A DNA stretch of 20,635 nucleotides, taken from positions 1 through 20,635 of the forward strand of contig LKMP01000015.1 in NCBI GenBank assembly GCA_001563915.1, given 5' to 3'. The notes under the pieces are model-generated. The model ran no database searches. It saw nothing but the letters and a program-made list of their open reading frames with translations, and had not been told where the DNA came from. The position numbers were made by a program, and so were the translations under genes. This DNA is from Nanohaloarchaea archaeon B1-Br10_U2g21. GTDB taxonomy: Archaea > Nanohalarchaeota > Nanosalinia > Nanosalinales > Nanosalinaceae. This document shows, piece after piece, positions 1 through 20,635 of the stretch (positions are counted from its first letter, which is position 1; the number at the start of each line of letters is the position of its first letter).

Positions 1-46
1 CCAAAATCAAGTATAAAAAAATGAACATTGTTACAAAGTGATTGTG

Positions 47-385
47 ATGAAGAACAATATACTGGAAGGACACGGAGAAACACTGAGCTATGAACTTTTA
101 GATTCGGGAGATAACCACGCCATAGCTGAAGTAGAGGGAGAGAGATATCTTATTGAGCAAGCTGGATTTGACGAAGAAACTCAGCAATACCTATTTGATA
201 TCATTGATAGCGACACAGTGTGTGTTGATGGAGATCATGGCTACAAAGGCCCTAATAGAGTAGCGTTATCCGCTAACAAAGTAGAAACATCAGAGTATAG
301 AGATGTAGTCGATACTGTGCTCAAGACAGGAGGAGCATTAAGACCGCAATCAGAAGGTCTTGAAGACCTCAGAGAGTTGTACTAA
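47..385 (+). CDS. Small acidic hypothetical protein
   Basis: ORF track 38..385. ATG at 47 is preferred because TATAAAAA at 12-19 sits about 28 nt upstream (leaderless pattern). A T-rich tract follows the stop. No family recognised. Confidence 0.7.
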   Translation: MKNNILEGHGETLSYELLDSGDNHAIAEVEGERYLIEQAGFDEETQQYLFDIIDSDTVCVDGDHGYKGPNRVALSANKVETSEYRDVVDTVLKTGGALRPQSEGLEDLRELY

Positions 386-465
386 ACTCCAAAATTCTTT
401 ATTTTTTATTCTGAACACGAAAGCAAAACATTTATAAAGTGTTACTACTAATGAATAACTATACT

Positions 466-822
466 ATGACAATTGATAGAATCGAAACTTCGGCAGACAA
501 AGAATCTGGATTCATTGAAGAAACCAGATATGATGAAGCCCTAGAATCTATTGAGGACTATGGAGGAAACCCAATTTCTCCTTCAGATAGAGCTCAATAC
601 GATGTAGTAGTTGAGATAGAAGGTCAAGAGTACGGCTTGAACGCGTCTGAAACTGGAGAAGGCGTTGCCGCTCTTCAAAACGAATTTCAGTCTGAATACG
701 GACCCGACATTAATGTAGCTCTTACTCGCGAAGGCAAAGGGTCAGCTTCAGCCGGAATTCTAACTCCTAATACAGAGACCATGACCGTTAGAGAAGCTGT
801 AAGGACTCTAAACGGAGACTAA
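466..822 (+). CDS. Small acidic hypothetical protein
   Basis: ORF track 439..822. TTTATAAA at 431-438 suggests the true start is ATG 466 (MTIDRIE...), with 451 as an alternative. The stop abuts the convergent metG stop. Confidence 0.7.
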   Translation: MTIDRIETSADKESGFIEETRYDEALESIEDYGGNPISPSDRAQYDVVVEIEGQEYGLNASETGEGVAALQNEFQSEYGPDINVALTREGKGSASAGILTPNTETMTVREAVRTLNGD

Positions 823-2883
823 CTACCTTATCTCACTACCTATCTTTATTTCTTTATTTGTAGTCAACAATGAAACGTTATCATCATCTTCTGCTGCCAG
901 CATCATACACTCACTCTTTTCGCCTCTCAACATTGCTGGCTCAAGGTTTGCTAAGACTATCACTCTTCTGCCTTCGAGCTCTTCTATACTATAGTGGTTG
1001 ACAAGTCCGGCACAAGTCTGTAATACTCTATCGCCGACATCAATTTTAACTTTATACAGTTTATCAGCATTAGGATGCTCTTCAATACTTACAACTTTAC
1101 CCGCCCTAATATCTAAGTCCTGAAAGTCTTCAAAACTCACAGTATTACGGCTTTTTTCCTCTTTAACATCGTCATCTTCATATTCTTCTACCATTTCAGC
1201 CACCTCAATCTTCTCAAATAATACTTCTCTTTCACCTAACTCATGGCCAGGTTCAAGATTCCCTAACAAAGGCTCAATGAACTCATCAATCCCCTCACCA
1301 ACATGAATGTCAATACTCAACATCTCTTCAATTCTTTTAGAAGCCTGTGGAGTATAAGGATAAAGCGCAACTCCTAAAGCACGGATTAAATGGAGAGCAA
1401 CATGAATAGTTTCTTCTCTTCGATCTTCGTTATTCCATGGTTCTTCTTCACTCAAGTATTGATCTCCAAGTCTTGCGAGCTCCGCCACTTTCTCAGCACC
1501 AGTCCTCAAATCGTGGCTTTCAAAAGACTCCGCATACTCATCCAGTATTTTCAGAGCTTTTTGCTCTACTTCCTTATCTTTTTGCGTCAACTCAGGAAAA
1601 GGCACTTCAGAGTCAAACCATTTCTCTGAAAGCGATAACGTACGATTCACAAAATTGCCTATAGTGTCGTTTAATACATTGTTAATTTCTGACTCAAAAT
1701 CGCTCCATGAAAACGTAGAATCGTGTTGTTGCGGCAAATTCCTTGCAAGATAAAACCGCCAGTAATCTGAAGGACAGAGTTCTAGAGCTTCTTCAGTTGA
1801 TAAACCCTTACCTCTGCTCTTAGAGAATTTTGTATCTTCCGCCAATAAAAACTGTTGTATAAACTCATAATGCGGTAACCCATAGCTCATTTCTTCTGTA
1901 GAACCTCCTATCAACATTGAAGGCCATATAACAGTGTGAAAAATAGTATTATCCTTTCCAATAGAATAATAAATATCGGACTCGCCATCCCAGTAGGACT
2001 TCCACTCATCACTGTCTTCAAAAAGCTCTCGGGTGAAGCCTATGTAACCTATAGGCGCATCAAACCATACATAAAGCACTTTTTCATCATACACTCCTGA
2101 ATCAAGCTTTGGAACATCTAAACTTTTTTCTTCAATCCTATTATTAACCTTTTCTACCGGGATCTTGAATCCCCACTCAATATCGCGAGTAATACAACGC
2201 TTCTCCGTATTTTCAATCGCATTTTTTACTTCTTTCAAAGAAGAATCCGGTACAGGACCATTCTCTACAACCCATTGCATAAGTTCTTCCTTGAATTTAG
2301 GAAGATCTAAGAACAAGTGTTTTGTTTCCCGAAACTCAATATCCTCGCTCCCAGAAATAGCAGAATGAGGCTCAATTAACTCCTCTGGCTCCAAAAGCAT
2401 ACCACAGTCATCGCATTGATCGCCTCTAGCTAGACCTCCACAATCAGGACATTTTCCTTCAATATACCTATCCGGAAGAAACCTGTTATCCTCTTCGGAA
2501 TAAGGCAATACTTGAGTCTCTTCAGATATATATCCGTTACAGTAAAGCTCTAGAAACATGTCATGCGTCTGTTTCCTATTGTAATCGCTGTGAGTATTTG
2601 AATAGATACTGAAGTCAAGATCAAATTTTTGAAGAACTCCTCTAACTTTCTCATGCTGCTGTTCCGCTAATTTTTCAACAGGTATATCTCTTTCTAAGGC
2701 CTCAAGTTCTAGAGGCGTACCGTGTACATCGCTTCCGCACACAAAAATGTTGTCGCGGCCTCTCAAATCTTGGTAGCGATGAAAAATATCGGCTGGAAGC
2801 ATACTGCCAACAATATTTCCTAGATGTGGTACTCCATGAATATACGGTAATGCAGATGTTATAGTTATTTTTTCTTCAGCGAT
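823..2883 (-). CDS. metG: Methionyl-tRNA synthetase with C-terminal tRNA-binding OB-fold domain; probable ATC start
   Basis: The frame extends 27 codons beyond the track's ATG 2802 (IAEEKITITSALPYIHGVPHLGNIVGS), which contains the HIGH-type motif HLGN. Also GSDVHG, Zn knuckle CPDC..CDDC, LYVWFDAPIGY, KFSKS and a C-terminal DIRAGKV..HPNADKLY domain. Confidence 0.97.
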   Translation of the reverse strand: MAEEKITITSALPYIHGVPHLGNIVGSMLPADIFHRYQDLRGRDNIFVCGSDVHGTPLELEALERDIPVEKLAEQQHEKVRGVLQKFDLDFSIYSNTHSDYNRKQTHDMFLELYCNGYISEETQVLPYSEEDNRFLPDRYIEGKCPDCGGLARGDQCDDCGMLLEPEELIEPHSAISGSEDIEFRETKHLFLDLPKFKEELMQWVVENGPVPDSSLKEVKNAIENTEKRCITRDIEWGFKIPVEKVNNRIEEKSLDVPKLDSGVYDEKVLYVWFDAPIGYIGFTRELFEDSDEWKSYWDGESDIYYSIGKDNTIFHTVIWPSMLIGGSTEEMSYGLPHYEFIQQFLLAEDTKFSKSRGKGLSTEEALELCPSDYWRFYLARNLPQQHDSTFSWSDFESEINNVLNDTIGNFVNRTLSLSEKWFDSEVPFPELTQKDKEVEQKALKILDEYAESFESHDLRTGAEKVAELARLGDQYLSEEEPWNNEDRREETIHVALHLIRALGVALYPYTPQASKRIEEMLSIDIHVGEGIDEFIEPLLGNLEPGHELGEREVLFEKIEVAEMVEEYEDDDVKEEKSRNTVSFEDFQDLDIRAGKVVSIEEHPNADKLYKVKIDVGDRVLQTCAGLVNHYSIEELEGRRVIVLANLEPAMLRGEKSECMMLAAEDDDNVSLLTTNKEIKIGSEIR

Positions 2884-2889
2884 TACAGT

Positions 2890-2895
2890 TCACCT
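2890..2895 (-). promoter_or_regulatory. Shine-Dalgarno AGGTGA of metG
   Basis: Minus strand reads AGGTGA-ACTGTA-ATC-GCT-GAA. The same AGGTGA-N6-start geometry precedes the integrase TTG. Confidence 0.7.
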
Positions 2896-2988
2896 ATCAA
2901 TAAATGGTTGACAGCAATTTTTATACGGATTAAGTGAAACTCTGATTCGAAGACCTAGATTTATTTACGAGCCAGAACAATCTAACTT

Positions 2989-5634
2989 ATGCATAAGTAC
3001 GTCACCTTTTTTCTGTTCCTGTTAGTCTTCATAGGTCTAAGCACTGCTTACCAACAGAGTACTAGCATACCTGATGTAAATTTTGAAGGCGGAGAAACTT
3101 TTGATCCTAATTCAGATGAAATGGGATCTATTGAAGAGATAGAACTATTTTTCAGACACGATGATGATAATACGCCTTGGAACTCTGAAATTGAGGTGGA
3201 GGGAGAAAGTTTTGAAGTAGTAGACGAAGAAAGAATTAACAGCGATGAAGGAAGACTATTAGCAGAGGCTGAATCACCAATAGAGCTTTTTGAGGGGGAT
3301 ATAGACGTTTTTGTAGATTCTGAAGATCAGCTTCTTTTAACATCAATCGTGCTTATAGGCGATAGAAGGTTTCAGAGTGTTACTCCTGCTGAAGAAACAG
3401 ACACTGGCATTGCCGAAACTCTTGACCCTAATCTAGAAGTCGTAGTTGACCATCCTGAAGACCAGTTTATGGACTTTACATTTTATGATATTGAAGAAGA
3501 ATCAGAACTCGGAGAAACATATACTTTTACTACATGCGGTGTTGAAGGCCGAATTGGGCCTTCTCAAGAAGACTGTGATTCTGAATACGAAGGAGATAGT
3601 CTTGAAGACTCTGTAAATATTGTTGACTCCGGATATCAAGAATGGACTGTTCCTTTTGATGGGAAGTACAATATTACTGCTGCAGGCGCTAGAGGCGGAG
3701 GAGATGATGGAGGCGATGGCGCAGTAATCCAATCCGAACAATATCTAAATGAAGGAGATACTCTGAGAATTTTAGTAGGTCAAGTAGGCGATGCATTTTC
3801 CGATACTTTTACTTCTGGAGGTGGAGGTACGTTCATATCGACCACAGAAGGAAATAATTATACAATGGCTGATGGTACAACTCACGAGCCCTTGCTAGTG
3901 GCAGGAGGCGGTGCAGGCGCAACTGATCCTGGTCATGACCAAGATGGTAGTTTAGATGAAGACGGAAATAGTGCTTACTCTTCAAGCGGCTGTGGTGATG
4001 CTGGTTCTCCTGGCGAAAGTTGTGGGGGAGGCACAGTAGGAGGCGGAGGTTTTGACGTAGCTGGTGGAGGAGGACTATGTGAGGGGGGTGGAGAAGACGA
4101 ACCTTACGACGAAGAAGAAGGAGGATGGTCTTTTAACACAGGAGGAAAAGGAGGCGACGGAGATTCAGAAGGCGGGTGGGGTGGAGGAGGAGCATCAACT
4201 GAAGTATCATGCGATCGTGCAGGAGGTGGTGGAGGCTACTCTGGCGGAGCGGCTTCAAGAGGAGGGAGCGGAGGCGGAAACGCTGCAGGAGGAGGAGGAG
4301 GCAGTTTCGTACACGATGACGGAAATTTGATAGATGCAGAAGCATCAAACACCGGACAAGGTATTGTCGAAATAGAGATTGAAGGAAGTCCTGATCAGGT
4401 GATAGGTACAGATAGTAATATTGAGTCTGGAGAACTAGCAGAATTAGAGTGGAGCGATAGAGAGAATTTTGAAGATTACAGCTGGACTGTAGAGGCATGT
4501 GAGACTGGAAACGAAAACTGTGTCTTAAGCACATCCATATGGGATTTTACAGTCGAAATTTCTGATCCTGATATAGATCTTAGCTTTGAACCTGATAACG
4601 ATCAACATGCTTTTGACGCAGTAGCTGAGATTGAATTTGGACGAGACTCAGGCGAATATAATGAAGAATGCTACTTCAACATTACCAATGGAAATGAAGA
4701 ATACAATCACATAGATGGCGATTTTGAAACTACTGGTACAAGAACTGCAGTTTGTGAGAAGAAAATATATCCTGAGTCTAATGATGACAAATTTGATCCC
4801 GATGATGAATATAATGGGCTTTTTGAAGGATTCGAAGTTTGGGACGATATTGAAGTAGATGTGAACGTGACTGATCATGGTATTGGATCAAATAATTTGA
4901 CACGCACTAACCCTATCCGAAATCAAGATCCGGTAGCCTCACTTAATACTCCTAATGATGGCGGTTTAGCTCTAGACGAAGATGTAGAGCTTTCTATACA
5001 AGTCAATAACCCTGAAGGAGATGACGTAGATGTGGAACTACGAGACCGGAACGCTGAAGAAACACTGCACTCAGATAGTTACTCTTCAGGAAGTACCGTA
5101 GATACAATTTGGGAAGATTTAGATTTAGGAACTTATGAGTGGGATATAGTGTTAGAAGATCCCTACAATCGGACAACAAGTCAGCTGTTGGAGTTTCACC
5201 GAGTTGTATCACGTAGTTATAGACCTTCAACAGGTGTAGAACATGAATACTCTTCCTTAGTTGTCTCTGAAGGCGAAAGCGACTTTATGTTCTTTGAAAT
5301 AACAAATCAACAGTCTACTCGAGACTTTACTACTTATTTAGAAGGCGATGGAGTTGAAACAGATTTCGTTGAAACTGATGAAAGCTCAAAAAGTTATGAA
5401 GTCGAACAGGGCGAAACAGAAAGATTTCATGTAAGAGTTACTGGTGAAAATCCTGGAGAACACGAGCTGAGAATAATTACGGAAGATGATAATCTAAAAG
5501 TAAATACAACAGAAACGTTTCCTATATTTATCCAGTCAAGAGAAACAGAAAGCCATGGAATACCCGGCCTAACACTTTATTATATAGGCCTGATATACTT
5601 GCTAGCTGCTAGTTATTTCTGGTTTTCAGCCTGA
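2989..5634 (+). CDS. Large acidic cell-surface protein: signal peptide, Ig-like repeats, ALK/LTK-like glycine-rich domain, C-terminal IPGL plus transmembrane anchor
   Basis: Hydrophobic N-terminus MHKYVTFFLFLLVFIGLSTA. Motifs FTTCG..G..GP, QEWTVP..GKY.ITAAGA.GG, L.ILVGQ, PLLVAGGG and polyglycine runs. C-terminus GIPGLTLYYIGLIYLLAASYFWF. Several N-x-S/T sequons. Confidence 0.85.
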   Translation: MHKYVTFFLFLLVFIGLSTAYQQSTSIPDVNFEGGETFDPNSDEMGSIEEIELFFRHDDDNTPWNSEIEVEGESFEVVDEERINSDEGRLLAEAESPIELFEGDIDVFVDSEDQLLLTSIVLIGDRRFQSVTPAEETDTGIAETLDPNLEVVVDHPEDQFMDFTFYDIEEESELGETYTFTTCGVEGRIGPSQEDCDSEYEGDSLEDSVNIVDSGYQEWTVPFDGKYNITAAGARGGGDDGGDGAVIQSEQYLNEGDTLRILVGQVGDAFSDTFTSGGGGTFISTTEGNNYTMADGTTHEPLLVAGGGAGATDPGHDQDGSLDEDGNSAYSSSGCGDAGSPGESCGGGTVGGGGFDVAGGGGLCEGGGEDEPYDEEEGGWSFNTGGKGGDGDSEGGWGGGGASTEVSCDRAGGGGGYSGGAASRGGSGGGNAAGGGGGSFVHDDGNLIDAEASNTGQGIVEIEIEGSPDQVIGTDSNIESGELAELEWSDRENFEDYSWTVEACETGNENCVLSTSIWDFTVEISDPDIDLSFEPDNDQHAFDAVAEIEFGRDSGEYNEECYFNITNGNEEYNHIDGDFETTGTRTAVCEKKIYPESNDDKFDPDDEYNGLFEGFEVWDDIEVDVNVTDHGIGSNNLTRTNPIRNQDPVASLNTPNDGGLALDEDVELSIQVNNPEGDDVDVELRDRNAEETLHSDSYSSGSTVDTIWEDLDLGTYEWDIVLEDPYNRTTSQLLEFHRVVSRSYRPSTGVEHEYSSLVVSEGESDFMFFEITNQQSTRDFTTYLEGDGVETDFVETDESSKSYEVEQGETERFHVRVTGENPGEHELRIITEDDNLKVNTTETFPIFIQSRETESHGIPGLTLYYIGLIYLLAASYFWFSA

Positions 5635-5797
5635 CAATGTATCCTGCGACTCGATTTCTTAATCTTTTAGAGTTAAACTCTCCTGTTTCACTAAGTAATT
5701 CTTTGTTCTCATCGAAGTCTTCAGAAAATTCTTTATTGTCTGACTCTACCAAATCTTTTGCAAGCCTCTTGATGTAGGTTTGCCTTACTCTTCCCAT
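5609..5797 (-). CDS. rps17e: Small-subunit ribosomal protein eS17
   Basis: MGRVRQTYIKRLA..FSEDFDENK..SKRLRNRVAGYI signature. 3' end overlaps the convergent surface-protein gene by 26 nt. Confidence 0.97.
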   Translation of the reverse strand: MGRVRQTYIKRLAKDLVESDNKEFSEDFDENKELLSETGEFNSKRLRNRVAGYIVRLKTRNN

Positions 5798-5970
5798 AAC
5801 ATAGCTACAGGGGTAAAAACTCTTAAATGGAAAGGCTTTTTTCAGGATAGATAAATTAAACTGGCAGAACTCTTAGCTTTCTTAAGACATAGATTTCATT
5901 CATAGGCCTAGATACGAACTAATTTCTAACATGAAAGAGTTGAAAAAGTTCTGAATACTAATCTCTGTTT

Positions 5971-6684
5971 ATGACTGATATGCTATACTATCCTAGTAAT
6001 GAGTACCAAAAAGAGTTTGAAGCTAAAGTGCAGGGGAAAGGAAAAGACTATGTAGTACTAGATAGAACTTTGTTTTATCCTGAAGGCGGAGGCCAACCCT
6101 ATGATACTGGCGAATTGAAATGGAGGGATGAAAATGCGTCAGTCATAAAGGTGAAGAAAAAGAAGGGAGAAATACGGCATTATATTGATGGATCTCTTCC
6201 TGAACCTGACACAGTAGTTAAAGGCAAAATCAACTGGGATCGACGTTACAACCATATGCGTATGCATAGCGCTCAGCACATTATTTCATGGATTGTGCTG
6301 AACATGTATAATGGACAAACTGCTGGAAATCAGATACATGAAGATTATTCTCGAATCGATTTTGAACCAGTTGAGTTCAGTAGTCGTGATGTAGAAAAAA
6401 TTGAACAAGCTTCAAACGCATTAATTGAAAAGGAACTTGAGGTCAAAAAGAAAGAGATGGCTCGGGAACTAATAGAAAAGCAGATGACTGAAGGCCGCAC
6501 TAACCTTGAACTCATACCAAGCAACATCGACCCTCTCAGAGTAGTAGTGATCGCAGATGAAGACGTATGTCCATGCGGTGGAACTCACGTAGACAATCTC
6601 AAAGAAATCGGGAAAATCAACATAGTAAACAGAAAGTCAAAAGGCGCAAACGTAGAAAGACTTGAATTCAAACTTGAGAACTAG
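5971..6684 (+). CDS. alaX: Free-standing alanyl-tRNA editing protein (AlaX-M type)
   Basis: VVLDRTLFYPEGGGQPYDTG, Zn-binding HSAQH (HxxxH) and CPCGGTHV; 237 aa. Confidence 0.93.
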   Translation: MTDMLYYPSNEYQKEFEAKVQGKGKDYVVLDRTLFYPEGGGQPYDTGELKWRDENASVIKVKKKKGEIRHYIDGSLPEPDTVVKGKINWDRRYNHMRMHSAQHIISWIVLNMYNGQTAGNQIHEDYSRIDFEPVEFSSRDVEKIEQASNALIEKELEVKKKEMARELIEKQMTEGRTNLELIPSNIDPLRVVVIADEDVCPCGGTHVDNLKEIGKINIVNRKSKGANVERLEFKLEN

Positions 6685-8462
6685 AGTTCATAGAACTGAC
6701 CTTTCTTTCTCTGCTCCTTATCTTTCTGACTATCAGGCTTATTAGCACGAGGCCTGCCCGTTTCAGGGTCTTTCCTGAACGTTACGTCGACTTCTTTCAG
6801 GAACTCATTCAAAGCCTCTTCAATCATCATAGGTTCTGTTGACTCTCCACTGATCCCTGGCTTTCCTTTGAACACTATTCCCCGGTCTGATACGTAATCA
6901 AGCAGTAAGAGGTCGTGATCAATTATCATCAATGGTTTCTCCTCTTTTCGTGAGAAGTTCTTCAGAGTCTTGCCGAGTTTTACACGAGACTCAACATCGA
7001 GAAATGCAGAGGGCTCATCAAGCAAGTATACATCTGCATTGCGTGATAGGCAGATCGCTACCGCGACCCGTTGAAGCTCTCCACCCGAAAGGTTGCTTAA
7101 CTTTCTCTCATACAGCGGCTTAATTTCCAGTGGTTCTTCGATACGCGTCTGAAACCTCTTCGAGTTCATAACCGCTTCGTTTGGGAAGGCTTCCTTCACC
7201 AATACGTCAGAGGCCTCTATGTACTGAGTCTTATATGATATTGAGGTCTTCGGTGACTCTCCACTATCAGGTTCAATAGCTCCTGCAAGCATCTTAGCAA
7301 AAACTGTTTTGCCCAGTCCATTTTCTCCCACAATTCCAATTATCTCTTCTTCTTTCAGGTTTCCTTCTGAGGCGTTCAATTCAAATCCATCGTCTCCGAA
7401 CTTCTTTTTCATTCCGCTGTATTGCAGTATTTCTGCTCCTTCTCCTCTTTCTTCTCCAGATTTATCGAAGCTAATAGCATCGGAACGAATCTTCAGATTC
7501 TGTGACGGTATATGACCTTCCAAGTACTGATTAATCCCATTTTTCGTGCTTAACGCGTTAGATACCATTCCGTAGCTTCCTTTCTCACCGTAGAATATAT
7601 GGATTCTGTCTGAAATCAGGTCGAGTGTCGCGAGATCGTGTTCAATTGCGAGCACATTTTCATCAATACTTGTTATCTCGCCGCCAGTTTTCAGTCTCTG
7701 ACCTACGTCGAGATAGCTCGAGGGCTCATCGAAAATGTAGATCTCCGCGTCTTCGAGCAGCGTGGATGCTATGGCAAGTCTCTGAAGCTCCCCGCCGGAC
7801 AACTGTTCAAGCTCACGATCAAACAGCTTCATCAGCTCGAACTTTTTCGCTATCTCCTCCACGCCTTCCTGTTCGCCGTTTCTCTCAAGGAACTCTTTTA
7901 CAGTACCCTTGAAAATCTCAGGTATTCTTTCTACTTGCTGTGGCTTTGTGGCAGACTTTAATTCTTCGTTCGCCAGTTTTTCGATGTGGTTCTGAAGGCC
8001 TGTGCCTCTAAAGTTTTTCTTTATGTCCTGCCACTCAGGAGGCTGTTTATAGTCACCAAGATTAGGTTTGAGCTTGTTTGTTATTATTTTTGAAGCAACA
8101 GTTTTTCCTAGACCATTTTCTCCTAGTATTCCTATTGCTGCATCTTCTTCAGGTACTGGAAGCCCGTACAACCTAAACTCATTTTCTCCAAACTGATGTA
8201 CTTTATCTCCTTCTTCGTGTACAAGCTGTACCATTTGTATAGCTCCTTCGTATGGATATTTGTTGACCGCCATTTTGTGCGCTTCCATAACATCTCCATC
8301 ATTGATGTGCAGTTCTTCGTTTTCGTCTATATAGAACCCTCCTTCTTTTCCTGCACGATTCAATGGATCAAAGTTAATTACTGTCTCTCTAGCTAAATCT
8401 GGCTCTATTTTATCTTGATCAACTATCACTATGAATTTTTTCGAGTTCTTTTCCGAAGCCAT
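6681..8462 (-). CDS. rli: Ribosome recycling ATPase ABCE1 (RLI) with a cysteine-free N-terminal domain
   Basis: Two nucleotide-binding domains (GENGLGKT twice, LSGGELQR twice, DEPSSYLD / DEPSAFLD), HQFGENEFRLYGLPVP, and the ABCE1-specific tail TFRKDPETGRPRANKPDSQKDKEQ. Confidence 0.96.
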   Translation of the reverse strand: MASEKNSKKFIVIVDQDKIEPDLARETVINFDPLNRAGKEGGFYIDENEELHINDGDVMEAHKMAVNKYPYEGAIQMVQLVHEEGDKVHQFGENEFRLYGLPVPEEDAAIGILGENGLGKTVASKIITNKLKPNLGDYKQPPEWQDIKKNFRGTGLQNHIEKLANEELKSATKPQQVERIPEIFKGTVKEFLERNGEQEGVEEIAKKFELMKLFDRELEQLSGGELQRLAIASTLLEDAEIYIFDEPSSYLDVGQRLKTGGEITSIDENVLAIEHDLATLDLISDRIHIFYGEKGSYGMVSNALSTKNGINQYLEGHIPSQNLKIRSDAISFDKSGEERGEGAEILQYSGMKKKFGDDGFELNASEGNLKEEEIIGIVGENGLGKTVFAKMLAGAIEPDSGESPKTSISYKTQYIEASDVLVKEAFPNEAVMNSKRFQTRIEEPLEIKPLYERKLSNLSGGELQRVAVAICLSRNADVYLLDEPSAFLDVESRVKLGKTLKNFSRKEEKPLMIIDHDLLLLDYVSDRGIVFKGKPGISGESTEPMMIEEALNEFLKEVDVTFRKDPETGRPRANKPDSQKDKEQRKKGQFYEL

Positions 8463-8668
8463 AAAATTTTCTTATAGCTCTAATTTTAATTAAGGGTTGT
8501 ATCTATCACAAAGTTTTTCTGGGAGATGCTCTTGAGTTGAATGAGCTTAAAGCATGCGAAATTGTGTAGCGTCGTTGATAAAGAAGAAAAGATAGTGATT
8601 AAGTTTTTAGAAAAATTAGGAGAAGAAGGATTGAATTTACCTTCTAAATAACTTAATAGCCATTATGC

Positions 8669-9172
8669 CTATTCAAAGGCCAATTCATAGTCGACTGCAG
8701 TTATCTCCTGAATTAAGCTCTCTAATTCTTCACGAGACATGTTAACTTTATCCTCATAACTTCCATCGACTACAATCTTTTTCGACTGGCCTCCAGGCTT
8801 GAAAACCGTGTTTATGGATTCAATTTCTGCAGGGCTTAATAGGCCTTTGATAATTTCCTTGTCTTCTTCCGCTTTTTCTACAATTCGGATTGGTTTGCCG
8901 ATTTCCTCTGCTACTTTCTTCACTATTTCTCCTTTACGACCTACTACTTTTGCTCCATCTCCAGAACCTGTTACTATTACTACAACATTTTCCGTGTCAT
9001 AGACTTTTTCAATCGTAGAGTCTCGAAGTGAACCGTGTTCTTCGCTGAGTCCGTGTAGAATCCGGGAGACCTTGATATCTAGGTCTGTTACTTCTCCTTC
9101 TTCATGGTTTTTCTCACATTTACTGCAGAGAACATCACTCTTCAGACATACATTACAGATTGGCGCCTTCAT
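8669..9172 (-). CDS. NusA-like KH-domain protein with N-terminal Cys4 motif (archaeal NusA paralog)
   Basis: PICNVCLKSDVLCSKC followed by a KH GxxG loop VVGRKGEIVKKVAEEIGKPIRIVE. Confidence 0.8.
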   Translation of the reverse strand: MKAPICNVCLKSDVLCSKCEKNHEEGEVTDLDIKVSRILHGLSEEHGSLRDSTIEKVYDTENVVVIVTGSGDGAKVVGRKGEIVKKVAEEIGKPIRIVEKAEEDKEIIKGLLSPAEIESINTVFKPGGQSKKIVVDGSYEDKVNMSREELESLIQEITAVDYELAFE

Positions 9173-9195
9173 AAGAAAAGTGGTTCAAGGAAAAA

Positions 9196-9696
9196 TTAAA
9201 TAGTTGAGGACATAACTGTCTCAGAAATCAAGATCAAAAAGTCATACAATATGATAATAACACCGAATATAACTGCATAAAAAATGATAAATTCGTTAAA
9301 GTACGATATTACAAGGGCTGTAGTCAAGACGAGCACTCTAGCTATTCTTCCAAGCAGTCTAGAGGTATTAACATCTCCAAACTGTGATGATTTTTGTAGG
9401 AACTCAGAAAGAATCATCGTCAAACCCAGATAAATTACACCTATAATTTCAAAACCAGCAACATAAACAATTGAAACAACTAACCCTGTCTCTGCTATTG
9501 GCGGAGAAAGACTCGAAAGAGCTTTTTCAGGTCTGCTCGCAGCCTCCTTAATTACTCTACGTTCAAAGTACAGATTGGAGCCTATACCTATGAAAACAAT
9601 TGCTGCAGCGAGTACAGGAGAACTTCCATTTATGTATGCTGCTAGGCCAGTTATAACAAGACCTATTGATAGTACAAGCCCGTAAAGTTTTTCCAT
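9196..9696 (-). CDS. Polytopic membrane protein, possibly a degenerate CDP-alcohol phosphatidyltransferase-like fold
   Basis: About 5-6 hydrophobic segments. LLGRIARVLVL recalls the G-x-x-x-R-x-E-R region of that family, but the catalytic Asp motif is absent. Confidence 0.55.
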   Translation of the reverse strand: MEKLYGLVLSIGLVITGLAAYINGSSPVLAAAIVFIGIGSNLYFERRVIKEAASRPEKALSSLSPPIAETGLVVSIVYVAGFEIIGVIYLGLTMILSEFLQKSSQFGDVNTSRLLGRIARVLVLTTALVISYFNEFIIFYAVIFGVIIILYDFLILISETVMSSTI

Positions 9697-9761
9697 AATC
9701 CTTTATTAGCGGGATAAGGTTTTATGATTTGAGATAGTTAGAAGGGAAAAATGTGAATAAG

Positions 9762-9968
9762 TATTAGACGGGAAGGCCCTCAGAGCTCTGCAGGGAAAAA
9801 GGGGGGAGGGGGGTTGGGTTTTTTCTCTGCAAGTCTGAAAGCCTTCCTCGTTAATATAGGTTTTTTAGAGCAGGGAGACTGCCATATTGGGAAGGAAAGG
9901 GGGAGGGGGAATTTCCTATTTTATTAGGGGTTGAAATTTCCTTCCGAGGGGCGTCTCCCTGCCTCTAA
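9762..9968 (-). ncRNA. Putative structured RNA / ftsZ 3' UTR: two long hairpins with C-rich loops
   Basis: Inverted repeats 9762-9856 (GGAAGGC..TCAGA..TGCAGGGAAAAA / TTTTTCTCTGCA..TCTGA..GCCTTCC) and 9865-9968 (TTAGAG-CAGGGAGAC..GGAAGGAAA / TTTCCTTCC..GTCTCCCTG-C-CTCTAA). Loops carry G6AG6 (9801-9813) and G5AG5 (9899-9909) on the plus strand. The transcribed strand is not certain. Confidence 0.6.
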
Positions 9969-9970
9969 TA

Positions 9971-11038
9971 TTATTTTAGCACCTCTAATCCTAGGTCGTT
10001 TACGTCTCCAGTTACTTCTGTCTGGTTTTCTTCTTCTAGTTCTCCTAAGACATAAGGCGACTCTACACCAGTAACAATTGAAATTACTTGTAGAGCTCCT
10101 TCAAGGTCTTCTTTGATTCTTGCTCCCCAGATTACCTGGGCGTTAGCATCTAGTTTTTCAGTGACATGTTGTCCAACATCATTGATTTCGTTCAATGTAA
10201 GATCTTGTCCTCCTGCTACGTGAAGCAGTGCGCCATTTGCGCCTTCAAATTCTACATCAAGCAATGGGTTTGAAAGCGCTTCATGAATTGCTTCTTCTCC
10301 TTTATTGTTGGTGTCTGACTCTCCATATCCTACTACTGCAACTCCTCCTTCATTCATTATAGCTTGGACATCTGCATAGTCTAAGTTAACGAGTGAAGGT
10401 TTGCTGATAGTTTCAGTAATTCCTTTAATCATGGTAGTGATTAACTCATCAGCTACTCCGAAAGCTTGATCCAAAGGCATGTCTCCTGCTATATCGAGCA
10501 GTTTATCGTTTTCAATAACGATTGCTGTGTCTACGTGTTGTCTTAGTCTATATAGCCCTTCTTCTGCTTTACTCATTCTCGCGCCTTCAATTTCGAACGG
10601 CATTGTTACTGTTCCTATTACTATACAGTCTTCTTTGGACGCAATTTCGGCCAGAACTGGTGTTGCTCCTGTTCCTGTTCCTCCTCCTAACCCGCAGGTT
10701 AGAAATACCATGTCGGCTTCTTTGAATAATTCTCTTAGTTCTGCTCGATTTTCTTCCGCACTTCTTGCGCCCTGTTCAGGATGTCCTCCTGCCCCAAGAC
10801 CTTTTGTTAAGTCGCGTCCTACTAGAATTTTTCTGTCAGCAGAGCTCATTTTTAGGTGTTGTTTATCTGTATTAATTACAACTGTTTCTGCTCCTTCTAT
10901 CTCCTTGTTCTGAATCCGGGTTACCTGGTTGTTTCCAGCTCCTCCGACTCCTACAACTAGGATTTTAGCATCTTTTACATCGTCCAGATTTTGAGTCTGT
11001 TCTTTTTGTTGTGTAGCGTTTCCAATTATGGATTCCAT
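9971..11038 (-). CDS. ftsZ: Cell division GTPase FtsZ, FtsZ2-like
   Basis: VVGVGGAGNN, GLGAGGHP, GLGGGTGTGA tubulin signature, NLDYAD. The GAGG, AR..KAEEGL and PSL.NLDYAD segments resemble the archaeal FtsZ2 clade (subfamily call is inference). Confidence 0.97.
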   Translation of the reverse strand: MESIIGNATQQKEQTQNLDDVKDAKILVVGVGGAGNNQVTRIQNKEIEGAETVVINTDKQHLKMSSADRKILVGRDLTKGLGAGGHPEQGARSAEENRAELRELFKEADMVFLTCGLGGGTGTGATPVLAEIASKEDCIVIGTVTMPFEIEGARMSKAEEGLYRLRQHVDTAIVIENDKLLDIAGDMPLDQAFGVADELITTMIKGITETISKPSLVNLDYADVQAIMNEGGVAVVGYGESDTNNKGEEAIHEALSNPLLDVEFEGANGALLHVAGGQDLTLNEINDVGQHVTEKLDANAQVIWGARIKEDLEGALQVISIVTGVESPYVLGELEEENQTEVTGDVNDLGLEVLK

Positions 11039-11054
11039 CTTGTATCTTTTCTCC

Positions 11055-11091
11055 CGGCGTAGCGAAACCTAACCTTTTTAAATCGGCGTAG
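11055..11091 (-). promoter_or_regulatory. Direct repeat CTACGCCG (x2) flanking a TTTAAAAA box just upstream of ftsZ
   Basis: CGGCGTAG at 11055-11062 and 11084-11091 on plus; TTTTTAAA at 11075-11082 lies between them. Confidence 0.45.
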
Positions 11092-11114
11092 GTAATTCTA
11101 CCTTAGAATAACAC

Positions 11115-11253
11115 AAGTCTTTGCCCAAGACTTACTACACATATGTCATATACGATTCGAACTTTGCCCAAAGTTCGACCAATGATCCGTGTTCGACCTT
11201 ATCTCGTGCCCGCGAGACATGTCGAGTACAGTTCGCTTGCCAAAGCTGAACTG
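11115..11253. repeat. Array of four hairpins with different stems and a shared TGCC/GGCA loop
   Basis: AAGTCTT-TGCCC-AAGACTT 11115-11133; TCGAACTTT-GCCC-AAAGTTCGA 11157-11178; TCTCGT-GCCC-GCGAGA 11202-11217, inside GTGTTCGAC/GTCGAGTAC 11189-11229; CAGTTC-GCTT-GCCA-AAGC-T-GAACTG 11229-11253. Confidence 0.8.
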
Positions 11254-11289
11254 AAATAGTCTTTACTATACTAACATTTTCTAAGCTCA

Positions 11290-11303
11290 TTTATAAACCT
11301 TTT
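11290..11303 (-). promoter_or_regulatory. BRE/TATA promoter facing the hairpin array and ftsZ
   Basis: Minus strand AAAAGG-TTTATAAA. The predicted TSS near 11265 is just before the first hairpin. Confidence 0.55.
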
Positions 11304-11387
11304 GCATCTAACCGTTCATAACTGTTCACAGCTCCAGTTTATACAACTCTTAAACATCTAAAAGAATACTGACCTAAAGAATTCAAT

Positions 11388-11663
11388 ATGAAAAAAGAAG
11401 TAATTGAAACCTCTGAAAATGCCAGAATAAACCTTTCAGATGACGAAGCTGAAGGACTTGCAGAAGACTTCAAAGAAGTACTAAGCATGTTCGAAACTCT
11501 TCAAAAAGTAGATACCGAAGGCCTTAAACCATCATTTCATCCTGTGCCCGTTGAAAAACGGAGTAGAGAAGATGAATCAGAAGACAGTATTAGTGATGAA
11601 GAAGTTTTTAGAAACACCGAAAATGTTCAAGAAGGTTTCTTTAAGGGGCCTTCAGCCCGGTAA
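11388..11663 (+). CDS. gatC: Asp/Glu-tRNA amidotransferase subunit C
   Basis: ARINLSDDEAE..LQKVDTEG..REDE..GFFKGP, directly upstream of gatA. Confidence 0.9.
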   Translation: MKKEVIETSENARINLSDDEAEGLAEDFKEVLSMFETLQKVDTEGLKPSFHPVPVEKRSREDESEDSISDEEVFRNTENVQEGFFKGPSAR

Positions 11664-11679
11664 AAGAGGTTATTTCTAG

Positions 11680-13071
11680 ATGTCAGTAGAAAAAAGCGTA
11701 AAAGATTTCTTGGAAAAAAGAGAAAACTATTCTAACTCAGATTTCTATTCGGAACTAGAAGATAAGAACTCTGAACTTGGATTCATGCGAGAGATTGTGG
11801 AAGGAGATGAAAACAGTGGAACTCTTCAAAATATTCCTTTTGTAGTAAAGGATGCAATCTGTACTGAAAACGTTACTAGTTCAGCAGGAAGCAAAATGAT
11901 TGCAGACTATAAACCTGTATTCGATGCAACTGTAGTTAAACGGCTAAAAGATGCAGGAGCACAGTTCTATGGTAAGACTAACATGGACGAGTTCGGGTTC
12001 GGAACTTTTTCTACTAACTGTGCTTTTGAAACCCCTAAGAATCCTCACGACCATGAAAGAGTAGTCGGAGGTTCAAGTGGTGGTGCTGGAGCAGTAGTAG
12101 CTGCAGTAGATTACCCGCTAATCTCAATAGGCGAGTCTACAGGCGGATCCATTACTAACCCAGCAGCTTACAACGGCGTCGTAGGCATCACTCCCACATA
12201 TGGACGTGTCTCACGACATGGACTAATTGACTACGCAAACTCTCTTGACAAAATAGGCGTTCTAGCTAAAACAGTTTACGGCACAGCAAAAGGACTAGAA
12301 ATAATAGCTGGAAAAGATGAAAACGACCACACCAGTTCCTCCAAATCTGTACCAAGATACAGCGAACTAGAAGACACAGATGATTTGAATATAGGCATAC
12401 CCAAACAGATGCTTGAACTAGATGGACTACAAGAGGGCGTAAAAGAAAACTTTGAGAAAAGTATTGAACTACTAGAAGAGAAAGGAGCTAATGTCGAGTA
12501 CTTTGACGAGCCATTGTTCTCTGCCGAAGTAGTTCTGCCTGCTTATTATATACTTGCAATGGCAGAAGCTTCAACAAATCTTGCCAAATTCTCAGGTATG
12601 CGATACGGATACGAGAAAGATCCTGAAGACTTCAGCGACTTCAATGAATATTTTTCAGAAGTTCGTTCAGAAGGCTTCGGTGCTGAGGCTAAAAGACGGA
12701 TTCTGCTCGGCACATACATACGAAAGGCTGGTTACCGTGACAAGTACTATGTAAAAGCCGCCAAAGTAAGAACTAAATTGATTAACTCTTTCAAAGAATC
12801 CTTCAAAAAATATGATGTGCTAATGTGCCCTTCTATGCCTAATATAGCTCCTAAAATCGAAGAGGCTGAAGCTTTGAGACCTGAAGAAATGTATGCGATG
12901 GATTCTTTAACTGTAGGACCTAACCTAGCTGGCATCCCTCAACTTTCTGTCCCAAATGGAAAAAGCAAGGGTATGCCTACAGGCCTACAAATACTTGGAC
13001 CTCACTTTGGAGAAAAAGTATTGTTTAACACAGGCTACAGTTTCGAAAAGTTAAAAGCTGAGCAGTGGTAG
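11680..13071 (+). CDS. gatA: Asp/Glu-tRNA amidotransferase subunit A
   Basis: Amidase signature VVKD, GKTNMDEFG, GGSSGG, STGGS, plus the GatA-specific EASTNLAKFSGMRYG and RSEGFGAEAKRRILLGT. Confidence 0.95.
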   Translation: MSVEKSVKDFLEKRENYSNSDFYSELEDKNSELGFMREIVEGDENSGTLQNIPFVVKDAICTENVTSSAGSKMIADYKPVFDATVVKRLKDAGAQFYGKTNMDEFGFGTFSTNCAFETPKNPHDHERVVGGSSGGAGAVVAAVDYPLISIGESTGGSITNPAAYNGVVGITPTYGRVSRHGLIDYANSLDKIGVLAKTVYGTAKGLEIIAGKDENDHTSSSKSVPRYSELEDTDDLNIGIPKQMLELDGLQEGVKENFEKSIELLEEKGANVEYFDEPLFSAEVVLPAYYILAMAEASTNLAKFSGMRYGYEKDPEDFSDFNEYFSEVRSEGFGAEAKRRILLGTYIRKAGYRDKYYVKAAKVRTKLINSFKESFKKYDVLMCPSMPNIAPKIEEAEALRPEEMYAMDSLTVGPNLAGIPQLSVPNGKSKGMPTGLQILGPHFGEKVLFNTGYSFEKLKAEQW

Positions 13072-13080
13072 TTATTTATC

Positions 13081-13317
13081 ATGGTTTATGAGATAAAGTG
13101 TTCAGAATGCGGAAAAATAATTGATTTCGGCGGTAATAAGCCTGAAGGCCTACCCAATAATGTTACAGAATGGCACGGCGATATTTTCTGCGAAGAATGC
13201 GTAGAAGAACTAGTGGTATTTGGAATCGGAGAACTACAGGAAAGAGTCGACTTTTTAGAAGAAAAATTAGAAGAAGTATTAGATACCTTGGGGCTCGAAG
13301 GACCCGGCGAAATTTGA
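13081..13317 (+). CDS. Small Zn-ribbon protein with C-terminal coiled coil
   Basis: CSECG..FCEEC, then heptad-like LQERVDFLEEKLEEVLDTL; 9 nt after gatA. Confidence 0.7.
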   Translation: MVYEIKCSECGKIIDFGGNKPEGLPNNVTEWHGDIFCEECVEELVVFGIGELQERVDFLEEKLEEVLDTLGLEGPGEI

Positions 13318-13330
13318 GAAAATATTTGGA

Positions 13331-13696
13331 TTATTGAGTATTTATCTTATCACTAGTTCTTTCTATCTCTGCATAGTTAGGCGTTACAACAATCCAATCT
13401 TCATCGACTCCTGCAATATCTCCATCAATTGACTTAACAGTTTTCTTGAGTCTATTAACCGCTCTCTTTAATTTAGTCATATCTTTCTGCTTTAGAGGCT
13501 TGATATTCACCCATACAATATGATTGGCCCTGAGGTGATCCTGTACGTTCTCCACATCATCAAATTCTTTAAGACTTTCAGCCCTTACAACTACTTTTTG
13601 TTGCTCATCAGTCATTTTTGCGTCAAGTTCTACAAAATCTTCTTCAATTACTTCTCCTTGTTCAGAATCTTTTTTATTAAGAAATCCTAGTGCCAC
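13331..13696 (-). CDS. sepF: Cell division protein SepF (archaeal type)
   Basis: GTG start after GAGGT SD. N-terminal amphipathic MALGFLNK, then NHIVWVNIKPL..IDGDIAGV..IVVTP core. Confidence 0.9.
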   Translation of the reverse strand: MALGFLNKKDSEQGEVIEEDFVELDAKMTDEQQKVVVRAESLKEFDDVENVQDHLRANHIVWVNIKPLKQKDMTKLKRAVNRLKKTVKSIDGDIAGVDEDWIVVTPNYAEIERTSDKINTQ

Positions 13697-13751
13697 TTTT
13701 GATTACCTCTAAGTATAAACTAAAGCCTCTTTCTTTTATAGTTTTACGATT

Positions 13752-13994
13752 TCAGTCCAGACTCTCAACCTTAGAAGCAATGTTCCAAATCCTTGTACGA
13801 GTATGTTGCCTAATATTTGGATCATTACTTATCTGATCGAGTAATGATGATGCAGAATTAACTCTGACAGACATATCTTTATCCTCATCTTCTAACTCCA
13901 AAGCAGCCTGTTCTATCATATTTGATACATTAGACGGAATAGAATCGCTTTCCGCCATGTCTCTCATCATACCTATGACTGAATCAGCATCCAT
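13752..13994 (-). CDS. UPF0147 family protein
   Basis: DSIPSNV..ASSLLDQISNDPNIRQHTRTRIWNIASKVE matches the family pattern. Confidence 0.88.
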   Translation of the reverse strand: MDADSVIGMMRDMAESDSIPSNVSNMIEQAALELEDEDKDMSVRVNSASSLLDQISNDPNIRQHTRTRIWNIASKVESLD

Positions 13995-13997
13995 AAT

Positions 13998-14324
13998 TTA
14001 TCCCTGGAAGTTTTGAGAAAACTTTTCCTGATTTTCCTGTATTTTCTTTCTCAGTTTTTCTTCTTTCCTGTTAAGCCCCTTCAATCTAATTCCTAAGTCT
14101 TCTTTACTTTCTTCCAATTCATCTTCTAAATCATCTCTATCTCGTTCTACAAGAAGTTCTCCTACAGACTTATACACTTGGCCTTCAGATTCTTTAAGCT
14201 CTTCTAAGGCTTTTTCAACGCCATTAAGCTCATTCTGGGTTTCTTCAGCTTGTTGCGCCACAGTTTGCAAACTCTGTTGCGTCTTCTGTAGCTCCATCAT
14301 CATTTTCTGTGCATCTTGATCCAT
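13998..14324 (-). CDS. pfdB: Prefoldin beta subunit
   Basis: Coiled coil - VYKSVGELLVE hairpin - coiled coil; conserved superoperon position. Confidence 0.93.
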   Translation of the reverse strand: MDQDAQKMMMELQKTQQSLQTVAQQAEETQNELNGVEKALEELKESEGQVYKSVGELLVERDRDDLEDELEESKEDLGIRLKGLNRKEEKLRKKIQENQEKFSQNFQG

Positions 14325-14332
14325 TTTTTAGT

Positions 14333-14545
14333 TCACCTTAATCGTTTTGAAAGCCCGACTAGCCTAAAAACTGAGTCAGTCGAACCTCTTAGAGGTCCTA
14401 AGCCTTCAGTCTCTATATCTACTTTGAAACAGTTCTCTTCAAATCTATAGCTGTAGGTTACACTACCCTGACTTCGAAGACTTGGACCTACAGCTCTTTG
14501 AAGTTGTCTTGGCTGATCTGTGTCTATTTCTAGAGAAGCTTTCAT
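14333..14545 (-). CDS. pcc1: KEOPS complex subunit Pcc1
   Basis: 70 aa between rpoP and pfdB; VDIETEGLGPLRGSTDSVFRLV matches the Pcc1 I.A.D...LRA..NS.LR pattern in diverged form. Confidence 0.75.
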   Translation of the reverse strand: MKASLEIDTDQPRQLQRAVGPSLRSQGSVTYSYRFEENCFKVDIETEGLGPLRGSTDSVFRLVGLSKRLR

Positions 14546-14676
14546 ACAGCTTCTACTTTTTCAGGGTCTTCCGGTCTTTTTTTCAGCAGAACTCTGTGAC
14601 TGCATTTAGGACATATAACTTTCTCATCAACTGGATCGAGTTCTACATCTTCTTTGCATTTTACACATACATACAT
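14542..14676 (-). CDS. rpoP: RNA polymerase subunit P (Rpo12)
   Basis: Below the ORF-track size cutoff. Hand translation: MYVCVKCKEDVELDPVDEKVICPKCSHRVLLKKRPEDPEKVEAV (44 aa). ATGA overlap with pcc1. Confidence 0.95.
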   Translation of the reverse strand: MYVCVKCKEDVELDPVDEKVICPKCSHRVLLKKRPEDPEKVEAV

Positions 14677-14679
14677 TCT

Positions 14680-14943
14680 TTATTCCTCCTCGAGTTCTTC
14701 TTTAGCTTCTTCAAGTTCTTCAACTTCAAGATCTTTTTGGAGCGCTTTCTTCATAATCTGTGTTGCTCCAGTCTCTGTCTTGTATGCTCCTCCAGCGATT
14801 TTCTCACCTGTCTCCTTATCTCTCCAGATTCCGGCCGCTATTCTCTCATAGCGATCGCTGTCTTTTTTCTCTGCTTCGTCTACGTTTTTTCTGATTCGAC
14901 TACCATACCTAGCGCCAAATCTTTTGGATGATTCTCCAGACAT
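14680..14943 (-). CDS. rpl37ae: Large-subunit ribosomal protein eL43 (L37Ae), cysteine-free
   Basis: RFGARYGSRIRK..GIW..AGGAY, located between rrp42 and rpoP. Confidence 0.93.
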   Translation of the reverse strand: MSGESSKRFGARYGSRIRKNVDEAEKKDSDRYERIAAGIWRDKETGEKIAGGAYKTETGATQIMKKALQKDLEVEELEEAKEELEEE

Positions 14944-14982
14944 TTTTCAACCCTCTTACCTTCACAAGTGTTGGAAACTTTT

Positions 14983-15768
14983 TTATTCTCCAGCAGAGAT
15001 AATCTGCCGGAACTCTTCTGTCTGGGTTTTCGTACCATCGATAATTTCCATGATCTCTTCTGTGGTTAGAGGTTCTTGTCCTCCTTTCTGCATTGCTACT
15101 ACGCTACCTTCTTCAGTAAGCGTCACTGTTAGACGAGCGCCCAAAGCCTCTTCTTCTTCACTTGTTGTATCCCACAAAATTTTGTCACCTATTTTTCTAC
15201 CAGTAGCAGTTACAGGGAATTTTGTTAGAGGAATATCCATGGCTTTCTCATCGTGTAGAAGTTCTCCTTCTTCCTCATCATACGCTGGAACATAACCCGT
15301 CTTCAATGCAGTGATAGCTCCGAGAGCTGCCGCATCAAGTAAGTTGCCATCATTGTTCAGAACATGAATATCGATGAATACTGTGTAGACTTTCTCTCCT
15401 TCTTCGATACATAGTGCTTCAAGATCAATCGCTTCCGATTCTCGGATTCCTCTATCAACTACTCTAGCTAGTTCAACTCCTGTTTCTTGTGGAGGACCTG
15501 ATTCGTATTCTCGATCAGCCATAGGCGCTAATTCTGCATTGGTTACAATTGTCCCTGATGCAGGCCTGTCACTGTAAGGCGATTCTGCTCCAAAGCTGAT
15601 CCCTACGATTACTTGGGTGTCTCCTATCTGTACTCTAGCTGATCCTTGTGCTGTTGTAGGAATGTAGTCTGGTTCTACTGTGATTTCTCTGTATTCATCC
15701 ATTTTTCGGCCGTCAAGTCTTTCGCCTTCTGCGGCCATCTTCTTAATTGTCTTGGTATTTAATTTCAC
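14983..15768 (-). CDS. rrp42: Exosome subunit Rrp42
   Basis: RLDGR..GSARVQIGDTQV..ELARVVDRGIRES..DGNLLDAA; GTG start overlapping the rrp41 TGA. Confidence 0.96.
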   Translation of the reverse strand: MKLNTKTIKKMAAEGERLDGRKMDEYREITVEPDYIPTTAQGSARVQIGDTQVIVGISFGAESPYSDRPASGTIVTNAELAPMADREYESGPPQETGVELARVVDRGIRESEAIDLEALCIEEGEKVYTVFIDIHVLNNDGNLLDAAALGAITALKTGYVPAYDEEEGELLHDEKAMDIPLTKFPVTATGRKIGDKILWDTTSEEEEALGARLTVTLTEEGSVVAMQKGGQEPLTTEEIMEIIDGTKTQTEEFRQIISAGE

Positions 15769-16487
15769 TGTTCTTCACCTCTGTAACGAGAAAGAAGTGC
15801 TTCACGTTGTTTTCTATCTAAATCTGCGCATCCTTCTTTCGCGAGTTCGACGCATTCCTCCACCTGTTGCGGTGTGAGATCTCCGTCCATCTGTAATAGA
15901 GTAATCTGATCTCCTCCATTAATTGTTGCAATAGGTACATCAGCGTCTCCTTCTTTGTCTTCTTTGCCGTTGACATCAAGCACTACATGATCTCCAACTG
16001 CTCCAGCAGCACATGATGATACAAGACCTTTCATTGGGATTCCTGCATCTGCCAGTGCGAGTGATGCGGCAGTAATTCCTGTTGCTCTTGTTCCTCCATC
16101 TGATTCAATTACTTCCATTGATATGTCAATTCCTGCTGTTGGGAAGTGTTCTAATTCCAGTGCTGGTTCTAGAGCTCTTCTTGCGACTAATCCTATTTCT
16201 TTTGCTCTTCTGTTTGGTCCAGGCCTCATTCTGTCATCTACTGAGAACGGTGCCATATTGTAGCGCATTTTGATTACTGCTCTATCGCTTTCCTGCAAAT
16301 GTCTTGGGTGCAGATCTTGAGGCCCAAATACGGATGCTATAACTCTTGTGTTTCCAATTTCCACCATTGCTGATCCGTCAGCTTCTTTGAGTACTCCCGC
16401 CTCCATTTTTACGTTTCGGAGTTCGTTAGGTTTTCTTCCATCTACTCTCTCTCCGTTTTCGTCTATCCATTGAACTTGTTCGCTCAT
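15765..16487 (-). CDS. rrp41: Exosome phosphorolytic subunit Rrp41
   Basis: RVDGRKPNELR, YNMAPFS, DGGTR phosphate site, EDKEGDAD catalytic Asp residues, LLQMDG. Confidence 0.97.
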   Translation of the reverse strand: MSEQVQWIDENGERVDGRKPNELRNVKMEAGVLKEADGSAMVEIGNTRVIASVFGPQDLHPRHLQESDRAVIKMRYNMAPFSVDDRMRPGPNRRAKEIGLVARRALEPALELEHFPTAGIDISMEVIESDGGTRATGITAASLALADAGIPMKGLVSSCAAGAVGDHVVLDVNGKEDKEGDADVPIATINGGDQITLLQMDGDLTPQQVEECVELAKEGCADLDRKQREALLSRYRGEEQ

Positions 16488-17173
16488 TGTGTTTCACCTG
16501 CCTGTTCTTCTAACCATTCGCCGATTTTGTCTGTAAGTCCACTCATATGAGCTTCTTCCTCGACTTTTTTGATAGCTCTAACCGCCAGATTTGCGTTGTC
16601 TCCAGAAACCCAGATCAATCCATTTTGACCTACGATAATATTACAGTTTGTAGCTTCGTTAATTTGTTTGACCATTGTGCCTTTCTTACCAATTACTCTC
16701 GGCACTTTTGAGGGCGGAATTGTAACTATTCTACCTCCTTCAAGTTTTTTGCAGCGTCTATCTTTCATTGTCAGGTCTACATCCATTGAGTCGGTTACTC
16801 CCTTGACCTTAACAACTACAGCATCACCTACTGCAAAGAAATCAGTTAAATCGTCTTCATCTAGGTCTACATACTGCTCTGTCGCATCAGCAATATTCAA
16901 ATTGCCTTCATAAGGAGAATTAAGCTCTACACTCCACCTAGAGTAAGATACATGAGAGATCTCTCCTATTATAGTATCTCCTTCTTCAGGAATATATCGG
17001 CCAGACATAGGCCTGACCTGTACGGAATTATCTCTGTAAAATACAGTTCCTAAGTATTTAGAAATGATTTTGCCTTCTTCTTCGTAAGCCCCACTGTTAG
17101 CTTTGACGTCTTCGTTCTCAGCGATAACGTCTCCTGGAGCCACTACATCGTTTGATTCTTTCACACGAGTCAT
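16484..17173 (-). CDS. rrp4: Exosome RNA-binding subunit Rrp4
   Basis: VAPGD, YIPEEGDTIIG (S1), KVPRVIGKKGTM..IIVGQNGLIWV (KH). Confidence 0.96.
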   Translation of the reverse strand: MTRVKESNDVVAPGDVIAENEDVKANSGAYEEEGKIISKYLGTVFYRDNSVQVRPMSGRYIPEEGDTIIGEISHVSYSRWSVELNSPYEGNLNIADATEQYVDLDEDDLTDFFAVGDAVVVKVKGVTDSMDVDLTMKDRRCKKLEGGRIVTIPPSKVPRVIGKKGTMVKQINEATNCNIIVGQNGLIWVSGDNANLAVRAIKKVEEEAHMSGLTDKIGEWLEEQAGETQ

Positions 17174-17286
17174 ATACTTTTTACCTCAAATCTTAGTTAA
17201 ATCGTTCCAAAAGATTTTTCTTTATATAAACTAAAAGTTCCCAAACAGTTTTATACCTAGCCAGCTTCACGCCTCTTGCCTTTAGA

Positions 17287-18030
17287 TTATACGTCTTTTA
17301 CCTCAGAATTACCAGAAGTCATCTCCTGCAAGTCCTCCATCAACTCAGTAAGAACTCCTGCAGGCACCTTTATCTTAGCATAGAAAAACTCGTTACCCCA
17401 CTGTTCTTCCAATAACTCTGCTCGCTTCTGCAACAAATTGTAGGCTTTTCCCCCAGAGTCACTTGGAACTTTAATCGCCACAGTTTTCTCATCTAGCGAA
17501 ACAGGGATTATAGGTCTAATAGCTTCTATAGCATCTTTGAACTGAGATTCAACATTTTCCATTGCATCAAAGTCAAACCCTGCTTCTTCTAACGCGTTCT
17601 TTACACGTTGAGGAGGATGAGGATTCCCTGTTTTCGGGTTTTGAGCTCTACGTGCAATCATAGAAATTACTTGTTGCCTCTTATCATTCCGCATCTCAGC
17701 TTTTTGATCAGTAGTAAGCTGCATATCTCCGCTCTCAAAGATTTGTTCTGCAGCATCCATTACTTGTTTTGTTCCAAACTCTTCCTCAAGTTCTCTTGGC
17801 GATGCACGTTCTCCTTTATCCGCATCCTTGAAAACCTGTTGCACGAATAAAAGCCTTTGAATATCATGGTCTGTATCATTAAACCTTGCTTCTTTAGCAG
17901 GATCAGGCTCTACTAGAATCTCAAAAACTTTTTCTCCACGGTACTGAATTCTAATCGCATCAGATGTGTCAAGTCCTTCAGCCTCTCCAGATCCTTTATC
18001 GCCAGTTCCAAAGTTTCCTTGCTGACCCAT
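17287..18030 (-). CDS. sdo1: Ribosome maturation factor SBDS/Sdo1
   Basis: FEILVEP, VFKDADKGERAS, QLTTDQKAEM, NPKTGNPHPPQRV, IRPIIPV; between psmA and rrp4. Confidence 0.94.
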   Translation of the reverse strand: MGQQGNFGTGDKGSGEAEGLDTSDAIRIQYRGEKVFEILVEPDPAKEARFNDTDHDIQRLLFVQQVFKDADKGERASPRELEEEFGTKQVMDAAEQIFESGDMQLTTDQKAEMRNDKRQQVISMIARRAQNPKTGNPHPPQRVKNALEEAGFDFDAMENVESQFKDAIEAIRPIIPVSLDEKTVAIKVPSDSGGKAYNLLQKRAELLEEQWGNEFFYAKIKVPAGVLTELMEDLQEMTSGNSEVKDV

Positions 18031-18132
18031 GAAAAGTCCTTTGAAATCAAATCATTAACAGTGTTTCGGATTTACCTTAAACAAAAAAATGATGAAAAAA
18101 GAAGATAAATGAAGCTAAAAAACTGAATGCCT

Positions 18133-18846
18133 CTAGAGCTCTACTCCTTGATCTTCAAGATCTTCAGGAGAGTAACGCTCAAAGTCTTCTTCAGTATTTA
18201 ACACAGCGAGCTCAACATTCTTCAGTTCAATGTCTTCCTCTCCTTCACTTAACGCCTCTACAGCAAGTTCTATAGCACCATCTTCATCTAGATCTTCTTC
18301 CCAATTTTCTTCAAGATGCTCTTTCGCATTTTCACGCCCTTTACCAATTGCAACCGCATTCCACTGTGAAAGAGTTCCAGAAGGATCTGTATGGTAAACT
18401 TCTGCTTCCCCATCTTTAACCCCTCCACTAATAGTAGAAAGTCCGTAAGGCCTTACTCCTCCATACTGTGTAAATTGCTGACATCTATCAGCAATAAAAG
18501 TTGCAAGTACTGAAGTAGGAATTTCTTCATCAAAAGTCATTAAATGTTTCTGAGCCTCGTTTCTAGCCTCTTCAACAAGCGTTCTACCATCCGCCACAAG
18601 ACCAGAGGTTGCGACACCTATATGGTCATCAAGTTTGAATACTTTTTCCGGATTCCGTACCTGTAATTCTGGCGTACTTCGTGTAGCCGCCAACACTACT
18701 CCGTTATCGTACGTTATTCCGAGCGCTGTTGCTCCTTTTTTGACTGCTTCTTTTGCGTATTCGACCTGGAACAATCTGCCGTCCGGCGAGAAAATCGTGA
18801 TTCCACGGTCGTACTGTTGCTGCTGTGGATTAGTCATCTGCATCAT
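18133..18846 (-). CDS. psmA: Proteasome alpha subunit
   Basis: YDRGITIFSPDGRLFQVEYA, SGLVADGR, TQYGGVRPYG, TDPSG. The exact start among three close ATGs is uncertain. Confidence 0.97.
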   Translation of the reverse strand: MMQMTNPQQQQYDRGITIFSPDGRLFQVEYAKEAVKKGATALGITYDNGVVLAATRSTPELQVRNPEKVFKLDDHIGVATSGLVADGRTLVEEARNEAQKHLMTFDEEIPTSVLATFIADRCQQFTQYGGVRPYGLSTISGGVKDGEAEVYHTDPSGTLSQWNAVAIGKGRENAKEHLEENWEEDLDEDGAIELAVEALSEGEEDIELKNVELAVLNTEEDFERYSPEDLEDQGVEL

Positions 18847-18965
18847 ATCAACACCTTTAGAACTCTACAGTTTTAACTATCAGTCCAAGATTTATTAACT
18901 TGACCGCAACAGAGAAAAGCCTTTTTTAGATTATCACGGCTAAATGCTTCATACCGATAACAAAA

Positions 18966-19092
18966 GGTCCACTAGCTCAGGGGTTAGAGCACCGTCCTTA
19001 TAAGGACCATTACACAAAAAAACTCGCCGAAAGGCCTGTGTAGTGAGCCTCGAGAGAGGCGGCGGTCCCGGGTTCGAATCCCGGGTGGACCA
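18966..19092 (+). tRNA. tRNA-Ile(UAU) with a 54-nt intron at position 37/38 (19003-19056)
   Basis: Acceptor GGTCCAC/GTGGACC+A, D arm GCTC/GAGC, anticodon stem CCGTC/GGCGG with CT-TAT-A|intron|A, T arm CCGGG-TTCGAAT-CCCGG. Anticodon at 18999-19001. CCA is not encoded. Confidence 0.92.
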
Positions 19093-19126
19093 AAGTACCC
19101 ACGTATCTAAATGTCCGTACCGGGAT

Positions 19127-19148
19127 GTCTATTAGACTTCTAATAGAC
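19127..19148. promoter_or_regulatory. Perfect inverted repeat next to the integrase TATA box
   Basis: GTCTATTAGA-CT-TCTAATAGAC, followed by ATTATAAA at 19152-19159. Confidence 0.6.
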
Positions 19149-19198
19149 CCCATTATAAACGAAAACGTTCTGCGGTTCACCCATGAAGGTGAATCAAA

Positions 19199-20635
19199 TT
19201 GACAAACTACGAAGACAAATATCCTAACTTGCATTACATAAGCTCTAAACTCGCTAAAACCGAAGAACTATCGGATCACAATAAACAAGTCTTAGATGAT
19301 TTTTTCGATATCTGGAGAGACAGAGTGAAGAACAAGTCATCCTGTGAAGATTACGCTAACAAATGGCTCAACTTCTCTCCTGAGATCGACTTCAAGATAG
19401 ATGAGGCTACAAGAGACGATATAGAAACGCTCTACAAGAAACTTGAGAGAGGTATTATATCTAAGGATAATGGAGAAAAGTACGATCCTCAGTCAAGAAA
19501 TAAACATCACAAAGCCCTTAGCACATTCTACCGCAACTTCATCGACTATCCTAACAGAGGTTACAACAACAGCGACATCCATGGACCAAGCTTAGTAGAC
19601 GGTCAAAAAGGATTACTGACCACTGAAAAGAACACCAAAGTAAAGAAGGAAACAAAGCCAGATCCTTCACAGATAAAGGAAATAGCATCTAATGTTGACA
19701 AGTTCCGAGATAGATGTATTCTGGTCTTTGGTTGGGCTGTAGGAGCAAGATCTGGAGAAATCTTCCCCACGAAAAGTAAACCTCAACCGTTACTCTGGAA
19801 GGACATAAAGTTCAACGATGATGATACAATGACGGTTCATCTACGTCTCAACCAGAAGAAAAAACCTCCAGAGAGAAGAAGAGTGAATGTGGCAGTTTCT
19901 AAACCGTTAATGATGGAACTATACAGGAGAGAAAGTCCGGAACCTGAAAATCCGGTTTTCAAGAAAGATAATCCGACACTTGTGTGTCCCAGATGCGAAT
20001 CACAGGTAAAGAGAGTCAAAGGTCAGATGAGTAATACCAGTTCTAACCGAAGATATCGGTGCGAGAAGTGTCAAAAGGTCATTAAAAGAAGAAAACTGGT
20101 TGAGGAGTATGGGCCTCTAAAGCGGAAAAGAGTCAATGACATAATAGCTGAGGCTGTAAACAACTCTGATTTCAGAAACCTTGATAAGACAAGCCACAAA
20201 TTCTTCCGGAAGGCTCGTGCATTACAGAAAGTAGCTATGAACTGGAACGACTCCAGTATTAATGGTTTCTTCGGCTGGGAAGTAGGTTCACAAGCCAAGA
20301 AAAAGTATTACGAAGCTCTTGAAGTAAGCCAGAAAAAAGACTTGAAACAGGAACATCCAGAACTCGATATCAACGTTGAAGGAAGGTTCTTCGATGACGC
20401 ATTAAGACCTACAAAGTGTTCAAGCTGTGGAAAACTTAACAGCAGACTCTGGGACTTCTGCATAAGCTGCGACAACTCTCTGACATACCAAGGCTTGAAG
20501 ATGAAAGGAGATAGCTCCAAAGAATCAACGAAAGACGTGATTAGAAACGAAACAAAAGACGAAATGATAGACTTCTTGAAAGAAAAAGCTGGTATCTCCG
20601 AATCAGAGTTTGAAGAAGCTTTAATGCAAAGAGTA
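19199..20635 (+). CDS. Tyrosine recombinase/integrase with two Zn-ribbon motifs (3' end beyond the window)
   Basis: Absent from the ORF track because there is no stop in the window. TTG start 6 nt after AGGTGA; open for 479 codons. Catalytic motifs RDRCIL..GARSGE, SHKFFRK, FFGW, KKYY; also CPRC..CEKC and CSSC..CISC. Confidence 0.9.
   Translation, partial: MTNYEDKYPNLHYISSKLAKTEELSDHNKQVLDDFFDIWRDRVKNKSSCEDYANKWLNFSPEIDFKIDEATRDDIETLYKKLERGIISKDNGEKYDPQSRNKHHKALSTFYRNFIDYPNRGYNNSDIHGPSLVDGQKGLLTTEKNTKVKKETKPDPSQIKEIASNVDKFRDRCILVFGWAVGARSGEIFPTKSKPQPLLWKDIKFNDDDTMTVHLRLNQKKKPPERRRVNVAVSKPLMMELYRRESPEPENPVFKKDNPTLVCPRCESQVKRVKGQMSNTSSNRRYRCEKCQKVIKRRKLVEEYGPLKRKRVNDIIAEAVNNSDFRNLDKTSHKFFRKARALQKVAMNWNDSSINGFFGWEVGSQAKKKYYEALEVSQKKDLKQEHPELDINVEGRFFDDALRPTKCSSCGKLNSRLWDFCISCDNSLTYQGLKMKGDSSKESTKDVIRNETKDEMIDFLKEKAGISESEFEEALMQRV

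Follow-up and report, generated by a model that had tools for sequence, protein, structure and literature searches.

A nanohaloarchaeal ABCE1 without the eight cysteine ligands of its iron-sulfur domain

The ABCE1 gene and its N-terminal domain

The window analysed here, the whole 20,635-nucleotide stretch of a contig from a salt-lake nanohaloarchaeon, contains a full-length gene on the reverse strand that encodes a protein of 593 amino acids followed by a stop codon in the open reading frame list (Table 1). The product matches the NF009945 equivalog with 668.8 bits against a cut-off of 469, its residues 11-592 covering positions 4-589 of the 592-position profile, and this bears out the assignment to ABCE1, an essential ribosome-splitting enzyme, that a preliminary description had made from the letters of the sequence. 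ABCE1 structures in the PDB match nearly the full length of the protein with E values from 1e-150 to 1e-121, and the alignment to 3bk7_A (E 6.6e-150) is continuous up to residue 591. Two other identities were considered and rejected: an ABC-F factor (NF000355, 161.2 bits against a cut-off of 380, with partial coverage) and EttA (models at 111 bits against cut-offs of 599-807). When the genome, a 24-contig and 92%-complete draft, was searched in six frames with NF009945, seven matches were obtained, of which one, the gene described here (669 bits), lies above the cut-off. A second, cysteine-containing ABCE1, which the preliminary description had named as evidence against its reading, was looked for and none was found in this 92%-complete genome; each of eight single-contig genomes of the phylum also has one match. 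Genes of the eRF1 family are encoded in the same genome.

Table 1. Features of the ABCE1 gene in the window, with the residues found at the ligand positions (C1-C8) of canonical ABCE1
Feature	Position	Strand	Basis
ABCE1/RLI gene, only genomic copy	6681..8462	-	ORF list, NF009945, 3bk7_A, own-genome search
N-terminal domain without Cys, predicted ferredoxin-like, aa 9-80 (former 2x[4Fe-4S] domain)	8223..8438	-	
Ligands C1, C2, C3 -> I19, A24, V28; aa 19-28 IEPDLARETV	8379..8408	-	HMMER to 6tmf_d, 3bk7
Ligand C4 -> D32; aa 32-36 DPLNR	8355..8369	-	alignment to 6tmf_d, 3bk7
Ligands C5, C6, C7, C8 -> M59, H62, A65, Y69; aa 59-70 MEAHKMAVNKYP	8253..8288	-	alignment
Linker (cantilever) from N-domain to NBD1, aa 81-100, approximate boundary	8163..8222	-	aligned to 3bk7, 6tmf
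NBD1, aa 101-300, approximate	7563..8162	-	motif positions, invariant columns
Hinge 1, aa 301-340, approximate	7443..7562	-	continuous 3bk7 alignment
NBD2, aa 341-545, approximate, contains C471	6828..7442	-	
Hinge 2 / C-terminal ribosome anchor, aa 546-593, approximate	6684..6827	-	

NBD1 carries a Walker A motif (GENGLGKT, 114), a signature (LSGGE, 221), a Walker B motif (IYIFDEP, 241) and an H-switch (IEHD, 273), and among 80 ABCE1 sequences its invariant columns are G111, G114, N116, G119, K120, Q175, S222-E225, D245, E246 and H275. The corresponding motifs of NBD2 are GENGLGKT (379), LSGGE (458), VYLLDEP (478, with DEP at 482) and IDHD (514, with HD at 516). The Walker A, Q-loop, signature, Walker B, D-loop and H-switch of both NBDs all lie in columns invariant across the 80 sequences, in which G309, N311 and G316 of hinge 1 and R563, R570, N574 and S578 of hinge 2 are likewise invariant. 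Judged from these columns, both ATP sites and both hinges of the cysteine-less protein are intact.

The only cysteine of the protein is C471 (nucleotides 7050-7052), and residues 1-470 have none. The preliminary description had seen no cysteine in the first 80 or so residues and a single one in the second ATPase domain, and this is confirmed (nucleotides 8223-8462 encode residues 1-80). Iron-sulfur ABCE1 is defined by Cx4Cx3Cx3CP ... Cx2Cx2Cx3CP and by PF04068 plus Fer4; here, none of the eight cysteines is found, and Pfam gives neither PF04068 nor Fer4 in the protein. In six frames of the whole genome PF04068 has no match at E<=1, Fer4 is likewise without a genome match, and the motif CxxCxxCxxxCP is absent from 872 crude ORFs. 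The reading frame extends for three codons 5' of the start before reaching a stop, a space with no hidden Cys-rich stretch.

HMMER aligns the N-terminus to solved structures of ABCE1 with no more than two gaps, each of one residue (query 8-99 with 3bk7 chain 18-109, query 11-100 with 6tmf_d chain 3-92). In ungapped register the eight ligand positions are occupied by I19, A24, V28, D32, M59, H62, A65 and Y69, the assignments of C5 and C6 being alignment-dependent, as one MAFFT run moves the register by 1-2 residues. As replacements, the preliminary description had named I, A, V, D, H and Y. All six are present, M59 was overlooked, and its broader claim that side chains stand in place of the ligands holds, with a hydrophobic or polar residue at each of the eight positions. 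C1, C2, C3 and C8 are presumably the ligands of one cluster and C4-C7 those of the other, judging by the topology of ferredoxins and the crystal structure of ABCE1. The replacements are highly uniform among the 120 homologues listed: I/A/V at C1-C3 is common to 118, A/Y at C7/C8 to 119 and DP[LIV]NR to all 120. In 27 Cys-less sequences from two families, no variation is seen at D32, P33, L34, N35, R36, V58, M59, E60, H62 or P70 and almost none at H52; the linker residues H89, Q90, N94, F96, R97, L98 and Y99 are also invariant among Cys-less forms.

Predicted fold, ribosome contacts and selection

An AF2 model of the Cys-less N-domain has a b-a-b-b-a-b order and a pLDDT of 82-95 per 10-residue block over residues 11-80; its alignment input consisted of the 27 Cys-less sequences only, and since AF2 training includes canonical ABCE1 the prediction is not fully independent. 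With a 100-residue N-domain model, ABCE1 entries make up 14 of the top 15 Foldseek rows, the best at E 2.1e-3 and none at E <= 0.001. In VIA-align, the N-domain model superposes on 3j16_B with Z 9.7 and on 3bk7 with Z 9.2, in either case with an rmsd of 2.0 A over 74 residues, and the full-length model reaches a pLDDT of 88.4 and a pTM of 0.84. The Cys-less N-domain is thus predicted to retain the ABCE1 ferredoxin-like fold; a non-ferredoxin fold had been named as an outcome that would count against a cluster-free ABCE1, and structure prediction gave the ABCE1 fold instead.

Eight residues of the S. solfataricus ABCE1 FeS domain are described as 30S contacts, including P25 and R28, which contact uS12 (PMC7196836). 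These two are the ones kept here: in the alignment they correspond to P33 and R36, of which the former is invariant and the latter nearly so across the 80 ABCE1 sequences, 8-Cys forms included. The remaining six are changed (K15 to L23, N17 to R25, E19 to T27, S29 to A37, K59 to N67 and R2 to F10). As only two of the eight named contact residues are kept, the docking mode may therefore differ. The protein contact between ABCE1 and uS12 is small and largely RNA-mediated.

At first sight, the loss of every ligand is what a decaying Fe-S domain would look like, with ABCE1 acting by its ATPase body alone or having another role. ABCE1 was moreover found in none of the ten genomes of a third family of the same order (f4), and the constraint on recycling may thus be relaxed in the phylum. 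Such decay is nevertheless very improbable, because the N-domain is better conserved than the NBDs: identity within the organism's own Cys-less family (f1) is 0.79 for the N-domain versus 0.70 for the ATPase body, and within the second Cys-less family (f5) 0.87 versus 0.70. In the six of nine pairs whose dS is not saturated, dN/dS lies between 0.004 and 0.083 in the N-domain and between 0.029 and 0.128 in the body. Compared with the solved structures, the domain has the same length and neither a frameshift nor an indel, and its folding is confidently predicted. By these measures of identity and substitution, purifying selection acts more strongly on the Cys-less N-domain than on the ATPase body.

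Distribution, intermediates and iron-sulfur assembly

The Cys-less form is a property of a lineage. All 120 close homologues listed lack cysteine in their first 95 residues; the source names of the close homologues are Nanohaloarchaea, in keeping with the DPANN origin assumed in the preliminary description, and the Cys-less homologues include those of the cultivated Nanohalobium, Nanosalina and Nanohalococcus. N-domain cysteines are absent from 29 of the 31 ABCE1 genes retrieved from the phylum. All eight are kept in 113 of 119 relatives of an 8-Cys DPANN ABCE1, and both Cys motifs in 30 of 30 ABCE1 genes retrieved from the class Halobacteria. A phmmer search with the N-domain against 1.84 billion representatives gave 17 matches at E <= 1e-3 and is uninformative on unrelated Cys-less ABCE1 elsewhere. 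This breadth bears on the idea of an artefact, whether from faulty assembly or binning of what is after all a 24-contig draft or from a non-standard genetic code that masks Cys codons. The probability of such an artefact is negligible, given that the same Cys-less type occurs in 120 independent database clusters, among them 0.94-1.05 Mb contigs of cultivated organisms that have been named. Other proteins of the genome have normal Cys motifs, with cysteine making up 0.75% of residues in a crude ORF set, and two DNA runs, possibly of the source sample, contain 100% of the sampled words. No RNA sequencing run containing the sampled words was listed.

Intermediates are also found. In species-representative genomes, 52 of 52 loci of a one-cluster type keep C1-C3 and C8 and are without C5 and C6; Asp stands at C4 in 51 of them and His at C6 in all 52, and the C5 position is variable (T, M, S, Q, N or L, as read off the rows without counts). 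C1, C2, C3 and C8 should suffice for one [4Fe-4S] cluster in these forms. The one-cluster form is carried by G035, a genome of the organism's own family, by Halorutilus salinus and a Halobacteria MAG, and by 49 others mostly labelled Woesearchaeota/Nanoarchaeia; MAGs with groundwater in their isolate names are also among those with the one-cluster type. Salinity or an oxic habitat as the sole cause of Cys loss was rejected on the basis of these groundwater-named MAGs and of the 30 Halobacteria-class genes that keep their motifs. The G035 protein, encoded at the syntenic locus (KH-gene and FtsZ neighbourhood), keeps C1-C3, C7 and C8. It is 57% identical to the 593-aa protein, its closest relatives among the matches listed are Cys-less forms (71-72%), and its identity to f1 is 0.44 in the N-domain versus 0.70 in the body.

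In an AU test of 35 rows under LG+G4 on the tree of the ATPase body, with groups named after the tree was seen, forcing every zero-Cys row into a single clade costs 116 lnL (p-AU 1.8e-7). This ATPase-body tree thus has at least two origins of the zero-Cys state. The route would have been stepwise, from the 8-Cys protein to the one-cluster form, with C4 changed to Asp and C6 to His, and from there to the zero-cluster form, this last step probably having been taken at least twice within the phylum. In the ten f4 genomes, ABC ORFs of about 600 aa were weighed as divergent ABCE1 and rejected as exporters (ABC_membrane plus ABC_tran). A joint reading, to which we give an even chance, is that DPANN-type archaea shed their ABCE1 clusters singly, that the one-cluster form is widespread, that two nanohaloarchaeal families independently swapped the last cluster for side chains and that a third family does without ABCE1.

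The preliminary description had suggested that the cysteines were lost following loss of Fe-S assembly. Small DPANN genomes often drop pathways, and no ferredoxin-type protein was found in this genome. The suggestion is contradicted by the genes that are kept, namely SufB, SufD, two class-V aminotransferases of the SufS type and a NifU_N/SufU protein, together with client enzymes such as Elp3 with its CxxxCxxC motif, Dph2, an XPD-like helicase and a TtuA-like protein. Nor was the proposed correlation with SUF loss borne out when it was checked. SufBD is present in 47 of the 49 other f1 genomes and in 6 of 8 f5 genomes, both families being Cys-less; radical SAM is found in 47 of the 49 f1 genomes; and one genome (G001) is without a PF01458 match although its ABCE1 is of the 8-Cys type. 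Loss of Fe-S assembly in the lineage is consequently an extremely improbable cause, and with SUF kept here the data argue against a simple link between loss of Fe-S assembly and loss of an Fe-S protein.

A cluster-free ABCE1 and its relation to known systems

Based on sequence conservation and structure prediction, the 593-aa protein is very probably the working ribosome-recycling ABCE1 of the organism, in a form without an iron-sulfur cluster. The space of the cluster held by C1, C2, C3 and C8 would be occupied by I19, A24, V28 and Y69, and that of the C4-C7 cluster by the invariant polar set D32, M59 and H62 plus A65. With side chains in both cluster spaces, the domain would therefore be a self-supporting rigid body. 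By analogy with canonical ABCE1, ATP-driven closure of the NBDs would push the N-domain from its resting place and wedge the subunits apart, after which it would dock on the small subunit close to uS12 and h44.

A rival to this scheme replaces one cluster structurally by a single metal ion (Zn, Fe or Mn) on D32, E60 and H62, with M59 or H52. The candidate residues are at or adjoin the former C4-C7 site and are invariant, or nearly so for H52, in the 27 Cys-less sequences of two families. The one-cluster forms already have a fixed Asp at C4 and a fixed His at C6, and the two were therefore presumably selected as a pair at the first cluster loss. We consider such a site unlikely, since an Asp-His pair could equally well form a buried hydrogen bond or salt bridge, Pfam matches no known metal-site motif and the C5 position varies in one-cluster forms. 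In the preferred, cluster-free reading, the data suggest that the ABCE1 clusters are replaceable scaffolding.

No earlier report of a cluster-free ABCE1 was found in a full-text literature search, and supplementary tables of nanohaloarchaeal genome papers may mention it. ABCE1 is invoked to explain why eukaryotes cannot dispense with Fe-S biogenesis. The role of its clusters has been hard to pin down because ligand mutants are mostly lethal; a natural and strongly conserved cluster-free ABCE1 would be the missing control experiment on that role. If the joint reading of singly shed clusters is correct, the clusters of a highly conserved Fe-S protein are replaceable, without a redox or sensing role, and archaeal ribosome recycling could run without Fe-S and perhaps without ABCE1. 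ABCE1 has been described as present in all archaea and eukaryotes (PMC6088178), and its dependence on Fe-S supply has been argued to make it a main target of oxidative stress (PMC3442406). Carriers of the cluster-free form exist in co-culture, and there are also one-cluster intermediates. Whether the clusters are purely structural, which side chains replace them and whether the cluster-free domain can be transplanted into a canonical ABCE1 are thus questions that can now be addressed.

The closest known system is canonical ABCE1/Rli1/RNase L inhibitor (P. abyssi 3BK7, S. solfataricus 6TMF, yeast Rli1). The Cys-less protein has the same length and the same domain order (N-domain, NBD1 with its insertion, hinge 1, NBD2, hinge 2), every ATPase motif is kept and the modelled N-domain fold matches (Z 9.2-9.7). 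It differs in having none of the eight ligand cysteines and no PF04068 or Fer4 match, whereas in the canonical protein eight cysteines bind two diamagnetic [4Fe-4S]2+ clusters (PMC6088178), in a domain that is termed essential (PMC7196836). One-cluster ABCE1 shares with it Asp at C4, His at C6, DP[IL]NR, xExH and the overall architecture, but retains C1, C2, C3 and C8 (52 of 52), where the Cys-less form has I, A, V and Y.

In yeast Rli1 Cys mutants such as C58A, ligands of the clusters in this domain are likewise removed. Yeast tolerates a single ligand change, which gives a labile [3Fe-4S] cluster and oxidant-sensitive cells, and the other ligands are mostly essential (PMC3442406). In the Cys-less ABCE1, in contrast, none of the eight ligands is left, and the domain has been remodelled and is strongly conserved. 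As most ligand cysteines are essential in yeast, the domain must have co-adapted extensively to function without them.

ABC-F proteins (EttA and ribosomal-protection ABC-F) are likewise soluble twin-NBD ribosome ATPases that need no Fe-S cluster, but they are without the N-terminal ferredoxin-like domain and the ABCE1 hinges. RNA polymerase subunits of the D/Rpb3 type offer another parallel as structural ferredoxin-like modules, and some of their ferredoxin-like domains are without a cluster. Subunit-3 chains of plant Pol IV/V are among the VIA-align fold matches of the N-domain (8hyj_C, Z 7.6; 8hil_C, Z 6.9). These are unrelated proteins, however, in which the ferredoxin-like module is not a moving mechanical element.

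A probable cluster-free form of ABCE1

Over residues 11-592 the encoded ABCE1 scores 668.8 bits against NF009945, the NCBIfam ABCE1/RLI equivalog (cut-off 469), and solved ABCE1 structures match it over nearly its full length (E from 7e-150 for 3bk7 to 8e-121). Pfam identifies two ABC_tran domains, and both PF04068 (Fer4_RLI) and all Fer4 families are absent among its 20 matches at E<=1. The single cysteine, C471, lies in the second ATPase domain (NBD2), and upstream of the start there are only three in-frame codons before a stop. In a HMMER alignment with the P. abyssi and S. solfataricus proteins, residues 8-100 contain at most two single-residue gaps, and the eight canonical ligand positions (C1-C8) are I19, A24, V28, D32, M59, H62, A65 and Y69; C5 and C6 are less certainly assigned, one MAFFT run moving the register by one or two residues. 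On this ligand table and Cys count, the preliminary description of a Cys-free N-terminus with such replacements was correct. In both ATPase domains, the Walker A, Q-loop, signature, Walker B, D-loop and H-switch, as well as hinge residues R563, R570, N574 and S578, occupy alignment columns without variation in a set of 80 ABCE1 sequences, eight-Cys forms among them. Around it lie common housekeeping genes of archaea, which encode MetRS, an AlaX-like protein, a KH protein, FtsZ, GatC/GatA, SepF, prefoldin, exosome subunits, SBDS and proteasome alpha.

From an input of 27 Cys-less sequences only, AlphaFold2, whose training included canonical ABCE1, predicts a b-a-b-b-a-b fold for the N-domain (residues 9-80), with block pLDDT of 82-95 over residues 11-80 (mean 79.1 with the floppy ends). 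Foldseek gave no match to this model at E <= 0.001; 14 of its top 15 rows are ABCE1 structures, followed by ferredoxins, and 3bk7 is matched with E 2.1e-3, probability 1.00 and TMq 0.64. VIA-align superposes the predicted domain on 3j16_B (Z 9.7) and 3bk7 (Z 9.2), both at rmsd 2.0 A over 74 residues, and on 6tmf_d (Z 8.8). The full-length model has a mean pLDDT of 88.4 and a pTM of 0.84, with N-domain blocks at 82-90.

In the source genome (815,638 bases, 24 contigs, 92.17% complete), this is the only gene passing the NF009945 cut-off; the six other matches are generic ABC ATPases of at most 77 bits. A six-frame search returned no PF04068 match at E<=1, and the CxxCxxCxxxCP motif is absent from all 872 crude ORFs. 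Exactly one ABCE1 match is present in each of eight single-contig genomes of the phylum (G031, G039, G046, G050, G052, G053, G058 and G065). The Cys-less ABCE1 is real, and sequence, conservation and predicted structure all give good support to its interpretation as a cluster-free form of a known protein.

Full-text searches of PMC open-access papers and bioRxiv found no report of a Cys-less or cluster-free ABCE1 in nanohaloarchaea or DPANN. In the same two sources, ABCE1 was not found by title or abstract in the nanohaloarchaeal iron-sulfur/SUF literature, papers on ABCE1 lacking FeS-domain cysteines dealt with yeast oxidative stress only, ABCE1 with Nanoarchaeota gave reviews only, and replacement of its cysteines in a lineage gave only unrelated papers. 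ABCE1 with DPANN led to one release-factor review, in the available passages of which ABCE1 occurs only in the introduction and reference list.

Distribution, constraint and order of losses

The best 120 of 7,986 passing database matches (60-100% identity) are Nanohaloarchaea wherever the source is named, including Ca. Nanohalobium constans, Nanosalina and Nanohalococcus occultus. Their first 95 residues are Cys-free and DP[LIV]NR is present in 120/120, with I/A/V at C1-C3 in 118 and A/Y at C7/C8 in 119. ABCE1 was detected in 55 of the phylum's 70 genomes, only 2 of which gave a PF04068 match. Among 31 genes from phylum loci, 24 from f1, the family of the window's organism, and five from a second family, f5, are Cys-less; the f5 residues at C1-C8 differ (V, V, A, D, M, H, I, I).

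Another family of the order, f4 (G003-G012; loci L183-L185), has an ABCE1 gene in 0/10 genomes, which are 80-93% complete, one being in 8 contigs. No match was found in the ten at E<=1e-50, and at E<=1e-10 five of them gave nothing beyond generic ABC matches (at most 94 bits); nearby ABC ORFs of about 600 aa were rejected as membrane exporters. The KH-gene neighbour is present in all four f4 genomes searched, other genes coming after it in G009 and G010, and eRF1-family genes occur in 9/10. An archaeal family without ABCE1 would in itself be remarkable.

Within families, the Cys-less N-domain is the best-conserved part of ABCE1, with identities of 0.79 (f1) and 0.87 (f5) against 0.70 in either family for the ATPase body (residues 101-593). 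In six of nine close pairs, Nei-Gojobori dN/dS ranges over 0.004-0.083 in the N-domain, against 0.029-0.128 in the body; dS was saturated in the remaining three. The 27 Cys-less N-domains of both families share 25 invariant columns, among them D32, P33, L34, N35, R36, V58, M59, E60, H62 and P70.

An unexpectedly rich evolutionary series surrounds this Cys-less ABCE1. The order's sole genome with a canonical eight-Cys ABCE1 is G001 (f2, L011; GC 32% over the fetched locus); 113/119 relatives of that protein have all eight Cys, the remaining six being f5-type. In the class Halobacteria (41 genomes), 30/30 fetched genes encode both Cys motifs. The f1 genome G035 has C,C,C,D,T,H,C,C at the ligand positions; its gene adjoins the same KH gene (68% identical) and FtsZ as in the window, and Cys-less forms are closest among its listed relatives (71-72% identity). 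With five one-cluster N-domains as query, a pattern search of species-representative genomes gave 53 loci, or 52 once a spurious Chitinophaga match was left out. Most are titled Woesearchaeota or Nanoarchaeia; Halorutilus salinus and a Halobacteria MAG are also among them, as are several doubtful bin labels. All 52 keep C1-C3 and C8 and have His three residues ahead of C7; Asp is at C4 in 51, and the Cys at C7 is retained in 27 and replaced by S in 19 and by P in 6. From ferredoxin topology, we take C1-C3 and C8 to ligate one cluster and C4-C7 the other, an assignment that these natural four-Cys forms fit.

The trees are ATPase-body gene trees, not a species tree, made by quick searches with the N-domain excluded, LG+G4 for tests and groups named after seeing the tree. 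Woesearchaeota/Nanoarchaeia-labelled one-cluster forms make up one clade (SH-aLRT 97), and f5 with a Halorutilus-type plus f1 group that includes G035 a separate one (SH-aLRT 98), neighboured by eight-Cys forms. The one-cluster state may have one origin, two (Woesearchaeota-type and nanohaloarchaeal), or have spread by recombination. In the 35-row tree, a single group of all zero-Cys f1 rows that leaves G035 outside was not rejected (delta lnL 2.4, p-AU 0.43), whereas a single clade of all zero-Cys rows (f1 and f5) was (delta lnL 116, p-AU 1.8e-7). The loss of the last cluster therefore took place at least two times, with which the differing replacement residues agree. With this final step the N-domain diverged strongly, G035 and f1 being 0.44 identical in it versus 0.70 in the body, and it has been fixed since.

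Halorutilus salinus (G070; L094/L146), the Halobacteria MAG G071 (L106/L147), G074 and G097 are small-genome members of the Halobacteria class with a single ABCE1 each. Those of G070 and G071 are of one-cluster type and lie inside the nanohaloarchaeal clade beside f1 (SH-aLRT 99), a placement that might stem from gene transfer or be informative on how nanohaloarchaea and haloarchaea are related; G074 and G097 score likewise low (~770 bits vs 898-958 for the other 38). Three database representatives, P0122, P0123 and P0127, are full-length ABCE1 that have diverged greatly, with end branches of 1.8-3.9 substitutions per site in the ATPase-body tree; their N-domains contain at most one Cys (0 or 1).

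Fe-S assembly and possible causes of cluster loss

The suggestion that the clusters disappeared after loss of Fe-S assembly is contradicted by the genome, which contains SUF genes and Fe-S clients. In the phylum as a whole, SufBD is kept in 47/49 genomes of f1 and 6/8 of f5 (f2 0/1, f3 0/1, f4 1/10), and Cys-less ABCE1 therefore coexists with SUF. One of two class-V aminotransferases lies beside the SUF genes. A scan of all 183 ORFs with at least 4 Cys among the 872 crude ORFs, the 7,852-aa ORF being excluded as too long, matched NifU_N/SufU, Dph2, an XPD-like helicase, an endonuclease-III-like glycosylase, a TtuA-like protein and Elp3 (with CGGGCIYC), and no ferredoxin-family protein. The glycosylase has Cx6C...x5C, Gly taking the place of the third Cys in the standard Cx6Cx2Cx5C cluster motif, and may be another Fe-S site under erosion. 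Radical SAM genes occur in 47/49 f1 and 7/10 f4 genomes, with 14-19 copies in four of the latter. G001 has three radical SAM matches and no PF01458 (SufBD) match; it probably uses another assembly system.

The clusters may have been lost because a cell that has only few Fe-S clients needs less iron or Fe-S, or their loss may have reduced exposure to oxidant damage of the Fe-S supply (PMC3442406). Oxic brine alone is insufficient as a cause, because haloarchaea keep their clusters.

In this genome of 0.8 Mb, inteins are present in five core genes (aRF1, FttA/beta-CASP nuclease, Hel308-type helicase, ribonucleotide reductase and PolD DP2), with an Intein_splicing match in each and a LAGLIDADG match in all but DP2; the intein-bearing aRF1 adjoins the SUF genes. 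A 10-Cys protein weakly matches the gamete fusogen family HAP2-GCS1 (E 2.4e-6, 26.8 bits, just below the cut-off of 27.4).

Features of the window and of the source genome (G000; C, contigs; L, fetched loci)
Feature	Position	Strand	Source
ABCE1 ORF, 593 aa	window 6681-8462	minus	ORF list
First 80 codons of ABCE1	window 8223-8462	minus	preliminary description
Cys-rich ORF, 881 aa, 10 Cys, no Pfam match	window 2989-5634	plus	
Cys-rich ORF, at least 479 aa (off window end), 10 Cys, no Pfam match	window 19199-20635	plus	
SufB	C7:8067		genome search
SufD	C7:10164		genome search
Five intein genes	G000:C7:4248-6983; L066:6733-10404; L072:7664-11449; L078:7018-11058; L080:4-4932		
Endonuclease-III-like glycosylase	G000:C10:9236-9898		
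HAP2-GCS1-like protein, 596 aa	G000:C4:19625-21415 (L054:17217-19004)		
ORF of 7,852 aa, 69 Cys	G000:C20:13966-37524		

Ribosome contacts and a proposed mechanism

The available part of PMC7196836 names as 30S contacts of S. solfataricus ABCE1 P25, R28 and S29 (uS12) and R2, K15, N17, E19 and K59 (rRNA), 2/8 of which are identical here. P25 and R28 are kept as P33 and R36, and S29 is replaced by A37. Since P33 is invariant and R36 nearly so across all 80 ABCE1 sequences, the uS12 contact is plausibly kept. Conservation does not extend to the rRNA-contact residues close to the remodelled first helix; R2, K15, N17, E19 and K59 correspond to F10, L23, R25, T27 and N67, respectively.

The window's ABCE1 is an intact twin-ATPase with its hinges and a conserved, Cys-free N-domain that is predicted to fold. 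This domain would act as a rigid body, one former cluster site being held by I19, A24, V28 and Y69 and the other by D32, H62, M59 and A65. By analogy with the model for canonical ABCE1, as set out in the same part of PMC7196836, ATP-driven closure of the ATPase domains would displace the N-domain and split the subunits, after which the N-domain would park close to uS12 and h44.

Follow-up and report, generated by a model that had tools for sequence, protein, structure and literature searches.

The hairpin array upstream of ftsZ is likely to be a previously undescribed gene for a small noncoding RNA (ncRNA) which, judging from its sequence, would extend for ~180 nt on the + strand, divergent from an FtsZ2-like ftsZ. 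The window analyzed here is an entire contig of 20.6 kb from an archaeal genome of 816 kb (815,638 bp; 39% G+C). Within it, the predicted ncRNA would occupy ~178 nt (11105..11282, + strand), with putative ends and with no Rfam match. Conservation of the array in the phylum and in some Woesearchaeota hints at an RNA that helps to control cell division. The timing of division in the DPANN archaea, which have small genomes and depend on hosts, is to our knowledge not understood. The locus offers a defined, testable candidate, a predicted RNA gene with a simple repeated loop motif at the place equivalent to that of cdrS, and it would be a rare archaeal case of a multi-hairpin, repeated-motif RNA. 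What appears to be new is an ncRNA candidate that has neither an Rfam family nor a precedent in the literature searched, in a position that appears to be that of cdrS. Of transcription factors that control ftsZ2 in other archaea, CdrS alone is known, and it is reported missing from DPANN (PMC7439475).

The array's constant neighbor is ftsZ itself (9971..11038, minus strand; 355 aa), an FtsZ2-like orthologue that matches Pfam Tubulin and FtsZ_C as well as NCBIfam TIGR00065 (397 bits). We compared its product with ten haloarchaeal FtsZ proteins whose genes have a CdrS-like RHH ORF directly upstream. The window's FtsZ shares 48-52% identity with them, against 43-47% for the genome's other FtsZ, a paralogue on contig C13. 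The ftsZ studied here is therefore FtsZ2-like, in agreement with the type assumed in the earlier note. On the far side of the divergent spacer, which at 349 bp is unusually long for a compact genome, gatC (11388..11663, + strand; Pfam GatC) and gatA follow on the + strand from 11388. The gatC gene is the right-hand neighbor in the window's family only, and the array is kept without it in loci L024, L028, L031, L059, L078, L080, and L083, while no array lies upstream of the second FtsZ paralogue. Together, these two observations tie the array to ftsZ rather than to gatC. There is also no cdrS next to ftsZ, as had been noted at the outset. The sole ORF of the spacer (11135-11290, minus strand; 51 aa) has no Pfam match, is not conserved, and is broken by stop codons in the closest relative, so that we rejected a small-protein reading, and the genome's best CdrS-like match is weak and lies elsewhere (C13:65158-65283, E = 0.007). 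The window further contains a SepF gene 2.3 kb from ftsZ (13331-13696, minus strand) and an 881-aa ORF without a Pfam or NCBIfam match (2989-5634, + strand).

The four inverted repeats at 11115-11253, with stems that differ and a GCC(C/A) apex, had all been placed correctly in the earlier note, including the starts of their cores at 11123, 11166, 11208, and 11239. Read on the + strand, hairpin 1 pairs 11115-11121 with 11127-11133 (7 bp, loop TGCCC). Hairpin 2 (11157-11165 / 11170-11178; 9 bp, loop GCCC, core GCCCAA) aligns with TTCGAA-GCCCAA-TTCGAA-type hairpins of relatives. Hairpin 3 (11193..11225) has 5 bp (11202-11206 / 11213-11217) and a T-G pair, which give an inner stem of 11202-11207 / 11212-11217 with a GCCC loop, and a predicted outer helix (11193-11197 / 11221-11225). 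It is the only sequence-conserved hairpin, of the form ACTCG-(T/C)GCCC(G or AAA)-CGAGT. Hairpin 4 combines 6 bp (11229-11234 / 11248-11253) and 4 bp (11235-11238 / 11243-11246) with one bulged T and a GCCA loop. Past these four, folding alone predicts a small + strand hairpin of 5 bp that lacks the loop motif (11256..11269). The repeat seen twice on the minus strand is likewise real, with GTTCGACC (GGTCGAAC on the minus strand) at 11173 and 11191.

Such hairpins are scarce in this genome. Only 8 of its ~2,789 GCC[CA] cores are flanked by at least five perfect pairs, and three of these eight are hairpins 1-3, inside 11115-11217 (~100 nt), which places the clustering beyond chance; hairpin 4, being bulged, is not in this count. 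The reverse-complement core with the same flanking criterion occurs six times elsewhere in the genome. A BLAST search of 11100-11260 against the genome matched only the query itself, and there is no second cluster of the loop motif in the genome. The array is single-copy, and not the dispersed repeat or MITE that the earlier note had held against its own proposal. On the + strand, 11103-11285 folds at -48.5 kcal/mol (z = -6.37), with 0 of 200 shuffles as good, and the whole spacer gave z = -3.58 for the + strand and z = -2.84 for the minus strand.

To follow the array through the phylum, we used FtsZ as an anchor, found its orthologue in 62 of 70 genomes, and collected all 62 upstream regions. 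The spacer DNA itself was matched in 28 of the 36 other genomes of the window's family and in 0 of 20 genomes of the other four families. The array was nonetheless present upstream of the orthologous ftsZ in every one of the 62 loci, with 194 hairpins in total, so the conservation in relatives that had been proposed as a check is borne out. Three hairpins per locus were most common (31 loci), followed by four (19), two (8), one (3), and six (1). Two records named "Nanohaloarchaea archaeon", with FtsZ identities of 86-88%, both carry the array. Over 17,257 nt, 254 copies of the loop core (G/T/C)CCCA(A) face one way and 5 face the other. The commonest loops are GCCCAA, CGCCCAAA, TGCCCA, and TGCCCG, and among the variants in the phylum are TCCCAC (one genus) and CGCCAA (family f5). 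With 254 motifs against 194 hairpins, roughly one motif copy in four lacks a stem, which fits recognition of the motif as a single-stranded sequence. The spacings of 43, 42, and 31 nt between the window's loops, read earlier as close to whole helical turns, are correct for the window; the helical phasing is not conserved, since 130 loop-to-loop intervals from the 62 genomes spread over 12-97 nt and show no periodicity.

The stems of these hairpins vary in sequence and keep their pairing. For the last hairpin, the one nearest the distal TATA box described below, 358 of 372 positions in the first six pairs are Watson-Crick across the 62 loci, compared with 131 +/- 12 when partners were shuffled and a maximum of 164 among 1,000 shuffles of the arms, a count that is biased by our hairpin detector, which required five Watson-Crick pairs. 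A fairer contrast is that 194 of 254 motif copies in the arrays have such stems, against the 8 of ~2,789 cores in the genome at large. The last GCCCAA-type hairpin has 33 distinct 6-bp stems in 62 genomes, with all four pair types at each of the inner five positions. Since the bulged hairpin 4 was missed by the detector in the window and in locus L002, hairpin 3 was taken there instead.

For a formal count, we removed one spurious hairpin and ten with odd loop lengths from the 62, which left 51; MAFFT put 32 of these in one register and 19 in two others, and only the 32 in-register rows, a gapless subset picked by terminal-gap pattern, were counted. Among these 32 sequences, 87.9% of the cells are paired (52.7% when shuffled), 83 double-sided changes were found (24.3 when shuffled), and one-sided changes are zero in six of seven pairs (columns 4-9). 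The stems covary strongly, as the earlier note had proposed to check: the covariation score is 0.909, against 0.223 for shuffled arms, and was reached by 0 of 500 shuffles, and control structures slid by 1-3 columns scored at most 0.16. When 39 spacers were aligned with MAFFT and passed to RNAalifold, hairpin 3, conserved in sequence, was the only one recovered. We relied on loop-anchored extraction because MAFFT cannot align covarying stems.

The composition of the stems is unusual. Among 1,479 stem pairs in the phylum, 1,421 are Watson-Crick, 24 are G-T, 20 are A-C, and 14 are of other kinds, and the arrays outside the phylum described below gave 245, 4, 2, and 5, respectively. The tRNA stems of the same genome (460 pairs) have 429 Watson-Crick, 31 G-U, and no A-C pairs. 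An ordinary RNA made from one strand would be expected to be enriched in G-U pairs on that strand; the array stems avoid G-U on both strands, and their non-Watson-Crick pairs are rare and symmetric. The G-U pairs that had been taken to favor a + strand RNA accordingly do not settle the strand (24 G-T against 20 A-C). The avoidance may result from both strands being functional, from a role of the array as DNA, or from templated correction of the palindromes. So many compensatory changes with almost no G-U intermediates form an odd evolutionary signature, which is a question in itself.

We next consider where such an RNA would begin and end. A promoter core lies at 11068..11082 on the + strand, where CCTAACC, at the BRE position, precedes the TATA box TTTTTAAA (TATA1); it is nearly invariant among 39 family members, and a TATA1-like box is present in 62 of 62 phylum loci. 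The sequence CTAACCTTTTTA matches at 12/12 positions, in sense orientation, the box upstream of this genome's RNase P RNA gene. TATA1 can be read as the ncRNA promoter and may also serve ftsZ when read in the opposite direction, the ftsZ ATG being 36 nt from the promoter core; a CGAAA-type BRE sits on the outer, ftsZ-facing side of TATA1 in families f3 and f4 and in outgroups. The phylum loci have only one TATA box between the RNA and ftsZ, and its minus-strand reading resembles the genome's tRNA promoters, so this box could simply be the ftsZ promoter. Were TATA1 shared, the two transcription units may compete.

Between the TATA box and the predicted start lies a block of conserved columns, TAGGTAATTCTACCTTAGAA (11089..11108, + strand), and the 5' end of the RNA is predicted, from this pattern, at A11105/G11106. 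The sequence TAGAA starts 19-22 nt past the TATA box in 49 of 62 phylum loci (exactly 21 nt in 42), and YTTAGAAG also follows the TATA box in Woesearchaeota and other outgroups. At the other end, ATTTTCTAAG (11276..11285, + strand) is a T-tract that we read as a putative terminator, its ATTT(T/C)C being conserved in family f1. A run of at least four T follows the array within 70 nt in 32 of the 62 loci of the phylum and in 16 of the 17 from outgroups, while the minus-strand equivalent, at least four A before the array, is found in 6 of 62 and 11 of 17. The T-tract is weak in the phylum, with five or more T in only 9 of 62 loci. According to the folding, TTCTAA of the T-tract can pair with TTAGAA at 11103-11108 and so close the RNA; both halves of this helix (11103-11108 / 11279-11284) are conserved in sequence, and by eye they show no covariation. 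Taken together, the BRE and TATA elements, the TAGAA spacing, the T-runs, and the folding z of -6.37 are why we read the array as a probable + strand RNA gene. The ftsZ leader of ~225 nt proposed in the earlier note is not favored, as the promoter and terminator anatomy in the phylum and outgroups points to a separate + strand gene.

The TATA-type box on which that leader had been based is present at 11290-11297. This palindromic TTTATAAA (TATA2) is invariant and lies 30-40 nt past the last hairpin, the distance being mostly 29-47 nt among the loci. It is retained where gatC is missing and the right-hand neighbor runs co-directionally with ftsZ (L059, L031, L083, L078, and L080). Its invariance and its persistence there are left unexplained by the + strand RNA-gene model, and TATA2 may fire towards ftsZ. 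Past TATA2 and outside the RNA, a direct repeat, AACCGTTCAT / AACTGTTCAC (11310..11329, + strand), is conserved in much of family f1 and is possibly an operator or the 5' end of another transcript. A ACAGTTTTCAC box similar to this repeat is retained in L059, which has no gatC.

Arrays of the same kind are also found beyond the phylum. Among 41 FtsZ-anchored outgroup loci from other archaeal lineages, at least 9 have two or more similar hairpins in the same place and orientation. Their loops are GCCCAA in L101, L102, L104, and L126, CCCCAA in L094 and L118, CGCCAA in L103 and L113, and GCCGAA in L119. Across all the lineages with arrays, the motif varies between GCCCAA, CGCCAA, CCCCAA, TCCCAC, and GCCGAA. 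Loci L098, L100, L107, and L112 have single hairpins or unpaired clusters of the motif. The array-bearing genomes measure 0.5-1.6 Mb, and the larger genomes sampled are without arrays. Among 80 named loci, clear arrays were present in both Nanohaloarchaea and in three (L143, L144, and L150) of the 11 records labelled Woesearchaeota. None of the other 67 named loci, mainly methanogen, Halobacteriales, Bathyarchaeota, Asgard-type (Thorarchaeota), and other records, has two or more hairpins of the array kind. A few Nanoarchaeia, Pacearchaeota, and Woesearchaeota records among them (L141, L142, and L215) have one hairpin each with a GCC-type loop.

The surrounding architecture recurs in the AT-rich outgroups. 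A CGAAA-type BRE and a TATA box point away from ftsZ (e.g., CGAAAGCTTTATATA in L144), (C/T)TTAGAAG follows ~24 nt past the TATA box, and then come the hairpins and a run of T5-T8. This order, with BRE and TATA leading into the array, TTAGAAG, and T5-T8, is seen in L143, L144, L150, L113, L103, L107, L102, L126, and others. In outgroup genome G154, a separate TATA box for ftsZ is present on the opposite strand, beside the RNA promoter, and in genome G060 (L094), ~230 nt with three other hairpins lie between the module and ftsZ. Homology of the array between Nanohaloarchaeota and Woesearchaeota rests on this shared architecture and not on a covariance-model score. Some outgroups (G185, families f13 and f55, and L105, L108, L109, L115-L117, and L124) have GGGCAA(A) or GGCAA loops at the array position, which could be a variant of the motif or could mean that the gene is encoded on the opposite strand there. 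For G185, the idea of an inverted array, which would have fixed the strand of the RNA, was rejected, as its flipped reading has no T-tract while the standard reading has one.

Searches of known families did not account for the array. Rfam 15 gave four matches in the window at E up to 10, none of them within 11039-11387, so that the Rfam search suggested in the earlier note assigned the array to no family, and 17 outgroup loci gave no match at their arrays at E up to 1. ARAGORN found no tRNA at the array, and the SRP RNA and RNase P RNA genes are on other contigs (C2 and C23, respectively). The hairpins are simple and have no internal loop, and a reading of the sequence by eye showed no C/D or H/ACA box pair. 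Searches of the literature on Nanohaloarchaeota, Woesearchaeota, and DPANN ftsZ or noncoding RNA yielded no such RNA. Elsewhere in the window, Rfam matches a tRNA of 127 nt at 18966-19092 (+ strand; 52.6 bits), which presumably contains an intron; ARAGORN in default mode reported no tRNA in the window despite this match.

In form, the array RNA is closest to the bacterial repeated-motif sponge RNAs. CsrB, RsmY, and RsmZ are small RNAs that sequester the proteins CsrA/RsmA, which recognize a GGA or ANGGA motif. Like them, the array is a short multi-hairpin RNA in prediction, with differing stems, one repeated loop motif, extra unpaired motif copies between hairpins, and a unit number that varies among relatives. 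It fails their defining GGA motif, having (G/C/T)CCCA(A) or CGCCAA instead, and differs also in its archaeal host, its fixed place beside ftsZ, and its stems without G-U pairs; we know of no CsrA-like partner for it. Staphylococcal RNAIII and the Rsa sRNAs have C-rich (UCCC) loops that pair with Shine-Dalgarno regions. The array similarly has several C-rich apical loops in one RNA, but it is archaeal, its motif varies by lineage, and no conserved complementary G-rich site was found in the adjoining ftsZ. CopA/CopT and RNAI/RNAII, the kissing-loop antisense RNAs of plasmid copy control, share with it G+C-rich loops and, possibly, constraint on both strands, whereas the array's loops are identical across hairpins and its place is chromosomal, beside a cell-division gene. 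A cdrS-ftsZ2 module is described for Halobacteria and other archaea (PMC7439475; PMC8406309), and PMC7439475 reports CdrS from every major archaeal group except DPANN. The array resembles this module as a small putative regulatory gene directly upstream of an FtsZ2-type ftsZ (an RHH ORF is present in 10 of 10 haloarchaeal loci). It departs from it in that the slot would hold a divergent ncRNA gene and not a co-transcribed RHH protein gene.

Our best explanation, which we regard as about equally likely to hold or to fail, is an independent + strand RNA gene that serves as a multivalent loop-binding platform and whose output is coupled with that of ftsZ. Transcription would proceed from CCTAACC-TTTTTAAA, back to back with the ftsZ promoter or sharing it, would start at the conserved TTAGAA and run away from ftsZ, and would end at the T-tract before TTTATAAA. 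The transcript would fold into 3-5 short, perfectly paired hairpins, each displaying the motif (GCCCAA here) as a single strand, and the repeated loops would hold or titrate several copies of a single factor specific for the loop, probably a protein that binds RNA. With the RNA gene and the FtsZ2-type ftsZ on one control region, their outputs would be coupled. Transcription, the exact ends, the binder, and the effect on cell division are all things that we infer from these patterns. Multivalent binding is our best functional guess, and the more specific proposal that the RNA acts as a platform for a protein is tentative and falls somewhat short of an even chance. The motif occurs with and without stems, in strict orientation and with a lineage-variable sequence, and a co-evolving, sequence-specific binder would fit this better than RNA pairing. 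One candidate for the binder was considered and set aside. A zinc-ribbon and KH "NusA-like" gene (8669-9172, minus strand; PRK06418-like in NCBIfam at a sub-threshold 143 bits) is the second gene downstream of ftsZ in the window and in most family f1 loci with enough flank. This synteny is limited to family f1 and the two named Nanohaloarchaea records, the gene being absent from this place in family f3 and in Woesearchaeota loci, and it is a weak lead.

RNA pairing could take several forms. A base-pairing sRNA would have the anatomy of an independent RNA gene, with the same promoter and terminator, and its G+C-rich, single-stranded, repeated loops could pair with G-rich (UUGGGC-like) sites in one or many mRNAs. 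We consider this unlikely. UUGGGN or UUGGCG occurs only nine times in 45 distinct ftsZ coding sequences and at no conserved position, the codons at the ftsZ GLGAG site vary freely, and the loops change between lineages without an evident matching change in the ftsZ leaders inspected. For the ftsZ mRNA in particular, we rejected loop pairing, as the 45 distinct coding sequences hold no conserved complementary site. A module of sense and antisense RNAs would instead make use of TATA2, which would drive a long ftsZ leader, opposed by the + strand RNA in cis, with pairing started by GCCCAA and UUGGGC loops. It would make sense of several features: the invariance of TATA2 and its distance from the last hairpin, its persistence in the five loci with a co-directional right-hand neighbor, the universal adjacency to ftsZ, and, if hairpins were selected on two strands, the intolerance of both G-T and A-C. 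We nevertheless hold it to be rather improbable, since most loci have a conserved TATA box 28-54 nt from the ftsZ start, which is enough for a short-leader mRNA, since G154 has a separate ftsZ TATA box and in G060 the intervening hairpins separate the module from ftsZ, and since loops that are identical from hairpin to hairpin are not required of a cis-antisense pair. A broader version is similarly speculative, and in our view doubtful. It would have an ancient, DPANN-specific regulator of FtsZ2 division, predating the split of Nanohaloarchaeota and Woesearchaeota, in the CdrS slot. The array RNA and a long ftsZ leader would converge across the hairpins, and their complementary G+C-rich loops would act as a kissing-loop switch on the FtsZ2 level, perhaps with a loop-binding protein as its reader. 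Such a switch with convergent transcripts would explain the avoidance of G-U on both strands.

The array might also act as DNA, its palindromes being extruded as hairpins or a cruciform, for example under supercoiling between divergent promoters, with a factor specific for single-stranded DNA binding the loops. In favor of this, the stems show almost nothing but Watson-Crick pairs on either strand, which sets them apart from this genome's tRNA stems, and the array lies between two TATA boxes. Against such an element, which we think improbable, stand the shortness of the stems (5-9 bp), the quarter of motif copies that have no palindromic flanks, and a BRE/TATA leading into the array with a T-tract after it, which are conserved across phyla and which a pure DNA element would not need. 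A repeated motif in so long a spacer of a compact genome could, finally, suggest a replication origin, a dispersed repeat or MITE, a small protein gene, or chance, and we regard these as very improbable. The array is single-copy, its ORF is not conserved, and its conservation in 62 of 62 loci speaks against chance. The origin reading was rejected, since the window has no orc1/cdc6 gene; these genes are on contigs C18 and C22, and next to the C18 copy lies a spacer of 830 bp that has ORB-like G-string repeats.

That C18 spacer (2641-3475 of locus L084) contains AT-rich palindromes as well as a pair of ORB-like repeats, CCCCCACCCCCTGATTTCCAATGGAG and a variant of it, and is probably the replication origin. 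Hairpins of another form, GCGATGTAATCGC, occur in a 90-nt insertion between TATA1 and ftsZ in L080 (G054), one Nanohaloarchaeota genome, and recur in the ftsZ-upstream region of a very distant archaeon (L094 of G060, at about 900-960 of the locus). The three hairpins between the array module and ftsZ in this same locus (L094 1310-1415) are long and perfect, with T-rich or short loops, and sit in a ~900-bp spacer of a 0.5-Mb genome.
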